This document shows, piece by piece, positions 1-64,000 of a DNA stretch of 64,000 nt; within the stretch, counting starts at the first letter, position 1, and every line of letters begins with the position of its first letter. The DNA comes from a virus (Duplodnaviria; Caudoviricetes): positions 1 through 64,000 of the IMG/VR virus record IMGVR_UViG_3300042396_000691, one strand, 5' to 3'. The notes under the pieces were generated by a model. That model did no database searches. It was not told the origin of the DNA and was given only the letters and a program-made list of their open reading frames with translations. The position numbers were made by a program, and so were the translations under genes.

Positions 1-149
1 CCTTCCTCAAGTGGCGTATGAATAGTGAGATTGATCTATTACAGTCTTTAAATGGGCTAAAAATAAGCTTTGAAAGAGAGTAGGGCGAGTATTTACAAAA
101 AGGGTGGTAGCAAATATTCTTAGGGGCAAAAATAATTCTAAAATTTTGC

Positions 150-176
150 TAAATAATAAGACATGACAAACGAATA
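150..176 (+). promoter_or_regulatory. Repeated promoter motif copy 1 (TAAA-N17-CGAATA)
   Basis: TAAA 150-153, CGAATA 171-176, upstream of RBS and ORF 225. Confidence 0.8.
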
Positions 177-735
177 ATACAGTATGGCAAGGAAAGATAA
201 CACTAACACAAAGGAGAATGAAAGATGTATGTAAAAGCAAAAACGACAGAGGAAAAGTTGATCGACTTGGTTAAGGAGCTTGCTGGACATTTAGAAGATG
301 TCTACATTCAACCTGACTTTGATGAGAATGACTATGGGCAAAAACTTTGCAATAGAGCAAGAAGGTTTGCAAATAAGTCTGATAAAAGAAGAAACGAAAT
401 CTATAGGCAACAAGGAGAGTAAACATGGGTGCTTATGTATACAAACTTGCTGGTAGAAGAAACTACCTAGAGTTAAACATAGAGGGCAAGCAAGAATTAG
501 TATTCGAGCTTGAATATTGGTGGAAGCCTAGTTGGGGATTTAAAGATGAGTATAAGCCCAAAAATTATAAGTCTGTAGTTAATAGGTTAAAGAAGCAATT
601 CAAAGATGAACCTGTTCGCTTCATTAGATTTGCTGATGGTTATTGTGTCTTCAGAGTTACACATGACGATTTTACAGATGTTATTGATGATGAATTGGGA
701 AATGCGTGTTATCCAGCAGTTGATCCAAATTTAAT

Positions 736-762
736 TAAATAATTTGTATGCTTACACGAATA
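736..762 (+). promoter_or_regulatory. Repeated promoter motif copy 2
   Basis: TAAA 736-739, N17, CGAATA 757-762, upstream of ORF 796. Confidence 0.8.
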
Positions 763-1962
763 AGTAAATAGACAATAGAACATTAACATAAGGAGATGAA
801 GATGTATAAAGTGAGATTCCATTTAGCAAAGGGCGAGAACTATATGAAGTGGCAGATTACTGGCGATGCTTCACCTAATAAGCCAAGTGGCAAGCCATTC
901 TATTGCGACCCCTCTACTGTGTGTATACAGATGATTAATGCCAAGTTGGTCAATCATGTGGCTACAGCTACAAAGATCAAATGTGGAGGTAATAAGACTG
1001 TTTGTGCATGGATTTTATGTGAGAACCTAGTTGTTTACAGAGATGATACTACTGGGGGGAGAGCAAACATTAACCATATAAATAAAGTTGTGACAAAAAC
1101 ACACATGAAGTTGTCATACAATCCTAGAGTTGCACCTAACTGGCAAGGACATAACTCTACAAACATGGACAAGGCCGAGAACTTAAATATCTTTTCTTCT
1201 GGCAGAGAACTGTTCTATACATCGTCTTCTATTAGCTGTAAGTCTTCAATTGAACCAATTTGTATTTAAGGAGAATTAAACATGATTACATTCACAAAAG
1301 AGTATAGCGGTATAAGCAATACATATAGGTATAAGATTACAACCTTGAAAAAGGATGGACTAACAAGAACCGATTGGGTAGACATGGAAGATGTCTATGT
1401 CAAGCTTGTAGGTATTGAATCATGCAAAGAAGAAAAAAGGCTTGAGAAAAGAAAACCAGAGTATAAATTCAATGATACATACCAGTATGTAATTACTTGC
1501 AAAAGCATATTTGTATATGTACAAGGTAGGAACGAGAAGGAAGATAATAAGATTGCGATCATTAAAAGATGCTTCCCGCATATTCCTTTTCTAAACGATG
1601 TTGATCCAAAGGATATAAAAAAAGCAAGTTACTGGGGCAATAGTGATCGAATCTATATACATGATGGAAAGTTTTATAATTGTAAATATGCAATTATGCA
1701 AAAATATATTCCATAACTAAGGAGGTTAAATGTTGTACGAATTTAGAAATCCAATGCCAGTAGAAACCAATCTTGGTTATGGCTTGCTTGTGTATGTTCG
1801 AGATGGTGGAGCATTTTCAAATGATGTGTTCGCCATAGTTTCTGAAGTAGATGGAAAGCTTCGCCATTTTCGTAGTGGTCAATTTAGGTTCTTGCCTAAT
1901 CCTACTTTTGACATTGAAAATTTAGACAATATGCAAGAAAAGAAAGAAATTTAAATTCTTGT

Positions 1963-1989
1963 TAAATAAAAGTGCTGGCCAAACGAATA
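1963..1989 (+). promoter_or_regulatory. Repeated promoter motif copy 3
   Basis: TAAA 1963-1966, N17, CGAATA 1984-1989, upstream of ORF 2018. Confidence 0.8.
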
Positions 1990-3183
1990 GATATGTATAC
2001 CAACAAGGAGGATTAAAATGAGTAAATTTGTAAGTGGCATTGATGTTGTTCGTGTTGATAGTGATAGCATAGCGGAAAAGTTTACCCTTAAAGAAAAATT
2101 GGGCAATGATAAGTGGACAGCGGAGAATTATAAGGGATTGCTCACAATTCTTGATCAAAAGAATATCTTTAAGATAAACTATGGAAAAATAAAGTTTGGT
2201 GACTACGCATACAATCCTTTTTCAGATTGCGTAATGTTAATTGATACTGAGGATGATCTTCCTTATGTGAATGATAACTATTACAAAGTTCAAAATTACA
2301 AGGAGAACAAACATTAAAGTCATAACACTTAACGAGTGCTTGCAGTACATGGAATCAATTGGGTATAGGCTAGATGCAAGAGGACTTGGCGTTTTTATCT
2401 TTCGGCAAGAAAATAGAGAACTAACCTTAACATTGAGTGAACTAAGAGCAAAATTTAACAAGGAGAATAATCATGAACGATCAATTTAAAGAAAAACTTA
2501 AAGGTATGATTCAGACTTTGCACGATTCATGCACAGAGGTCAAGTATGAATCTTGGGAACCATCTAAAGAAGGCTTTTCTGCTATGGTTAAAAATTTGCA
2601 AGAGATAGTCACATTACTTGGAAAAACATATATCCATATGTATATGTTAAACTTGAGAATTAAAGCACTTGAACAAGAATTTGCGTTTTCCAAATGCGAA
2701 GGAGTAGAAACAAATGAATGATTCAATTGTAAATGTACAGCTAACACCAGATGAGATATCCATGATAGCTAATAGCTTAAGCTATGAACTTAGTGTTCTT
2801 GGCAACAAAGGTATAGACCCTCCGTACAAAAAAGAATTAAAAAAGCTTTATGAAAGATTAAGCACTCTTGAGGATGAAATCTAATGATTGAAATCAAACA
2901 GGTAGGAAACCAATGGAGAATCAAAAGGGAAGAAGTGGGCAAAGGTTATGCTTATAGGGATATAGATAAAGTATATCTACATATACTTAGAGGCAGAATG
3001 AATGAGCATGGCGTTATCAATTGTGCTGATCTGTATATCTATGTGGATGGACATAACCCTGTTGATGATAAGCACATACGGAGTTTTAAGACTGGTGCTA
3101 CTTATATGAACATAGCTGCTCCAAACAATGAACTCTACTACAGTATGTATACAATCAAAGATCAAGTTTTTGGAAATAATTAC

Positions 3184-3210
3184 TAAATAATTTTAGGTGT
3201 GAAACGAATA
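3184..3210 (+). promoter_or_regulatory. Repeated promoter motif copy 4
   Basis: TAAA 3184-3187, N17, CGAATA 3205-3210. Confidence 0.8.
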
Positions 3211-3233
3211 CTAAGTTAAGGGAAACGGCTTTG

Positions 3234-3262
3234 CGTGAACTAAGGGCGTTCCTTAGTTCACG
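3234..3262 (+). repeat. Perfect 12-bp inverted repeat (leader hairpin)
   Basis: CGTGAACTAAGG-gcgtt-CCTTAGTTCACG between promoter copy 4 and the RBS/ATG at 3288. Confidence 0.75.
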
Positions 3263-3741
3263 ATGCTGGACTAACAAGGAGATTACTATGAGCAACAGTA
3301 AGTTTACAAGAGATGAAAAAACCAGTTTGTTAATGGCGTGGGATATCGTTGCCTTGCGTGAAGATTTAAAGGCGAATGACTATCAAATGATTTGTGGCAT
3401 ATTAAGAGGCGATGGGTATCAAGCATATGACCTCATGACAGAAAAAGATTTTGATAATGAGTTTTATGAAAAATATGATGAACAAATTAAACATTCTACA
3501 AAAATTCTTCAGTTAGCCCATGTGTTGAATGGTGAACCAATTAATTTACTAAAAGTTTAACAAGGAGAGCAAAATGAGATTATCACTTAAATATGAACAG
3601 AAGTTAGAAAAAGATAAGTTCCTTGCTGTATTAGACATTGGCGTTATATCTACAGAGATATGCAGACTTAAGAATCTGCTTAGATCGATTGGCGTTAGTG
3701 CAGAAGATAAGAGTCTTGAAAAATTAAGATTGTGGAAAGAC

Positions 3742-3768
3742 TAAATAAAAATGTGTGTGAGGCGAATA
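3742..3768 (+). promoter_or_regulatory. Repeated promoter motif copy 5
   Basis: TAAA 3742-3745, N17, CGAATA 3763-3768. Confidence 0.8.
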
Positions 3769-5190
3769 AGTAAATAGGGATAACAACATTAAACAAGGAG
3801 AGTAACATGGCAGACAATCAGAATAAAACAGTACCAGTATCATTATCAATATGGCAATTAAAAATATTGCTTGAAGCTACCAACTACTTTTTGGATGCAC
3901 TTGAGGATGACGAAGAAACACAGTTTGTGGCAGATAAGTATGATGTTGCAGAAATAAATAAACTTTTAGAAAGGCTGGTGGCAAATGATTAAGAAAAAGT
4001 TTTGTGCGAATAATCATGAAATTATAAAACTTGGAGATGAAATTTACAAGCTCATCAAGAATCATGGTTATGATTTCCAAGACAGCATCGTATCGCTGGA
4101 ACGACTCAACGATTTTGTTGAAGGTATAGTTAATGACGAAAAAAATAAGGAGAATACAGATGACAGATAAAGATAAAGAAAAACTTGAAGAGTGGCAAGC
4201 AGATGTAACTGATCTTGAGCATTATCCAAATCAAATGACATTACATCTTATGAGTGTTGGAAGTTGTGAAACAATTGAAGATTACTTTTTTAATATTAAA
4301 GAAGTATTGAATGAATGCGAAGAACTTACAAAGGAATTGAAAAAAATACTTAAGAAAGATAAAGGAGTATAACAATGATTAAAGACGATACAAAATATGA
4401 TTGGAAGTTTTGTTTTAGTGATGGTGGAAATGGTCATAGCCTATGGCTTGATAGAAACACCAATAGATACACAATTAAAGATCAATCTGGCGATAAACCG
4501 CATTTAACAGATGATGGCGTTCTTTGGATAAGTAATGGATTTGTAAATGTTCATATTTATAACGATAAGCTAGGTACTGATTTTAAAGTAGAAAAACCAA
4601 GAGATGGAAGCACAAAGGGTAGTTGCTATTGTGTTTTTGATTTTGGTATTCGTGTAGCTAAAGAGCTTGGTATGGAACTTACATTTAGTGGCGAACTTAA
4701 GAAACTCGAACCTCTGTTTTGTCTTACCAGTAGTAAAGGAGTTAGCAATGAACTTAACCGATAGACAGCGTGAAATTATAAGGGTAGTCCTTAGTTATTG
4801 CTTGGCTAACTATGACGAGCTTAATGAGTGCTTATATCCAGATGAAACCGAAATTTTGAATGAAATACAATACTCTGAAATTTCAGACATATTATTAAAC
4901 ATAAGGAGATAGCATGAAAAAAGAACAAAAGTCTTATATCTATACTGTCTGGCCTAATAGTGGTAATGCCGTAACTCTATGGTTATACTCTAAGGCATCA
5001 AAAAGAGTTGACAATACAACAAATGTATACCTACAAGGGGATGATGCAGCTTTATTTCTTAAGGAAGTAAAAGAGACTGAAGATGTTTGGGAAAACAGTA
5101 CAGATATGACCAAAGATATCTTAAAGCGTAATTTCGAGAGCATAGAAGGTCATGTTTCTTATATAATTTCGCAATATTTCTAAATTTGAT

Positions 5191-5217
5191 TGAATAATTT
5201 GGCAGATGAAACGAATA
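5191..5217 (+). promoter_or_regulatory. Repeated promoter motif copy 6 (TGAA variant)
   Basis: TGAA 5191-5194, N17, CGAATA 5212-5217, upstream of ORF 5268. Confidence 0.7.
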
Positions 5218-6962
5218 AGTAAGTATGGAGATTTAAAACAAAATGTTAAATATACAAGGAGAGTGAAATGATAGAAGAACATGAACAAGAATATAGTGAA
5301 CAGTATGAAGATGGTTTTAAAACAGTATTAAAATTCTTTTCTGCTGAAAATGAAAAACAATGCGAAAGAATTTTATACAAGTACACAAATTGTGGTGCTT
5401 GGATTGAATTTAAGGACTGGGGCATTAGACTTGGTTCTATTGTAGAAGGTTCAGACGAAGGAACTGATGTCTTTGAACTTAAGTATGACAAAGACTTCTC
5501 AGAAGAAACTATTCAAAAAGCAATAGATGAGATTGAAGAACAAGCAGATTCAATCTGGAAGTATGCAAACGAAATTGGTGAAGATGGACAGACAGATGAA
5601 GAAAATGGGCTTGATTTCCCAACTTTATAAGGAGAATAACATGGATCGCAGACGATGGACTCACAAAATTACAAGGATTAGTAAGTATGGCTGGATGGAT
5701 GGCAAATGGTTACAAACTCCATCATGGACAGGCACTCTTGATGAGTGCATAAATAAGGCTCGCAAGATGGCAGACGATCTCAATGCTAATGGTGAAGTCT
5801 TTACCATTAAAGTTTTGCCAAGAAAAAAAGGTGAAGCTGTACTGAAAATACACAGTATAAACACCAAAGAGAGAGAACCAAGAATAATGAATCAACATGA
5901 ACAAGACCACTACATTTAAGGAGAATAACATGATTAAAACTAGAGATAAATTATTGGCAGATGTAAAGAAGTTTGTATCTAAGTACTGTGATACTGCTGT
6001 ATATACCGCAGAGGAATGGCAAAAGAAAGAAAGTCAATGTCATTTCGGTGAGGTTGTATTTGTCGCAGAGGGTGAGCTTTATTACGCTCTAAATGGTCAG
6101 CATGGGCGAAAAGAAAAGGATGCGATCATTAAGATAGCTAGGAAACACCAATGCTATATCGAAAAGGGTTTCGGTTGGTCGTGGCACTTTTGTAGTGTAG
6201 AGGGATTATAAAATGGATTACACACATAAGATATCTAATCTTGGCGATGGCTATCCATATGAAGGTGAGATCATCATAGATAATGAAAAGAATATTTTGA
6301 GATGTATTAGCGTATCAAATATTCACTTGGAGCGATGGGAAAGGAACTGGGTATATGCTCTTTGCGAACCAGTAACTTTGCCTTTGAATAGAAAAGCTAT
6401 TGAAAAACTTTACGATGTAAGGAGTATTAAATGCTTAAAAAATTAAAAAGGATTGGGCGAGGTCAGAATCGTTATTCTGTTTATGACAATGAAGGTATAA
6501 AAAAACAAAACTATTATGTTTTAGCAAATAGCCATAGTGCTGCTGATTATAAAGTTAAGCAACAATTCGGTGAATATGCTAAAGCTGGTTGGGAAATAAG
6601 CACAAAAGATTGGGAATGGATGACAGAAGACCAAGAAATTATTGTGCAACCATCTAAAGTTAAACAGTTATTTGCATCTTCTATTCTATTATCTATAGCA
6701 ATGGTCGTATCTGCTGGTTTATACAATGTATTTTTTAAATAGGAGTTTAATCATGGCAAGAGTAAAAATGGTTTTAGAACTAGACTTTGAGGTAATACAA
6801 AAGACTAAGGCGAGCATTTTAAATCTTGCTATGAGTCTTAGTGAGGGCGAGAGAGAACCATTAAGTGTAGTAATGAACATACTAGATTCAATACAAGATC
6901 AAGCAATTGATAACACAGGCAACAATTACACAGTTAAACAGGTATACGGATCATAGTTCTAT

Positions 6963-7036
6963 GGAATCGTAGCTCAATCTGGCAGAGCAATTTGCTCATA
7001 ACAAATCGGTTGCTGGTTCAAATCCAGCCGATTCCA
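6963..7036 (+). tRNA. tRNA with CAU anticodon (elongator Met or lysidine-modified Ile2), CCA not encoded
   Basis: Acceptor stem GGAATCG/CGATTCC, D stem GCTC/GAGC, anticodon arm ATTTG-CTCATAA-CAAAT, T arm GCTGG-TTCAAAT-CCAGC, discriminator A. The G1-C72 pair and the lack of three G-C anticodon-stem pairs argue against initiator tRNA. Confidence 0.93.
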
Positions 7037-7037
7037 C

Positions 7038-7064
7038 TAAATTAATCAACCTGTCATGCGAATA
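7038..7064 (+). promoter_or_regulatory. Repeated promoter motif copy 7
   Basis: TAAA 7038-7041, N17, CGAATA 7059-7064, immediately after the tRNA. Confidence 0.75.
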
Positions 7065-8621
7065 AGTATATGTAAGGATGGCAGAGATATGGATAAGCTT
7101 TAGTCTTATATTAAAGGCACACTACAGTAAGGAGAAAAAATGATTGATGAAAAAGACATTGAGAATTTTGTAAAGTTAAACAGATGGGATCTTGCTCATC
7201 TTGCCATTAAACATAATGAAACTGAATTAGATAAGCTGCGTGAAGAAGTAAAGATGCTGCGTGAACAATTAAAATTACTTAAGGAGATCAAATGAACAAA
7301 GATGCAATGACTTTTATTCTAATATGTTCTTGTGTAATTGGTTTTATTAAAGGTATATTTCCAAGTAGAGGTGACTAATGACAAAATATAAAGAGAATGA
7401 TGTGGTTGTTTGCAAAACAGCAGAGAATAACTTTGCGATTTACACCTTGGTCAGACCTTGGAAAGTTTATAAAAAATGGCTAGCTGTTGGAGCAGATAAG
7501 AATATTTATCGGGTACATGAAGATGATATTATGGATAAAGATGATCGAGACAATGTTTTAGAGCTAACTAGTTATATTAAAGCATTATCCGAATATTTAT
7601 TTACAAGTAAAGTTTATTAAAGGAGAACAATCATGACTAATGTATATCTACATCTTGAACAGATTGAAATATTAATTGAGTCTACCACAGTATTACTTAA
7701 GCAAAAACACAATGATAGTCTTCATTTTAAAGACTTTGAGAACACCAGAAAGTCTATAGAAGAAATTAATACTGTGCGAGATATATTGTTTGCAGCAGAA
7801 GAAAGAGAAAGGAGCAGAAACTAATGAAGTACAATATTTTAGCAAATGGTGAGCTAATAGCTACAATGCGTGGAGATTTTAAGGATGCAAAATCCCCAAT
7901 TCTTCTAGACGATGAAAGCACACCTTACCAAGTAGGCGATTTTAGCCACAGACCAAAAGTTGCTGCCGAGGCTATTCTGCTATGGGAAAGCTCAGTTAAG
8001 GGATCTCGCAGGGTATCTATACTCACAGATGATGAGGGCGAGCGATTTGTACTGGCCGATATTAGTATAGTTGAGGGTGTATAAGATAGGGATTTAAACT
8101 TTTTAAAGGAGATATAAAATGACATCAATAGAAGATAAACCTGTTAAAGCTGGAAGAAAAGTAGTTGCAGATAGCGTAATACTTTATAACCTATACAATA
8201 TTGTAGATCGTGTAGAAAATACTATAAAAGAATCAGTTATTAATGTTTACGCAGATAGATATCGTGTAAACATCTGGCAGGGAACGAACAACCCATTCTT
8301 GCCAAAAGCTGGAACTATAGCTGCAAGCTACTTTATATCTGTTGATTCAAGCGGTAAAATAAAGATGTTCAACAACTAGAAAGTAATCAGATGAAAATAG
8401 ATGAAGCAATTGCTATGCTTAATCAAGCAAAGGATAGCGGATCAAAAGATGTTATCTTTGCTTTTTGGGAAGCAAAAGAATTTAGTAGAAAAGCAAAGAA
8501 AACATTTACTAATAATCTTGTTTGGTCAAACATAGCTGATTACATACACGACAACATGGACTGGCAGTTTATACATAATGAACTACAAAAAATGATAGAT
8601 AAAATAAAAGTTAAAAATGAG

Positions 8622-8648
8622 TAAATATTTTCATGTGACAAACGAATA
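8622..8648 (+). promoter_or_regulatory. Repeated promoter motif copy 8
   Basis: TAAA 8622-8625, N17, CGAATA 8643-8648. Confidence 0.8.
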
Positions 8649-9936
8649 AGCAAATAGAGAGGGGATGAGATGGAGTTTTGGGAAGAAGAAGTAGCTGATC
8701 ATATCTGTTATATAACAGGTATTACTAAGCAGACTGCTTTTGCAATAATAATGTCAAATAGTTTTATATTTATGCAAGGATGGGCAATGGGCGAATCAGC
8801 ATTAAATATAGCTAACAGGATTTTAAAGGAGTATGTCGATGAAAAAATTAGAAAGTCAAAAACAATTGTTTGAAGATGTTTTTGCAGTAGAGCATATCCA
8901 TTCAAGCAAAAAGAAATTGGTTATTCGTACTGATGTGTTTGAAGATGGCATTATCGTGCAGAAGGTATCTGCTAATTGCACAATGCTTTATATCAACGAT
9001 CTTGATTATATGGCTAAGGGAGATGTTCTTGATGGGAGCATTCAGATAATATTTTTCCCAATATCACACAAAGAATTAAATAAAAGATTTAAATTGCTTG
9101 CGGAATGTATTTCAAAAAAGGAGGAACTATGTGGTACGAAGACAGAGAAAATCTAGTGGCTCTAGCAAATTACCTTAAGGATGATGGAGAGTGGCGAAAT
9201 TCTAGCACTAAGGAGCATAAGGATGATCCTGTGGGGCGAATGATCTACTTTCTATCTAAGCCTTGGAAGTGGCAAGAAGAGTGGGAAATGTTTCAGAAAA
9301 CTAAAGAACTTACTAGGAGTAATTAAATATGAGCCAGCAAATTGAACAGCTAACTAAAGAAGAAGATTTCCCAATACACATTAGGGAAACACAAATTTAT
9401 CATCACTATTCAAAAGACTCTAGGCTTTTAGGTTTAGTTCTTAAGATGGATGCAAAAATGAAGTCTTCGTTGAACACTAAGGCAAACTACTTAGTTTGGA
9501 ACAATGATCAATTTTTAGGACAGTTCTTTACCAATAAAGAAATTGTCGCACAATTAAACTCACAAGGAGCATAGCATGAAAAACAGAAGGATTAGTATTA
9601 CATCAAGCATTATCGAAGGTATTGAAAGAATGGTGCATAGTAATTGCATCAATGAAAGTTATGCTGAATTTATTTTGGATTGGATTCAAAATATTAAAAG
9701 ATTTCCAAAGCAAAAATATTTAGATATTCCAAAAGGGTTACGCTTAAAATTAGACATTCTTAATATTCAATACATTGATAAGAATGAAGAAAAAAATGGT
9801 CTTGTATATCATAAAAGTGTTTTAGATGCATTTATGTATATAACTAAAGTTAATGAAAGATATGGGAAAGTAGCTCCAGTTGCTGCTGAAGTTGAACAGG
9901 AATAAGTTCGTCTTTTCTAAACTAGGAGGGTTTGTG

Positions 9937-10095
9937 ATGACGATGAGGATTTTAATATGCTTTGCTTCTATCTGTGCGTTTGGGTGCGGAACAATAGAGC
10001 ATAGTGTCTCTACTAGCATTAGTCCATATGACAGTAGAGAAATAGAGAAGGTAAATGTAAGTTTTAAACATTGTTATGTTTTTCCAACAAGGTGA
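9937..10095 (+). CDS. Small putative lipoprotein
   Basis: RBS GGAGG before ATG 9937. MTMRILICFASICAFG-C has a hydrophobic stretch and a lipobox-like AFGC. Confidence 0.45.
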   Translation: MTMRILICFASICAFGCGTIEHSVSTSISPYDSREIEKVNVSFKHCYVFPTR

Positions 10096-10575
10096 TTTAT
10101 GCCAATAGAAAAAAATAAGTTTATCTCTAGCGATACTGGATTGATATATTCAATGTCTAAACCTAAATGGAAAAAGTATTTAAAACTAATGCTTGCCCAT
10201 AAGTTGTCTTTGTTAAAGAAAAAACAATTACCAAGGCCAGAAATAAAAAAGGAGGACATTAAATTAATTGCGTATAATGTATTTGATATTGATAAATTGA
10301 TGCTGGATGACTGTATAGATACTGTGAAATCAGAACTTTTAAAACTAGGAAAATAAAATGAAAATGTATTTAGTTAATGGTTACAAAGATGCTACTATCA
10401 GAGCAGGATTTTTAGAAAAAGAGTGGACTAGTAAATCTGGAAAGAAGCTAGTAACACTTAAAATACTTGATCACTACAAGGAACATTCAACAGTTTTTAG
10501 GACATATCATCGTGATAAGTTATCTGTAATGAAAGTTCTTGATGTTGATGATGATTTATTAGCAAAGGAGAAGAA

Positions 10576-10848
10576 ATGAGCAATTTAAGCGGATGGAAAC
10601 AAAACAGAAGCATTACACCAGAAGAGTTTGTAAAAGCTTTTACCGAAAATGATACCTATGAGGCAATTGCAACAAAGCTAAACATTAGCGTATCAGCAGT
10701 AAGGAACAGGGCTTATGCTTTAAAACGATCTGGTGTTAACTTAAATACTAGCAAGAAGAAAGCCAGCGGTTCTTTTTTTGGCTCAAAAAAACTTGATGAA
10801 AAAAATGTTTTAGAGCTAAATAAAATCATCGATGACTCGAATAAGTAA
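10576..10848 (+). CDS. Helix-turn-helix DNA-binding protein
   Basis: TYEAIATKLNISVSAVRNRAYALKRSGV HTH pattern. Confidence 0.7.
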   Translation: MSNLSGWKQNRSITPEEFVKAFTENDTYEAIATKLNISVSAVRNRAYALKRSGVNLNTSKKKASGSFFGSKKLDEKNVLELNKIIDDSNK

Positions 10849-10862
10849 TTGTAATAATTGTA

Positions 10863-10882
10863 TGGGGCTAGAAATAGCCCCA
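10863..10882 (+). other. GC-rich stem-loop with GAAA tetraloop
   Basis: TGGGGCTA-GAAA-TAGCCCCA, intergenic, with no U-tract downstream on +. Confidence 0.55.
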
Positions 10883-11158
10883 AAATACCAAGGAGGAAAA
10901 AATGGACTTCAAAAAAATTGCAAAAAAGAATGTTAAAGATTTTATTCAATCTGTAGATCAGTTCCATTCGTGTGCGGATAATTTATTGCACCTCTTGAAA
11001 AGTGTAAGGTCATCGTTAAAAAATAATGAGACATGTTTTAATATTATGGAAGTACAATCTAATGTTGAAACATTAAATACCTTTATGGTTAACATGAATA
11101 GATTTTATGATAGAGTTGAATTTATTGAAGAACTAGAATTCGAAAAGGCGTTTCAAAA

Positions 11159-11791
11159 ATGACTTTTAGATATCAAAGTTTTATCAGCTTTATAGCTTAT
11201 GAAAACATAGAGCCTCTTGCACAATTAAAGTTAAAATATTCTGCTAACTACGAAGATAGTCCAATAATGGCAAACTATGAAAATAAAGTAGAATATTTTT
11301 ATGCGAGACAAATATATTCTGACAATGAAAATTTTGATATGGAAGAATATATTCTTTCTTTGCCAATTGTAAATATTGAAAACTCAAATGAATGCAACAA
11401 TATTATTCAAATATGTTTAAATAGAAAAATAGGTCAACTTGAAAACTATTTGAGAAACCAAGCATTCATGCAAGAAGTTTTTTCAGTTTTACCAACAAGC
11501 ACAACAACCAGTACAACAACTGTTACAAGTACAACTGTTACAACAACACCATGTCCAACAGGTGTACCAAGTAGAATATATTATATAAACGCAACAAATG
11601 TTTGTGCAATTTGTGTAGCAACAAATGAATTTGTATGCAGTCCATATGAAAATTACAATTATGTAAATTGTTTAAATTCAGCAAACAGTATCAATCAAGG
11701 AAACACAGATTGTACAACAACAACAACAACAAGTACAACCACTACAACACTAGCACCAACATCGACTACACCTATAGGGCCACAGGGTTAA
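11159..11791 (+). CDS. Thr-rich (mucin-like) repeat protein with Cys-rich module
   Basis: Two poly-Thr tracts flanking a Cys-containing segment (CPTG...CAIC...C...C...C). Confidence 0.7.
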   Translation: MTFRYQSFISFIAYENIEPLAQLKLKYSANYEDSPIMANYENKVEYFYARQIYSDNENFDMEEYILSLPIVNIENSNECNNIIQICLNRKIGQLENYLRNQAFMQEVFSVLPTSTTTSTTTVTSTTVTTTPCPTGVPSRIYYINATNVCAICVATNEFVCSPYENYNYVNCLNSANSINQGNTDCTTTTTTSTTTTTLAPTSTTPIGPQG

Positions 11792-12259
11792 CTATTGTTT
11801 AGCCATATATTCTTTATGTCTTTTTTCAAATTCAATTATTTTGTCCTTTGGTCCAACATATGTAAATTCTTCTTTTTTATAATGTCTTACGAGGGCTAAA
11901 ACATGCTTTGACAAAAGATTTAAAACTTTTTGTGCATCACTACTAAGTAGAGCATCTGGCCAAACTTCTTGACCCATTAACATCGATAGTCCAAGATCAT
12001 TATTCTCGGCAGTAACAGGATAAAACATAAGACCAAGATTATTTGGCCTTATTTCTTCTCCACCAGGAATTAAGTTTAAGATATATGCACATGACCAATC
12101 TCTACAAATGCTTGGCCTAGTGTCATAAACTCCACAACCACCATGATCTGCTCTATCTTTGCAATTACAAAAGGCTGGCTTGTTAAGCTCTCGAACCTCT
12201 AATATGTTGCAACACACATCACAATTGCCACATGTTTTTTCTACTTGTTTAAGTTCCAT
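11792..12259 (-). CDS. YkgJ-family cysteine-cluster (Fe-S/Zn) protein
   Basis: CGNCDVCC...CNC...CGVYDTRPSICRDWSC. Confidence 0.75.
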   Translation of the reverse strand: MELKQVEKTCGNCDVCCNILEVRELNKPAFCNCKDRADHGGCGVYDTRPSICRDWSCAYILNLIPGGEEIRPNNLGLMFYPVTAENNDLGLSMLMGQEVWPDALLSSDAQKVLNLLSKHVLALVRHYKKEEFTYVGPKDKIIEFEKRHKEYMAKQ

Positions 12260-12314
12260 AATTAACCTTGTTTGAATTTGTTTAAAAGTATAATATATAT
12301 AAAAGGAGATAAAT

Positions 12315-12605
12315 ATGAAATGTTTTTTTTCAGCAATTGGTTTTATTTTACTGGCTTGTACATCAAATGCTCAACAGATTATGTACAGACCATTGCAGCA
12401 ACAAGCGTACAGTTACAACAACTATAATAGCTATAATAATACACAAAGGTATTATCCAAGCAATCCTATTCAGAAAACTCCAACTGGATATTTATATTAC
12501 CCATTAACTAATTTGCCACCATTGCAGTCAAGTGGATACACATTACAAAATACTCAGCCGTATATTGGAATGTATTACTATAGTCCTAGTTTATGGTTAC
12601 AATAA
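12315..12605 (+). CDS. Small secreted Tyr/Gln/Pro-rich protein
   Basis: N-terminal signal peptide (MKCFFSAIGFILLACTSNA), low-complexity mature part, RBS AAGGAG. Confidence 0.55.
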   Translation: MKCFFSAIGFILLACTSNAQQIMYRPLQQQAYSYNNYNSYNNTQRYYPSNPIQKTPTGYLYYPLTNLPPLQSSGYTLQNTQPYIGMYYYSPSLWLQ

Positions 12606-13352
12606 ATGTTTAACGAAGATGATTTACATAAGTGGAAAAGCTCAAAACCATTTAATCATTTAGTAATAGACAATTTTTTAGAAAGCTCATTGGCTATGCA
12701 AATAGCTGATGAGTTTCCTTCTATTAATGATGACTTTTGGTTTTACTATAACAATGCTGTTGAAGTTAAAAAAGCCTGTGATATGTGGTGTAAGTTTCCA
12801 AAATCAATATATAAAACAATATTTGAATTAACCAGCAAAGAATTTGTAGACTCTTTATCTAATTTAGTTGGTAAACAGGTTTGGGCAGACTATGGGTTAA
12901 ATGGCGGTGGCATACACGCTATGGGCAATTCTGGAAAATTAAACCCACATTTAGACTACAACATACACCCAAAGCTTGGACTACAAAGAAAGATAAATTT
13001 AATAATATACTTAACAAAAGATTGGGATACATCTTGGGGTGGAGCTATAGAGTTATGGTCACACGATGAAGAAAACAATAAACCAAAACAGATAGATGTT
13101 AAAATAGATTGTGTTTTTAATAGGGCATTACTATTTGATACAACTCAAAACTCTTGGCATGGCATATCAGATCAGATCACATGTCCAATCGACAAATCAA
13201 GAAATTCAATAGCAATATACTATGTTTGTGAGCCAGAAATTGGCAGCGAAAATAGGAATAAAGCTTTGTTTGCCCCAACAGAGAACCAAAAGGGAGATAA
13301 GGCAGTTGAAGAACTTATAAGACAAAGACTTTTGGGTAAATACAAAATATAG
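12606..13352 (+). CDS. 2OG-Fe(II) oxygenase (prolyl-hydroxylase-like)
   Basis: HxD (HLD), RKINLIIYL, GGAIELW, distal His (SWHG) and RxS (RNS) 2OG-binding motif. Confidence 0.9.
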   Translation: MFNEDDLHKWKSSKPFNHLVIDNFLESSLAMQIADEFPSINDDFWFYYNNAVEVKKACDMWCKFPKSIYKTIFELTSKEFVDSLSNLVGKQVWADYGLNGGGIHAMGNSGKLNPHLDYNIHPKLGLQRKINLIIYLTKDWDTSWGGAIELWSHDEENNKPKQIDVKIDCVFNRALLFDTTQNSWHGISDQITCPIDKSRNSIAIYYVCEPEIGSENRNKALFAPTENQKGDKAVEELIRQRLLGKYKI

Positions 13353-13379
13353 TAAATATTAATGCACCTTAAGCGAATA
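13353..13379 (+). promoter_or_regulatory. Repeated promoter motif copy 9
   Basis: TAAA 13353-13356, N17, CGAATA 13374-13379, upstream of ORF 13420 and the MTase cluster. Confidence 0.75.
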
Positions 13380-13419
13380 GCTTGTTGTACAAAACATTTA
13401 CTTTTTATAGGAGGATACA

Positions 13420-13821
13420 ATGGAATCAAAAGCACCAATCGAAATCAATGGGGAAAAATATCTGCTGTTTGCAAGCGAAAATGTTAAAAGGCTTTTAAGA
13501 AAGAATAAGGTTGCAGCAGTAACTATTCTTGAAGAGTTCATTAATAAACCATTTACAAAGCTTGGAACATCTAATATTAAGAGAATTGCAGAAACAAACT
13601 TAAACATCTTGAACATTCAAGCAACAGAGTTTGAATCTCAAGAAGAAATCAAATGCTTTATCTTGCATTGTGTTGGTAACTATACGCAAATGTTGCCAAT
13701 ATATCCAAAGAAGTGGTCAGTAATGTTGGAATGTGGACATAAAGCAATATTTGATGAAACAGTTGATTATATCTGTAAAGATCATGTAGTCACATGTTTT
13801 AAGTGCAATAAAAATAATTAA
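13420..13821 (+). CDS. Hypothetical protein with C-terminal Zn-ribbon
   Basis: LECGH...CFKC, RBS AGGAGG. Confidence 0.55.
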   Translation: MESKAPIEINGEKYLLFASENVKRLLRKNKVAAVTILEEFINKPFTKLGTSNIKRIAETNLNILNIQATEFESQEEIKCFILHCVGNYTQMLPIYPKKWSVMLECGHKAIFDETVDYICKDHVVTCFKCNKNN

Positions 13822-13870
13822 TGCTTTTTAATCTGTAAGAAAAACGCATACATATTTCTTACAAGGAGGT

Positions 13871-14773
13871 TTGATGTTAAAGGTATATGATATGTTTTCG
13901 GGGATAGGTGGATTTGCTCTAGGATTTCAAAAGGAAGGCTTTGAAATAGCTGCTTTTGCAGAGTTAGATAAGTATCCTTCTGAAGTTTTGGCTAAGAATT
14001 TTCCAAATGTCCCCAACTATGGAGATGTAACAAAAGTAGAGTATGAAAAAGATCAATTCGATTTAATTGTTGGGGGTTTTCCCTGCACAGATATATCTAT
14101 AGCAAGTCAATCAAAGGAGGGCATTTATGGAAAAAGATCATTCTTGTGGAAAGAATTCTTCCGAGCAGTTAGAGATGTTCAACCAAAATACTGTGTCATT
14201 GAAAATGTCTTTATGCTGCTTGGAAGAGGGCTTGAAACGGTGCTACAAGACCTTGCCAGCATCGGGTACGATGCGACTTATACAACGCTCGATGCCCAAT
14301 ACTGTGGAACAGCCCAACGAAGGCGTAGAGTTTACATTTTGGGAGTCCGTGATGGAATCCCCGCCAATAGCGATATATTCGAGTTTGGCCCTCGTAGTAC
14401 TAGAACCTGTCAACAAAGCGTGGAACTTGTCAAAAAAAGCTTTGAATGGAATTTTAAAGAGAGCATGTGGTTCAAAGAAACCTTTGCCTACTTTACTCGC
14501 CAAAGAAGTGATCAATTTGATGAATGCGGAGTCTCGTCAACCTTAACAAAAAGAGATTATAAGTCTTTTACAGATTTAGTAGTCTCTGATGGTAATATAC
14601 GCAGAGTAACGCCTACAGAAAGGCTTCGCCTTATGGGTTTTCATGACCATTGGCATATCCAAGATGCTTCTAATACAGATAAGTATAAATACAATGGTAT
14701 GCATGTGCCTTCGGTTCAATATATAGCAAAATGTTTAAAGGAGTACGAAAGATGTTTGAATTTGCAAAAATAG
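13871..14773 (+). CDS. C5 DNA cytosine methyltransferase (large chain), atypical motif X
   Basis: Motif I FSGIGG, IV GGFPC, VI ENV, VIII QRRRR, IX RRVTPTERLRLMGF. Motif X reads YKYNGMHVP instead of the usual YKQxGN[SA]V. Confidence 0.92.
   Translation: MMLKVYDMFSGIGGFALGFQKEGFEIAAFAELDKYPSEVLAKNFPNVPNYGDVTKVEYEKDQFDLIVGGFPCTDISIASQSKEGIYGKRSFLWKEFFRAVRDVQPKYCVIENVFMLLGRGLETVLQDLASIGYDATYTTLDAQYCGTAQRRRRVYILGVRDGIPANSDIFEFGPRSTRTCQQSVELVKKSFEWNFKESMWFKETFAYFTRQRSDQFDECGVSSTLTKRDYKSFTDLVVSDGNIRRVTPTERLRLMGFHDHWHIQDASNTDKYKYNGMHVPSVQYIAKCLKEYERCLNLQK
14127..14546 (+). CDS. Nested out-of-frame gene, resembling the M.EcoHK31I beta subunit
   Basis: Own RBS AAAGGAGG (14113-14120) 6 nt before ATG. 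A 139-aa open frame in AT-rich DNA with motifs SLKMS, LPASGTM, SSLALVVLE and LSKKALNGILKRA..KKPLP. Confidence 0.75.
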   Translation: MEKDHSCGKNSSEQLEMFNQNTVSLKMSLCCLEEGLKRCYKTLPASGTMRLIQRSMPNTVEQPNEGVEFTFWESVMESPPIAIYSSLALVVLEPVNKAWNLSKKALNGILKRACGSKKPLPTLLAKEVINLMNAESRQP

Positions 14774-15384
14774 CAGAAAAGTTTGATGAGCACTTGTCTG
14801 GACAACTATATTGGCACAGCAATTTCGTTAATCATTTCTTGCCTGAGATTGCATCTGTTTTTATGGCAGAAGGAACAAATGTATATGATTTTGGTGCATC
14901 AACAGGTAATGTAGAGGTGGCTTTATCAAGTATGATTAAGTCAAGGGGCATAGATTTTATACCTGTGGAAAAATGTAAAGAGATGGCAGAAAGATATAAA
15001 GGCGAAAGCGAAGTGGTTGTTGATGATTTTTTAAATGTGTATATGGAAGAGTTTTCATTTGCCACATGTATTTTGTCTTTATGCTTTATCCATCCATCAA
15101 AAAGAGAAACATTTATTGATTCTTTAAAAAACAATTGTATGATTGGCGGTGCTTTTGTAGTTTTAGAGAAAATGAAATCTAAAGGAGGATATCTAGGCAC
15201 AGCACTAAATAGAGTTACATGGCGTAATAAGATTGAAAATGGTGAATCTTTAAAAATGGTAATCAATAAAGAGCTTTCGTTAAGTGGTGTGCAGTATCCT
15301 CTAAGTGAAAAAGAACTTGAAGGATTTGAGTTAATATGGGCGTATGGTGATTTTCGTGCTTATATTTGGTTAAAGGAGTTTTAA
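14752..15384 (+). CDS. CmoA-like class I SAM-dependent enzyme (carboxy-SAM synthase fold)
   Basis: FEF..AEKFDEH..., NVYDFGASTG, LSLCF, GGAFVVLEK and KIENG...NKELSLSGVQYP follow the CmoA layout. RBS AAGGAG precedes ATG 14752, which overlaps the end of the MTase gene. Confidence 0.75.
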   Translation: MFEFAKIAEKFDEHLSGQLYWHSNFVNHFLPEIASVFMAEGTNVYDFGASTGNVEVALSSMIKSRGIDFIPVEKCKEMAERYKGESEVVVDDFLNVYMEEFSFATCILSLCFIHPSKRETFIDSLKNNCMIGGAFVVLEKMKSKGGYLGTALNRVTWRNKIENGESLKMVINKELSLSGVQYPLSEKELEGFELIWAYGDFRAYIWLKEF

Positions 15385-15385
15385 A

Positions 15386-15631
15386 ATGGAAGAAGAATTG
15401 GATTACCATTGTTCTGAATGCGGTATTCAAATTTCAGAATGGATGCTTAGAGATGTCGATGGAGTCACAAATGACACATGTTTAAATTGTGCTATTAAAA
15501 CATCATTGATGTCATGTCCTGTGTGCGATAAAAATATAGGTATGACAAATGTAGATCGTGCAAATAGAATACTTGGCGATGGATGGGAAGAAATGTGCGA
15601 AGACTGTGCAAAAGCATTTATTGAAAAATAG
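15386..15631 (+). CDS. Small Cys-rich zinc-finger protein
   Basis: Four CxxC pairs. Confidence 0.6.
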   Translation: MEEELDYHCSECGIQISEWMLRDVDGVTNDTCLNCAIKTSLMSCPVCDKNIGMTNVDRANRILGDGWEEMCEDCAKAFIEK

Positions 15632-15822
15632 CCAAGTTTTATTGTGCTTACAATGGGGTATTTATAATGGAAGACTTTAAAAAATGGTACATTTGTTCTT
15701 ACTGTGCATTTAAATTTTATTGGGAAGGCTTAGAAGATCCAATACAATGTCCAAAATGTAGATCCGAAGAAATTATTTTAATAAAAGAAAATAAAATTTT
15801 GTAAAACTATAATGGAGCATAA

Positions 15823-16767
15823 ATGACAATCAACAGAAGAATATTTTATGCTTGCCAAGCGGTTGGAATTGGTGACAAAGACGGTGCAAATTTCACTGTA
15901 GCTCACGGTGTTCAGAGTGTTGGCATAAATACACAGTTTAACTTAGAACAAATTTTTGAAGTTGGGATGATTTCAATTTATGAAAATATTGAAAATGTTC
16001 CAGATGTTGAAGTAACATTAGAAAAGGTTTTGGATGGAAGGCCACTTCTTTACAATTTAGCAACATCAAGTGCTGCTGGAACTAGTTTATCGGCAAAATC
16101 AGTGGCACAATGCTCTGTAGCATTAGCCATTTTTGATGACACATCTGTAGCTGCAACTGGTACAGCAAAAGCTAGTTGTGTAATGAAAAAATGTGTTGTA
16201 AGTCAAATAACATACAAAGTCGCAGTTGAAGGAAATGCAACAGAATCTATTACGCTTGTTGGAAATGAAAAAGTTTGGTCAAGTTCTTTTAGCCCATCAA
16301 ATACAGAATGGTACATAGACAACCTTCCAGCAACAGATGTTCCAGACGATGAACCAAATTCAACTGTACAAAGAAGACAGCATGTTAATATGATTGCATC
16401 AAAAATACCAAGCTGCATACCAGCAATATCATCATTTCAATCAATATCTGTTGGTGCAAACATAACTAGAGAGAAAATACTTGAACTTGGAAGTAAAGTT
16501 CCATATTTTAGATATGCAAAATTTCCAGTAGAAGTGACATCACAATTTGAAATCATAGCAAAAAAGGGTGATCAAATAGGCGTTGTTGAAGATGCCAATA
16601 ATTTAACAGATGAAGAAATAAAACTGGTTTTTTTAAATGGAACTACAATAGACCTTGGCAAAAAGAATAAGTTAGAATCTGCAAATTATCAGGGCGGTGG
16701 AACAGATGGTGGTAATGCAACAATAACATATAGCTTTAAGACATTTAACGATTTCACGGTAACATAA
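15823..16767 (+). CDS. Putative tail-tube-like structural protein
   Basis: Beta-rich protein with two repeats of an SVGxN...EQIFEVG / SVGAN..REKILELG type motif, as in phage tail tube proteins. Recognised by eye only. Confidence 0.5.
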   Translation: MTINRRIFYACQAVGIGDKDGANFTVAHGVQSVGINTQFNLEQIFEVGMISIYENIENVPDVEVTLEKVLDGRPLLYNLATSSAAGTSLSAKSVAQCSVALAIFDDTSVAATGTAKASCVMKKCVVSQITYKVAVEGNATESITLVGNEKVWSSSFSPSNTEWYIDNLPATDVPDDEPNSTVQRRQHVNMIASKIPSCIPAISSFQSISVGANITREKILELGSKVPYFRYAKFPVEVTSQFEIIAKKGDQIGVVEDANNLTDEEIKLVFLNGTTIDLGKKNKLESANYQGGGTDGGNATITYSFKTFNDFTVT

Positions 16768-17229
16768 TGAATACTACTGAGCAAAAAAAAATCAAAACTT
16801 TAGAAGCTTTTAATCTTGAATTGCAATTTCATTTTACAATACAAGACGAGAGAATTAAAAAGCTTGAACAAGCAATAAAAACTCATCAAGAAGAAATGGA
16901 AAATCATTGGCTGTATGCTGGTATAGACAAAAGACAAGTTCCTGATTGGGATACCAATAAAAAACTATGGGATTGTTTATAAAAACATGAATACTGATGA
17001 TTCCTATACAATTGTGTTCACAAATGAAATGCTTAAGTCTATCGGTATAGACACAGATCAAAATGATATTGATGTAAAAATAGTAATAGAAAATGGAACT
17101 ATTAAAGTTTTGAGAAAAGAAAATGTTGTTTGACAACTATGTTTGTGCCTTTTTTCAGTATGTATGTTATGCAACAGTATATTTACTTATCATCAAACTA
17201 ATAAAAGAAATATTAAATGAGGATTCTGA

Positions 17230-17256
17230 TAAATTTTTTTGAGTGTTGAACGAATA
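17230..17256 (+). promoter_or_regulatory. Repeated promoter motif copy 10
   Basis: TAAA 17230-17233, N17, CGAATA 17251-17256, at the head of the 17297-csrA-DUF1501 gene run. Confidence 0.8.
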
Positions 17257-17296
17257 ACAATATGTGTAAGGAATACATAACCCAAGGAGAAAAGAT

Positions 17297-17584
17297 ATGA
17301 TGATTTACGATTGGCTTTTTGGTAAGGAAAAAAAGAAGAATTGTGGTGGTTGCAAGCTAAAGCAACAAGAAAAATCAATAGAACAATTTGTTTCTGAGCT
17401 TAACTTGTTAAAAGCTAAATTTAACGATCTAGAGTTAGATTATATTGAGTTAGAAAATATTAATGCATCACTAAGTTCTTCTAATGAGGAACTAAAAACT
17501 AAAAATAACGAACTAATATCTGTACTGTTAAAAGTATCTGATATAGCAAGAGTTAGTGTTGAGTGTAATAAAAAAGGATATTAA
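17297..17584 (+). CDS. Coiled-coil hypothetical protein
   Basis: RBS AAGGAG, heptad Leu pattern. Confidence 0.6.
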   Translation: MMIYDWLFGKEKKKNCGGCKLKQQEKSIEQFVSELNLLKAKFNDLELDYIELENINASLSSSNEELKTKNNELISVLLKVSDIARVSVECNKKGY

Positions 17585-17589
17585 CTGAA

Positions 17590-17661
17590 ATTATAAGGTG
17601 TCTGGACTAATGACGGTGGGAAAGGTCTTACTAGTTGTGTTGACTAGAGACACCTTATAAT
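17590..17661 (+). ncRNA. Structured leader RNA upstream of csrA (putative three-way junction)
   Basis: Perfect 14-bp closing stem ATTATAAGGTGTCT/AGACACCTTATAAT enclosing GGACT/GGTCT and CTAGT/ACTAG hairpins. Confidence 0.6.
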
Positions 17662-17680
17662 AAACTTAGGAGGAATTAAT

Positions 17681-17911
17681 ATGGAAATTGGAAGTTTGGT
17701 TTTTGCTAGAAAGTTGAATGAAGCTTTTACTATTTATACCGATTCTGGTGATATAGAGGTTACCATTAAAGAAATAAATACATCTTCAAATCAAGTTAGA
17801 CTGCGTGTTAGAGCACCAAAAAACATTAAAATCATGCGAGATAATGCAGTTGATTTAAAACCAAAAGATATATTGTTCACACCAACAATTCCAAGATCGG
17901 AGAAAAGATGA
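17681..17911 (+). CDS. csrA: Carbon storage regulator CsrA/RsmA-like RNA-binding protein
   Basis: LVFARKLNEAFTI...DIEVTI....NQVRLRVRAPKNIKIMR matches the CsrA pattern. Confidence 0.85.
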   Translation: MEIGSLVFARKLNEAFTIYTDSGDIEVTIKEINTSSNQVRLRVRAPKNIKIMRDNAVDLKPKDILFTPTIPRSEKR

Positions 17912-19185
17912 ACAGAAGACATTTTATAAAACATACGGCTGGAATTTCCGCACTTTCTTTTGTGGATAAAGTTAAGGCACAAGAAGAAACACTTAAAAAG
18001 TCTGGAAAAAAGCTTATTGTATTGTGGATGGGGGGTGGTCCTAGCCATATGGACCTTTGGGATTTAAAGCAGGGTCAAGCAAATGGCGGTGAATTTAAAC
18101 AAATACTTACTTCAGCGAATGGAATTAGTATTAGTGAAGTTCTTCCAACAATCGCTTCTCAGTTTCACAATTTAGTTGCTGTTCGATCTCTTGTGACTAA
18201 CGAAGGAAGTCATGAGAGAGGAACCGTTTTAATGAATACTGGGCATCAACCAAGCGTTGTTGTGCAGTATCCATCCATTGGATCGGTAACATCTTCGCTT
18301 TTAACATCAAAAGAACTACCCTTACCAGGATTTATTGGTATTGGAAATTCAGCACAAAGAATTGGGCCAGGATTTTTAGGAACAAACCTTGCACCATTCA
18401 CCGTTCAAAATGCTGGAACTCCACCAGAGAATATTAAAGCACCAAAGGAAATAGATGATGAAGAAAGACTTAGACGAAGACAAAGACTGTTTTATACATT
18501 GGAAGACGATTTTTCGGAAAGAATTGCACCTCACATTAAAAATAGTGTGGCTAGAGAAGCTATGGGCAATCATGCTCAATCTCATTCTAATATCTATGGC
18601 AAAGCCTTTGATCTTACATTATCTCCGCTAAAAACAATCTTTGAACTAAAAGACGAAAATCCTAAAACGATTGAGTCTTATGGTGGTAGAGGAAATAACT
18701 TTGGAATGGGTTGTCTTCTTGCTAGAAAGTTAATTTCTAAGGGGGTTAGCTGTGTACAAATCGACCTGGGTGGATGGGATAATCATAGCAATATCTTTAC
18801 TACTATTAGGAATGGGAATGGGAATCGTCTTGATATGGGCATGGGATATCTGGTCAAGGACTTGGTAGATATGGGTATGTGGAAAGACACCGTAGTTATG
18901 TGGATGGGAGAGTTTGGTCGTACACCTAAGATTAATCAGAACGCTGGTCGTGATCATTGGGCTAGATGTTGGTCTGTGGTTCTTGGGGGTGGTACTATCA
19001 AAGGTGGACAGGTTTATGGTTCTACAACCTCTGATGGCATGGACATTAAAGACAAGCCTTGCAGCATTTCAGATGTTTATGCTACAGTGTACAAAGCTTT
19101 GGGTTTAGACCCAATGTTTCAAATTAGGGATAATTTAGGGCGACCAATACCTATATCAGAAGGAAAACCGTTAGATATATTTTGA
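17908..19185 (+). CDS. DUF1501 family protein (Tat-exported, alkaline phosphatase/sulfatase-like superfamily)
   Basis: Tat motif NRRHF, LWMGGGPSHMDLWD, YPSIGS, FGMGCLLARKL, GGWDNH, GEFGRTPKINQNAGRDHW. Confidence 0.92.
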   Translation: MNRRHFIKHTAGISALSFVDKVKAQEETLKKSGKKLIVLWMGGGPSHMDLWDLKQGQANGGEFKQILTSANGISISEVLPTIASQFHNLVAVRSLVTNEGSHERGTVLMNTGHQPSVVVQYPSIGSVTSSLLTSKELPLPGFIGIGNSAQRIGPGFLGTNLAPFTVQNAGTPPENIKAPKEIDDEERLRRRQRLFYTLEDDFSERIAPHIKNSVAREAMGNHAQSHSNIYGKAFDLTLSPLKTIFELKDENPKTIESYGGRGNNFGMGCLLARKLISKGVSCVQIDLGGWDNHSNIFTTIRNGNGNRLDMGMGYLVKDLVDMGMWKDTVVMWMGEFGRTPKINQNAGRDHWARCWSVVLGGGTIKGGQVYGSTTSDGMDIKDKPCSISDVYATVYKALGLDPMFQIRDNLGRPIPISEGKPLDIF

Positions 19186-20117
19186 TTAATTATTCTTTAT
19201 GCTTATATGGTAAATTTGTAAATTCTGTTGAAGAATCTTTAAACAGTATGGAAAGGTTCTCAACAGGATTGCTTGAATTTTTTTCAAAATTAAATCATAT
19301 AAATTTAAAAGCTGTTCCATTTGATTGGAGAACAGAGCTTAATCCAGAAAAAACATTTAATAAAATTCCAAAAAGCGATTTTTTATTAACATCTTTATAC
19401 ACATCAAATGTTGTAAACAATAATTGTTTAGCAAAAGAAAAAGTTAATTATAAAACTTCAACCTTTTTAGAAAATAAAAGTTTGTGGGATTATTCATTTG
19501 CAAATCTAAGGGAAAGTTCTCCAGAGTGTTATATTCCATACCCATGCTCAAAAAGATTGTTTAAATACGAAGAAAAAATAGCAAAAACAATTCTTTTAGA
19601 CGATCACAATCAACAAATAGGTTTTGGAAAAGACATATCTGTAGAAATAACAGATTGGTTAGAAGAAATTGTGAGTGAAGGATATAAGATTTATCAGCTT
19701 ACAAAAAAAAATGATAAGCCACATTCAAAAATTATAGAACCAATATTTAAATGTAATTATAAAGAGTACATGGAAAAAACATCTAGAATAGAATCTTTTA
19801 TACTGACACACCCAGGAAGTTACGAAAATTCTGTAATTGATATGGTTGCAAGAGGAACGAGAGTATTAGTTCCTATAGATCAAGGAACATTTAAAAGATA
19901 TGACAAGACAGAGGGGTTTGTTCCAATAGAAATAATTAAAGACTTTGAATTAGGAACATTTAAAAATAAAGAACAATTAATAAATTTAATAAAAAAACCA
20001 ATAGACAATTCCAATTTTGAAAAACATGTATCTATGATGACAGATATGGAAGAAGTTGTTTTGACAATAGATAGAGTTTTTCAAGATATAATAACAAACA
20101 GCAACAAAACATCTTGA
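19182..20117 (+). CDS. Hypothetical protein, possibly a degenerate GT-B fold
   Basis: THPGSYENSVIDMVARGTRVLVP loosely resembles the GT4 ExFGxxxxEAMxxG motif. Confidence 0.4.
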   Translation: MINYSLCLYGKFVNSVEESLNSMERFSTGLLEFFSKLNHINLKAVPFDWRTELNPEKTFNKIPKSDFLLTSLYTSNVVNNNCLAKEKVNYKTSTFLENKSLWDYSFANLRESSPECYIPYPCSKRLFKYEEKIAKTILLDDHNQQIGFGKDISVEITDWLEEIVSEGYKIYQLTKKNDKPHSKIIEPIFKCNYKEYMEKTSRIESFILTHPGSYENSVIDMVARGTRVLVPIDQGTFKRYDKTEGFVPIEIIKDFELGTFKNKEQLINLIKKPIDNSNFEKHVSMMTDMEEVVLTIDRVFQDIITNSNKTS

Positions 20118-20140
20118 TTATAAAATTTTTTTTGATAACC

Positions 20141-20166
20141 TAAATTTCTAACAGGAAGCACGAATA
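20141..20166 (+). promoter_or_regulatory. Repeated promoter motif copy 11 (N16)
   Basis: TAAA 20141-20144, N16, CGAATA 20161-20166. Confidence 0.65.
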
Positions 20167-20220
20167 GTATAACAATGGCATGTTGCCAGAAGTTTCTATT
20201 CTAATCATAGGAGGTGTGTT

Positions 20221-20463
20221 ATGTTTAGTTTTGTTTTGGGTATCGCTTGTGCTGCGAGTGTTGAGTCCATTGACATTATTAAGATTCGTGGTGGATCTTC
20301 TTGCTCAAATGGATCGTGTTCTGGATCTGTTTTTACAGAAGCAACTAAATCTTCTAAGGTTGAAGTTGTTAAAAAACAGGAAGTTGCAACTAAATCTTGC
20401 AATCAGAACACAGCTTGTGCCAAGAAATCAAAATTTAAGATTTTTAAAAAGGCATGTCGTTAA
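20221..20463 (+). CDS. Small secreted Cys-containing protein
   Basis: RBS AGGAGG, hydrophobic N-terminus, GGSSCSNGSC motif, basic C-terminus. Confidence 0.55.
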   Translation: MFSFVLGIACAASVESIDIIKIRGGSSCSNGSCSGSVFTEATKSSKVEVVKKQEVATKSCNQNTACAKKSKFKIFKKACR

Positions 20464-20473
20464 AAATAAATGT

Positions 20474-20499
20474 AAAAGGGGGGCTTTTGCCCCCTTTTT
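20474..20499 (+). terminator. Rho-independent terminator (probably bidirectional)
   Basis: GGGGGC-TTTT-GCCCCC followed by TTTTT and preceded by an A-tract. Confidence 0.85.
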
Positions 20500-22074
20500 A
20501 TATTGAAATGGATAGTAAAAAATGAACAAAGAATTAACAAATAGTTGGCAAGGTGGCAATAAAACAGAAATAGATTTAAGCAGATTAAATATTGATGGTT
20601 ATAAAATAGATTACAATAATGCAACTTTTTTAGGCAAACGATACGAAAAAGTTTTTAAACCACTAACAGGACTTTCTTTATATAATGTTCTTACAAATGA
20701 AGAAGTATTAAAATCATCAGAGATTTTAAAAGCACACATTAAAAGAATTAAAGAAAATAAATCAAGTTTAAAAGATTTTGAAATTTGTGACCTTGAAAAT
20801 TTTCAAACAATGTTAGAAATTTATGGCAATAATGGATTTTGCTTATATTCTTGGTACTAATATGTATTACGCATATATTCAATATATTAACAACAATATG
20901 GAAGTTTGCAAAAAATCTATTGGAAAAATAGAAAACTCTGAAGATATATCTACAAAAGTTATTCAAGACATATATATGTTAGAGTATATGTATATGCCAA
21001 TGGCAATTTTAATAGTTGAAGAAGATGGAAAAATAATATTAAAGTATTCAATAAAAAAAATTAATGAAAAATTCTTTCTTGTTTCGAGGTAAAAATGAAC
21101 ATTGATTCCTTCTTAGAAAGACTAAACAAAAAAATAAAAAATAGCATAACATTTAGAAAAACAGACGAAAAGATATTATTGATTTATTATAAAAATGAAG
21201 CATATAAAAGATTTTTAACAAATCAAATTTTACATTTTTGCAATGAAAACAAACTAGAAACATTTGATGTATCTCCATATAAATGTGACATTGTTAATTC
21301 ATGTCATCTATATAAAGAGAGTGATTTTTACCTAAATATGTTTTATGAAATAAAAATGAGTAAAAAAGTAGCTTATAATAACATTGTTGTTTTTAAGGAT
21401 ATTGACTCTTTTATTTCTGACGATAAAACAATTGGTTTGGTAGAATATATAAATGATTTTAAAAAATCAATTAGTGTCAATACAAAGTTTATAGTTGTTA
21501 TGACTAACAAAAGGCAAATAATGAAGCCGTTTTGTAAGATTGACCCAAGTTTTTTGGCTATTGATTTTTATGGTTGTTTGACAGAAGCAGCATTTTTTGA
21601 TGCCCCTAAAAAAACACCAGAAGAATCTTTAAAAGAATTAACTCAAGATGAAAACAAACTAGGAGAAATAAATGAGGATTGATGTTTTGTCAAGAATGAG
21701 TTTTAAATCTGGAACATTAATCTTAATTCAAATTGAAGACTTGAAAAGGTTAATAGATAAAAAAATTAACAAAAAGATAGATGAATATGAAATAATATGT
21801 GATGTGGTAGAAAATGGTGGTGAAATGGTTGGTATGGACCCATATGAAAATGTTTCCATAGGAAAAATGTATACTCTTGATGAAGATGGTGGAAATTCTA
21901 CAATTTTAAGAGTTGGTCCAGTTATAAACAAATCAAGAAGACTTTTAAACACTGGTGAAAAAACAGCACAAGAATATTGCATATATAAAAAAAATAAAGA
22001 AAATATAGACATGAGTGAAATAGGTGATTTTTTCATGAAAGAGTTAGAGAATTATAAAAAGGAGATGCTTTAAA

Positions 22075-22698
22075 GTGAAAACTGATAAAATAACAACTAG
22101 AATTGAAAACGGTAATAGTTTAGCAGATAAAGTTGCTAAATATTTAAATTTTAGATTTAAGTATGAATTTGAAAAAGCCTCTATTGAAGAAGACAAAAAG
22201 TTAATGATTGATTATAAGTGTAAAAAAAGCAATAAAACTGCACAAATGAAATGTCGTGAAAATAAATCTGATATTATTTATGAGGCAAAAAGATTTTATT
22301 CTAACAATGCTTCATCATACGAAGAAGCAAACGGCAGAGATGTTCGAACTGAGGCAACATTATACATATGTCTTTCAGCAGATAAGAGACAAATAATAGT
22401 TGCGGAAACAGAAGCAATCAAAAAAATAGTCCAAAAAGAAATACAGAAATTAGAAATAACATTAAATCAAGTAAAAGAATATGAGCAGGAGTGTGCATTT
22501 ACTAGGAACAAAACAAAAAAATTGGCTTCAAACAAATCTAGGATTGAAGTGTGGTTTAAAATTGATGAAGGAATAGACTCAAGACATTATAGTAAATTGC
22601 TTGTTTTTATACCTTACTCTGCTATATTTGAATCTGTAGTGATTGATTTAAGAAACAATGAAAATATTGAAGATGAGAGGACTTGGAAAAATGGATGA
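22075..22698 (+). CDS. Putative PD-(D/E)XK-type nuclease
   Basis: ASIEEDKKLMIDY...AQMKCR pattern (ID...QxK). Confidence 0.4.
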   Translation: MKTDKITTRIENGNSLADKVAKYLNFRFKYEFEKASIEEDKKLMIDYKCKKSNKTAQMKCRENKSDIIYEAKRFYSNNASSYEEANGRDVRTEATLYICLSADKRQIIVAETEAIKKIVQKEIQKLEITLNQVKEYEQECAFTRNKTKKLASNKSRIEVWFKIDEGIDSRHYSKLLVFIPYSAIFESVVIDLRNNENIEDERTWKNG

Positions 22699-23287
22699 TG
22701 AAATTATGTTTAATCAGAGAGTACCCAGTTTGCTTGTTGTTGACAACTTTTACAAAGATCCAGATTGGATAGTTGAAAAAACAAAAGATTTTGATTTTAA
22801 AGAAGAAAACAAATTCTACAAAGGAAAAAGAACAACAGGTTGTTTGTTTCCTTATGTAAAAGAAGAATTTGAAAAGTTATTGCAAGTACAAATAGTAGAT
22901 TGGTTAAATCAACCAATGAATGGTGTTTTTCAAATAACATCTGGAAATGACCCATTGGTATGGCATAGTGATTCACAAGATTATGCAGCAGCAGTATACT
23001 TAACCAAAGATGGTCCAACAAATGCTGGCACATCATTTTGGAAAGATAAAAAATATGGATGCAGAAGACCACCAAGCCATCCGTTAGAAAATAAACAAGG
23101 AATAAATGATTTAGACATATACACACAATACAACTTATTAAATGAAGACAATTGGGAATTAGTGGACAGGGTTGGATCTGTATACAATAGACTGGTTCTT
23201 TGGGATGGAAAAATGATTCATTCAGCCACAATGTACGGTGAGTTTTCTAGGTTGGTTCAACTGTTCTTTTTTAATGTGAGAAAATAA
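22691..23287 (+). CDS. 2OG-Fe(II) oxygenase (DUF6445-like)
   Basis: VVDNFYKDPD, HxD (WHSD), AAVYL, GTSFW, YNRLVLW, HSA, RLVQLFFF. Confidence 0.85.
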   Translation: MDDEIMFNQRVPSLLVVDNFYKDPDWIVEKTKDFDFKEENKFYKGKRTTGCLFPYVKEEFEKLLQVQIVDWLNQPMNGVFQITSGNDPLVWHSDSQDYAAAVYLTKDGPTNAGTSFWKDKKYGCRRPPSHPLENKQGINDLDIYTQYNLLNEDNWELVDRVGSVYNRLVLWDGKMIHSATMYGEFSRLVQLFFFNVRK

Positions 23288-24543
23288 TGCCATACTTTTC
23301 TATAGTTACACCAACACACAATACACAGTTTCTTGCTAGACTTTCTCGCTCTATAGCAAGGCAAACATTTAAAGATTTTGAATGGGTGATTGTTCCAAAT
23401 GGAAACGCCAACATTGATATTGAATCTTTGGCTTTTAAACCAAGGGTTGTAGAATCAAAAAACCCTAATTCAAAATTAATTGGACTCTTTAAAAAAGAAG
23501 GGTGCATGGCATCAAATGGAAGTGTAGTAGTTGAAGTTGATCATGATGATGAATTAACAGAAGATTGCTTGCAGGAATTATATAACACATTTAATCTTGA
23601 ATCAGATGAACCAATTGATTTTGCATATTCGAATTGTGCAGAAATAGACCCTGATGGGAAACCATTTGTTTATTCTGATTATTATGGTTGGAGAAATAGA
23701 CCTTTTAAGTATCACGGAAAAGATCTTCTAGAATTAATATCTTTTGATTCAACTCCAGCATCATTTTCTAAAATTTGGTTTGCCCCAAATCATGTTCGTG
23801 CTTGGAAAAAATCGTTTTATGAAAAGATTGGTGGTCATGATGAAACGATGGAGGTTTTAGATGATCACGATATTCTTTGTAAAACATACATACAAGGAAA
23901 TGTTAAACATATAGATAAGTGCTTGTATATTTACTATAAGCACAAGAACAATACCTGTTACGGTGAAAAGAATGCTTTCATTCAAGAAGAAACATTAAAT
24001 ATTCATGATAGGTATATCTATTCATTAGCTGAGAAATGGTGTGATCTTAATGGTTTGCTTAAGATAGACCTTTGTGGTGGTTTTAATCCTCCAAAGGGGT
24101 ACAAGTCGGTAGACATGCAGAACGCAGAAATTATACACGATTTAAACGATCCTTGGCCTTTTAAAGATGGCGAAGTGGGATTGATAAGGGCACATGATGC
24201 ACTTGAGCATTTAAAAGATCCAATTCATGTGATGAAAGAAGCTTATAGATGCCTATGTCCAATGGGTTGGTTTTTAACACAAACTCCATCTACAGATGGC
24301 AGAGGTGCTTTTCAAGATCCAACACATATATCATTTTGGAATAGCAACAGCTTTTGGTACTACACAAAAAGAGATCAGGCAAAATATATTGGAACACCAG
24401 TAAGGTTTCAAGCAAATAGAATTAAAAACTTTTATCCAAGCGAGTGGCATAAGACACACAATATTCTTTATGTAAAAGCCGATATGTTAAAAGTTCCAGA
24501 TGAAATATTAAAAATGAGAGTACCAGGAGAGGTTTCAATATGA
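23287..24543 (+). CDS. GT2 glycosyltransferase fused to a SAM-dependent methyltransferase domain
   Basis: N-terminal SIVTPTHN...EVDHDD (DxD), C-terminal IDLCGG...DLNDPWPF...ALEHL...QDPTH. Confidence 0.88.
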   Translation: MPYFSIVTPTHNTQFLARLSRSIARQTFKDFEWVIVPNGNANIDIESLAFKPRVVESKNPNSKLIGLFKKEGCMASNGSVVVEVDHDDELTEDCLQELYNTFNLESDEPIDFAYSNCAEIDPDGKPFVYSDYYGWRNRPFKYHGKDLLELISFDSTPASFSKIWFAPNHVRAWKKSFYEKIGGHDETMEVLDDHDILCKTYIQGNVKHIDKCLYIYYKHKNNTCYGEKNAFIQEETLNIHDRYIYSLAEKWCDLNGLLKIDLCGGFNPPKGYKSVDMQNAEIIHDLNDPWPFKDGEVGLIRAHDALEHLKDPIHVMKEAYRCLCPMGWFLTQTPSTDGRGAFQDPTHISFWNSNSFWYYTKRDQAKYIGTPVRFQANRIKNFYPSEWHKTHNILYVKADMLKVPDEILKMRVPGEVSI

Positions 24544-24905
24544 TACATAATTCATTTATTGGCACTGGTGAATTAATTGATAAAATAACAATTTTAAAAA
24601 TAAAATGCTCAGTAATAAATAATGAAAATAATATTAATCAATTAGAAAGTCTTTTAACTATTTATAATCAAATGCCAGAAAATTTAAGGATTAAGATTAT
24701 TGAATTTGAAGAAGAGCTTTTTTATATAAATAAAGTAATATGGAAATATGAGAATATTGTAAGATCAAAAGTTAACGATGAAGAAATTTTAAAAGCTGCA
24801 AAATCTATATTTGAGTACAACGACAAAAGAAACAAATTAAAAAAGTTAATAGACGAAGAAACAATAAGCGGTTTCTTTGATGAAAAAATGCATGAAATAA
24901 ATTAA
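24540..24905 (+). CDS. DUF6165-like protein
   Basis: GELIDKITILKIK...N..IW..E...R...NDKR..LK. Confidence 0.7.
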   Translation: MIHNSFIGTGELIDKITILKIKCSVINNENNINQLESLLTIYNQMPENLRIKIIEFEEELFYINKVIWKYENIVRSKVNDEEILKAAKSIFEYNDKRNKLKKLIDEETISGFFDEKMHEIN

Positions 24906-25678
24906 TTTTTCCATTTTTCTTCAAGACTATTGTAAATTTTTTCTCTAAAATCAAAGTGTTTTTCTATAGAATTACATGCAGCCAAATGAAATCCAAAAGA
25001 GTCATCTTTTGTTTTTGACCAATGTTGTTCAACTGAAAACTTACAAGCCGTATCAATATCTGCATATTTGAAACCAAGATCTATCATTCTCTTATATATT
25101 GTACAGCACAAGAAAACATCTTCAGCATGATCACAATATAGGTCGCCAATAATTTTTGATGCTTGATCCATAAATGCTTTTGATCTTAAAGAAAATCCAC
25201 CGTTGCCAACATGGTTTATGCCATTTGGAGAATGAGGCCAAGTAGCACCAATGTAATCGTATTTTAAAAAATCATCTGTCCATTTTTCTGTTTTATAAAT
25301 TAAACCATCGTGTTGAACAATTAATGCAAATTTTGTTTCTATGTATTTTGGAAATTCTTTAATCATAAAATTATCGTATTCTCTAGCAGACGATATTTTA
25401 TTTATGTTTACATATTCAATATCATATTCTTTTAACTTATAATGTTTTATGTCTGAAAAATAAATTGCTTTATTAAAAATAATTCCACAATTTGAAAAAC
25501 AATGAATTATTGATTTTGCAGCATTGTTATAGTTCTTGCAATCGACTATACAAATTGTTATATCGTTTAAATTAATCAAAATACTCCAATCAATTAAATA
25601 ATTTGACAGATGTACGAATATTAATATATTACATATTCTAAAGGAGTTAAACAACATGAAAGTTATAATAAAAGACAT
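24902..25678 (-). CDS. DUF5672-family glycosyltransferase-like protein (true start probably about 25577)
   Basis: LIVQHDG, DFLKYDYIGATWP, VGNGGFSLRS, AEDVF, FSVE, FGFH. Confidence 0.8.
   Translation of the reverse strand: MSFIITFMLFNSFRICNILIFVHLSNYLIDWSILINLNDITICIVDCKNYNNAAKSIIHCFSNCGIIFNKAIYFSDIKHYKLKEYDIEYVNINKISSAREYDNFMIKEFPKYIETKFALIVQHDGLIYKTEKWTDDFLKYDYIGATWPHSPNGINHVGNGGFSLRSKAFMDQASKIIGDLYCDHAEDVFLCCTIYKRMIDLGFKYADIDTACKFSVEQHWSKTKDDSFGFHLAACNSIEKHFDFREKIYNSLEEKWKN
25595..25620 (+). promoter_or_regulatory. Repeated promoter motif copy 12 (N16)
   Basis: TAAA 25595-25598, N16, CGAATA 25615-25620, upstream of ORF 25656. Confidence 0.65.
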
Positions 25679-25873
25679 TGGTGGAAATTATTTTTGCAGA
25701 GAACCAGAAGTTGGATTAACAAATGTTAAAAAAAATGCCTATGTTTTTGATTGTTATAATGAAGAACATTCAAAATTAATATTAGAAAAAACAAAAATGT
25801 TTATATCTAATACTGATTTAACATTAGAATTTGTTGAAAAAACAGAAATAAACTTAAGTTTTTAAAGGAAAAA

Positions 25874-26344
25874 ATGAACATATTTGTATTAGATAAAAAC
25901 CCAAAACAAGCTGCTGAGTGGCATATGGACAAACACATAGTTAAAATGCCTTTGGAAACAGCACAAATTTTATGCACCATTCTTAATGGTCATGGCGTTA
26001 TGACACCTTATAAATCAACTCATGTTAATCATCCTTGCACACTTTGGGCAGGAAAAAGTATGGGAAATTTTATTTGGTTGTGCGAACTAGGGATACATCT
26101 TTGTGATGAGTATTCTTACAGATATGAAAAAGAACATAAGTGTAAAAGAATTATAGAAGAATGTTTGACATTCGCATGTAAAATACCAAATATTGAGATG
26201 ACAGAATTTGTTCAAGCTATGCCAGAAGAAATAAAGTCAAAAGATCCAATAGAGTCATATAAAATGTATTATATAAAATTTAAATCCCATATAGCAAAAT
26301 GGAAAAAAAGAGAGATCCCAAATTGGTACAATGTGATATTATGA
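25874..26344 (+). CDS. Pyrimidine dimer DNA glycosylase/endonuclease V-like protein
   Basis: MNIFVLD...DKHIVKMPLETAQIL...HVNHPCTLW...EYSYRY...QAMP...YKMYY. Confidence 0.8.
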   Translation: MNIFVLDKNPKQAAEWHMDKHIVKMPLETAQILCTILNGHGVMTPYKSTHVNHPCTLWAGKSMGNFIWLCELGIHLCDEYSYRYEKEHKCKRIIEECLTFACKIPNIEMTEFVQAMPEEIKSKDPIESYKMYYIKFKSHIAKWKKREIPNWYNVIL

Positions 26345-26525
26345 AAATTAAAAAAAATAGGCAAAAAAAAGCCAGACGAATAATGATATTGGCATCTATT
26401 AGAATGTCAAAAAGCATTGGAGTAAAGTTCAATAGAGTTTGTATGGAAGAAATAAGAGATGTTTATATGGATATGTTTGGAGTGGATAGTTTAATCAAAC
26501 GATTTGATATAGCAAGCATTGTTGC

Positions 26526-27089
26526 CTAATTGTTTTTTTTTCTTTTGTCTACAATAAATAATATATCATCAGCCCTATTTTTTATATCTCTAAGATCATG
26601 AACATAAATGTTATCAATTAAATCTTCATGAACATGTTCTATTAATGTGTCAATCCAAGAAATTTCTTGAACATCTTCTATTATAATAATTCCATTTTCA
26701 TTTAATTTACTTTGATAACCATCTAAAAATGAAGTCATGCTTTTTAAGGTATGAGGACCATCATCAATAATTAAATCAAAAATATTTTCTGGAATAGAGC
26801 TTATAAATTTTTCATCATAAGCATCTCTATGCAATATTTTCAATCTTTCTTTTTCTTTAAAAATATTATTTTTATTATTTATATCTATTCCATAAATTGT
26901 AGCATTCGAAAAATAATCTTTCCACAATAATATACTTCCACCATGATCAATACCTATCTCTAAAATATTTTTAGCAGACTCTTGTATTTCATGAAATAGT
27001 TTAGAGTAAATTTCATCAATATAAGAATGAACCGTGTTTTTATCGGTGTAAAAATGTTTTGAACTATAAATTTCAGATAATGTTTTCAT
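26526..27089 (-). CDS. Class I SAM-dependent methyltransferase (sugar O-methyltransferase-like)
   Basis: TDK..HSY, ILEIGIDHGGS, GIDI, IIDDGPH, IIIEDV. Confidence 0.88.
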   Translation of the reverse strand: MKTLSEIYSSKHFYTDKNTVHSYIDEIYSKLFHEIQESAKNILEIGIDHGGSILLWKDYFSNATIYGIDINNKNNIFKEKERLKILHRDAYDEKFISSIPENIFDLIIDDGPHTLKSMTSFLDGYQSKLNENGIIIIEDVQEISWIDTLIEHVHEDLIDNIYVHDLRDIKNRADDILFIVDKRKKNN

Positions 27090-27094
27090 TGTTG

Positions 27095-27487
27095 TTACCT
27101 TTTTGGCGACTTGGTTTTAATTCCAACTTTATTGTATTCGCTACGCATTTTTGGATTATCATCTATGGCGAAAAGAACTTTTTCTTTAATGCTTTCAGCA
27201 TGTTTTTTCTTAGATTCATTTTGATCTTTTGGATTACCACCAATGTTATTCATCATTAATCGATTGTATTTAACTCCAGCTTTTTTAAGTGCTTCTACTG
27301 TGTCTTTCCTATCTTTTTCTGGTCTGCCTGTTATTATATAGATTTTATTTTGTTTTGATAACTCATTAACATAATCGACCATTTTTTTAATTGGATATAT
27401 ACCATTACGCAAAATAGTGTTGTCAATATCGACAATTACTACATTTGCATTAGATAAGTACAGTTGTATGTCTTCTATTATGCCCAT
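27095..27487 (-). CDS. HAD-superfamily phosphatase (PNK 3'-phosphatase-like)
   Basis: DIDNT, ITGRPE, conserved K, IDDN. Confidence 0.85.
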   Translation of the reverse strand: MGIIEDIQLYLSNANVVIVDIDNTILRNGIYPIKKMVDYVNELSKQNKIYIITGRPEKDRKDTVEALKKAGVKYNRLMMNNIGGNPKDQNESKKKHAESIKEKVLFAIDDNPKMRSEYNKVGIKTKSPKR

Positions 27488-27578
27488 ATTAATTTATTGT
27501 AAACATGTTTGTAAAATTTGAATTTTTCATTTATACATTTCCTTAATATTTATATACACCAAAAAAACAATTGTAATT

Positions 27579-28157
27579 TTAATTGTGTCTACCTATTATC
27601 TTATCAAAAAACCCAATTTTTAAATTATTTTTTAAACAATATTTTTCTACATCTTTTATAAAATAAGAATCTGCCATATATGATGAACTCCATTTTATTT
27701 TTTTTGCTATTTCTGTTTTAACCATAGCATTTAATGTATCTATATTACCAATATTGATTTCGTTTTTTTGAGGAACAATTTTAAAAATATTGTGAGATAT
27801 TTTAAATATTAACATGCCGTAGTCTCTGTTATAAATTTCATCATGTGAAAATGAAAAATAGTCTTCTTCAATAACATTGTCATCGTCTAACCATATTGTG
27901 TAATCTCCAGTGCATTTTAAAATCATTGCATTTCTTTGAACATTTCCATAATTTTGATTTTTTGGTTTTTCTGTAAAATTGTAAGTAAAACGACTATCGT
28001 TCATATTTAACACACAACATTGATCATCCTGACTATATCCATCAGAACAAACAAAAACTTCATAGTTATCATAATCTTGATTTATAACACTGGTCATTGC
28101 ACGATTAAGCAAAGCAACTCTTTTGTATGTTGGAATTATTACTGAAAACTTTATCAT
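27579..28157 (-). CDS. GT2 glycosyltransferase
   Basis: FSVIIPTYKR, SDG, RN, WLDDDN. Confidence 0.88.
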   Translation of the reverse strand: MIKFSVIIPTYKRVALLNRAMTSVINQDYDNYEVFVCSDGYSQDDQCCVLNMNDSRFTYNFTEKPKNQNYGNVQRNAMILKCTGDYTIWLDDDNVIEEDYFSFSHDEIYNRDYGMLIFKISHNIFKIVPQKNEINIGNIDTLNAMVKTEIAKKIKWSSSYMADSYFIKDVEKYCLKNNLKIGFFDKIIGRHN

Positions 28158-28163
28158 TTTTAA

Positions 28164-28799
28164 TTAAGTTCTCTCTAAATAGTTTTTAAAAATTGGAAGC
28201 TTATTGTTGTTTACAATTTCATTTTTATAGCCTTCTTTTGTTAAAATTATTCCAAAAATTCTTTCAAAAGCACAAGAATCTATTTTATTTTGTGGTAACA
28301 AATTTTCTATTCCGTTTTTATAAATAATATTTAAAACTGTTTTTTTTGCAAACAATATAGATCCAACAATTGTTATAAATTCTTCTGGTATTTTAAACCA
28401 TTTTGTTTGATTTAAATATTTTATTGTTGATTCAACATGAATATCTTCGCATCCAATCCAATCATAAACATAATCATAAACATATACATTGCCATCTAAT
28501 TTTTTTATGTTTTCTTTTAATTCGCAAGAATCATGAATAAGTAAAAATCTTTTGTAATCAAAATTTTTATACGCATATAACAATGCACCAGCTTCATAAT
28601 TTTTATTTTTAATATCTGCCACAATTATTTTTTCAGAAGAAATATTAAAATGATATTTTATTTTGCTATCAGAATCAACAATTAAAATTTTGTCATCATT
28701 CTCCATAAGGTCAGATATGCTTTTTACACATTTTTTTAAATGATCTAAATGATTCAATGTAATTATTTTGCATGGTATTACATAAAGTATATCATTCAT
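28164..28799 (-). CDS. GT-A fold glycosyltransferase-like protein
   Basis: VIPC, ILIVDSDS, YEAGA, LIHDS, FER. Confidence 0.6.
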   Translation of the reverse strand: MNDILYVIPCKIITLNHLDHLKKCVKSISDLMENDDKILIVDSDSKIKYHFNISSEKIIVADIKNKNYEAGALLYAYKNFDYKRFLLIHDSCELKENIKKLDGNVYVYDYVYDWIGCEDIHVESTIKYLNQTKWFKIPEEFITIVGSILFAKKTVLNIIYKNGIENLLPQNKIDSCAFERIFGIILTKEGYKNEIVNNNKLPIFKNYLERT

Positions 28800-29220
28800 T
28801 TATTAACCTTTTTTTAATTTCAGTTGTTGATATTGTTTTTGTGTATGGAACATACATCATATATATGTTGTTATAATCTAACCAATCTTGTGTAAAACCC
28901 ATTTGTTTATAATAGTCTTTTTTTGCCCAATCAGAACCAACTATAATGATGTTTGGATTAACTTGAAGTATTGCAATTTTTGAATCTTCATTTCCAATAT
29001 TTGGTATTACAAAATCAACATATTTGCAAGAAAGTAAAACGCTTTTTCTTTCTTCATATGAACAAGTTGGACTTATTCCTTTATATGATTTGATAAATGA
29101 GTCTGTGTTTAGTGAAACAAAAACTAAACCATTATTTCCAGATATTTCTTTACATATTTTCAAAAAATTTGCATGGCCAGAATGGAATAAATCAAAAGTT
29201 CCACCAGTATATATTTTCAT
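28792..29220 (-). CDS. Cytidylyltransferase (TagD/RfaE-like)
   Basis: TGGTFDLFHSGH (HxGH), ERKSVL..CKYVD, GSDW, ISTT. Confidence 0.92.
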   Translation of the reverse strand: MKIYTGGTFDLFHSGHANFLKICKEISGNNGLVFVSLNTDSFIKSYKGISPTCSYEERKSVLLSCKYVDFVIPNIGNEDSKIAILQVNPNIIIVGSDWAKKDYYKQMGFTQDWLDYNNIYMMYVPYTKTISTTEIKKRLINE

Positions 29221-29567
29221 GGTTTTACTTCTTGTTTAAATATAGTTTACTATTATAATAAACACCTTATTTAAAATAAAGTCTTTAATTATTGGAGTTT
29301 TATGAAATACCTTTATGAAATATGGATAAGGGTAGAAGGAAAAAATAAAAAAAATAAAGCTTCTATAGATAAAAATGGAAGTTTTTGTATTGCACTATGT
29401 GCTTCATCAAATAAAGAGGCAATTCTTATTTTGCAAGAGGTATTTTTAAGTTGTGATAAAAGACCAATAGGAAATAAAAAGAAAATAAAACACTTTAGGT
29501 TGAAAGACGGTTGCTCTAAGTATATATTTCTTCTATGTAAGGAAAATGTCGAAAGTTATAAAAGAGA

Positions 29568-29876
29568 ATGTGATTAAAAGCAACTGCGTTAACAATTCAA
29601 GCATACGGTTCTTCCGCAGTTTTTATACCGAAATGAATCACATCACCAGGGGATAACCCCAAGGATTGCCAGAGAGTAGCCAAACTCTCAACAGGGTGGC
29701 ACGAAATAGTTTAGAAAGATTATTATACTAGAATTTGAGTGACCACTTCTCATACTAGACCTGATACTTTACAAGTACCTTCTTTCTAATGTCCTGTTTG
29801 GTCAAAATTTTATAACAAACTGCTTGTTCTAGGAACTTGCTGGTAGTAGTACTATCAGGGAGAAGAAGTGGCTTAT
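29568..29876. ncRNA. Putative structured non-coding RNA(s), family unassigned
   Basis: ORF-free ~300-nt gap, visibly less AT-rich than its flanks, with multiple nested stems (see findings). Confidence 0.55.
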
Positions 29877-30187
29877 TGCCTATAAGTAATCTGCTGTTAT
29901 ATCGGAAAAAAACCAAACAACAGTTTTTTCAATAAATCCTTTAGAATTAAAATCATTTACATTTTTACCAATAATTGATAGCAATGAAATAAATTCAGAT
30001 TCTGATATAATACCATTTAAATAAGATTTTCTTGTTATTTTTAACAGTAAATCAAAAGTTTCATTTGAACAAATGTCGTTTTTTGATATAGAATTAAGTA
30101 TTGTTATTGAGTTTGAAAGTTTTTTTGTTAACTTTTTACAAGCATAGTCTATTCTATTTTTCAAAATTATTTTCCTTGAGGTTTATA

Positions 30188-30691
30188 ATGGCTAAAAAGA
30201 AAAAACAAATTTCAAGTGAAATAAAACTTCTTTTAAAAAAGAACCTAAGATCTATAGTAGAAATAGAAAAGAAAAATTGCACTATAGAAGATCCAGATTT
30301 TGGAGAAATGGTTTCAAAAAAAGCTTGGAATTCATCTGATTTTGTTGATTTTGTTAAAAAAAAGAACACATACACTTACACAATAAGTGAAGGTTTAATA
30401 ATTGTTGGATTTTTACTTTTTGAAGTTAAAGAAAACGAATTGTTAATTGAAAGAATATGTATAGACAAAGATTTTAGAAGATCAGGTTTTGGTAAAGATT
30501 TTTTAGATTTTATATATAACAAAAAATACAGAAATAAAATTGTTTTTTATTGTAAAGAAGATGATGTTAATACAATTAAATTTTTTAAGAAAAATGACTT
30601 TACAGCCAATTTAGAAAAAAATTACTTTGGAATAGATGATGATGCGATTAAGTTTACGAAGGAGGTTTTTTATGAAGAAAACAAAAAATAA
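30188..30691 (+). CDS. GNAT (RimI-like) acetyltransferase
   Basis: IVGFLLF...IERICIDKDFRRSGFG...FFKKNDF...KNYF....DDA, RBS GAGG before ATG 30188. Confidence 0.8.
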   Translation: MAKKKKQISSEIKLLLKKNLRSIVEIEKKNCTIEDPDFGEMVSKKAWNSSDFVDFVKKKNTYTYTISEGLIIVGFLLFEVKENELLIERICIDKDFRRSGFGKDFLDFIYNKKYRNKIVFYCKEDDVNTIKFFKKNDFTANLEKNYFGIDDDAIKFTKEVFYEENKK

Positions 30692-30843
30692 AATACTTGT
30701 GAATTGTTTAGGTTGGTGCAATAAACAATTTCTAAGTTGTGATCCAGCAACAAATAGAATCTGTAAAAAGTGCAAAGAAAAAATGGATAATAAAAAAAAT
30801 GAAATGGGTAAAAATTACTTTTACGAAAAAAAAATAGAGATAA

Positions 30844-31884
30844 ATGAGTAAACCAAAGATTGCACTTATAACACCGTCATTAGGTATGGGTGGTGCTGAA
30901 AGATGGATAGTAACTCTTGCAAAATTCTTTAAGAGACTAGACCCTTATTTAATTTTAAATTTAAGTGGTCAAAGCGATTCAATTTTATTAGAAGAAGTTC
31001 CAAAAACAACAAAAATTTTGTCTAATTTTTATTCAAATCCAGAAAAAATTATAAGTTTTTTGAGTGATGCTGATGCAGTTATATCTTGGTGTTTTAATTT
31101 AAACATAAACTTAAAAAATAATTTAAAATGTCCAACTATAGATGTTTCACATAGTGATCCATCTTGGAAAGATCATAAGTTATTAATAAATCAAACATAC
31201 AAAAATTCAAAATATCATGTTGGTGTAAGTAAAGTTGCTGCTTCAGCATTTAGTGAAAATGATGCAACTGTAATATACAATGGAATAGATATAAATAGAC
31301 TTGAAGAATTGAAAGGAAGAGTAAAACAAAGAAAAGAATGGGGTTGTGAAGATAATAAAGTTGTTTTGTTTTTAAGTAGATTATCAGAAGAAAAAAATCC
31401 AAAAATTCTTGTTCAATGCTCAGAATTATTTGATGAAAGTTGGAAATTTTTATTTGTTGATACTGGTTCTTTAAAAAAAGATTTTCAATTGATAAAAAAA
31501 CAAAATATTCAATTAATTAAAAAAACAAAAAACATTGGAGATTACTATGCTGGTGCAGATGTAATTGTCCTTCCTTCAGATGTAGAAGGTATGCCGTTAG
31601 TACTATTAGAGTCTTGGTTTTGTGGTGTTCCAATTGTAACAACTCAATATAACTCTTATTTAGAGTTAATGAATTTACATGGTGAATTGTGTTTATCAAC
31701 CAAGGTAAGACCAACAGCAGTTGAATTTTCAAATAAAATAAAAAAAGCTTATAACCAAGGAAGAAAATCTGAAATGGTCGTTTTAGCTAAATCTATTGTA
31801 GAAAGTAATTATACACATAAAACAATGATTAAAAATTGGGAAGATTACATATTTTCAAAAATAAAAGAATGTAATGATACTTAA
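30844..31884 (+). CDS. GT4 glycosyltransferase
   Basis: MGGAER, VIYNGID, SRLSEEKNP, PSDVEGMPLVLLES. Confidence 0.9.
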   Translation: MSKPKIALITPSLGMGGAERWIVTLAKFFKRLDPYLILNLSGQSDSILLEEVPKTTKILSNFYSNPEKIISFLSDADAVISWCFNLNINLKNNLKCPTIDVSHSDPSWKDHKLLINQTYKNSKYHVGVSKVAASAFSENDATVIYNGIDINRLEELKGRVKQRKEWGCEDNKVVLFLSRLSEEKNPKILVQCSELFDESWKFLFVDTGSLKKDFQLIKKQNIQLIKKTKNIGDYYAGADVIVLPSDVEGMPLVLLESWFCGVPIVTTQYNSYLELMNLHGELCLSTKVRPTAVEFSNKIKKAYNQGRKSEMVVLAKSIVESNYTHKTMIKNWEDYIFSKIKECNDT

Positions 31885-32485
31885 CAAAAAAAAGAAATGG
31901 CTTTACATAGGACCACCAAAGACTGGTAGTACAGCCATATCATATGTTTTAACGGATGGAAAGTATAACAATAATGCTTTTATTCAAGATTTAAATGTTA
32001 ATTTTGAAGGCATAGAAATAAATGGTCAACACACCCCTTGGCCTCCTGACGAATTAAGTTCTGAATATGATGGCTATAATGTTTTTATAAGTGTAAGAAA
32101 TCCTTTTTCTAGAATAGTTTCTCTTTACAATCATTGGAAGTATGGACAGAATTACGAAAATGAATTTTTGTTAAAAGAAAAAACTTTTGAAGAATTTATA
32201 GGTCTTGTTTTAAATAAAAAACTTTCTAACGATGGTTTTTTCCATTATACAATAACAGAATGGGTGTCTAAATATCGTTCATTTATAAAACAGGAAAACC
32301 TGCAAAGTGATTTAAAAATGCTGAATATTCACTCTATAGATTTTAATGTTCCAATAATAAATGAGAAATTAGGATCGACAAAACATTGGAAAGAAGAGCA
32401 CAATAAAAAAACAATTGAAATGACAATTGAATGGGCAGAAAAAGATTTTTATAATTTTGAATACAGCAAGGACATTAATGTTTAA
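31874..32485 (+). CDS. Sulfotransferase (Sulfotransfer_2-like)
   Basis: PAPS-binding motifs PPKTGSTAI and VRNPFSRIVSLY. Confidence 0.82.
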   Translation: MILNKKKKWLYIGPPKTGSTAISYVLTDGKYNNNAFIQDLNVNFEGIEINGQHTPWPPDELSSEYDGYNVFISVRNPFSRIVSLYNHWKYGQNYENEFLLKEKTFEEFIGLVLNKKLSNDGFFHYTITEWVSKYRSFIKQENLQSDLKMLNIHSIDFNVPIINEKLGSTKHWKEEHNKKTIEMTIEWAEKDFYNFEYSKDINV

Positions 32486-33194
32486 GTGTTTTTTTGATTT
32501 TTTTGGTTCTGATCGTTCTGGTAAATGGTGGACTCTTCGTTGTCAACACATTAAAGATAATCCATCATGTATAGGTTGTGGCACAAAAAAAGAGGTTCAA
32601 GTTCATCATATAATACCAGTTAGTGTTGATTCATCTAAAGAGTTATGTAGAAACAACTTATGTACTCTTTGCAAACATTGCCATTTTGTTTTTGGGCACT
32701 TGCACAACTATAAAAATTACAATCCAGAAGTAATTAGGGATTGCCAAGAGCATTACAAAAGAGTAAAACAATTTAGAGTTAAGACTTTTCAAAAACCTAT
32801 TTCTTTATGGAGGACTATTATGAGCAAGTTTTTTGGTTCTATTGCGTTAGTTTTTTTAGGATATTCAATTTATGTTAGCCATATGTATGTGGTAGAAACT
32901 AATAAAAATATAACGGTTAAAGAACTTTTTGCTGCTGAAAACAGACTATTGAAAGATGAAATTTATGCAGAGAGAAGCAAACCAACTTATGAAAATGGCT
33001 ATAGGGATGCTATTTTAAGGGCTGGTTCACCAACTGGATCTGGTTCATATCGTGATGGTTGGGAGGCTTGTGCAAAGCTTTATACAGACGGTTCATGGAC
33101 AAGCGGTTATCATACGGCACTAGAACAATTTGGTTGGAAGAATGAATCAACAGCATTCAAAAATTCAAATCCTCAAGCTGTTTCTATGAAATAA
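32478..33194 (+). CDS. HNH endonuclease in frame with a membrane-anchored protein (internal start at 32820)
   Basis: CIGCG...VHHIIP...NLCTLCKHCH. Internal RBS GGAGG (32809-32813) and ATG 32820 are followed by a TM helix. Confidence 0.7.
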   Translation: MFKCFFDFFGSDRSGKWWTLRCQHIKDNPSCIGCGTKKEVQVHHIIPVSVDSSKELCRNNLCTLCKHCHFVFGHLHNYKNYNPEVIRDCQEHYKRVKQFRVKTFQKPISLWRTIMSKFFGSIALVFLGYSIYVSHMYVVETNKNITVKELFAAENRLLKDEIYAERSKPTYENGYRDAILRAGSPTGSGSYRDGWEACAKLYTDGSWTSGYHTALEQFGWKNESTAFKNSNPQAVSMK

Positions 33195-33228
33195 TCTTTA
33201 ATGATTTGCCCTCATACTGTGTATTAGT

Positions 33229-33615
33229 ATGGGGGTAATCATGAAAAAGAAATCACACAATAGCAAAGCTTTTGGCGAAATTTCTGGAAAATATTGGGCT
33301 TCATTAAGAAAAAACGCAAAAAAAAGAAACATACAAATAAAAGTAACAATAGAAGAAGCTTGGGAAATTTTCCTAAAACAAAACAAAAGATGTTTTTATA
33401 CTGGCTTAAAAATAACCCATAAAAAATATTTAAAAAGAATTAATAATAAAGATATTTATTCTTTAGGAACAGCATCGTTAGATAGGAAAAACAGTAGCCT
33501 TGACTACACTAAAGAAAATATACAGTGGGTTCATAAAGATGTTAACTATATGAAGATGAGTTTAAACGAAAAGTATTTCGTAAAACTTTGCAAGCTTATA
33601 TCTAGGAGATTTTAA
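33229..33615 (+). CDS. HNH-like endonuclease
   Basis: QNKRCFYTG...ASLDRKNSSLDYTKENIQWVHKDVNYMK. Confidence 0.75.
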   Translation: MGVIMKKKSHNSKAFGEISGKYWASLRKNAKKRNIQIKVTIEEAWEIFLKQNKRCFYTGLKITHKKYLKRINNKDIYSLGTASLDRKNSSLDYTKENIQWVHKDVNYMKMSLNEKYFVKLCKLISRRF

Positions 33616-33956
33616 TGAATTTTCAATCGCATGAAGATCTTTACATTCAACTTTCAAAAGACGAAAAAGAATTAGCTAATTCACTTATTTCATTGTCTCA
33701 AAAAGTTGGTCCGATCAATAAATCTGATGGTATTTGGGTTGGATATGAAAATGCAGATAACAATCCTACTAAAAATATTGGTGTTAAGTGTGGAAATTGT
33801 GCATTACACAAATCAGAAAACACATGCATTATACTTGATCAACAAATAGAAATGGATGGTGTTTGCAGATTTGCAGTTATACCAGATGGTTATGTTAATG
33901 TTGTTAAAGTAGAAAAGGACATAGAAGAATACCTTAATGAAAATAATAATAAATAG
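33615..33956 (+). CDS. Small protein with HiPIP-like Cys pattern
   Basis: CGNC-x7-C-x8-MDGVC spacing resembles high-potential iron-sulfur proteins. Confidence 0.45.
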   Translation: MNFQSHEDLYIQLSKDEKELANSLISLSQKVGPINKSDGIWVGYENADNNPTKNIGVKCGNCALHKSENTCIILDQQIEMDGVCRFAVIPDGYVNVVKVEKDIEEYLNENNNK

Positions 33957-34422
33957 TCCTGTTTTAAAAACAAAATGCAAAGAAGTAGATTTAAAAAAGG
34001 GAAAGACTATTGCCAAAAGAATGTGGCAATTTTTAAACCTTTACAATAAAAAAAACGAAGTAAAAGCTGTTGGTTTAGCAGCAAATCAATTTGGAATAGA
34101 TGCTTCAGTTGCCATAGTTCTTAAAAACAACAAACCATTTATTTTAATGAATCCTAAAATAATAAATTTTTCTCAAATAAAAATTTGTAAAAAAGAAGGA
34201 TGCTTAAGTTTTCCAGATGAACAACTTGATGTCTATAGACATATGTGGATTGAAGTTGTATGTTTAAATCATCCTAATCCTATTTTCTTTGGAAGTAGAC
34301 CAGAAGAAAGCAATGATAATTTTTTGGAAAGTTGTGTTGCTCAACATGAAATAGCACACTTAAACGGTTTGACTTTTCATGATTTTCAATGGAATAATTC
34401 AATAACACCTAACGATTGGTAA
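33937..34422 (+). CDS. def: Peptide deformylase
   Basis: GLAANQFG, EGCLS, QHEIAHLNG. Confidence 0.95.
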   Translation: MKIIINSPVLKTKCKEVDLKKGKTIAKRMWQFLNLYNKKNEVKAVGLAANQFGIDASVAIVLKNNKPFILMNPKIINFSQIKICKKEGCLSFPDEQLDVYRHMWIEVVCLNHPNPIFFGSRPEESNDNFLESCVAQHEIAHLNGLTFHDFQWNNSITPNDW

Positions 34423-34922
34423 AATGAAAAACCACTATACAAAAGTAAAAAACGCTGTAGATTTTAAAATATACAATGAGCTTGAGAGTTTTGTTTACAA
34501 CTCTTTAGTTGAAGATGAGTTAACATCTGAAGAAAATTTGCGTTCTTTAATTGTTTCTCAGGTAAAAAGAGAACATGGTAGCCTTATTTATTCGAGCATA
34601 GAAATAGAAGATACTATAAAAAATCTAATTATTAGAAAAATTATTAAAGAAGCGATTGGTATAAAGTTGTCCAAGTTTATTCATAGTCAATAGTTAGGGG
34701 TATTTATACATGGGCTTTATCCTTTTAAAAGGAGGTATCCCATGCAAACTTATTTTGAAGTTTGGGCAACAGAGCCTAATGGCAAAACAAGAATAAAAAT
34801 AGCAGAGTACGAAGAAATTTTTTGGCAAAGAGCAGAAAAAAAAGCTTTATCATTAGAGTTACAAGGATATACTAAGATAGTTGTTTTTGAAAAAATGAGG
34901 ACTACAAACAAATAAGTTTGAT

Positions 34923-36005
34923 TTGCATAAGGAGGATACTATGGATATAAATCTCAGTTGCCCAATAAATCAGCTTGGGTATGGTGTCGTTGGTTTAAAT
35001 GTTTTTTTAAATTTACAAAAAAATCATAATGTAGCACTATGGCCAATTGGACCAGTAGATTGCGAAGAATCAAAACATGATGCATTAAGAGCATCTATTG
35101 AAAAAACAAAAACATTTAATTACACAGCACCAAGTTTAAAAATATGGCATCAGTTTGATATGGCATCTCATGTTGGAAATGGCAAAAAATTTGGTTTAAC
35201 ATTTTTTGAAACCAATAAAATAAAAGAAAATGAAATTCATCATTTAAAATTTTTAGAAAAAGTATTTGTTACATCCTCTTGGGCAAAAGAGGTTCTTATA
35301 AATTCTGGTTTAGAAAGTTCAAAAATAGTAGTTGTAAAACTTGGTGTAGATAAAGTAATTTTTCCAGAATCTAAAATAGATGATAAAAAAACAACCAAAA
35401 TAGTTTGTGTTGGTAAATGGGAAATAAGGAAAGGTCATGATCTTATCATAGATATTATAGAAAAAACTTTTGATAAAGATGATGATTTCAAACTTATAAT
35501 GTGTTGCTCTAATCCGTTTTTGTCACAAGAAGAACAAAATCACTGGATTTCATTTTTTGAAAAAAGCAAATATTTTGATAAGATAATTGTTTTGAAAGAA
35601 AGATTAAAATCTCAAGCAGATGTTAATAGGCTTATGCATGGTTCTGATGTTGGCATATTCCCATATCGTGCAGAAGCTTGGAACTTAGAACTTTCTGAAA
35701 TGTTGTCAATGGGCAAACATTGCATTGCTACAAATTATTCTGGTCCAAAAGAATTTGCTAATGATGCTGGTGCGATTTTAATTAACTCAGAAGGTATGGA
35801 AAGTGCTTACGATGGAAAATGGTTTGATGGTTCAGCAGAATGGGCCAAACTAGGAAAAAAATATGTGGAAGAATTTTCTTCTGCCTTAAGAAATATTCAT
35901 GAGCAAAAACAAAAGGGTGATTTAAAAATAAACTCTAAGGGTATAGAATATTTTAATCAAAACACTTGGGAAAAATCTTGCGAAACAATAGTGGGTGAAC
36001 TATGA
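34923..36005 (+). CDS. GT4 glycosyltransferase
   Basis: LGYG, FFET, VGKWEIRKG, FPYRAEAWNLELSEMLSMG. Confidence 0.88.
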   Translation: MHKEDTMDINLSCPINQLGYGVVGLNVFLNLQKNHNVALWPIGPVDCEESKHDALRASIEKTKTFNYTAPSLKIWHQFDMASHVGNGKKFGLTFFETNKIKENEIHHLKFLEKVFVTSSWAKEVLINSGLESSKIVVVKLGVDKVIFPESKIDDKKTTKIVCVGKWEIRKGHDLIIDIIEKTFDKDDDFKLIMCCSNPFLSQEEQNHWISFFEKSKYFDKIIVLKERLKSQADVNRLMHGSDVGIFPYRAEAWNLELSEMLSMGKHCIATNYSGPKEFANDAGAILINSEGMESAYDGKWFDGSAEWAKLGKKYVEEFSSALRNIHEQKQKGDLKINSKGIEYFNQNTWEKSCETIVGEL

Positions 36006-36709
36006 ATTTGACAGTATCATTTTTAATATGCAGAACAGACGAAGGTAAAGAACCATCAATTTTATTTTTAAAAAATGAAAATGGTAATTATGAATTGCCA
36101 AGTTTTCAAATGAAAGACGATGAGTATGATGTTGATGAATTTGTTGGCAGAACATTTAAATCAATCACTGGTGTTCAAGTAATAGACAAAAGAGGTTTTG
36201 GTTGGATTAACTTGTTTTTATCTGGAACCATAGTATCAAATAAAAAATATAGTTTTGTTTATATGTGTAAGCTTCCAGATGTTATAAATATTGAAATTTA
36301 TGAAAGTATAAAAATGAGTTCTCTTCTTGAATCACAAAATTTTGAAGAGGATTATATTTCTCAAGTTATTCACTGTTTTAATAATTTATACATTAGATAA
36401 CATGAAAAACATAAAAATAATTTTTGATGTAAATTTAAGCGATGTTATAACAACATTTGTATTTCCAGAAATAATAGACAAAGAAGAAAAATCTGTTTTA
36501 TCTGAAAAAACAGCATCTTTTCTTTCTTCTCTGCAAACTGGAGGTGTGATGACATCAATAATACATGGTGTTGTTGAAGGTGGAATTATTTCTGACGATA
36601 AAGGTTTATCTGATTTAATAATTAAAAAAATGCTTTCTAATTTTTTAGTTACATCAGATGAAAAACCATTGATTCTTCCAAGTGAAGCATTTGTTTTTAA
36701 GGAAAAATA

Positions 36710-37513
36710 ATGACGATAGAAGCAAAGATAATTTCAGACTCGATATCTATTTACGACAGAAGAATAACCACTATGGTTATTAAGTATCCAAGGTTTATAC
36801 ATTCTGAATTTATGACACATAGAATTTTTTCTAGAAATGCGAGTAGTAGCCGAGCTATACCAGTTGATAAAATGATTGATGATATTAAACACGACATGGC
36901 AAAACCAAGCATTTGGGCAAAAAATCAAAAAGGAATGTCATCTGGCGAAAGGTTAGATTATAACAAAGAAGTTATGTGTAATCATGTTTGGCAAGAAGCA
37001 GCAGAATTTGTTATTAAAAAATGTGCATTGTTAAAAGAACTTGGTGTTCACAAAAGTATAGCCAATAGAATACTAGAGCCTTTTTCTCACATAACAACAA
37101 TTGTTACTTCTACAGAATGGGATAATTTTTTTAAATTGAGGATAAGCCCTGATGCACAACCAGAAATATGTGAATTAGCAACAAAAATGAAAGTCGTATT
37201 AGATGAATCAACCCCTAAGATTAAAAACTTTGGTGATTGGCATATTCCATTTGGTGATGCTTATGTAGATGATGGTGTACCAATAGAAAAAATGCTTAAA
37301 ATAAGTGTCGCTCGTTGTGCTAGAGTTAGCTATCTTAATTTTGAAGGAAAAATAGACAATGAAAAAGATTATGATCTTCATGACAAATTAATGGAAGAAG
37401 GTCATTGGAGTCCTTTTGAACATTGTGCTACTCCTACATCATCTGATATCTATAGCGGAAATTTTTTAGGTTGGCTACAATATAGAAAATTTGCGGATAG
37501 AAAGAATGATTAA
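36710..37513 (+). CDS. thyX: Flavin-dependent thymidylate synthase
   Basis: EFMTHRIFSRNASSSRAIP, ANRILEP, FFKLR...AQPEI, SVARCARVSY, HWSPFEH. Confidence 0.9.
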   Translation: MTIEAKIISDSISIYDRRITTMVIKYPRFIHSEFMTHRIFSRNASSSRAIPVDKMIDDIKHDMAKPSIWAKNQKGMSSGERLDYNKEVMCNHVWQEAAEFVIKKCALLKELGVHKSIANRILEPFSHITTIVTSTEWDNFFKLRISPDAQPEICELATKMKVVLDESTPKIKNFGDWHIPFGDAYVDDGVPIEKMLKISVARCARVSYLNFEGKIDNEKDYDLHDKLMEEGHWSPFEHCATPTSSDIYSGNFLGWLQYRKFADRKND

Positions 37514-38537
37514 AAAAATACAATGGCTGAAGTGGGAAGATCCACTTACGCCAAATAAAGAAGACATTGATCTTGAAACGAAATCTCATAAAGACAGCTT
37601 TAAAGAATTTGATGATTCTGAAGAAAGACATGTCAGATTAGTTGTCGGCCCTTATGGTCTTTTGCCACTAAATGAAAATGCTGTTACGGCAAAACTTTAT
37701 AAGCTTTGGGTTGGTCATTGTAACTTTGAAATAACCGATACAGTCAAAGAAAAAATAGAATCTGTTGCTGGAGTAGAAGTTTTACGAATATGGACAAGAT
37801 ATAGGTTTTGGTTAGGTGTAGCAAATCTTTTTGATGATTCAGATGTTCAAAGCGATATTGAAAAACTTTTAACTGAAGAGAAAGAATTAAAGAATAAAAA
37901 TATTGCACTTAAAGCTTTGGTAAAAGTTTTAAAAAATAAATATAAATTTTGGGCAGTTTTTTTAGAAAAGAATGGTGAATTAAAAACTGTTGGTAGTGAA
38001 AATATTGAAGATGTAAAAAAAGAAACAGAATTGAATAAAAATTTAAACATATTGGCTTGCAGTTGGAAAAATGATTGATATATTGTATTTATCCATTACT
38101 CAAAAGGAGATTTCGCTATGTCTGATGTTGTAAAAAGCTTTAATCCTGATCAAGTTGCAAAGTCTGTAGCTATTATTGTGTCTACCTTAAAATGGGTTTC
38201 TACCATTATTCCAGGTGATTCAGACGATAAAGTTGTTGCTCAAATTGTTAAAATTGCTGAAGAGCCTTGGTTTGTTACGGCTTTGACTTTTTTAATTAAC
38301 AAATTTGATGGCGATATGAGTCAAATAAAAGCTGAAGACTTTATCCTTGCTGCTAGAACGGCTCAAGGAAAATACTAGTGCTTAAGTTTTTAATTGAACT
38401 TATCTCTAATATTGTAATAGCTATTTTTTTAGCGATTATATTTATATTGTTTTATGTTTCAGACAGTTTAAAAAAACATAAGCATAATAAAGAATGTTTT
38501 ATTGATAAAACCAATAAGTAAATTATAGGAAATTAAC

Positions 38538-39317
38538 ATGTTTAAGAAATCATTGTTTTTTTTGTTGGTGTTTTGCAATTTTGCTTTTGCAGAAAATTTT
38601 GTAATTCCAGAGCAAAAAATCGTTGGAGCAGAAATTCCTATTCCTTTGGGTGAGCTTGTAGATTTGTCTATAAGCCCAATTCAATCCACGCCAAAGTTTT
38701 TAGTTTCAACTACATATGCATGGAAAGTATTTGACGGTTATACAGAAAAAAGAATTCGTAATTATGAAAATGGTGTTTTCTTTGGTTCTGGAATACAAGC
38801 AAAAAGACTCAAGGTTATTGTTTCAATAACTCATTTGTACATAGTTAAAGAAAACGAAAAGCTTTTAGAGGCTGCTACTAGAACTAATTTTATTTCAACA
38901 GATGTTTTTATTGGTGAACAAGAACCTGATACTCCACTAGAGCCAGAGGTTGAACCAGAATTTGGAGAATCAAAGTATCAACTTTCTAAATTTATTTATG
39001 ACAATGTTAAGATTTTAAAAATATCAAAATCAGATAAGGTAAAACAATCTACTGCTATTGCAACATCTTTTGATAGCATGGCTGCTGCTATTGCTGCCGG
39101 AACAATTGCAACACTTGAAGACATACTGAAAAAGACAGCAGAATCAAATAAATTAGCATTAACAAAATCTGGTGGAGATAGAACAAAATGGGAACCACTA
39201 TTTACAGAAATACAAGAAAAGCTTTTTGACTTGTATAAAACTAATAAGATGCAAACCAAAGAAGATTTTGCTATTGCGTGGAGAGAAATATCATCTGGTC
39301 TTAAATTAATAAAATAG
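38538..39317 (+). CDS. Secreted hypothetical protein
   Basis: Signal peptide (MFKKSLFFLLVFCNFAFA), beta-rich domain, P/E linker, helical C-terminal domain. Confidence 0.55.
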   Translation: MFKKSLFFLLVFCNFAFAENFVIPEQKIVGAEIPIPLGELVDLSISPIQSTPKFLVSTTYAWKVFDGYTEKRIRNYENGVFFGSGIQAKRLKVIVSITHLYIVKENEKLLEAATRTNFISTDVFIGEQEPDTPLEPEVEPEFGESKYQLSKFIYDNVKILKISKSDKVKQSTAIATSFDSMAAAIAAGTIATLEDILKKTAESNKLALTKSGGDRTKWEPLFTEIQEKLFDLYKTNKMQTKEDFAIAWREISSGLKLIK

Positions 39318-39324
39318 GTGAAAC

Positions 39325-40248
39325 ATGTCTGAATTATCAAAGTTAGGTGGTTGGGCAGGAAAAGACAATCCTTCGCTTGTTGAAAGTGAATTCAATTTAA
39401 TTAAAGATGGTGGATCATTTAGAGACTTTAATGTTTATGGCAAAAGCCAAGACACTAAAGGCAAAAAAATGATGTTGTATGATGTTGTTCGTAAAGTTCT
39501 TGGTAAGGATACTCCTAATTACGCTCAAGAAATTGGTGACTGCGTAAGTTTTGGTGCTAAAAATGCCATTGAATACTTAATGGCTACTGAAAAACTTATG
39601 AAGGGCGATCACGAAAAATTTGAATTTGTTTTTCCACCATATCTTTATGGCACAGGAAGAGTTCTTGTTGGTCGTGGACAACTTAATGGTGAAGATGGAT
39701 CTCTTGGGAGTTGGATGGCAGATGCTGTTATTAAATATGGGGTTCTTCGTAGTAATTTTGATGGTCTTCCTAAGTATGCTGGAAGCGTAGCCAAAAAATG
39801 GGGCGATACACCAGGACCAGACAAGAAGTTTGTTGAAGAAGGAACTAAACACCCAGTAAAGTCTGCTGCTCAAATTAAAAATTGGGATCAATTAGTAGAG
39901 GCTATTGTAAATGGTTACCCCTGCACAACTGCTAGTGATGTAGGGTATGAAATGGAACCAGAGTCTGATGGTTTTCATAGCCAGACAGACAATTGGGGCC
40001 ATCAAATGTGTTTTATAGGCGTTGACGATAGAGCTAAAGACCCATACGCAATTATTGTTAATAGTTGGGGTGATGCTCACGGTCATCTTAAAGACTTTGA
40101 CACTGGAGAAAATCTTCCTGTCGGAGTTTTAAGAGTTAAAAAGAAAGATGCTGAAAAACACATTAGGGCTGGTGAAACTTTTGCTTATAGTAATTTCGAA
40201 GGTTTTCCAGAACAGTTGATAGATAAAAAATTATTTATGCTTATTTAG
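39325..40248 (+). CDS. Papain-like (C1) cysteine peptidase
   Basis: QEIGDCVSFG (Gln/Cys), WGHQM (His), VNSWG (Asn). Confidence 0.85.
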   Translation: MSELSKLGGWAGKDNPSLVESEFNLIKDGGSFRDFNVYGKSQDTKGKKMMLYDVVRKVLGKDTPNYAQEIGDCVSFGAKNAIEYLMATEKLMKGDHEKFEFVFPPYLYGTGRVLVGRGQLNGEDGSLGSWMADAVIKYGVLRSNFDGLPKYAGSVAKKWGDTPGPDKKFVEEGTKHPVKSAAQIKNWDQLVEAIVNGYPCTTASDVGYEMEPESDGFHSQTDNWGHQMCFIGVDDRAKDPYAIIVNSWGDAHGHLKDFDTGENLPVGVLRVKKKDAEKHIRAGETFAYSNFEGFPEQLIDKKLFMLI

Positions 40249-40259
40249 AAGGGTTTAAT

Positions 40260-41150
40260 ATGACAAATAAATCTGAAGGTTTACAGTATGGAAAGCCAGA
40301 CAAGGATGATCCAAGAAAAACTCCAGCAAAACCAGAAGAGCAAAAAAAGGGTTCTAAAAAAAACCCAAAAGACTCTGCCAATAAGCCAAATAAAGATATT
40401 GAGTTATCAAAAGAAACCGAAGATAAAATTAAAGTTTTGATGCAAAAGCATAACGACAAAGATCCAGAATTTAAAGCCAATATGGGCCAATTAAAATCTG
40501 TCTTTAGAAGAGGTGCTGGAGCATTTTCTACTAGTCATGCACCAAACATGAATAGAACAGGGTGGGGTTTAGCTAGAGTAAGAGCTTTTTTATATTTGCT
40601 CCGCAATAAAAGAGCATCAAATCCGAATTACAAGCAAGATAATGATCTATTGCCAGAAGGTCATCCAAAAAGCACAAAAAAACCTTCAGCGTCTTACTTA
40701 AATGAAGAAATTGATTATTCTGAGTTTCTAAATTCTATTAAAGATATAATTGTAAAAAACAAAGAAAGAAGTAAAGCTTTTTCAGATATTGAAAAATATT
40801 TTACTAAATCTTCTGAAGGTTACGATGCACCAGAATCTGCTAGAAATAATGCAAGAAAAGTTTTAGAGTGGAAAGAAAAGTATGGGAAAGAATGCAAAGG
40901 TATGACCGCTGTAGGTTGGGCCAGAGCTAGAGATTTGGCTGGAAATGCTATGTTATCTGCTGATACAGTAAAAAGAATGGCTCAATTTAATAGGCATGGA
41001 TCTAATTATGAAAAAGCAAAATCTAAACCAGAGTATAAAACTAAACCTTGGAGTATTCCAGCGGTGGTTGCATGGTTAGGTTGGGGTGGAACATCTGGTA
41101 TTGAATGGGCAATGAGAACAAGTCAATCCATTATAAAAAACAAAAAGTAA
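40260..41150 (+). CDS. Two-domain phage protein (motifs seen in head-morphogenesis-associated proteins)
   Basis: LKSVFRRGAGAFSTSH...WGLARVRAFL and VGWARARDLA...TVKRM..F.RH...WLGWGG..G..WA. Confidence 0.45.
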   Translation: MTNKSEGLQYGKPDKDDPRKTPAKPEEQKKGSKKNPKDSANKPNKDIELSKETEDKIKVLMQKHNDKDPEFKANMGQLKSVFRRGAGAFSTSHAPNMNRTGWGLARVRAFLYLLRNKRASNPNYKQDNDLLPEGHPKSTKKPSASYLNEEIDYSEFLNSIKDIIVKNKERSKAFSDIEKYFTKSSEGYDAPESARNNARKVLEWKEKYGKECKGMTAVGWARARDLAGNAMLSADTVKRMAQFNRHGSNYEKAKSKPEYKTKPWSIPAVVAWLGWGGTSGIEWAMRTSQSIIKNKK

Positions 41151-41672
41151 ATCATGTTAAGCTTAATGCTTTTTTTGTTGTTTGATCAAACTATAAGCAA
41201 AGAACAATTTGTGCTAATAGAGAAAGATTCTATTTCATTTTCTAAACTCATAAATCAACTACCAAAATCAAAAGTATCCTTATCAGTAATCATAAATGCA
41301 AATCAAGAAGAGTGTTTTACTTGACGGAGAAGAAAATAATGCGGTCGCATAAAAAAATACAAGAAATATTAGAAAAATCAGAAGTTATTAAAAAGTATGA
41401 TGCTGTTGGTGTTATAACAATAATAATGATTGTTAGTCTTATATTTGAAGGCATAAAACTAATACAGTATTGCAAGTCTTCTAAAATAACAGCATCAATA
41501 ATTAAAAGAGGTGGACCTTTAGTTAGAATGTTTATTAGAAACAACCTTTATAAAAATATTATTAAAGCAAATGTTCCAGCAGAACACGCCAAGATCATAT
41601 CTGATACAATAGTCGAGTTGATGCAATCTTTGTCTGTTGATGAAATAGTTTCGCTTTTAAATATGGTTTACA

Positions 41673-42563
41673 ATGAAAATAGTTAAGGCTACATATGGTC
41701 CAAAAGATGTAACGGAATATGTTGCAAGTATTTTCAAAGACGAAAGTTTAAACATTTATGTTTCCAACGCTATTTTTGGCGACACAAATCATGGCGTATT
41801 AAAAAAATTGATTGTTGAATTTGATGATGGTTCTAAATTAGAAACAAATGAAAATGAATTTTTAATTTACCCAAAAATTTTTGATGAAAGAATTGGTGTT
41901 TTTTATACAAACAACAATGACACAAGAAAAGAAAAAGCTTTATATGCTAGTTTAAAAAGTTTAGCTATTTCATCAGAAAAAAAAGCTAGAATAATTACAT
42001 CTGTATGGAATAAAATACCAGAAAATCCATTTTGTGAAATAGTTTCTCAAACCAAGAATAGTAGCCATTTAAATCAAGTTTTACAAATATTGCATTTGCT
42101 TTATTTTGTAAGAAAAAATTCAACAAATGTCAAATATGTTAGTTTTTTAGAACATGATTGCCTTTATCCAGAAGGGTATTTTGAATATGATGATTTTGAA
42201 TGCGATTCTATATCAAATACTAATTATATAGGATTGTGTTCTTTTGGTTGGCAACCTAAAAATGGTGCAGCAAAAGCAACATCTCAAGTGACTATGAAGT
42301 TTACCAGTGCCATTAAACATTTTGAAAACATATTTCCAAATGCGTTATTGAAAAACTCTGGAAGTTTAGAACCTTGGTATTCAAAAGAAGCTTCTTTTAC
42401 ACCATTAAGCTGGAAAAACAAAGATTGGTTTTGTAAAAATCCATCGGTTCACATAAATCACGGCTATGCATTCACATCGCATTTTGAAACTTTTCAAAAG
42501 GTTTTTTCTGAATCAAATGAATACTGGGGTGATTATTCAGAATATGCTTATCTTTTTTCTTAA
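41673..42563 (+). CDS. Lectin-like N-terminal domain plus GT-A-like domain
   Basis: IVKATYG..DVT...NAIFGD...GVLKKL, then FLEHDCLYP. Confidence 0.5.
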   Translation: MKIVKATYGPKDVTEYVASIFKDESLNIYVSNAIFGDTNHGVLKKLIVEFDDGSKLETNENEFLIYPKIFDERIGVFYTNNNDTRKEKALYASLKSLAISSEKKARIITSVWNKIPENPFCEIVSQTKNSSHLNQVLQILHLLYFVRKNSTNVKYVSFLEHDCLYPEGYFEYDDFECDSISNTNYIGLCSFGWQPKNGAAKATSQVTMKFTSAIKHFENIFPNALLKNSGSLEPWYSKEASFTPLSWKNKDWFCKNPSVHINHGYAFTSHFETFQKVFSESNEYWGDYSEYAYLFS

Positions 42564-42674
42564 TTTTTCTACAAAAAACATTTGATTAAAAGTCATAAAA
42601 TAGTCTTGCCACAATAAAAAAAATAAGTAAGATTTTGATCTGTCTTACCTACAATCATGGGTGTATTTATTTCC

Positions 42675-42745
42675 GCTGGTAATCGCCAGCATTACATTCC
42701 TTTAGAGTTCCGCTTATCCTTGCGATAGCAGGGCAGATGGAGTTT
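42675..42745 (+). promoter_or_regulatory. Structured 5' leader of nrdJ
   Basis: Hairpins GCTGG/CCAGC and CCTTGC-GATA-GCAGGG. GAGTTCCG can pair with TGGAGTTT, covering the RBS. Confidence 0.5.
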
Positions 42746-42750
42746 TTTTC

Positions 42751-45042
42751 ATGTCTATTAAAGAATTGCAAAAATATACGGCTGTTTCCAAATATGCTAG
42801 ATGGATTGAATCTGAAAAAAGAAGGGAAACTTGGGATGAAAGCGTACAAAGAATAAAGGATATGATGATAGAAGTTCATCCATCCTTGCGTAAAGATATT
42901 GAAGAACATTACGAAATGATCAGAGATCAAAAAATATTAGGTTCACAAAGAGCACTGCAATTTGGTGGTAAGCCAATCATTAAACATAATGCAAGAATAT
43001 TTAATTGCTCTGCTAGTTATTGCGATAGATTGCGATTTTTCCAAGAATGTTTTTACTTATTGCTTTGTGGATCTGGAACTGGGTTTAGTGTGCAAAAACA
43101 TCATGTTGAGTTGTTGCCAAAGTTTTCATCTACTAGATTAAATCCAGAAACATGTTGTTATGAACATCATATTTATAGGGTTGAAGATTCAATTGAGGGT
43201 TGGGCAAATGCTCTTGGAGTTCTTCTTTCTTCATATTTTGAAACTCCGATAAAAGAGTTTGAAAGATACAAAGATATTGCAGTTGGATTTAGTTATGAAG
43301 ACATAAGGGAAAAGGGTGCTCCTTTAAGTTGTGGTATAGGTAATGCTCCTGGTTATGAACCACTAGAAAAAGCTTTAGAAAACACTAGGCGTTTACTTGA
43401 TAAATGTATTGCAAATGGGCAGACAGAATTAAGAACAATAGATGCATTTGATATAGTTATGTTTGCTGCTGATGCCGTTATTTCTGGAGGTGTTCGTAGA
43501 TCTGCAACCATAGCTTTGTTTTCTGCTGATGATGAATTAATGATCAACGCAAAAACTGGCGATTGGTATTTTACTAATCCTCAAAGGGCTAGGGCAAATA
43601 TATCTGCGTTACTTCACAGGAAAGATACTTCTAAAGAAATTTTTGAAAATCTTTTTAAAGCTACTAAAGAGTTTGGTGAACCTGGATTTTTCTTTGCTGA
43701 TTATTATGACACGCTATGTAATCCATGTTGTGAGATTTCATGGATAACAAAACACTTTTACAAGAAAAATGATCCAGAATTAGCCAAAGCTTTGTCATTA
43801 TATGAAGGACCAATAACAACAAAAGAGTCATGCAAAGACGATATGCCAGCAGACGAAGTTGGTCTTTCTGGTTGGGGATTTTGCAATTTATCAACAATCA
43901 ATGGAAAAACCGTTACATCGGAACAAGACTTCTATGAAAGATGTGCTGCTGCTGCCTTTATTGGTACATTACAAGCATCTTTTACCAATTTCCCATACTT
44001 GGGTCATGTGACAGAACTTATTGCTCGTAAAGAGGCATTATTGGGCGTTTCAATTAATGGTATGCAACATCACCCTAAAATACTATTAAACTCAACAATT
44101 CAGCAAAATGGGGCAAAAATAGTTAAAGACACAAACAAAAAGTACGCAGAAATATTGAACATAAGTCCTGCTGCAAGAACAACTTGTATAAAACCAGAAG
44201 GTAATTCTGCTGCTTTGTTAGGGTCTGCTTCTGGTATTCATCCAGATCATTCTAAAAGATATTTTAGAATTGTTCAAGCTAATCAGATGGAATCTCCTTA
44301 TCAGCACTTTAAAAGCATTAACCCTCAAGCATGTGAAGAATCGGTATGGTCATCAAATAAAACAGATGATTGCATAAGATTTTGTGTACAAAGCCAAGAT
44401 GGAACAGTACTTAAGGAAGACATAGATGCTATATCTATGCTTGATGATGTTTTATCAACCTATAAAAATTGGGTTGTTGCTGGAAAAAACGAACATCTTT
44501 GTGTTAGAAAAGAACTAAACCACAATGTATCTAATACAATACATGTAAAAGATAATGAGTGGGATAAGGTAAAAGAATACATTTATAATCATCGTGTAGA
44601 ACTTGCTGGAATATCTCTTATAGCTGCTACTGGCGACAAGGATTACAATCAAGCTCCATTTACAGCAGTTTATTCAATTGAAGAGCAAATAACCAATTGG
44701 GGTTTTGAAGCTACGGCTAAGGCTTATGAAACTTACCCAAAATTTTCTGAATATAATTTTAATTCTTTATGGGATGCATGTTCATGTGTTCTTGGCTATT
44801 TTGAACCAAAAGACGATAAGCAAAAATCTTGGAAAACTATGGTGCAAAAATATGCAGATGAGCATTTTTCTTCTGATGTTAAATACGCTACTTATGCACT
44901 TAAAGATGCTTATAATTTAGATTTGTGGAACAAATTAATAAACAATTATTCTGATGTTAATTATTTAAATGCTTTTGAAAATAGTGCTACAATAAACATT
45001 CAAGGAGAACTTGCTTGTGCTGGTGGAGCCTGTTTAATATAA
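42751..45042 (+). CDS. nrdJ: Class II (adenosylcobalamin-dependent) ribonucleotide reductase
   Basis: RRETW, FNC, LLLCGSGTGFSV, GGVRRSA, NPCCEI, CNL, TTCIKPEG, C-terminal CAGGAC; no adjacent nrdB. Confidence 0.9.
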   Translation: MSIKELQKYTAVSKYARWIESEKRRETWDESVQRIKDMMIEVHPSLRKDIEEHYEMIRDQKILGSQRALQFGGKPIIKHNARIFNCSASYCDRLRFFQECFYLLLCGSGTGFSVQKHHVELLPKFSSTRLNPETCCYEHHIYRVEDSIEGWANALGVLLSSYFETPIKEFERYKDIAVGFSYEDIREKGAPLSCGIGNAPGYEPLEKALENTRRLLDKCIANGQTELRTIDAFDIVMFAADAVISGGVRRSATIALFSADDELMINAKTGDWYFTNPQRARANISALLHRKDTSKEIFENLFKATKEFGEPGFFFADYYDTLCNPCCEISWITKHFYKKNDPELAKALSLYEGPITTKESCKDDMPADEVGLSGWGFCNLSTINGKTVTSEQDFYERCAAAAFIGTLQASFTNFPYLGHVTELIARKEALLGVSINGMQHHPKILLNSTIQQNGAKIVKDTNKKYAEILNISPAARTTCIKPEGNSAALLGSASGIHPDHSKRYFRIVQANQMESPYQHFKSINPQACEESVWSSNKTDDCIRFCVQSQDGTVLKEDIDAISMLDDVLSTYKNWVVAGKNEHLCVRKELNHNVSNTIHVKDNEWDKVKEYIYNHRVELAGISLIAATGDKDYNQAPFTAVYSIEEQITNWGFEATAKAYETYPKFSEYNFNSLWDACSCVLGYFEPKDDKQKSWKTMVQKYADEHFSSDVKYATYALKDAYNLDLWNKLINNYSDVNYLNAFENSATINIQGELACAGGACLI

Positions 45043-45099
45043 TGTCAAAAAGAATTGCAAAGATTTCAAAAACTAAAAAAGCAAAATTGGTGAAAAAAA

Positions 45100-45963
45100 A
45101 TGCCGAAAAAAGGAAAAGTAAAAGGCATAGGTTCCCCTTTTAATCTTAGTTTTTCAAGTTGTTCAAACAACAGCCCAAAGCTTTTTGATTGGTCTAATGA
45201 AGATTCAGATTTTTCTGTTTTCATGGATTATTCAATTCTTGATTGTTACAAATACCCAAAAGTTAAAAATGTTCCTAGATTTGGATGGTTGTGTGAATCT
45301 ATAACAATATTTCAAAACTTGTATGATAAAATAAAATATGATTACAAAAAAATATTCAACGATATAGATTACATATTTACTTCTGACGAATATTTGCTTT
45401 CTTTAGATTCAAGATTTAAATTTTGTTATTCGTGCAGCAATATTCCTTGGTCAAAAAAAGAAAGTTGGAACATTTATAAAAAAACAAAAATGTGTTCAAT
45501 GATATGTTCAAATAAGTTAAGTTGTAATTTTCATGCTATTAGACAAAGTATAGCAAAAAACAATGTTAAAAAATTTGATTTGTTTGGCGGTTTTTTAAAT
45601 TCGCCTTATACTGGTGAAAAATATGATGGTTTCTATAAAAAAGATAATGCACTAAAAGACTATATGTTTACTGTTGTTATTCAGAATAATAATCAACCAT
45701 ATTTTTTTGCTGAAATGTTAACAGATTGTTTTTCATTTGGAACAATACCTATTTATTTAGGTAATCCTAAAATAGACTTGTTTTTTGATTCAAATGGAAT
45801 AATATCTATAGGTTCAGAGGAAGATCTTGATAAGATTGTTCTTAATGAAGAATTATATTGGTCTAGGTTTGATGGTGTAAAAAACAATTTTCAAAAATTG
45901 CAGACAATGGAAATGAGCGATGATTATCTTTATCAGCAATGTTTAAAGCTTATGGAGGTTTAA
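45100..45963 (+). CDS. GT10-like (fucosyltransferase-like) glycosyltransferase
   Basis: SMICSNK, KDNALKDYMFTVVIQN, YFFAEMLTDCF..GTIPIYLG. Confidence 0.7.
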   Translation: MPKKGKVKGIGSPFNLSFSSCSNNSPKLFDWSNEDSDFSVFMDYSILDCYKYPKVKNVPRFGWLCESITIFQNLYDKIKYDYKKIFNDIDYIFTSDEYLLSLDSRFKFCYSCSNIPWSKKESWNIYKKTKMCSMICSNKLSCNFHAIRQSIAKNNVKKFDLFGGFLNSPYTGEKYDGFYKKDNALKDYMFTVVIQNNNQPYFFAEMLTDCFSFGTIPIYLGNPKIDLFFDSNGIISIGSEEDLDKIVLNEELYWSRFDGVKNNFQKLQTMEMSDDYLYQQCLKLMEV

Positions 45964-45964
45964 T

Positions 45965-46201
45965 ATGTCTTTATTTAATATTGGTGATATAGTTGCTTTA
46001 AAATCTGGTGGAATGCCAATGACGGTTGTTGCTTTTGGAGAAGAAACAAAAGAGGTTTTAGTTGTTTATTTTGATTTGGATGCTAATGTTATGCGAGATG
46101 GTTTTCCAGCAGAATCATTAGAGTTTACAGAAAATAGATGGAAGATGAAATATTGTGTTGATATAAACGAAGAAGATTATACAGATGATGAGGAATTTTA
46201 A
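45965..46201 (+). CDS. YodC/DUF2158 family protein
   Basis: FNIGDIVALKSGGMPMTV. Confidence 0.85.
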   Translation: MSLFNIGDIVALKSGGMPMTVVAFGEETKEVLVVYFDLDANVMRDGFPAESLEFTENRWKMKYCVDINEEDYTDDEEF

Positions 46202-46563
46202 TGCCATACTATGAATTTTCTTGTGGGTCATGCGAATACAGTTTTGAGATTAAGCTTTCTTTTTCTGAAAGTCATCCTAAAGATTGTCCAAAGTGCAAAA
46301 AAGGAAAAGTAAATCAGGTTTATGATGGAAACACCATTGTCTGTATCAAAGGTGGAGATACAATAGGTCAAGTAGGTGAAGCTAATTATAAGAAAGCTGG
46401 TGGAAAAATTAAAGAACACATGGCTAAAAAACAAGAATTGAAAGATTCAAAGTTGCCTTGGTGGAGATCAGGAAAGGTTACTGGATTAAGCAAAAAGGAT
46501 AAACCTTTAAACTTATCTAAAATTAAAGATGTTAAAAATTACATAGAAACAGGAGAAGAATAA
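46201..46563 (+). CDS. FmdB-family zinc ribbon protein
   Basis: MPYYEFSCGSCEYSFE...CPKC. Confidence 0.85.
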   Translation: MPYYEFSCGSCEYSFEIKLSFSESHPKDCPKCKKGKVNQVYDGNTIVCIKGGDTIGQVGEANYKKAGGKIKEHMAKKQELKDSKLPWWRSGKVTGLSKKDKPLNLSKIKDVKNYIETGEE

Positions 46564-48546
46564 TGGCTTTAATTCCTAAAGCTGGAGAAGAATCACCTCA
46601 TACAGCTATAGTTAGAATACATTGGGAGGTTCTTCCAATCAGTTCTGATGGTTCATACGGATCAAATCAACCAGTTGATATTGGTTTAATATTGCTGAGA
46701 GCAGATGGAACTTCTTTTCAAGAAGCTAAAGTTAAACTTGAATCTTTTTTGAATAATTCTATTGATGACAAAAATTTTGCACATATTTGGAAAAGAGGGC
46801 AGTCATCATGAAAATTGAAGATCATGGAAATCTTATTATAAGCTGTAGTAATTGTAATAAACCACTTGTTGATTTATTTATAACTAATACAGACGCAGAT
46901 ATTTATTGGAAATGCGTTGCAGAATGCTGTTATTGTGGCGATAAAAGCTTTGTAAAAGATGTTAAAGGTATTTTTAGACCAGGTGGATGCGTTACTGTAG
47001 ACAGAGAAAATCCAGATTTTTTTACACAAGACACTCTTTTAACAGATATTGTTACTGAAGAAAATAAAATAATATTCAAAACACAGAAAGGAAAAAAATA
47101 ATGTTTTCTGTAATTGGGTTTGATAAAAATGGTAAAGAATGCGATCATGAAAACTTCTTGTCTCTTGCTAAAAAAAGCACTGATACAGAGTTGAAGAGTG
47201 AAAAATTTTGGGTTAAAGTTTGCACCAATGGAATAGATTCTGGAAAACTTTTTGATCCATCTTCAAACTTGCTAGAAGACTTGAAGCGTTTTGATAACCA
47301 CACAGATAAACATAGATACTCATACAAAAGTGTAAATAGGGAATGTTTTAACTTTTACATTTCTTATTTATCAACCAACAACTCTTCTTTTTTAAAAAAT
47401 GCTGAAAGGAATATATCATGACCAAAAAATCTAAAAATGCTCCCTTGAATGAAATTGAAATATATTTTATTGAGGGCAATTGTTCATCTATGTCTTTGGG
47501 TGATATTGCAGAAAAGCTTAGTAGAGATGTTGAATTTATTAAAGATGTTTACGATAAAGCTAGAACAAAAAAGTCTTTAACATTTCAAACGAAGCTTGGA
47601 AGCGTAGCTATGACAGCAGCACAATCTAGCAAAGGCGATGATATTGTTAGATCAAGTGAGAATGCTGCTTATATGAAAAAATTTAAAGACAGTATTCATA
47701 AAATATGATTTGCAAAACATACGACAAAGAATATTTTGAAGATAAGACTTGTTGGGCAGTAGAATTGTCCAATGGTGAAACCGTTTATCAAAACGATGGT
47801 TTTGATCAAGCTGTTGAGTTTTCTGCTTGGATTAGACTTAAAGAGTATTTGCACGAAAACAATTTGAAAATAGAAAAAATGTATGTGAGATTTAGATCGA
47901 ATATTTTTTATCCTTTAGAAGATTATTGTGAAGGATATTTTTTCTCTATGGGTATCATTGGTATGATGTCATCTGCTGAAAATATAAATTTTTATATATT
48001 GGGTTCTATCAAGAAAGATGTTGTTAGTTTAAAAAAGATAAAAGTTCCAGAACTAATAATTTTTGATGAAGAAGAAAGAAACATTTCTGATTGTACTGAG
48101 CAACAAGTAATTTTAAATACGAAAGAAAATTATGGCAAAGGAAAGATCTTCAAACAGTAGATATGAATCTAGGCATGGTGGTGGTTGGATAACTCCAGCA
48201 CAGTTTTTGGCTGAGTTAATGTGTGAGCGTTTTGCCAAACAAAATCGTCAAGACATACCTCCAAAATTTTGGGATAAACAACCTTGGAAAAAAGAGTTTT
48301 TCAAACAGCTTTCTTTGGCAAACAAACTTTTAGAAAAATATGATCCAGCATTAGTTTCTAAGGCGTTAAGATCACAAGAAGGCAAAAAAATATTTTCTTT
48401 AGGTGCTCCTTGGTTAATAAAACTTATAGAGTATGAAGAATATAAGTTTAAGGAAGCAGATGAGAAAAAGGTTGAGAAAGTAGAATTTTTGCCAATTAAA
48501 AAGTCTTTTGTTTCAAAGAAATCAACACTAAGTAAATTAAAGGATA

Positions 48547-50538
48547 TTGAAAATGAGTGATGAAGTAGAAAAAATAATCAAAGAAGTATCAAAACAATAT
48601 GGTGCTGGTATTGCAATAAATGCAAGCGATTTGTTAGATGAAGAAAAGCATGTCATACCGCTTTCTCCAGCTTTAAATCTTGGTTTGCATGGCGGTATAC
48701 CAGAAGGTTCTTGGGTCACATGTTCTGGTCATCCAAAAAGCGGAAAAGAACAACCTATATCTGCTCTTGTTTACACTCCAAATGGACCTAAACCAATTGG
48801 TGAGTTGATGTTAGGTGAACATGTATGTACGCATGATGGAAATTCAGCAGAAATTCTTGCTATTTATCCACAAGGAGTTAAAGATGTTTATCGCATAAGT
48901 TTTTCTGATGGAACATTTGCAGAGTGCGGATTGGATCATCTTTGGTCAATTAAAACAAAAGATCATAAAGATTTTGTTGTTAGACAACTTAAAGATTTTA
49001 TCAATGATATTTATTACAAGTCTGGAAAAGTAGCAAAATATTCTATACCAATTTCTACTCCTGCATTGTTTAATGAAACAACTAAAGAGATTTCTCCATA
49101 CATAATGGGCATTTTTCTTGGTGCTGGAATTTTTGGAAAAAATTCAACATATGTAACTCTTGAAAAAGATTTAGATATTGTGAATGAAATGTCTGATAGC
49201 GATAAAAAATATATAGTTTATGACAATGAACCCAAAAAAATCTCTGCTAAAAATTCTAATCCTTTTATAAAGCTTGGACTTTTTAATATTGCAAATAACC
49301 AAAAGTTTATTCCCCCAAAATATTTATTTGATGGCGTTTATAATCGAACAAGATTAATAACTGGCATTTTAAAAGTAGCTGGATATTTAACTAAAGATAA
49401 AAGCTTGACTATTACAGTATCAAGTCAAAGACTTGCAGAAGATATTGTCACACTCGTTCAATCTTTAGGTGGAATAGGCAACTATTCTGTTCACAAGAAC
49501 AAAGGTTCAAAAAGATATGTCTGCATATTAAAACTTAACATTTTACAAAAAAGAAAAAATAAATTTGAAAGAAAAATAATATCTGTAAAAAAAGTAAGAA
49601 AAGAAGAGTGTGTTTGTATTACTATAAACACTAAAGATGGTTTGTATTTAACTAACAACTTTATAGTTACACATAACACCTTGACCTCACTTTCTTTTGC
49701 TGCACAATGTCAAAAACCTGAGAATGGTGGTAGACATGTGTATTATCTGAACATTGAAGGTCGATTGAAGCCTATGAACCTAAAGGGTATAGCTGGCTTA
49801 AATTTAGACAAGATGACAATCTATAGGTCTACTCAAGATAAGATTCTTTCCGCAAAGGACTACCTAAATTTGGCTTTTAAAGCCATTAATACGCATCCAG
49901 GAAGTTTGATCATTATAGATAGTGTTTCTGCCCTATGTGATGAAAAAGAGATGGATGAGGGCATTGGGTATGAGAATAGAGGGGCTGGTAATAAGCTTTT
50001 TGCTGGTTTTTGCAGACAAGCAGCCAATATAGTGCCAGTACAAAACTGCATTGTTTGGGCGATTATGCACTTAACCCAATCTCAAGGCATGTATGGTGGT
50101 TATACAGAAAAAGGCTCTAGAACATTGCAGTATCAAGCAGATGTTCAAATGAGGGTTAAATTTGATAAAGCTTGGAATGTTGGCATAGAGGGCAAAGAAA
50201 AACAAATCGGTCAACAAGTCCATTGGTTGATTGAATCTTGTGCTTTAGGTTCGCCCGGAATGGAAATTGACAGTTATATTCGTTATGGTATTGGTATTGA
50301 TAATACATATGAAGCCATAAATCTTGGTTGTCAGCTTGGCCTTATAGCTAAAGCTGGTGCTTGGATGACACTTGATTTTATGCAAAGGCACTTAAAATTG
50401 TTAGATTCAAAAGAATGGGATGATGCAACAATAAGAAAAGTTAAAACCCAAGGTGCAGAAAAGCTTTATAGGCTACTGCTTGAAAATCCTTTATGGGTAA
50501 AAGTTCTTGAGCAAGAAATAAAAGGTCTTTTATCATGA
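48547..50538 (+). CDS. recA: RecA/UvsX-like recombinase with intein
   Basis: GGIPEG, Walker A GHPKSGK|T interrupted by an intein, YLNIEG, IIDSVSAL. Confidence 0.9.
   Translation: MKMSDEVEKIIKEVSKQYGAGIAINASDLLDEEKHVIPLSPALNLGLHGGIPEGSWVTCSGHPKSGKEQPISALVYTPNGPKPIGELMLGEHVCTHDGNSAEILAIYPQGVKDVYRISFSDGTFAECGLDHLWSIKTKDHKDFVVRQLKDFINDIYYKSGKVAKYSIPISTPALFNETTKEISPYIMGIFLGAGIFGKNSTYVTLEKDLDIVNEMSDSDKKYIVYDNEPKKISAKNSNPFIKLGLFNIANNQKFIPPKYLFDGVYNRTRLITGILKVAGYLTKDKSLTITVSSQRLAEDIVTLVQSLGGIGNYSVHKNKGSKRYVCILKLNILQKRKNKFERKIISVKKVRKEECVCITINTKDGLYLTNNFIVTHNTLTSLSFAAQCQKPENGGRHVYYLNIEGRLKPMNLKGIAGLNLDKMTIYRSTQDKILSAKDYLNLAFKAINTHPGSLIIIDSVSALCDEKEMDEGIGYENRGAGNKLFAGFCRQAANIVPVQNCIVWAIMHLTQSQGMYGGYTEKGSRTLQYQADVQMRVKFDKAWNVGIEGKEKQIGQQVHWLIESCALGSPGMEIDSYIRYGIGIDNTYEAINLGCQLGLIAKAGAWMTLDFMQRHLKLLDSKEWDDATIRKVKTQGAEKLYRLLLENPLWVKVLEQEIKGLLS
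48748..49677 (+). mobile_element. Class 3-type intein (310 aa) with degenerate LAGLIDADG domain
   Basis: Starts EQP, block B HLW, block F CVCI, ends VTHN with +1 Thr. LAGLIDADG-like motifs are GIFLGAG and GILKVAG. Confidence 0.88.
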
Positions 50539-50939
50539 AAATAAAAGGTTTAGATGGAAGAATGCACTCTTGGTCATTTTATGGTCAAATGCCAGACATA
50601 AGTGATGAAAGAAAAAGATCGGAATTACACATAAGGACTAGGGTGTTGCTTAAATCTTTATATCCAGTAGATAGAATACTTGAAGAAGTTCATTTGCCTG
50701 GATCTGGAAATTTGTACGCAGATTTTTGGTTGCCATTAAGAAATAAAATCATAGAAGTTCATGGGGAACAGCATTATAAATTTGTTCCCTTCTTTCATGG
50801 AACACAGCTAAACTTTTTGGCATCAAAGGCGAATGACAATAAGAAGAAAGAATGGTGTTTAATTAACGGAATAGTTCTTGTGGAGTTACCATTTAATGAA
50901 TCAACCGAGCAGTGGCAATCAAGAATTGAACTTGACTGA
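50535..50939 (+). CDS. PD-(D/E)XK / Vsr-like endonuclease
   Basis: EE..LPG...YADFWLP....IEVHGEQHY...DNKKKEWC. Confidence 0.75.
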   Translation: MKIKGLDGRMHSWSFYGQMPDISDERKRSELHIRTRVLLKSLYPVDRILEEVHLPGSGNLYADFWLPLRNKIIEVHGEQHYKFVPFFHGTQLNFLASKANDNKKKEWCLINGIVLVELPFNESTEQWQSRIELD

Positions 50940-51807
50940 AGAACAAAAGATTGATCTTGCTTTAGAAAAGTATGAATTAACCATTGGGTTAACTCCAATT
51001 CCTTCTGATAAAGAGTTTACATGCATAAAATATTTATACTTATCGCAGGATGATTTATCAAAAATGAGCAGTGAACAATGCTCAGAATCATGTGTTTTAC
51101 TTAATAGCTTTTCTTTTCATATAAGCAGAGTTATAAATAAAGAAAAAACAAAATTAAGATGGTGCAACGAAAAGATTTTAAGTGTTGTAGCGAATAATCT
51201 TTCGGACTATAGATATTTTTCAGCAGAAGAAAGAATGGCTTTGTGCATAAAAGACAACGATTATGCAAAGAAAATAAAAAAGCTATCTGCTTTAATACAA
51301 GCAAGAATAGATAGAATTGAATATTTACCGATTAGACTTGAAAAAGTTGCTGAATCTTTGTCAAATTTAGCTTACTCAAAAAGGAAAAACAATGAATCTC
51401 GTTAACATGTTGAAAACAGCAGTTGGAAACAAAGATTGGGTATTAGTGTCAAAAGCATTAGATATTTTAGCTGGCGATGAAGAATTTGTTGTTTTATCTA
51501 CTCCAGTCAAACAAGTTAATTTTTTATCTAACAAGGCTTCTGTCGGAAGCAAATCTTTAGTTGCACCAACAGCCAATAAGTTTGTTGATGATTTAACACT
51601 TGAGTCGGGCTTCATAGAAAAGAATCAAAAGCCTTCTAATAAAAGTTATAGGCAACCATTCAAAGAAGGCGATCATTTTTGTGAAGTAAAATGTTCTAGG
51701 TGTGGGTGCGTTATGAAGGTAACAAAAGAAGAACATAAGTTTAGAACAATTGATTCTGAATCAGCACCATTTACATGCATTAAGTGCATTAGAAATTCGA
51801 GTAGATA

Positions 51808-53271
51808 ATGAACGATGTTGCGTCTGAAAGAGTTATATTGGCTGCTCTTTTTCAAAAGGGTTATGATTGCTATATTGAAATTTGCGATATTGTTGATGAA
51901 AACAGTTTTAGTTCTGATGAAACATCTGCGATATATAAGTGCTTGGTAAAAATAGTAAATGAAAAAGATTCAAAAGCTGATATACCATCAATTATAGCCG
52001 TAGCAAATTCTTTAAAAATACAGCAGTTTTTTCAAAAAGATGATCAAGCTAAATATCTTAGATCTTTGACATTATTGCCAGTTGAAATAGTTAATGCTAA
52101 AAAAGCAGCAGCAAAATTAAAAAAGATGCAAATTGCTAAGACTTTAGCTTACAACTTATCTAATTGTGCAAATGAGCTTTTGGGCATGACAGGTGACGAA
52201 CCTATTTCGCAAATAGTTTCTCTTGCAGAAGCAACTGTTTTAGATCAAACTTTTAAAATTTCGAATGCAGAAGATCCAACCCCAAAAGAAATATCTGAAG
52301 GTCTAGATGAATATGTAAAGTTTTTAGAAGATAATCCAATATCTCAACTTGGCATTTCATCTGGATTTAAAGTTTACGATAGGGCTATTGGTGGCGGTCT
52401 TAGACCTGGCACAGTTAATTTGATTGGTGCAAGAATGAAAACAGGCAAATCATTTTTTGCAGATAATGTTGCAATGAATGTTGCTAAACAAGGTATACCT
52501 GTCTTAATGTTTGACACTGAAATGACAGCGAAAGATCATTGGCATAGATTATTAGCTTGTATTGGAAATATTAAAATTGAGGAAATTGAAAATGGTTCTT
52601 TTTCAAAAGATTCCTCAAAAAAGAAAAGGGTTCACGATGCTTCAAAAGCATTGAAAGATATGCCGTTTAAGTATAAGTCTATTGCTGGAAAAAGCTTTGA
52701 TGAAGTTTTAAGTCTTGCTAGAAGATGGGTTATAAAAGATGTTGGTTTAGATGATTTTGGTAAAGCAAAGCCATGTTTGATAGTTCTAGACTATATAAAA
52801 TTGATGGATGATGGAACAATATCAAAAAACATTGCTGAATATCAAGCGTTAGGTTTTTTAATGACAAGCCTTCACAATTTTATGGTTCAGTATGGTGTTG
52901 CTTGTTTAGCCTTTACTCAATTAAATAGAGATGGCATAACAAGAGAGGATACAGATGTTGCATCAGGTTCCGATAGAATTTTGTGGTTGTGCAGCAATTT
53001 TTCAATATATAAGCGTAAAACAGAAGAAGAAATGGCAGATGAAAGTGTTTCTCAGAATAATGTTTCATATAATTTAAAACTAATACCAGTTGTTGCAAGA
53101 CATGGCAAAGGTATTGATGCTGGTGATTATATAAACATATCTGCAAATTATGAATATGGAAGAATAACAGAAGGACCAACTAGAAATGAATTTCATCAAC
53201 TTAGATCAACAAGAATTAATAACGGTTTTCAAATAGAGGAATTACCAGATGAAATCTCAGCAACAAATTGA
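51808..53271 (+). CDS. dnaB: Replicative DNA helicase
   Basis: SERVIL, Walker A ARMKTGKS, DTEM, LDYIKL, QLNR. Confidence 0.92.
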   Translation: MNDVASERVILAALFQKGYDCYIEICDIVDENSFSSDETSAIYKCLVKIVNEKDSKADIPSIIAVANSLKIQQFFQKDDQAKYLRSLTLLPVEIVNAKKAAAKLKKMQIAKTLAYNLSNCANELLGMTGDEPISQIVSLAEATVLDQTFKISNAEDPTPKEISEGLDEYVKFLEDNPISQLGISSGFKVYDRAIGGGLRPGTVNLIGARMKTGKSFFADNVAMNVAKQGIPVLMFDTEMTAKDHWHRLLACIGNIKIEEIENGSFSKDSSKKKRVHDASKALKDMPFKYKSIAGKSFDEVLSLARRWVIKDVGLDDFGKAKPCLIVLDYIKLMDDGTISKNIAEYQALGFLMTSLHNFMVQYGVACLAFTQLNRDGITREDTDVASGSDRILWLCSNFSIYKRKTEEEMADESVSQNNVSYNLKLIPVVARHGKGIDAGDYINISANYEYGRITEGPTRNEFHQLRSTRINNGFQIEELPDEISATN

Positions 53272-54364
53272 TTTTAAACTAGCAAATAAAATAATTTCAA
53301 AAAATATAGATGTTGTTTTAAATCACTTCGATATTGAATTAAATTATACGGATGCTTATCTTTCTGGCCCATGCCCAATACATGGTGGAGATAATAAGAC
53401 TGCATTTAACATTTTTACATCTGGTAATACGCATGTTGGAAATTGGATATGTTACACGCACCATTGTGAAAAAAGTTTTATAAATAACACCATTGGTTTT
53501 ATTAGAGGATTGATAAGTCATAGTAAATATAATTGGTCAAAATCTGGAGATAAAATAGCATCATTTGCAGAAACATTGTACTTAATAAAAAGCTTGTACG
53601 ATTTTTCAATTGATGATAATTTATCTACAAATAAACCTAAAAACATATTAGAATCTTCTGCATTTACAAAGACCACAAAAGAAAAACAGGATAAGTGGAG
53701 TAAGACTTCTGTAAGATCAAGCTTGTCAATACCATCTAAGTATTATCTTTCTAGGGGCTACACTGAAGAATGCTTAAATAATTATGACATAGGAGAGTCT
53801 AATTCCTCTATTGGAATATTTAAAGATAGGGTAGTTGTTCCAGTCTATGACACAGATGGAAAATTTATAGTTGGATTCACAGGAAGAACAAAGTATAAAA
53901 AGTGTGAAGCATGTAAACATTATCATAAACAAGAAGCTAGTTGCAATGGTTATGTTCATATGTCTAAGTGGTGTCACAACAAGGGTTTTTCTAAGAAAGA
54001 CTATTTATATAATTATAATTTTGCGATTGAGTCTATTAAAAAAACTGGCGTTGCCATATTGGTAGAAGGACCAGGAGATGTTTGGAGAATTACTGAATCT
54101 GGAATTAAAAATTCATTAGCTGTATTTGGATCTTCTTTAACAGATGCACAGCAGATTTTATTAGAGTCATCTGGAGCTTTGCACTTAATCCTACTGTTTG
54201 ATTCAGATGAGGCTGGTTTAAAGGCTGGCAATAGCATAGAATCTTCTCTTGGTAGAATGTTCAAAATAATTAAGCCAAAATTGCCGAATGGCTTTAAAGA
54301 TATTGGTGAGATGAGTGTGGATGATGTTAAAAGTTTTTTACTCCCTATTATGGAAAAGCTGTGA
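53249..54364 (+). CDS. dnaG: DNA primase
   Basis: CPIHGG Zn finger, DRVVVP, GFTGR, Toprim VEGPGD and FDSDEAG. Confidence 0.92.
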   Translation: MKSQQQIDFKLANKIISKNIDVVLNHFDIELNYTDAYLSGPCPIHGGDNKTAFNIFTSGNTHVGNWICYTHHCEKSFINNTIGFIRGLISHSKYNWSKSGDKIASFAETLYLIKSLYDFSIDDNLSTNKPKNILESSAFTKTTKEKQDKWSKTSVRSSLSIPSKYYLSRGYTEECLNNYDIGESNSSIGIFKDRVVVPVYDTDGKFIVGFTGRTKYKKCEACKHYHKQEASCNGYVHMSKWCHNKGFSKKDYLYNYNFAIESIKKTGVAILVEGPGDVWRITESGIKNSLAVFGSSLTDAQQILLESSGALHLILLFDSDEAGLKAGNSIESSLGRMFKIIKPKLPNGFKDIGEMSVDDVKSFLLPIMEKL

Positions 54365-55008
54365 TACAAAAAATAATTGGGTTCTCTGGAAAAAAGGGTT
54401 CTGGCAAAGATACTATTGCTGGATTTCTTTCATTTAATTCTGTGGCTCTTTTTGGTTGTAGGTCATCCATTTATTCTTTTGCACAACCAATGAAAAAAAT
54501 AGCTATTGATTTTTTTGGCTTAAAGCACAAACAAGTTTTTGGATCATTTGAAGATAAAAAAACTTTGACAAACTATTTATGGGAAGATCTTCCACATTAC
54601 GAAGAAATTAAAATTCGAGAAGAAGTAGCTCCAACAGGTAAAATGACAGCTAGGGAATTTTTGCAGGAATTTGGAACTGGTATAGCCAGAAGAATGTGTA
54701 AAGATGTACACATAAATGCTTGTTTTAACGAAATAAGAAATAGTAATTGTCCATTGAATTTTATTACTGATGCAAGGTTTGAAAATGAAGTAGATAGCAT
54801 TAAAGCAAACGGTGGAATTGTTATAAGATTAACAAAAAGTACAGAAGACGATTATCACATAAGCGAAAATGAGTTGAACAGTAGTGAAAAATTTGATATT
54901 GTTCTAGACAATCAAAAAATGACAAAAGAAGAACAAAAAGTAGAAATTTTAAAAATTCTTAAGAAATTAGATTGGATAAAGAGTGATTATAACTTACTTA
55001 AGGTCTAG
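54361..55008 (+). CDS. Deoxynucleoside monophosphate kinase
   Basis: GFSGKKGSGKDT, SFAQPMK, REFLQEFGT, ITDARFENE, HISE. Confidence 0.9.
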   Translation: MIQKIIGFSGKKGSGKDTIAGFLSFNSVALFGCRSSIYSFAQPMKKIAIDFFGLKHKQVFGSFEDKKTLTNYLWEDLPHYEEIKIREEVAPTGKMTAREFLQEFGTGIARRMCKDVHINACFNEIRNSNCPLNFITDARFENEVDSIKANGGIVIRLTKSTEDDYHISENELNSSEKFDIVLDNQKMTKEEQKVEILKILKKLDWIKSDYNLLKV

Positions 55009-56011
55009 TTCTGTATCATCATACTCTTGGTGTCAGCACAAGTATTGGTTAACCTACAATCTTGGGTTTAAGGATGATTCCAATAAAAAGGCAGAAAAAG
55101 GCAATGTTGTACATAAGGGTTTAGAATTGTTGGCAAATAAAAAGCTTTGCCTACAAAATGGAACAATTTCGTTCTCTGATTCTGAATTGGGTATGGAATT
55201 TATAACATCAGAAATGTCACCAGAAACAGCAATATTGGCTGGTTTTAATCATTATAAAAACAAAAGCACACATGAGTGGACAGATGTTGATTTTAAAGAA
55301 TGTACTAAGTGGTTGTGGGATGTTCTATTATTTAATAATGGCATGTTTTCACCACTAACTAGAAATATTGTCATGCCAGAACAGTATTTTGACATTGAAA
55401 TTGATAAGCCTTGGGCAAATTATGATTATTTTCTTCCAGATGGGCAAATAATTTCTGGAAAGTTACGAATAAAAGGAACTATGGACTTAATAACAAGAGT
55501 TGATTCAAAAACGGTAGAATATGTTGATTGGAAAACAGGGGAAAGAAAAAATTGGTCAACAGGAAAAGAAAAGGGTTATGATGATTTGTACAATGATTTT
55601 CAGCTTAGATTATACCATTATGCTTTAAATGAGTTGTACCCAAATGAAAACATGATAATTATGACAATATTTTTTGTTAAAGCTGGTGGACCATTTTCTT
55701 TGTGTTTTCAAAAAGACGACATAAAAACAACTGAAGAAATGATTAAAAAAGAATTTGAAAAAATTAAGAATTGCAATAGACCATCAAGGATAATAGACTA
55801 TGGAAAAGATAAGTGGAAATGCATTAGACTTTGCAGCTTCTACAAAGATAAACATAAGGATTCTGAAAATGAATCGATATGTGATTATATGCATCAAGAA
55901 TTAATACAACTTGGTATTAATAATGCGTATGTTAAACACGCCAAAAAAGATACCGTAAAATCTTATGGCGATGGTGGTGGTCAATCTAATAGGGAGAATC
56001 AAAATGGCTGA
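54983..56011 (+). CDS. PD-(D/E)XK exonuclease (RecB/Cas4-like)
   Basis: C..KY, KGNVVH, GTMD, VDWKTG, FQLRLY, C-terminal Cys residues. Confidence 0.85.
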   Translation: MIITYLRSSSVSSYSWCQHKYWLTYNLGFKDDSNKKAEKGNVVHKGLELLANKKLCLQNGTISFSDSELGMEFITSEMSPETAILAGFNHYKNKSTHEWTDVDFKECTKWLWDVLLFNNGMFSPLTRNIVMPEQYFDIEIDKPWANYDYFLPDGQIISGKLRIKGTMDLITRVDSKTVEYVDWKTGERKNWSTGKEKGYDDLYNDFQLRLYHYALNELYPNENMIIMTIFFVKAGGPFSLCFQKDDIKTTEEMIKKEFEKIKNCNRPSRIIDYGKDKWKCIRLCSFYKDKHKDSENESICDYMHQELIQLGINNAYVKHAKKDTVKSYGDGGGQSNRENQNG

Positions 56012-56702
56012 TTGGAGATGGGAAGACATTGTTTTTACTAACAAAAAAGAAGAAGTTGGAACAACACCAACTCCTGCACTAGAAATTGTTAAATATGAAC
56101 CTAAATACAATGGTGAAAAGGTTCTTGTTTTTAAAAATGAATTATTGAAAAATGATTCGTTTCAAGGATTCATTACTGGAGTTGAAGCAAAAAATTTACG
56201 AGATAAAATTCTTTCGACAGATAATATGTTTTATATTGATCGTGATATTGCAGAAAACGACAAATCTTATAAACAGGTTATACCATACTGTTTGATCAAT
56301 CGTGGAGATTCAACATTTTGTTATCAAAGATCTAAAAAAGGATCTGAAAATAGATTGCATGATTTATGGTCATTGGGTATTGGTGGACATGTTAATCCAT
56401 GTGATGGATTAAATGGTGAAACTATCACTAATGCATGTAAAAGAGAAATTGAAGAAGAAGTTGAGTTTTCCAATTTGAGAAATGCACACTTTATTGGATT
56501 GATAAACGATGACTCAAATGATGTAAGCTCTGTTCATTTTGGGGTTGTTTATAGTGTCAATCTTCAAGATCATTCAACTTTTAAAGTTAAAGAAGAAGCA
56601 TTAGCAGAAGGTTCTTTTGTTAAAAAAGAAATCGTTAAAGTTGAAGAAAAGAACTGGGAAAATTGGTCTAGTTTAATTGTAAAAGAATATTTAAGAAAGT
56701 AA
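56004..56702 (+). CDS. Nudix hydrolase (YmaB-like)
   Basis: AEND..YKQVIPY, GIGGHVN, REIEEE, VHFG. Confidence 0.85.
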   Translation: MADWRWEDIVFTNKKEEVGTTPTPALEIVKYEPKYNGEKVLVFKNELLKNDSFQGFITGVEAKNLRDKILSTDNMFYIDRDIAENDKSYKQVIPYCLINRGDSTFCYQRSKKGSENRLHDLWSLGIGGHVNPCDGLNGETITNACKREIEEEVEFSNLRNAHFIGLINDDSNDVSSVHFGVVYSVNLQDHSTFKVKEEALAEGSFVKKEIVKVEEKNWENWSSLIVKEYLRK

Positions 56703-56720
56703 TTTTTTTAGGAACAGCAC

Positions 56721-58634
56721 ATGAATAATTGGACAGCACTACATTGTCATTCTCATTACAGTCTTTTAGATGGTTTAACAAAGCCAGAATCTATGGCAAA
56801 AAGAGCCAAAAGCCTTGGACACAAGTCTATAGCTCTTACTGATCATGGAACTATTTCTGGCTCTATTTCTTTTAATAAGGCATGTGTTGCAGAAGAAATA
56901 AAACCAATAATAGGATGCGAGTTTTACATATGTAATCAAAGTGCTTTAATTCATGATAAAACTAATTCTAAAAATTCTCATTTGTGCGTTCTTGCTAAAA
57001 ATATTTCTGGCTGGTCTGAGCTTATAAAGCTATCATCTTTATCAAATAATAAAGATTATTTTTATTATAAGCCTAGACTAAGCTTGGAAGATTTTGCACC
57101 ATACTCAAAAAACCTAATAGCATTCTCTGGACACCCAGGAACCCAATTGGCTAGATGCATTTTTCCAGATGAAGCATATAAATGTTCTAGTCCAGAAGAA
57201 GCAAGAGCTTTAATTAAAGATGATTGGTTTGAAGAGTCTAAAAAGCTATGTTCTAAACACCAAGATATTTTTGGCAAGGAAAACTTTTTTATTGAAATAC
57301 AGCTTTTCGATAAAGACAACCTACACTGTTCTGTAGTCCTTGCTGAATGTCTTAGGAAACTATCCAAGGAAACTGGTATTAAGGCAATAGCTACTCCTGA
57401 TGCTCATTACGCTAAACAAGAGGATGCTTCTGATCAAAGAATAATATTATGTGCATCTATGGAAACAACTCTTTCTAAAGTAAGATCGTCTTTAGACAAA
57501 CATGAAGATTTTGGATTGTCTAGCTTTTTTAAATCAAACAGGTATTACATTCCATCTACTGAAGAAATTTTAGCTCTTCATGAACCAGAAGAGTTAAAAA
57601 ATTGTTTGTTGATTGAAGAGATGTGCGAAAATTATTCTTTAACAAAAAAATCTGTTTTGCCAAGTTTTGAGTGTCCAGAAAGTAAAAATGAACATGATTA
57701 CTTAAGAGAACTTTGTAGAAATGGGTGGAAAGAAAAGTTTTCAGATTTAGAAAAAGATTCATCAAAGTTTGAAAGCTATGTTGGAAGAATTAAAAATGAG
57801 CTTTCTGTTATAGGCGATGCTGGCCTTGAAGGTTATTTTTTAATTGTTCAAGACTATTGCAATTGGGCTAGAAAACAAGGGTGGTTAACAGGAAGAGGTC
57901 GTGGATCAGGTGCTGGTTGTATGATTTCTTATTTGCTTGGAATAACTCAAGTAGATCCAATCGAGCATAATTTAGTTTTTGAGCGTTTTTACAATGCTGG
58001 AAGAAATGTTCCAGGTCATGTAAGTCTTCCAGATATAGATTGTGATTTTCCAATCACCAAAAGAGACAAGGTTATTGACTATATTAAATCAAAGTATAAC
58101 GAAGAAAATGTTTCGCAAATGATAACATACAGTAGGATGCAGGGCAGGGGTGCTTTAAAAGATGTTTTAAGGGCACATGGTTTCTCTTTTGATGAAAGTA
58201 ATGCTATTACAAAAAACATACCTGATGAAGCTGAAATATCTGAACAGCTTCAAGAAATGAAGGAAGATGGTGGAGAATCATCAATCATTGGTTGGGCATT
58301 AGAAAATATCCCTTCAAAGCTTAAAGATTATTGTCAGATAGACGAACAGGGCAATATAACAGGAAAGCTATCAAAAGAGTTTGCACAAGCAATTAGGCTT
58401 GAGGGAACAAAGCGTAGCCAAGGAAAACATGCTGCTGGAATTGTCATAAGTCATACACCTTTAAAAGATATATGCCCTATGATTTACGATAAAAAGAATA
58501 AGCAAATGATTGCTGGTCTTGAAATGTCAGATCTTGAATCAATTGGTTTAGTTAAGTTTGATATTTTAGGGGTTGCAGTTTTAGATAAAATAATGGGGTG
58601 CATAAATTTATTGAAAGGAAAAGAAAATGAGTGA
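56721..58634 (+). CDS. dnaE: DNA polymerase III alpha subunit, N-terminal part (PHP, palm, thumb)
   Basis: LHCHSHYSLLDG, ALTDHG, GRGSGAG, FERF, PDIDCDF, HAAG, ends after KFDILG. Confidence 0.93.
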   Translation: MNNWTALHCHSHYSLLDGLTKPESMAKRAKSLGHKSIALTDHGTISGSISFNKACVAEEIKPIIGCEFYICNQSALIHDKTNSKNSHLCVLAKNISGWSELIKLSSLSNNKDYFYYKPRLSLEDFAPYSKNLIAFSGHPGTQLARCIFPDEAYKCSSPEEARALIKDDWFEESKKLCSKHQDIFGKENFFIEIQLFDKDNLHCSVVLAECLRKLSKETGIKAIATPDAHYAKQEDASDQRIILCASMETTLSKVRSSLDKHEDFGLSSFFKSNRYYIPSTEEILALHEPEELKNCLLIEEMCENYSLTKKSVLPSFECPESKNEHDYLRELCRNGWKEKFSDLEKDSSKFESYVGRIKNELSVIGDAGLEGYFLIVQDYCNWARKQGWLTGRGRGSGAGCMISYLLGITQVDPIEHNLVFERFYNAGRNVPGHVSLPDIDCDFPITKRDKVIDYIKSKYNEENVSQMITYSRMQGRGALKDVLRAHGFSFDESNAITKNIPDEAEISEQLQEMKEDGGESSIIGWALENIPSKLKDYCQIDEQGNITGKLSKEFAQAIRLEGTKRSQGKHAAGIVISHTPLKDICPMIYDKKNKQMIAGLEMSDLESIGLVKFDILGVAVLDKIMGCINLLKGKENE

Positions 58635-58896
58635 AAAAGAAGAAATTGAATTAATAGCAAAACTGGTATCTCAACAAATGGGATTAGTTCAAGCTCTCTC
58701 AGAATGTCAAAATTCAAAAAGTCAACTTTCTTTACAATTTATAAAAATACTTAAAGCCATTGTATTAAAAAACAATGGTGATTTTGTTATAGAAAAAGAA
58801 TTTTTTGATTCTGCTGATGACAATGACTTTAAATTAGATATTACAACTGATGAAGAAGAATCGATTATTTTACAATTTACAGAGAATGAGGAATAA
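58627..58896 (+). CDS. Small acidic hypothetical protein between the dnaE halves
   Basis: Overlaps the dnaE-N stop, RBS AAAGGA. Confidence 0.6.
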   Translation: MSEKEEIELIAKLVSQQMGLVQALSECQNSKSQLSLQFIKILKAIVLKNNGDFVIEKEFFDSADDNDFKLDITTDEEESIILQFTENEE

Positions 58897-59535
58897 ATGT
58901 ATAGCAATACAATTATGGTTTTTGATTTTGAAACTGGATCTTTAGATATAAATAAGTGCGAAGTTATTCAAGTTGCAGCTATGGCAATAAACAGAAAAAC
59001 CCTTGAACCAATCAAAGATGGTATTTTTGAAACATTGATAAAGCCAAGAGATTTTAACAATCTTCAAGATGAAGCTCTTGCAATAAATAAAAAGACGAGA
59101 GAAGAATTGAAGCTTGCACCAAGCATTGATGCTGTTTGGAAAAAGCTTGCAGATTTTATTTCTATGTTTAATAACGGCAAAGGAAATATCTCTGCACCAA
59201 TTCCAGCAGGAAAAAACATAAGGCATTTTGATATGCCTATTTTTCAAAGGGTTTGCTCAGAGCTTGGCTATGTAGATAAGAATGGAAATCAAAATTTGTT
59301 AAATAGAAGGAACATGTATGACCTTGATGAAATAATGATGTTGTGGTTTGATAACACTACAGTAGTTCCAAATTACAAGATGGATACACTTAGAGACTTT
59401 TTTGGATTATCTAAGGCTAATGCTCATGATGCTTTAACCGATGTTTTGCAGACTTCTGATATTATTTTGCACTTTTTAAAGTTGCACAGAAGCATTTTTC
59501 CAAAGATTAAATTTAAAGATGCATTTAGAAAGTAA
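58897..59535 (+). CDS. DEDDh 3'-5' exonuclease (DnaQ/epsilon-like)
   Basis: FDFETG (Exo I), NIRHFD (Exo II), AHDALTD (Exo III). Confidence 0.88.
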   Translation: MYSNTIMVFDFETGSLDINKCEVIQVAAMAINRKTLEPIKDGIFETLIKPRDFNNLQDEALAINKKTREELKLAPSIDAVWKKLADFISMFNNGKGNISAPIPAGKNIRHFDMPIFQRVCSELGYVDKNGNQNLLNRRNMYDLDEIMMLWFDNTTVVPNYKMDTLRDFFGLSKANAHDALTDVLQTSDIILHFLKLHRSIFPKIKFKDAFRK

Positions 59536-59537
59536 TT

Positions 59538-61160
59538 ATGAAATATTATAAGTTTGAATGTGGTTGTTCTTGGCCAATAATTGAAGAATCTAAGATAGAA
59601 GGTGCTTTACCCTTAATGGAAGTTGATCCATTAAAATTGCCATATTGTCAGTCAACTTGGGATTTATTTGCCAGAGGCGATACAAAAGGCGTATTCCAGC
59701 TTGAGTCAGATCTTGGTAAACAATGGAGTAAACGACTAAGGCCAAAGAACGCAGAACATTTGTCTGCTATTGGTGCATTGATTAGGCCAGGAACACTTCG
59801 TGCATTAGATGAAAACGGCATTAGTATGACCGCCCACTATTGCAAAAGAGCCAACTTTGAAGAACCAGTTGAGTCATATCATCCTGTTGTTGATGAAATT
59901 TTAAAATCAACATATGGATCATTGGTGTTTCAAGAACAGGCTATGGAGTTATCTAAGTCTGTCGCTGGCTTTACTCTGCAAGAAGCTGATAAGCTAAGAA
60001 AGGCTATGGGTAAAAAGCTTGCTAGTGAAATGGCAAAATGTAAAAAATTGTTTATTGAGGGTGCTAAAAAAGTTGAAGTTGTAAGCGAAAAACAGGCTGA
60101 AGAAATATTTAGTTGGATTGAACAAAGTCAAAGATACTCATTTAATAAAAGCCACAGTTGTTGTTATGGTTTAACTGGATACGATACTGCTTACTTAAAA
60201 AGTCATTTTCCAGTTCAGTTTTATTGCAGTTGGTTGTATTACGCAAAGGATAAGCTCGATTCTCAACTTGAGATAATGGATCTTGTTGAAGATGCAAGAA
60301 AGTTTAACATAGATGTTTTAGCACCAGATGCTTTTAAACTAAATAAAAATTTTGCAACCGATGGTTTAAATATATGGTTTGGTATCACTGATATTAAAGG
60401 CATTGGTGAATCACAATTCAATAAACTTAAAGCATCTATGGAAAAAAACAAAGATAAGTTAAATACTTGGGAAAATTTTGTAGTATTTTGTTCTGATGAA
60501 ATACCAAGTTCTACTATAATAAAACTAATATCTGTTGGTGGATTTAAAAGATATAATTCGTGTAGACAAAAACTTTTAGCGGAATATAATTCTTGGGTAC
60601 AGTTAACAGATAAAGAAAGAGAATGGATTAAAATTAATTTTACAGAATCTACTATGGCTGAATTAATATCTTCAGCAGCAAAACCAAAAAAGGAAAATGG
60701 TGGTTGCTCTAATCAAAATAGGGTTTTATTTTTAAAGGATTTGGCCAATTTGCTTATTAATCCACCATCTCCACACATTGATCTTCCTCAATGGCTAATT
60801 TGGGCAGAAAAAGATGCTTTAGGCATTTCTTTAACTTGTAATGCAATTGATTCATGCGATACTGCACAAGCCAATACCACATGTAAAGAATTTTTAAATG
60901 GAAAAACTGGTTTTATGATTTTTGGAGTGGAAATACGAAGATGCAAAGAAGTTATAACAAAAGCTGGCAAATCTCCAGGATCTAAAATGGCTTTTATGTC
61001 TATATCAGATTCAACTGGAAAAGTGGATGATGTAATATGTTTTCCAGACTCGTACAAAGATAGTTCGTCTTTGTTAAAAGAGGGCAATACTGTTTTAATT
61101 CATGGTGAAAAAAGCAGGGGTAGTGATTCTCTTTTAGTTAAAAAGGTTTTTCAAATTTAG
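59538..61160 (+). CDS. dnaE: DNA polymerase III alpha subunit, C-terminal part (fingers, HhH, OB)
   Basis: GDTKGVFQLES, LIRPG, FQEQ, LRKAMGKK, YSFNKSH, IKGIG, MAFMSISDSTG. Confidence 0.93.
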   Translation: MKYYKFECGCSWPIIEESKIEGALPLMEVDPLKLPYCQSTWDLFARGDTKGVFQLESDLGKQWSKRLRPKNAEHLSAIGALIRPGTLRALDENGISMTAHYCKRANFEEPVESYHPVVDEILKSTYGSLVFQEQAMELSKSVAGFTLQEADKLRKAMGKKLASEMAKCKKLFIEGAKKVEVVSEKQAEEIFSWIEQSQRYSFNKSHSCCYGLTGYDTAYLKSHFPVQFYCSWLYYAKDKLDSQLEIMDLVEDARKFNIDVLAPDAFKLNKNFATDGLNIWFGITDIKGIGESQFNKLKASMEKNKDKLNTWENFVVFCSDEIPSSTIIKLISVGGFKRYNSCRQKLLAEYNSWVQLTDKEREWIKINFTESTMAELISSAAKPKKENGGCSNQNRVLFLKDLANLLINPPSPHIDLPQWLIWAEKDALGISLTCNAIDSCDTAQANTTCKEFLNGKTGFMIFGVEIRRCKEVITKAGKSPGSKMAFMSISDSTGKVDDVICFPDSYKDSSSLLKEGNTVLIHGEKSRGSDSLLVKKVFQI

Positions 61161-61168
61161 GAGCAGAA

Positions 61169-61540
61169 ATGAACATTTGTAGTTTTATGGGTCGTTTAAC
61201 TAGAGAACCAGAATATGTACAATTACAAAATGGAAAAAATGTAATAAATTTTTCTATGGCTGTTAGAAACCCAAATACTGGCAATAAAGATAAAGCAGAC
61301 ACAACATTTATTGATTGTGTAGCTTGGGAAGGAACCGCTGATTTAATAAACAAGTATTTTAAAAAAGGTTCTAGGATATTAGTCCATACATCTGCAAAAA
61401 CAGATAATTGGATTGATAAAGACACCGGAAAGAATAGGTATAAAATTAAATTTCTTGTACAAAAATTTTGGTATGTAGATCAAAAACAGGAAGATGCGTA
61501 TTCAAACATTGAAAATGTTGACGAAGAAGAAGTAATCTAA
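61169..61540 (+). CDS. ssb: Single-stranded DNA-binding protein
   Basis: GRLTREPE, FSMAV, FIDCVAW, KKGSRI, acidic tail. Confidence 0.93.
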   Translation: MNICSFMGRLTREPEYVQLQNGKNVINFSMAVRNPNTGNKDKADTTFIDCVAWEGTADLINKYFKKGSRILVHTSAKTDNWIDKDTGKNRYKIKFLVQKFWYVDQKQEDAYSNIENVDEEEVI

Positions 61541-61541
61541 T

Positions 61542-63041
61542 ATGCAAAAAAGAAAAGTCCTTCTTGTTAGTGAAGCCTCTTATCTTAATTCTGGATATTC
61601 CAATTATGGTTTCCAGATAATGAAGAGGCTTTATGACACTAAGGACTTTGATCTTGCTGAAATAAGTTGTCATGGAAGCGACAGTAGATCAGATGAAATA
61701 CCTTGGAAAAGTTATGTTGTTCCAAAAAAGTCAAACATCTTTGGCGAAGATATATTAAATGATGTTTTAATAGATTTTAAACCAGATATAGTTTGGTCAT
61801 TTAGAGATCCTTGGGTAGATGAATTTATTGGCGATTCTGTATTAAGAAACAACTTTAAATGGGTCTACATGCCAACTGTTGATGCTTTGCCATTAGATGT
61901 TGATTGGGTTGATACTATAAGCAGAGCAGATCATGTTTTAACATACTCTGATTGGGCAGCAGAAGAACTTGCAAGTCTATATCCTAGTATAAACATTTTA
62001 GGTTCAGCATCTCCAGGATTTGACACCAACTTTAAACCTGTTGAAGATAAAATTAAATTTAAGAAACAACATGGAATAAATGAAGAATCATTAATTATTG
62101 GCTCTGTAATGAGGAACCAAAAAAGAAAACTTATTCCAGATCTTCTTGATGCATTTTCTGAGTTTTTAGATAAAGCACCAAAAGAAATTTCTGAAAAATG
62201 TTTTTTGTATCTTCATACAACTTATCCAGATGTTGGTTGGAATATACCTAGACTTATTGCAGAAAGACCAAAAATATCCAACAAGGTTCTTTTTTCTTAT
62301 AACTGCAACAACTGTTTTAAACTTTCAATCTCTTCTTTTTGTGGTGCGATTATACAATGTAATAATTGTAAACAGGTCAATTGTACATTTCCTAGAGTGT
62401 CAAAAGGCTCAAAAAGAGATGATATGGTTATGGTGTATAACCTTATGGATCTATATGTGCAATACTCTTGTGCAGAAGGTTTTGGTATGCCACTAGTTGA
62501 AGCAGCATCATGCGGTGTACCAGTTTGTGCTGTAGACTATAGTGCAATGACTGATATAGTTAAAAAACTAGAAGGTTATCCAATAAAAGTCCAAAGATAT
62601 ACATATGAGGTTGAAACAAATAGAAAGTTTGCTTTGCCAGACAATTCTAGTTTTAGTGATATTTGCATCGACTTTTTCAAAAAGCCATATCCTATAAGGA
62701 AAGCAATATCTAAAAAAACAAGAGATTTAGTTGTTAAAAATTATACATACGAAAAAACATTCGACAAAATTAAAAACATTTTCTATTCAATAGAACAAGA
62801 AAACAAATGGGATTTTCCTCCAAAGTTTGTTGAAATGCCAAAAGATTTTAAAGATTGCAACTCTAACAACGAGATCATTGAAAAGATTTTTAAAAAAATT
62901 CCAATAAATTTGGGTCATATTAAACAAAAGTGTTTATTTAAATTAAACAACAGAATGCATGATAAACAAAAGGTTTTAAAAGAACTTTCTTCAATATTTG
63001 ATTCTTATAACCATTATGAGTCTTTAAGGGTAAAAAAATGA
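61542..63041 (+). CDS. GT4 glycosyltransferase with inserted CxxC...CxxC Zn ribbon
   Basis: SGYS, RNQKRK, CNNC...CNNC, EGFGMPLVEAASCGVP. Confidence 0.88.
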   Translation: MQKRKVLLVSEASYLNSGYSNYGFQIMKRLYDTKDFDLAEISCHGSDSRSDEIPWKSYVVPKKSNIFGEDILNDVLIDFKPDIVWSFRDPWVDEFIGDSVLRNNFKWVYMPTVDALPLDVDWVDTISRADHVLTYSDWAAEELASLYPSINILGSASPGFDTNFKPVEDKIKFKKQHGINEESLIIGSVMRNQKRKLIPDLLDAFSEFLDKAPKEISEKCFLYLHTTYPDVGWNIPRLIAERPKISNKVLFSYNCNNCFKLSISSFCGAIIQCNNCKQVNCTFPRVSKGSKRDDMVMVYNLMDLYVQYSCAEGFGMPLVEAASCGVPVCAVDYSAMTDIVKKLEGYPIKVQRYTYEVETNRKFALPDNSSFSDICIDFFKKPYPIRKAISKKTRDLVVKNYTYEKTFDKIKNIFYSIEQENKWDFPPKFVEMPKDFKDCNSNNEIIEKIFKKIPINLGHIKQKCLFKLNNRMHDKQKVLKELSSIFDSYNHYESLRVKK

Positions 63042-64000
63042 AGGTTCTTTATATAGGCGTTTATCGTGATGGAACAGGTTATGGTCAAGCAGCAGAAGAT
63101 TATATTCTTTCTTTAAATTCTGTTGGTGTTGATGTTGTTTGTAGACCTTTAAAACTTAATAATTTAGATTATGTTCCTAATCCAATAGTGGCTAAGCTTG
63201 AATCTAAAAGTTCAAAAAATTGTGACATTGTTATTCAACATATGTTGCCAATTCATATGCAGTACAATGGGGATTTTGACTACAACATTGGTCTTTTTGC
63301 TTATGAAACCAGCAACTTTAAAATGTCTGGATGGAAAAATTATTTAAACTTAATGGATGCTAATGTTGTAATAAATAAACAAATGATTGATTCTTGTTTG
63401 AGCAGTGGAGTAAATACGCCATTACATGTAGTTCCTCACGCTAGAGATTTTTCTAGATACATTGAAAAATATGAAAAACTTGAAACCATAACATCACAAG
63501 TTTCAGATTCTGACTTTATATTTTATACAATAGGTGAAACAACAAAGAGAAAAAACTTTTCTGCATTGTTAAAGGCTTATTTTACAGAGTTTTCTGAATC
63601 TGAGCCTGTTTGCCTATTGGTTAAAACCAATAATTCAACTTATGAATTTTATGATTATTGTGGAAAAATACTTGATGGCCTTTGTATAAAAAATCCACCA
63701 AAAGTTGTTACTATTACAGAAAGAATGTCAAACGAAGACATAAATAGACTTCATTATACATGTAATGCTTTTGTGCAACCGTCTTATGGTGAAGCTTGGG
63801 GTATACCAGCTTTTGATGCAATGGCTTTTGGTAAAACTCCAATTGTCACTAATTGCACTGGATATCTTGAATATATAGATGAATCTGTTGGTTGGTTAGT
63901 TAATGGTTTTGAGGAACCAGTATTTGCTGCTGATAAACAAACAGATGATATATATACATCTGGTGAAAATTGGTTTTCAGTAGATATACTGGATTTAAAG
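63038..64000 (+). CDS. GT4 glycosyltransferase (partial, runs off the window end; not in the ORF track)
   Basis: MKVLYIGVYRDGTGYG...YET...KRKNF...PSYGEAWGIPAFDAMAFG. Confidence 0.85.
   Translation, partial: MKVLYIGVYRDGTGYGQAAEDYILSLNSVGVDVVCRPLKLNNLDYVPNPIVAKLESKSSKNCDIVIQHMLPIHMQYNGDFDYNIGLFAYETSNFKMSGWKNYLNLMDANVVINKQMIDSCLSSGVNTPLHVVPHARDFSRYIEKYEKLETITSQVSDSDFIFYTIGETTKRKNFSALLKAYFTEFSESEPVCLLVKTNNSTYEFYDYCGKILDGLCIKNPPKVVTITERMSNEDINRLHYTCNAFVQPSYGEAWGIPAFDAMAFGKTPIVTNCTGYLEYIDESVGWLVNGFEEPVFAADKQTDDIYTSGENWFSVDILDLK

Follow-up and report, generated by a model that had tools for sequence, protein, structure and literature searches.

The C5 methyltransferase (MTase) gene at positions 13,871 to 14,773 of the window, by which we mean the whole stretch of 64,000 nucleotides analyzed, contains a second open reading frame that lies wholly within it and is read from the same strand, offset by +1. 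This nested ORF has the properties of a functional same-strand overlapping gene, as it is open well beyond expectation, synonymous change in the MTase frame falls over the overlap and only there, and the +1 reading is under purifying selection. Part of its product, here called module M, is, judging by profile and pairwise comparisons, a homolog of a domain that single-chain C5-MTases carry in frame at their C terminus. We take the nested ORF to be a genuine gene and consider it probable that its product is a separately translated accessory subunit that binds the MTase, in effect the trans form of the fused domain. An earlier note on this DNA had read the locus as a heterodimeric MTase of the M.EcoHK31I kind; the conserved nested gene and a probable second chain stand, on the strength of conservation, the fused-domain homology, and a model of the complex, but the gene shares the layout of M.EcoHK31I and not its content.

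The methyltransferase gene and the frame nested in it

The features discussed below are as follows, with nucleotide positions given in the window.

13871..14773, + strand, host C5-MTase gene, 300 codons from TTG 13871, complete
MTase residues 9-14, motif I, FSGIGG
MTase residues 69-72, motif IV, GFPC
MTase residues 111-113, motif VI, ENV
MTase residues 149-153, motif VIII, QRRRR
MTase residues 224-225, TL dipeptide
MTase residues 244-257, motif IX, RRVTPTERLRLMGF
MTase residues 275-281, motif X, NGMHVPS
14113..14120, + strand, SD-like stretch AAAGGAGG, 6 nt (gcattt) from the nested ATG
14127..14546, + strand, nested ORF in the +1 frame, ATG, 139 codons and TAA
14127..14243, + strand, nested residues 1-39, weakly constrained head, predicted disordered
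14244..14279, + strand, nested residues 40-51 (KTLPASGTMRLI), 'WPxSGM' element, +1 identity 0.58
14355..14519, + strand, nested residues 77-131 (SPPIAIYSSLALVVLEPVNKAWNLSKKALNGILKRACGSKKPLPTLLAKEVINL), module M core, short helix and two confident helices

The host ORF matches PF00145 (E 2e-53, profile positions 2-320 of 324), TIGR00675 (E 4.9e-48), and phrog_116, and its likelier start is the ATG at 13874, which is preceded by AAGGAGG. A single frame holds motifs I, IV (PC), VI (ENV), VIII (QRRR), IX, and X of the C5-MTase family, as read from the translation and from the invariant columns of an alignment. Because the motif content of frame 0 is complete, the MTase may be active without a partner. 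The G+C content is 31% in the window, 39% in the MTase gene, and 43% in the nested stretch.

The +1 frame is free of stops from 14103 to 14543 (147 codons), between a TAG at 14100-14102 and the closing TAA at 14544-14546. The nested ATG is made from the codons for MTase Tyr86 (TAT) and Gly87, and the nested stop from those for Leu225 (TTA) and Thr226, immediately 5' of the TKRDYK motif. Both the ORF list and the sequence agree with the earlier description of a 139-codon ORF with a ribosome-binding site (RBS) at 6 nt. Read in the MTase frame, AAAGGAGG encodes Lys-Glu-Gly, and these codons partly dictate the SD-like stretch. All 10 of the family representatives compared have an ATG with a purine-rich SD-like stretch a few nt upstream, the stretch being weaker in L105 and L114 (AAAGAAAGG), and in L110 and L112 a TAA stands immediately 5' of the nested ATG. 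Just 3' of this ATG the window has an A-run, GGAAAAAGA, which is not conserved and is missing, for example, from L105.

Chance was assessed with 5000 synonymous-codon shuffles within the MTase. The longest +1 run averaged 62 codons among the shuffles; a +1 run of at least 147 codons arose in 0.04% of them, and 0.6% had one of such length in at least one of the five alternative frames. The latter figure is not decisive by itself, because there are about 70 genes per window, and it is conservation in relatives that settles the question. The earlier judgment that the ORF is unlikely to be fortuitous is thus upheld by the shuffles and, mainly, by that conservation. The expectation that standard gene callers would miss the ORF fits the absence of a nested CDS from all three annotated GenBank phage records examined, and four 139-aa nested proteins have been called on short ENA contigs, one of them only 42% identical and of the same length.

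Conservation and selection in the +1 frame

The +1 frame is open over the same region in all 22 unique full-length relatives, which range from 46 to 94% in MTase identity and from 36 to 61% in G+C. The earlier note had named stops in close homologs as the observation that would speak against a gene, and had asked for conservation of both frames and of the internal RBS; the frame is uninterrupted in 22/22, with the start signals kept as described above. The window clade, together with L017 and L105, has an open run of 147 codons; the run is 143 codons in L109, 146-182 in L110-L115, and 119-121 in three Vibrio phages. Over MTase residues 101-157, the 34 family loci contain no +1 stops against 96.0 expected from the codon usage of each gene, whereas the N-terminal segment of the same loci holds 216 against 140.0 expected, and the +2 frame over residues 101-157 holds 122 against 108.7. 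For the 11 representatives below 50% G+C, a stop-free stretch at residues 101-224 has a probability of 4e-5 to 2e-3 per lineage. Within the ORF, codons of the form xTA or xTG are confined to sites at which the following base does not create a stop, and at alignment column 125 there is a correlated switch from TTA followed by C to CTC followed by A.

Synonymous change in the MTase frame is 2-8 fold lower inside the nested ORF, with pS inside versus outside of 0.11 versus 0.52 for the window and L004, 0.20 versus 0.48 for the window and L011, 0.42 versus 0.64 for the window and L017, and 0.44 versus 0.92 for the Vibrio phages L001 and L002. In most pairs dN is about the same inside and outside, the exception being the window and L004, for which dN and dS are both lower inside. 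The constraint is also present inside the shallow window clade. Its troughs lie at nested residues ~37-56, the first of them corresponding to MTase residues 122-141, and at 77-130, with the signal back up at the nested stop; the deepest is the module M core, at 0.08-0.18 versus 0.45-0.54 in the flanks.

Over five close pairs, nucleotide changes without effect on the MTase protein that do alter the +1 product (pSN) amount to 0.050 in module M versus 0.29-0.40 in the flanks, and in the same pairs the pNS of module M (0.086) exceeds its pSN. The NN/NS ratio is noisy in the control regions, at 0.30 upstream and 1.08 downstream, and we therefore rely on pSN for selection on the +1 frame. Identity in the module M core is higher in the +1 frame (0.43) than in frame 0 (0.35), whereas in the flanks it is 0.24-0.25 in the +1 frame versus 0.55-0.56 in frame 0.

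Structure models of the nested product

Folded alone, the nested protein gave a mean pLDDT of 59.9 and a pTM of 0.30, with 59 of its 139 residues below 50. The head (residues 1-40) has pLDDT <50 and shows only a mild synonymous dip, and the Vibrio-phage versions are without it, with a +1 stop at alignment column 99 (L001-L003) and a start 15-20 codons later. The module M helices at 103-115 and 122-137 reach a pLDDT of ~86. The 'WPxSGM' element is the +1 reading of the conserved MTase strand LAxIGYDA; in a longer form, the C5-MTase strand 'LAxLGYGVxW', which is universal, yields 'WPxSGMxWxG' when read in the +1 frame.

Modeled together, the window MTase and the nested product are predicted to form a heterodimer, with ipSAE values of 0.86, 0.87, and 0.88 against 0.00 for the best of three controls, a partner pLDDT of 72-73, and at least 85% of contacts agreeing between runs. 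The ipSAE mark is reached by 58 of 80 solved complexes and by 2 of 110 mismatched pairs, figures that apply roughly to a complex modeled from custom alignments. In the model the 'WPxSGM' element pairs with MTase residues 132-141, the lowest-error contacts joining MTase 134-137 to nested 47-50. The two chains share nucleotides, and trivial covariation in the complex alignments is possible; the best contacts are antiparallel and mostly between residues without shared codons, and the covariation caveat remains. The multimer modeling proposed in the earlier note thus passes its controls and supports binding to the MTase.

Module M as an in-frame domain of other methyltransferases

The homology of module M to the fused domain is drawn from several comparisons. 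The nested family (A2, 18 rows) and the in-frame C-terminal extension (A3, 4 rows) align at 96.8% in hhalign (E 2.9e-10, 79 columns), and a bridging group, A4, scores 98.5% and 99.65%; the similarity between A2 and A4 is partly a shadow of the homologous MTase frames. By BLASTP, the window nested ORF matches residues 353-411 of L089 at 37% identity (E 3e-4). The MTases of L045, which has the nested form, and L102, which has the fused form, are 53% identical over 297 aa, and the nested product of L045 is 47% identical to the C-terminal residues 328-402 of L102 (E 8e-22). Each of the 42 clusters in which the L102 module was found also contains PF00145. The six fused loci have +1 runs of only 11-97 codons, with 12 +1 stops against 18.6 expected, and no examined locus (five nested, six fused) combines the two forms.

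The fused form was modeled with a pLDDT of 83.7 and a pTM of 0.86, the module itself reaching 82-92. In a fold search with this model, 49 of the 50 listed entries end by about residue 311 and one reaches 356 (Z 15-18, HhaI best); these matches tell nothing of the module and are no sign that it has a new fold. To test for a duplication, MTase-like remnants were sought in the -1 frame of this module; a match at E 1.5 was the only one, and one so weak would follow in any event from the +1 sequence that is shared.

No family in Pfam, PHROGs, or NCBIfam matched the nested protein, and for the fused proteins Pfam and NCBIfam name the MTase part only, with no curated module M family. A phmmer search of 1.84 billion representatives returned 17 proteins at E <= 0.001, all apparently called nested ORFs or frame fusions, with no independent named family among them, and tblastn of the nested protein against 50,697 cultured-phage records found matches in four Vibrio phage records only. 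The nearest ESM Atlas clusters are viral 'hypothetical proteins' at scores of 0.94-0.95, with a recognition value below the usual mark, and are a lead at most. The literature searched on overlapping genes and overprinting of cytosine methyltransferases, to which supplements, most subscription literature, and REBASE did not belong, yielded no paper on such a gene.

Alternative explanations

A translated nested gene could encode a product that is independent of the MTase, such as a regulator or a host-interaction or anti-defense factor, with the MTase serving as coding space. Many overprinted proteins of viruses are accessory and in part disordered (PMC8227390, PMC6195259), a pattern into which the disordered head fits, and no family annotation links the module to a function. 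We nevertheless regard an independent product as unlikely, given that the module is fused to the C terminus of sister MTases, with PF00145 in all 42 clusters found, that the nested and fused forms exclude one another in the loci examined, and that the complex with the MTase passes its controls. Still less credible is the absence of any second protein, the open frame and low synonymous rate being by-products of MTase amino-acid content, of local composition, of recombination, or of an RNA or DNA constraint, or the ORF being a decaying relic of an ancestor of the EcoHK31I type. The nested stretch is indeed higher in G+C (43% versus 39%), related MTases are generally depleted in +1 stops over this segment, and the joint fall of dN and dS between the window and L004 is what recent recombination would leave. 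However, the nulls use the protein and codon usage of each gene, the +2 frame behaves as expected, and sister MTases with the fused module are near normal in +1 stops; the other pairs combine equal dN with a 2-3 fold lower dS, and constraint is visible even within the shallow window clade. It would also be difficult to reconcile such a by-product with core +1 amino acids that are better conserved than those of frame 0, or with a +1 product homologous to a domain translated in frame elsewhere.

The +1 frame might instead be reached by ribosomal frameshifting, producing an isoform in which the MTase N-terminus (motifs I-IV) continues into the nested sequence. A database protein of this form exists (P0006, 213 aa, with PF00145 over 1-95 followed by +1 sequence), and the A-run lies just past the nested ATG of the window, but P0006 is possibly a sequencing frameshift and the A-run is absent from L105. 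The +1 frame is, moreover, closed 8 codons 5' of the ATG in the window and immediately 5' of it in L110 and L112, the Vibrio phages close it later and then restart, and 10/10 representatives conserve both the ATG and an SD-like stretch, all of which makes frameshifting very unlikely.

Proposed role and implications

In the reading that we prefer, an accessory subunit acting in trans, the nested ORF is probably translated from its own SD and ATG inside the MTase mRNA. Its product would have three parts, namely a loosely constrained and probably disordered head (1-39), a 'WPxSGM'-type strand (40-51), and module M (~77-131), and would, by prediction, bind the MTase whose gene it shares. Strand 40-51 would sit against MTase strand 132-141, and module M would wrap around the small domain, the target-recognition part of the MTase (residues ~162-254), such that the subunit may complete or stabilize that domain in a short-TRD MTase that is complete in other respects. 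Methylation or its specificity may depend on the nested product. The nested product is most simply taken as a trans form of the fused domain because related bacterial C5-MTases carry the module covalently and without a nested frame.

As to the origin of module M, a plausible, if not favored, scenario is that it was born de novo by overprinting, came to function as a subunit acting in trans, and later escaped the overlap in some lineages, the DNA having been duplicated and fused in frame behind motif X; decay of the nested copy would have followed. If so, it would be a rare traceable new domain that arose in an alternative frame and then became an ordinary domain; the sister MTases with nested and fused forms offer a view of the way in which alternative frames can give rise to domains.

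The analysis adds a well-supported same-strand overlapping gene of a bacterial virus, with a testable function, and extends the single textbook case, M.EcoHK31I, to another arrangement, in which a complete MTase is accompanied by a nested accessory module. Copies of such an MTase that have been codon optimized or 'silently' recoded would lose the second chain, which could explain inactive or altered recombinant enzymes. If the overprinting scenario is true, then together with the EcoHK31I-type loci (at least 81 of 136 relatives), most MTases of a large clade would be two-chain enzymes whose second chain is unannotated.

Comparison with known two-chain and single-chain methyltransferases

M.EcoHK31I of E. 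coli HK31 (YGGCCR) is an alpha/beta C5-MTase whose second chain lies inside the MTase gene in another frame, with motif IX in beta and not in alpha, and the N-terminal part of its nested chain serves association rather than catalysis, as described in PMC2836561 and PMC3404938. The comparison with the window is by layout and published description. The window nested ORF is likewise in the +1 frame, wholly inside the large-chain gene, begins past motif IV, and spans motifs VI-VIII. Unlike in M.EcoHK31I, however, the large chain of the window keeps motif IX, motif X, and the TL/RDYK element, and the nested chain, which has no motif IX, carries module M. The layout of EcoHK31I is therefore shared and its content is not, since there it is beta and not alpha that carries motif IX. 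The earlier note had already placed motif IX in the large chain, where RRVTPTERLRLMGF indeed stands in frame 0, which means that the nested chain must contribute something else.

Among 136 further relatives, 22 +1 stops are observed against 270 expected, which suggests that a two-chain arrangement is common, and 81 of the 136 fit the EcoHK31I type by crude motif patterns. In these (e.g., L164, L131, and L123), the nested ORF has the same frame and position as in the window, but it continues into 'PTPTARDYK' and motif IX (EWLMGFPxGWT), elements that the window has in frame 0, whereas their frame 0 is a junk-like linker followed by motif X. 'WPxSGM', from the MTase LGY strand, is the sole element common to the nested ORFs of the window and of these loci. 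M.AquI also consists of two polypeptides (PMC3404938), but unlike the window it is split between motifs VIII and IX into non-nested genes, neither chain being a complete MTase. The single-chain C5-MTases (e.g., P0031, which NCBI names 'DNA cytosine methyltransferase [Adlercreutzia sp.]', and L089, L096, L098, and L102) belong to the same family and carry a homologous module, in which a hairpin is joined by a short helix and two further helices. In them the module follows motif X in frame within one chain of 407-517 aa and the +1 frame is closed, whereas in the window module M stands on a separate 139-aa chain read from the codons of the MTase.

Results

A reading frame nested in the phage methyltransferase

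The ORF at 13871-14773 is, by its sequence, a complete DNA cytosine-5 methyltransferase (C5-MTase). As judged from invariant columns, a single frame of its translation holds every catalytic motif together with motif IX, motif X, and the TL/RDYK element. The ORF as listed begins at TTG 13871, and AAGGAGG lies at normal spacing before ATG 13874, which is the likelier start and fits the MLKVYDMF start of some relatives. The locus contains the following features.

12606-13352, +, 2OG-Fe(II) oxygenase (PF13640, E 4.8e-16)
13420-13821, +, 133-aa Cys-rich protein without a family match
13871-14773, +, C5-MTase host ORF, 300 codons (PF00145, E 2e-53, profile positions 2-320 of 324; TIGR00675, E 4.9e-48)
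14127-14546, +, nested ORF, 139 codons, offset +1 inside the MTase
14243-14515, -, antisense ORF, 90 codons, inside the doubly coding stretch (ORF listing)
14731-15384, +, next gene, 217 aa (phrog_4752 'tRNA methyltransferase', E 4e-32; weak SAM-MTase Pfam matches)

The 217-aa gene begins 43 nt within the 3' end of the C5-MTase, in a different frame, and together the oxygenase, the Cys-rich protein, and the two methyltransferases look like a nucleic-acid modification cluster. The antisense ORF has probably arisen as a side effect of constraint on both sense frames.

The earlier note had described an out-of-frame ORF inside the MTase, preceded by a ribosome-binding site with 6-nt spacing, and this description is exact in both coordinates and sequence: AAAGGAGG lies at 14113-14120, 6 bases upstream of the nested ATG. 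This ATG is formed by Tyr86-Gly87 of the MTase and the nested TAA by Leu225-Thr226, and a TAG at 14100-14102 closes the +1 frame upstream. Among 5000 versions of the MTase with shuffled synonymous codons, 0.04% had a +1 run of at least 147 codons and 0.6% had one of at least that length in any of the five alternative frames. Because there are ~70 genes per window, this result is only suggestive, and relatives were therefore examined.

Conservation of the nested frame

Searches of 50,697 phage records with blastn and tblastn matched four Vibrio phage records, and scans of IMG/VR yielded 21 close loci and, in a further step, L105-L115, a set of 11 full-length loci at greater distance (46-69% identity). 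We refer to the window MTase and these relatives as the window family, and to the C-terminal core of the nested product (residues ~77-131) as module M. Collapsing identical sequences and leaving out a partial gene (L022) gave 22 unique full-length family sequences, with G+C contents of 36-61%; their +1 runs are 143-182 codons long, except in the Vibrio phages (119-121). The earlier note had held that stops in the alternative frame of close homologs would count against its reading and had asked whether the internal ribosome-binding site is conserved; the +1 frame is open across the same region in all 22 sequences, and 10 of 10 representatives have kept the ATG together with an SD-like stretch rich in purines. 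A TAA stands immediately before the nested ATG in L110 and L112, which argues for initiation at that ATG, and the Vibrio phages close the +1 frame 13 codons further on and then restart, so the first 15-20 nested residues are dispensable. No nested CDS is annotated at the locus in the three annotated GenBank records examined.

For a +1 stop to form, A or G must follow a codon for Leu, Ile, Val, or Met whose last two bases are TA or TG. Such codons are used freely outside the nested ORF and, inside it, only where the next base renders them harmless, with a correlated switch at column 125 (TTA followed by C in four sequences, CTC followed by A in seven). Under a null built from each gene's own codon usage, the 34 family loci have 0 +1 stops in MTase residues 101-157 against 96.0 expected, compared with 216 against 140.0 in their N-terminal segment and 122 against 108.7 for the +2 frame of residues 101-157. 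For the 11 representatives with less than 50% G+C, the per-lineage probability that residues 101-224 contain no +1 stop is 4e-5 to 2e-3. Six representatives were scored with one or two 'stops', which lie at differing ORF ends or at alignment gaps.

MTase-frame pS (Nei-Gojobori) is lower inside the nested ORF than outside in 12 of 12 pairs, by about 2-5 fold (for example, 0.11 vs 0.52, 0.20 vs 0.48, 0.42 vs 0.64, and, between two Vibrio phages, 0.44 vs 0.92), and dN inside is about that outside in most pairs. Between the window and L004 both dN and pS are lower inside, for which recombination could be another cause. A sliding measure places the synonymous troughs at MTase residues 122-141 and 162-215 (nested ~37-56 and 77-130), with recovery at the nested stop. 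Among 12 representatives, mean pairwise identity over residues 162-205 is 0.43 in +1 vs 0.35 in frame 0, and in the flanks 0.24-0.25 vs 0.55-0.56. In five close pairs, changes silent in the MTase and altering the +1 product occur at 0.050 per site in module M vs 0.29-0.40 in the flanks, and those altering the MTase and sparing +1 are commoner in module M (0.086). The nested ORF is a real, conserved overlapping gene.

Module M as a nested chain or a fused tail

The nested ORF of the window family ends exactly before TKRDYK, and its C-terminal half carries the module M pattern SSLxxVLxxxxxxxNLSxKAxxGILRRAxxxxxPLPxLLxxAL. Five further loci (L045, L053, L073, L078, L057) encode module M in +1 within complete MTases of 317-413 aa, and six (L089, L096, L098, L102-L104) carry it fused in frame after motif X of 407-418 aa MTases, with the +1 frame closed (runs of 11-97 codons; 12 stops vs 18.6 expected). 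With hhalign, the window family matches the in-frame extension (96.8%, E 2.9e-10) and the nested L045 type (98.5%, E 2.5e-15, partly a shadow of the shared MTase frame), and the L045 type matches the in-frame extension (99.65%, E 4.3e-25); BLASTP aligns the window ORF with L089 residues 353-411 (37% identity, E 3e-4). The MTases of L045 and L102 are 53% identical across 297 aa, and the L045 nested product matches L102 residues 328-402 (47% identity, E 8e-22). At the loci examined, sister enzymes thus have module M in one of two forms, a separate nested chain or a covalent tail, and never in both; this exclusivity is classic evidence for a partnership between the nested product and the MTase. 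With residues 300-407 of L102 (its module) as query, the search returned 42 clusters of 238-517 aa, all with PF00145 and five (P0047-P0051, 495-517 aa) with an N-terminal HTH (PF13443).

Other database proteins join these sequences differently. P0006 links an MTase N-terminus (PF00145 over residues 1-95) to +1 sequence, and P0011 links +1 sequence to a frame-0 C-terminus that includes RDYK, motif IX, and motif X. Such fusions may reflect frameshift errors in sequencing, or they may be real intermediate architectures. P0012, P0013, and P0015-P0018 are called proteins of 174-320 aa with 'VFDxxQVTS...GDPCHPL' segments upstream of a module-M-like end, and P0018 continues into a sodium:dicarboxylate symporter match (PF00375), so at least some such ORFs are mis-called or chimeric.

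Structure models

Modeled alone, the nested protein gives a poor fold, with a pLDDT of 59.9, residues 1-40 below 50 and helices 103-115 and 122-137 at ~86. The fused form P0020 (32-row alignment) gave pLDDT 83.7 and pTM 0.86, its module forming two strands, a short helix, and two helices (pLDDT 82-92); solved C5-MTases align to residues 1 to ~302 only (HhaI, Z 17.9), with the module outside the aligned part. Multimer modeling of the MTase with the nested product, proposed in the earlier note, gave ipSAE values of 0.86, 0.87, and 0.88 against 0.00 for the best of 3 controls, from self-made alignments of 11 rows (MTase, A5) and 18 rows (nested, A2); in the tool's calibration, this mark is reached by 58 of 80 solved complexes and by 2 of 110 mismatched pairs. 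Partner pLDDT is 72-73, runs agree in at least 85% of contacts, and nested residues 40-51 lie against MTase 132-141 and 74-131 against 162-190, 205-222, and 233-254. The predicted complex supports binding of the nested product to the MTase, with trivial covariation possible because the two chains share nucleotides.

Discussion

The locus is best filed, on sequence grounds, as a complete phage C5-MTase with a putative nested accessory subunit homologous to a C-terminal domain of single-chain enzymes; we found no description of such a nested-module gene among the mainly open-access main texts that could be searched. In the proposed mechanism, one MTase mRNA would serve for two products, with ribosomes starting at ~13874 producing the 299/300-aa enzyme and those starting at the internal SD and ATG (14113-14129) producing the 139-aa chain. 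Docking of this chain on the small domain of the enzyme, through its 'WPxSGM' strand and module M, would supply in trans the part that fused relatives carry in cis. Read in +1, the universal 'LAxLGYGVxW' strand gives 'WPxSGMxWxG' (frame 0 vs +1 in L053 and L073), and fused copies retain an element of this type, such as 'WPKSGLMWDG' in L102. It is likelier, if speculative, that overprinting came first, followed by duplication and in-frame fusion, as a pre-existing domain cannot be slipped into an alternative frame of conserved motifs.

It is unlikely that the nested product has a function independent of the MTase. Less probable still is that the ORF is a non-coding by-product or relic, given the closed +1 frames of the fused-form controls and the amino-acid conservation in +1. 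P0006 has the architecture that a frameshift isoform of the MTase would have, but a stop closes +1 shortly before the nested ATG, relatives do not conserve the A-run that follows this ATG, and we regard a frameshift origin of the +1 product as the least probable of the three.

A nested accessory chain invites comparison with M.EcoHK31I, in which, according to published accounts (PMC2836561, PMC3404938), beta lies wholly inside alpha in another frame and carries motif IX, while alpha carries motifs I-VIII and X. In a further 136 C5-MTase loci, which derive from viral contigs, isolates, and MAGs of bacteria and archaea, the match to the window enzyme is confined to residues 1 to ~157; they have 22 +1 stops in residues 101-157 against 270.0 expected (N-terminal ratio 0.81, +2 ratio 0.97). 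Their +1 runs are long (median 214 codons), which their layout explains: in most, frame 0 encodes motifs I-VIII, a junk-like linker, and motif X, and the +1 ORF encodes a shadow of motifs IV-VIII, 'PTPTARDYK', motif IX ('EWLMGFPxGWT'), and a stop (for example, L164:192-1100, L131:562-1800, and L123:1501-2450, among L025-L171). By crude, self-made patterns, this arrangement is present in 81 of the 136 and probable in 19 more; most thus share the layout of M.EcoHK31I as given in those accounts, and the TRD-like element seems to be on the small chain. What was published as a curiosity may be the rule in this MTase clade. A third arrangement occurs at five loci (L141:983-2100, L139, L040, L034, and L050), where frame 0 contains motifs IX and X, but +1 contains 'WPTPTARDYK' repeats that look like the real target-recognition part, and frame 0 opposite these repeats resembles low-complexity filler.

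The earlier note likened the nested layout to EcoHK31I and placed motif IX in the large chain, and both points hold. Our complex model agrees with the published role of the N-terminal part of EcoHK31I beta in association (PMC2836561). In the window family, frame 0 holds motif IX and motif X as well as the RDYK element, so the window gene shares the layout of M.EcoHK31I and lacks its defining feature, motif IX on the small chain.

Follow-up and report, generated by a model that had tools for sequence, protein, structure and literature searches.

The 64,000-nucleotide stretch of viral DNA analysed here (the window; positions 1 to 64,000 of IMG/VR record IMGVR_UViG_3300042396_000691) carries two overlapping genes, one specifying a C5-cytosine DNA transferase and the other a homolog of the carboxy-SAM (Cx-SAM) synthase CmoA. 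We read the pair, with moderate confidence, as a two-gene phage module of the CmoA-CmoX kind, in which Cx-SAM would be synthesized by one product and used by the other to give 5-carboxymethylcytosine (5cxmC), without a ligase step; the reading draws on sequence comparison and on analogy with the CmoA-CmoX(-CmoY) system of Synechococcus phage S-B43, in which, as reported in December 2025, Cx-SAM is the product of SpCmoA and is used by SpCmoX to form 5cxmC (PMC12783734). A system of this kind has been published, and the window pair is a variant. Its transferase represents a separate, phage-only 'GFPC / Gly-Met' lineage whose association with a CmoA gene extends over all of its known diversity.

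Organization of the gene pair

The two genes (Table 1) lie on the same strand, and both reading frames are intact and furnished with ribosome-binding sites. TTG 13871 and ATG 13874, both downstream of AAGGAGG, are alternative starts of the transferase gene. In the CmoA-like gene, translation from the in-frame ATG 14731 would yield 217 amino acids; the true start is most likely ATG 14752, since AAAGGAG precedes it by 8 nt and the homologs, among the matches listed, are mostly 210–213 amino acids long. With this start, and the transferase stop at 14773, the genes overlap by 22 nt, in keeping with a preliminary description of this DNA which had noted the overlap and the separate ribosome-binding site of the second gene.

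The source record is an uncultured viral contig of 109.7 kb, approximately 73% complete. Three neighbouring genes were considered as a third member of the module, namely a 2OG-Fe(II) oxygenase (12606–13352), a 133 amino acid ORF (13420–13821) and a zinc-ribbon ORF (15386–15631); they were excluded because none of them adjoins the pair in more distant relatives.

Table 1. Features of the transferase/CmoA-like gene pair, numbered from the first nucleotide of the window
Feature	Position	Strand	Basis or remark
Shine-Dalgarno-like AAGGAGG, 5' of the methyltransferase gene	13863..13869	+	Read from the sequence
C5-cytosine DNA transferase, 'GFPC / Gly-Met' lineage	13871..14773	+	300 aa from TTG 13871, 299 aa from ATG 13874
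Catalytic Cys72 codon, motif IV GGFPCTDI	14084..14086	+	Translation and alignment columns
Gly276-Met277 codons, motif X	14696..14701	+	Sequence and alignments
Shine-Dalgarno-like AAAGGAG of the CmoA-like gene, within the 3' end of the methyltransferase gene	14737..14743	+	8 nt before ATG 14752
CmoA-like protein, 210 aa, 'KELSLSG' subfamily	14752..15384	+	TIGR00740, 4IWN/4GEK, AF2 fold
CmoA-like Lys-Glu codons, aligned to E. coli CmoA Lys198-Arg199	15268..15273	+	phmmer, MAFFT

The C5-cytosine transferase

By its sequence, the product of the first gene is a full member of the C5-cytosine DNA methyltransferase family, with matches to PF00145 (E=2e-53; 182.3 bits against a cut-off of 22; profile positions 2–320 of 324) and TIGR00675 (E=4.9e-48; 164.4 bits against a cut-off of 100.65). 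The motifs read FSGIGGF (I), GGFPC with Cys72 (IV), ENV at residues 111–113 (VI), QRRRR at 149–153 (VIII) and RRVTPTERLRLMGF (IX) in the translation, so that the preliminary description was right to call all five intact. GGFPC, ENV and QRRRR are invariant across two alignments of relatives (A4 and A5). Thr follows Pro-Cys in motif IV, where most enzymes have Gln, a change that only some members of the Gly-Met clade show.

Motif X, YKYNGMHVP (codons 14690–14716), lacks the usual Gly-Asn of the family, as had also been remarked beforehand, and alignment with relatives places Gly276-Met277 at this site. Gly276 is invariant in alignments that include seven or more relatives, and the Gly-Met pair is invariant in 10 of the 10 rows of alignment A5 and in all 23 distinct members of the clade. 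Met277 shares column 495 with Arg350 of S-B43 SpCmoX, and the column is that of M.HhaI Asn304. A pairwise phmmer alignment put Asn275 on M.HhaI Asn304 instead; this placement is unlikely, since position 275 varies between Asn and Cys (YKYCGMHVP in close relatives) while Gly-Met does not.

The alignments of Gly-Met relatives revealed no conserved basic residue near motif X which could replace the Arg. A column comparison singled out Arg152 (motif VIII) and, in the target-recognition domain, several more residues as specific to the Gly-Met clade; these were not adopted as substitutes, the motif X columns being shifted in the large alignment used and the comparison being one of sequence. The AF2 model of the transferase (mean pLDDT 67.6) found its best PDB match in M.HhaI (TM 0.66), the CmoX structure 8YF3 ranking 15th (TM 0.63).

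The CmoA-like protein

The second product is probably a carboxy-SAM synthase, as judged from its sequence and predicted structure. It matches the CmoA model TIGR00740 (E=1.1e-18) with 67.8 bits, under the cut-off of 193.3; the proven SpCmoA, with 115.6 bits, falls under it as well, and the cut-off was therefore judged to be tuned to bacterial CmoA and discarded as a test of function. The best matches in sequence and fold are E. coli CmoA (4GEK, 4IWN; E=1.6e-11) and Haemophilus influenzae YecO (1IM8), and PHROG 4752 is matched with E=8.4e-32. The AF2 model (pLDDT 88) shows the CmoA fold, lid helices included, and resembles CmoA/YecO in all of its top six PDB folds (TM 0.82–0.84 over 219–226 columns), other methyltransferase families reaching 0.74 or less. 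The preliminary description had held that its proposal would fall if this protein aligned better with ordinary methyltransferases and were not syntenic with the transferase elsewhere; CmoA is the best match by HMM, PDB sequence and predicted fold, and the pair is syntenic (see below).

Arg199 of E. coli CmoA is described as the only side chain touching the carboxyl group (PMC3663124, PMC4482062). It lies in QKRSML and is aligned with Glu (NKELSL) in the window protein both by phmmer and by MAFFT with 56 sequences, which reproduces an alignment made earlier by eye. SpCmoA also has Lys-Glu at E. coli Lys198-Arg199, aligned with high posterior, so that Arg199 is not a general feature of phage CmoAs. 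The SAM contacts listed for the E. coli enzyme are Tyr39, Asp62, Gly64, Ser66, Asp89, Asn90, Asp117, Asn132, Phe137 and Glu164 (PMC3663124). In the MAFFT alignment the window protein retains Asp62, Gly64, Ser66, Asp117, Phe137 and Glu164 and has Glu for Asp89, with His for Tyr39 (a trait of its clade), Lys for Asn90 and Ile for Asn132. Equivalents of Lys200 and Arg203 are missing as well as that of Arg199, as is the His-x-Asp of helix alpha6 common to E. coli CmoA, SpCmoA and the Staphylococcus phage proteins; the window subfamily has a nearly invariant Arg of its own at the E. coli Asn179 column.

Distribution of the pair

The distribution of the two genes was surveyed from both sides. The CmoA-based survey of IMG/VR retained 80 loci of 376 relatives, 79 of them with a CmoA-like ORF, and a C5-methyltransferase was present in the flank of 71 of the 79. 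Among the remaining eight, six have 173 nt or less upstream, one has only 1268 nt and one (L072) has full flanks. The partners in the 71 loci are of the Gly-Arg (CmoX) type in 37 and of the Gly-Met type in 32, with one 'ERCSG' enzyme and one truncated ORF. Both gene orders occur with Gly-Met enzymes, the methyltransferase being upstream in 26 loci and downstream in six. Ligases resembling SpCmoY (phmmer E=3e-27 to 5e-43) were found in 14 of the 37 Gly-Arg loci with the window's CmoA subfamily. The KELSLSG subfamily, standing beside an Arg350-type CmoX and a CmoY-like ligase, thus serves two carboxyl-specific partners.

The methyltransferase-based survey covered the 80 nearest IMG/VR loci. In each of the six full-length relatives (L108–L113; 46–69% identity) the enzyme is of the Gly-Met type and its gene is followed directly by one for CmoA; the remaining 74 loci are of the Gly-Asn type (some ORFs truncated), and a CmoA gene is adjacent in none of them. 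Over both surveys, a CmoA gene directly adjoins the Gly-Met enzyme in 38/38 IMG/VR loci (32 from the first and six from the second) versus 0/74 Gly-Asn loci, and the pairing of CmoA-like gene and transferase exceeds chance; the co-occurrence in other phages which the preliminary description proposed to look for is thus confirmed. The 80 nearest loci of cellular genomes contained neither a Gly-Met enzyme nor an adjacent CmoA gene.

The closest named relatives of the window transferase are the C5-methyltransferases of Vibrio phages S4-7, 1.052.A and 1.233.A (49–52% identity), which share its target-recognition region and, in S4-7 and 1.052.A, its Gly-Met motif X. A search of the whole records of S4-7 and 1.052.A found no CmoA gene. 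A 208 amino acid ORF overlapping the S4-7 methyltransferase gene was considered as a CmoA and rejected, having no Pfam or NCBIfam match and an hhalign probability of 0.2%. By analogy, Cx-SAM may possibly be supplied by the host in these Vibrio phages, since E. coli's own CmoA is reported to be enough to feed SpCmoX (PMC12783734).

Phylogeny

On the tree the window transferase falls in a Gly-Met clade (23 rows; SH-like 92) distinct from that of the Gly-Arg enzymes. Since the Gly-Met state forms one clade, its correlation with CmoA represents one evolutionary event that has been maintained and not many independent ones. The CmoAs paired with Gly-Met enzymes belong to two deeply separate lineages, the KELSLSG clade (support 100) and the clade containing SpCmoA; those of L109–L113, in the latter, show 24–34% identity to SpCmoA and 21–24% to the window protein.

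Comparison with known systems

The nearest parallel is the S-B43 system (PDB 8YF3), where a phage CmoA homolog likewise adjoins a C5-cytosine methyltransferase homolog and the expected chemistry leads from SAM through Cx-SAM to 5cxmC; the window's CmoA subfamily is, moreover, itself a frequent partner of CmoX-type enzymes. At the level of the proteins the two systems differ. The window transferase is 24% identical to SpCmoX and has GFPC in place of SPPC and Met277 in place of Arg350, and the two CmoA proteins share about 23% identity. Unlike S-B43, which has CmoY, the window phage revealed no CmoY ligase, Asn-synthase or ParB-domain gene in its 109.7-kb record (~73% complete). As defined by Yang et al. 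2025, a CmoX has SPPC around the catalytic Cys and an Arg350 contacting the Cx-SAM carboxyl group, and the census of natural DNA carboxymethyltransferases given in that account comprises SPPC + Arg350 enzymes only (5,615 sequences; PMC12783734). By its sequence the window transferase has neither trait, though it does share the genomic association with a phage CmoA; it falls outside the published definition of CmoX, and that search filter would have excluded it. The R350N mutant of SpCmoX is reported to be inactive with both cofactors (PMC12783734).

In E. coli the partner of cmoA is cmoB, the place of which is taken in the window by a DNA transferase. At motif X, the engineered enzymes M.MpeI N374K, M.MedI N377K and M.CviPI Y205K/R are altered at the same position as the natural window enzyme; these carboxymethyltransferases gain a cationic Lys or Arg, whereas the window has Met, and the earlier likening of its motif X to M.MpeI N374K does not hold. 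M.CviPI, whose residue at this site is Tyr205, methylates efficiently with SAM, so that a residue other than Asn is in itself no proof of non-methyl transfer. The window enzyme also departs from the family at two positions (Pro-Cys-Thr and Gly-Met) which, by our own reading of the motifs, presumably match sites engineered in the space-opened mutants M.HhaI Q82A/Y254S/N304A and M.MpeI Q136A/N374A; the mutants use the small Ala, whereas Thr and Met are not small.

Proposed mechanism and alternatives

In the mechanism that we propose, the CmoA-like enzyme would convert host SAM, with prephenate, to carboxy-SAM. The overlapping, co-translated transferase would flip out the target cytosine, attack its C6 with Cys72 and transfer the carboxymethyl group to C5. 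The phage DNA would then contain 5-carboxymethylcytosine, probably as a protection against host restriction. Since no CmoY-type ligase was found, the carboxyl group would stay free. The core of the preliminary description, a coupled system which modifies cytosine with a SAM analogue other than for methylation, is upheld, as a homologous phage CmoA-CmoX pair has been demonstrated biochemically (PMC12783734) and the pair is syntenic in many phages; its suggestion of a different SAM derivative and its comparison with N374K are not. Gene identities, overlap, residue states, co-occurrence and phylogeny are direct results of the analysis, whereas cofactor, transferred group and biological role are inferred. 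Counting against our reading are the lack of a cationic residue in place of the motif X Asn, the inactivity of SpCmoX R350N, the example of M.CviPI, the single clade to which the Gly-Met/CmoA correlation goes back and, on the CmoA side, the score under the TIGR00740 cut-off, the missing equivalents of Arg199, Lys200 and Arg203 and the missing alpha6 His-x-Asp.

The transferase might instead be an ordinary SAM-dependent 5-methylcytosine methyltransferase, with the CmoA-like enzyme performing a separate job such as draining host SAM against SAM-dependent defences or altering host tRNA modification. We regard this as rather unlikely, because a CmoA stands directly beside the Gly-Met enzyme in all 38 IMG/VR loci, in both gene orders and from two CmoA lineages, and in none of the 74 Gly-Asn loci; a free-standing drain need not stay tied to one methyltransferase clade. 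The uncharged Met without a substitute cationic residue, the otherwise canonical catalytic motifs, a best fold match to M.HhaI and not CmoX, the normal methylation by M.CviPI with its Tyr205, and the Gly-Met enzymes of Vibrio phages S4-7 and 1.052.A without CmoA would all suit it, and depletion of SAM by CmoA is raised as a possibility by the CmoX authors (PMC12783734).

It is improbable, though suggested by the preliminary description from the Arg199-to-Glu change, that the product of the CmoA-like enzyme is some SAM derivative different from carboxy-SAM, the group of which the Gly-Met transferase would put on cytosine. The missing Arg199 and neighbouring basic residues, the helix alpha6 unlike those of the E. 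coli, SpCmoA and Staphylococcus phage CmoAs with its own Arg at the Asn179 column, and the His for Tyr39 are consistent with such a product, and an uncharged group would fit well into a pocket lined by Met. The same Lys-Glu occurs, however, in the proven SpCmoA; the subfamily, a single clade, stands beside Arg350-type CmoX in 37 loci, 14 of them with CmoY-like ligases, and this points to a carboxyl group; SpCmoA-like CmoAs, too, are partners of Gly-Met enzymes; and the SAM contacts Asp62, Gly64, Ser66, Asp117, Phe137 and Glu164 are kept.

A broader conjecture, which we hold to be doubtful, starts from the invariant Gly-Met pocket and from the loss of Arg199 and the remodelling of helix alpha6 in the CmoA subfamily, and takes them to mean either that a group other than methyl or carboxymethyl is placed on C5, or that Cx-SAM is recognized non-electrostatically, unlike in CmoX, CmoB and every engineered carboxymethyltransferase; either way the natural alkylation of cytosine C5 with cofactors derived from CmoA would have arisen separately in no fewer than four methyltransferase lineages (Gly-Arg, Gly-Met, Gly-Gly and 'ERCSG'), only one of which has been described. 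That the two genes adjoin by accident or are in decay, with no functional coupling, is very improbable: nothing specific speaks for it beyond the uncultured, 73%-complete state of the viral contig, and against it stand two intact frames with ribosome-binding sites and a pair kept at identities down to 21–24% (CmoA) and 46% (methyltransferase) while the flanking genes change.

Implications

If the Gly-Met clade uses carboxy-SAM, the published census based on SPPC and Arg350 misses whole lineages, the Gly-Gly and 'ERCSG' enzymes beside CmoA among them, and the rule by which Cx-SAM use requires a cationic residue would be incomplete, which is relevant to the engineering of carboxymethyltransferases for methylation sequencing and footprinting. 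The reading of phage genomes would be affected too, such genes being annotated plainly as 'DNA methylase' and 'tRNA methyltransferase'. Should the enzyme only methylate, SAM depletion or some other cause would have to account for its tight linkage to CmoA, and this too would be of interest. Natural systems can do without the Arg: in Staphylococcus phage vB-SscS-F1 a CmoA occurs with a CmoY homolog (35% identity, E=2e-40) and with a methyltransferase whose residues at the Arg350 site are Gly-Gly.

The methyltransferase and CmoA-like genes

The window covers the first 64 kb of its source record, which comprises 109,715 bases of an uncultured virus, with an estimated completeness of 73%. The preliminary description of a C5-methyltransferase with an altered motif X, its gene overlapping a CmoA-like gene with its own ribosome-binding site, was borne out in every particular. 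Since the second gene most likely starts at the ATG listed in the table, the overlap is 22 nt. The identity of its product as CmoA-like was upheld by TIGR00740 (carboxy-SAM synthase CmoA; E 1.1e-18, 67.8 bits, under the 193.3 cut-off), PHROG 4752 (E 8.4e-32) and PDB sequences, among which the three matches with E < 0.001 were E. coli CmoA 4IWN/4GEK (E 1.6e-11) and H. influenzae YecO; a single weak match (E 0.77) remained up to E 1. The six best PDB folds for its AlphaFold2 model (pLDDT 88) were likewise CmoA/YecO, with TM 0.82–0.84 as against 0.74 or less for other methyltransferase families.

In alignments of the methyltransferase with its relatives Gly276 is invariant, and Met277 shares a column with Arg350 of CmoX from Synechococcus phage S-B43, the Arg that stands in place of M.HhaI Asn304. 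Pairwise phmmer placed Asn275 on HhaI Asn304; this is unlikely, position 275 being Cys in close relatives. Because that position varies while Gly-Met is kept (23 of 23 distinct clade members), it is Met, not a cationic residue, that stands for the motif X Asn. Motif IV of the window's clade reads GGFPCT, with Thr at the usual Gln position; other members of the Gly-Met clade retain the Gln. The AlphaFold2 model of the methyltransferase is of moderate quality (pLDDT 67.6) and matches M.HhaI (TM 0.66) slightly better than the CmoX structure 8YF3 (TM 0.63, rank 15).

Features of the window and of related loci (L numbers)
Feature	Position	Strand	Observations
ORF, 210 aa	11159-11791	+	Long Thr/Ser-rich runs (TTTSTTTVTSTTVTTT, TTTTTTSTTTTT)
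2OG-Fe(II) oxygenase	12606-13352	+	PF13640 E 4.8e-16; two genes upstream of methyltransferase
AAGGAGG ahead of methyltransferase ORF	13863-13869	+	Sequence read
C5-cytosine DNA methyltransferase, complete, 300 aa	13871-14773	+	PF00145 E 2e-53; TIGR00675 E 4.9e-48
CmoA-like ORF	start most likely ATG 14752	+	AAAGGAG 8 nt upstream; most listed homologues 210-213 aa
Cys-rich zinc-ribbon-like ORF, 81 aa	15386-15631	+	1 nt past CmoA-like stop; own AAGGAG
DUF1501 protein, 425 aa	17908-19185	+	PF07394 E 2.7e-91
Vibrio phage S4-7 methyltransferase	L001:4007-5047		Gly-Met
Vibrio phage 1.052.A methyltransferase	L002:4001-5068		Gly-Met
Staphylococcus phage vB-SscS-F1 CmoA and C5-methyltransferase	L005:3980-6498		Motif IV GSPC; CmoY homologue between the two genes
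Staphylococcus phage SPbeta-like CmoA and C5-methyltransferase	L006:3980-5679		Motif IV GSPC, Gly-Gly at Arg350 position; genes adjoin
CmoA and 'ERCSG'-type methyltransferase only	L049:130-1795		CmoA window-like (65% identical)
CmoA-like ORF	L072:3216-4127		Frame longer than usual, ~300 codons stop to stop
CmoA and methyltransferase genes	L109:2974-5631		Further methyltransferase ORFs past CmoA gene
Gly-Met methyltransferase, CmoA, second C5-methyltransferase	L110:2938-5520		Second enzyme GGVPC, motif X 'YERCSGIP'

Relation to the published system

The proposal that such a pair modifies cytosine with a SAM analogue was right, but has been overtaken by the CmoA-CmoX kind of system published in December 2025 (Yang et al., Nat Commun; PMC12783734). 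In phage S-B43, carboxy-SAM is made by the phage CmoA (SpCmoA), CmoX, a C5-methyltransferase homologue, moves the carboxymethyl group onto cytosine at GC sites, and CmoY, an asparagine-synthetase-like ligase, adds glycine (PMC12783734). In the 8YF3 crystal structure Arg350 lies on the carboxyl group, and R350N is inactive with both cofactors; in vivo, E. coli's own CmoA is a sufficient supply for SpCmoX (PMC12783734). The authors' census holds 5,615 sequences with both SPPC and Arg350 (PMC12783734), whereas the window's transferase has neither. Literature searches on CmoX, 5-carboxymethylcytosine (5cxmC) and phage carboxymethyltransferases turned up no account of a CmoA-linked methyltransferase without the arginine, the CmoX paper being covered by its main text. 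The gene pair is a real finding, and its new part is a variant of the published system: the C5-transferase belongs to a lineage confined to phages, in which Met invariably occupies the site of the carboxylate-binding Arg, and its CmoA partner comes from a subfamily that lacks Arg199.

Distribution of the gene pair

Of the 376 relatives of the CmoA-like protein in IMG/VR, 80 loci were retained for the survey, many of them near-copies (59 distinct CmoA sequences). The co-occurrence that the preliminary description proposed to test was found: a C5-methyltransferase lay within the fetched flank in 71 of the 79 loci with a CmoA-like ORF. Six of the other eight end 173 nt or less upstream and one has 1268 nt upstream; L072 is the one locus that, despite complete flanks, shows no C5-methyltransferase over ~3.4 kb. 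The 71 partners comprise 37 of the CmoX type (SPPC/Gly-Arg), 32 GFPC/Gly-Met, one 'ERCSG' and one truncated; at the Gly-Met loci the methyltransferase is upstream in 26 and downstream in six.

Among the 80 IMG/VR loci nearest to the methyltransferase, six full-length relatives (L108–L113; 46–69% identical) are all Gly-Met, and each is directly followed by a CmoA gene. The remaining 74, some with truncated ORFs, have in common the GGFPCQDI catalytic half but carry Gly-Asn, as is usual, in motif X; in none of these loci is there a CmoA gene. Neither a Gly-Met enzyme nor an adjacent CmoA occurred among the 80 nearest cellular relatives (one representative genome per species, 185,579 prokaryote species). 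In a quick, unrooted FastTree of 130 rows, with long-branch warnings for other parts of the tree, Gly-Met (23 rows, support 92), Gly-Asn (67, support 97) and Gly-Arg (36, support 99) each fall on one side of a branch; the Met/CmoA link is therefore one maintained event, not many independent ones.

Predicted cofactor and product

Gly-Met enzymes pair with two deeply separate CmoA lineages, the window's clade, named KELSLSG after a motif almost invariant in it, and the clade containing SpCmoA, to which the CmoAs of L109–L113 belong (24–34% identity to SpCmoA as against 21–24% to the window's protein). In nature, each of the two CmoA lineages occurs with each of the two methyltransferase types (Gly-Met and Gly-Arg), and for one of these four combinations 5cxmC production is proven. 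Carboxy-SAM as common cofactor is the simplest reading. We consider it reasonably probable that the cofactor here is carboxy-SAM and the product 5cxmC.

Several observations count against this, and ordinary methylation, with a different role for CmoA, is a clearly less likely alternative. Saturation mutagenesis of M.MpeI found CxSAM use best supported by cationic residues, M.CviPI is a normal methylase although Tyr occupies the corresponding position, and no replacement basic residue was identified in the Gly-Met transferase; the moderate methyltransferase model, slightly nearer M.HhaI than 8YF3, counts on the same side. Arginine is, on the other hand, not needed by all natural systems, since Staphylococcus phage vB-SscS-F1 encodes CmoA, a CmoY homologue (35% identity to SpCmoY, E 2e-40) and a methyltransferase in which Gly-Gly occupies the Arg350 site. 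F1 and the SPbeta-like phage appear to represent another lineage of cytosine transferases that are linked to CmoA and lack the arginine.

A SAM derivative other than carboxy-SAM is quite improbable. In E. coli CmoA no side chain other than that of Arg199 contacts the carboxyl group (PMC3663124, PMC4482062), and the Glu aligned with it by eye in the preliminary description was reproduced by phmmer and a 56-sequence MAFFT alignment. The different derivative suggested on account of this loss was not supported: biochemically verified SpCmoA has the same Lys-Glu on Lys198-Arg199 with high posterior probabilities, and Arg199 is therefore no requirement in phage enzymes. Moreover, the window's CmoA clade (59 rows, support 100) adjoins Arg350-type CmoX in 37 loci, 14 of which also hold a CmoY-like ligase (phmmer E 3e-27 to 5e-43 against SpCmoY), partners that make sense only with a carboxyl-bearing cofactor. 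The KELSLSG subfamily lacks the basic residues that follow the Arg199 column in SpCmoA (Lys at +1, Arg at +4) and in Staphylococcus phage CmoAs (Arg at +4, and in F1 also at +1), as well as the His-x-Asp of helix alpha6, and carries, in the E. coli Asn179 column, an almost invariant Arg of its own.

Searches of the phage's 109.7-kb record (73% complete by estimate) for CmoY, Asn-synthase-family and ParB genes gave nothing, and the sequences flanking the Gly-Met loci held none either. As no ligase was found, the base, if 5cxmC, probably stays unextended.

Related phages and neighbouring genes

The closest named methyltransferase relatives (~52% identical) are those of Vibrio phages S4-7 and 1.052.A, whose whole records hold no CmoA gene. 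CmoA is encoded in gamma-proteobacterial hosts, Vibrio among them. This agrees with the CmoB distribution given in PMC4482062. These phages may draw their carboxy-SAM from the host, or may do no more than methylate.

Only the methyltransferase and CmoA-like gene travel together, the flanking genes changing in relatives. The 2OG-Fe(II) oxygenase is probably unrelated to the modification, since more distant relatives have the pair without it alongside. The Thr/Ser-rich ORF gave no family match. A homologue of the zinc-ribbon-like ORF lies ~2.5 kb from the pair in the related viral contig L050, which also carries a 72%-identical copy of the DUF1501 gene, for which reason the latter may be a host-derived auxiliary gene.
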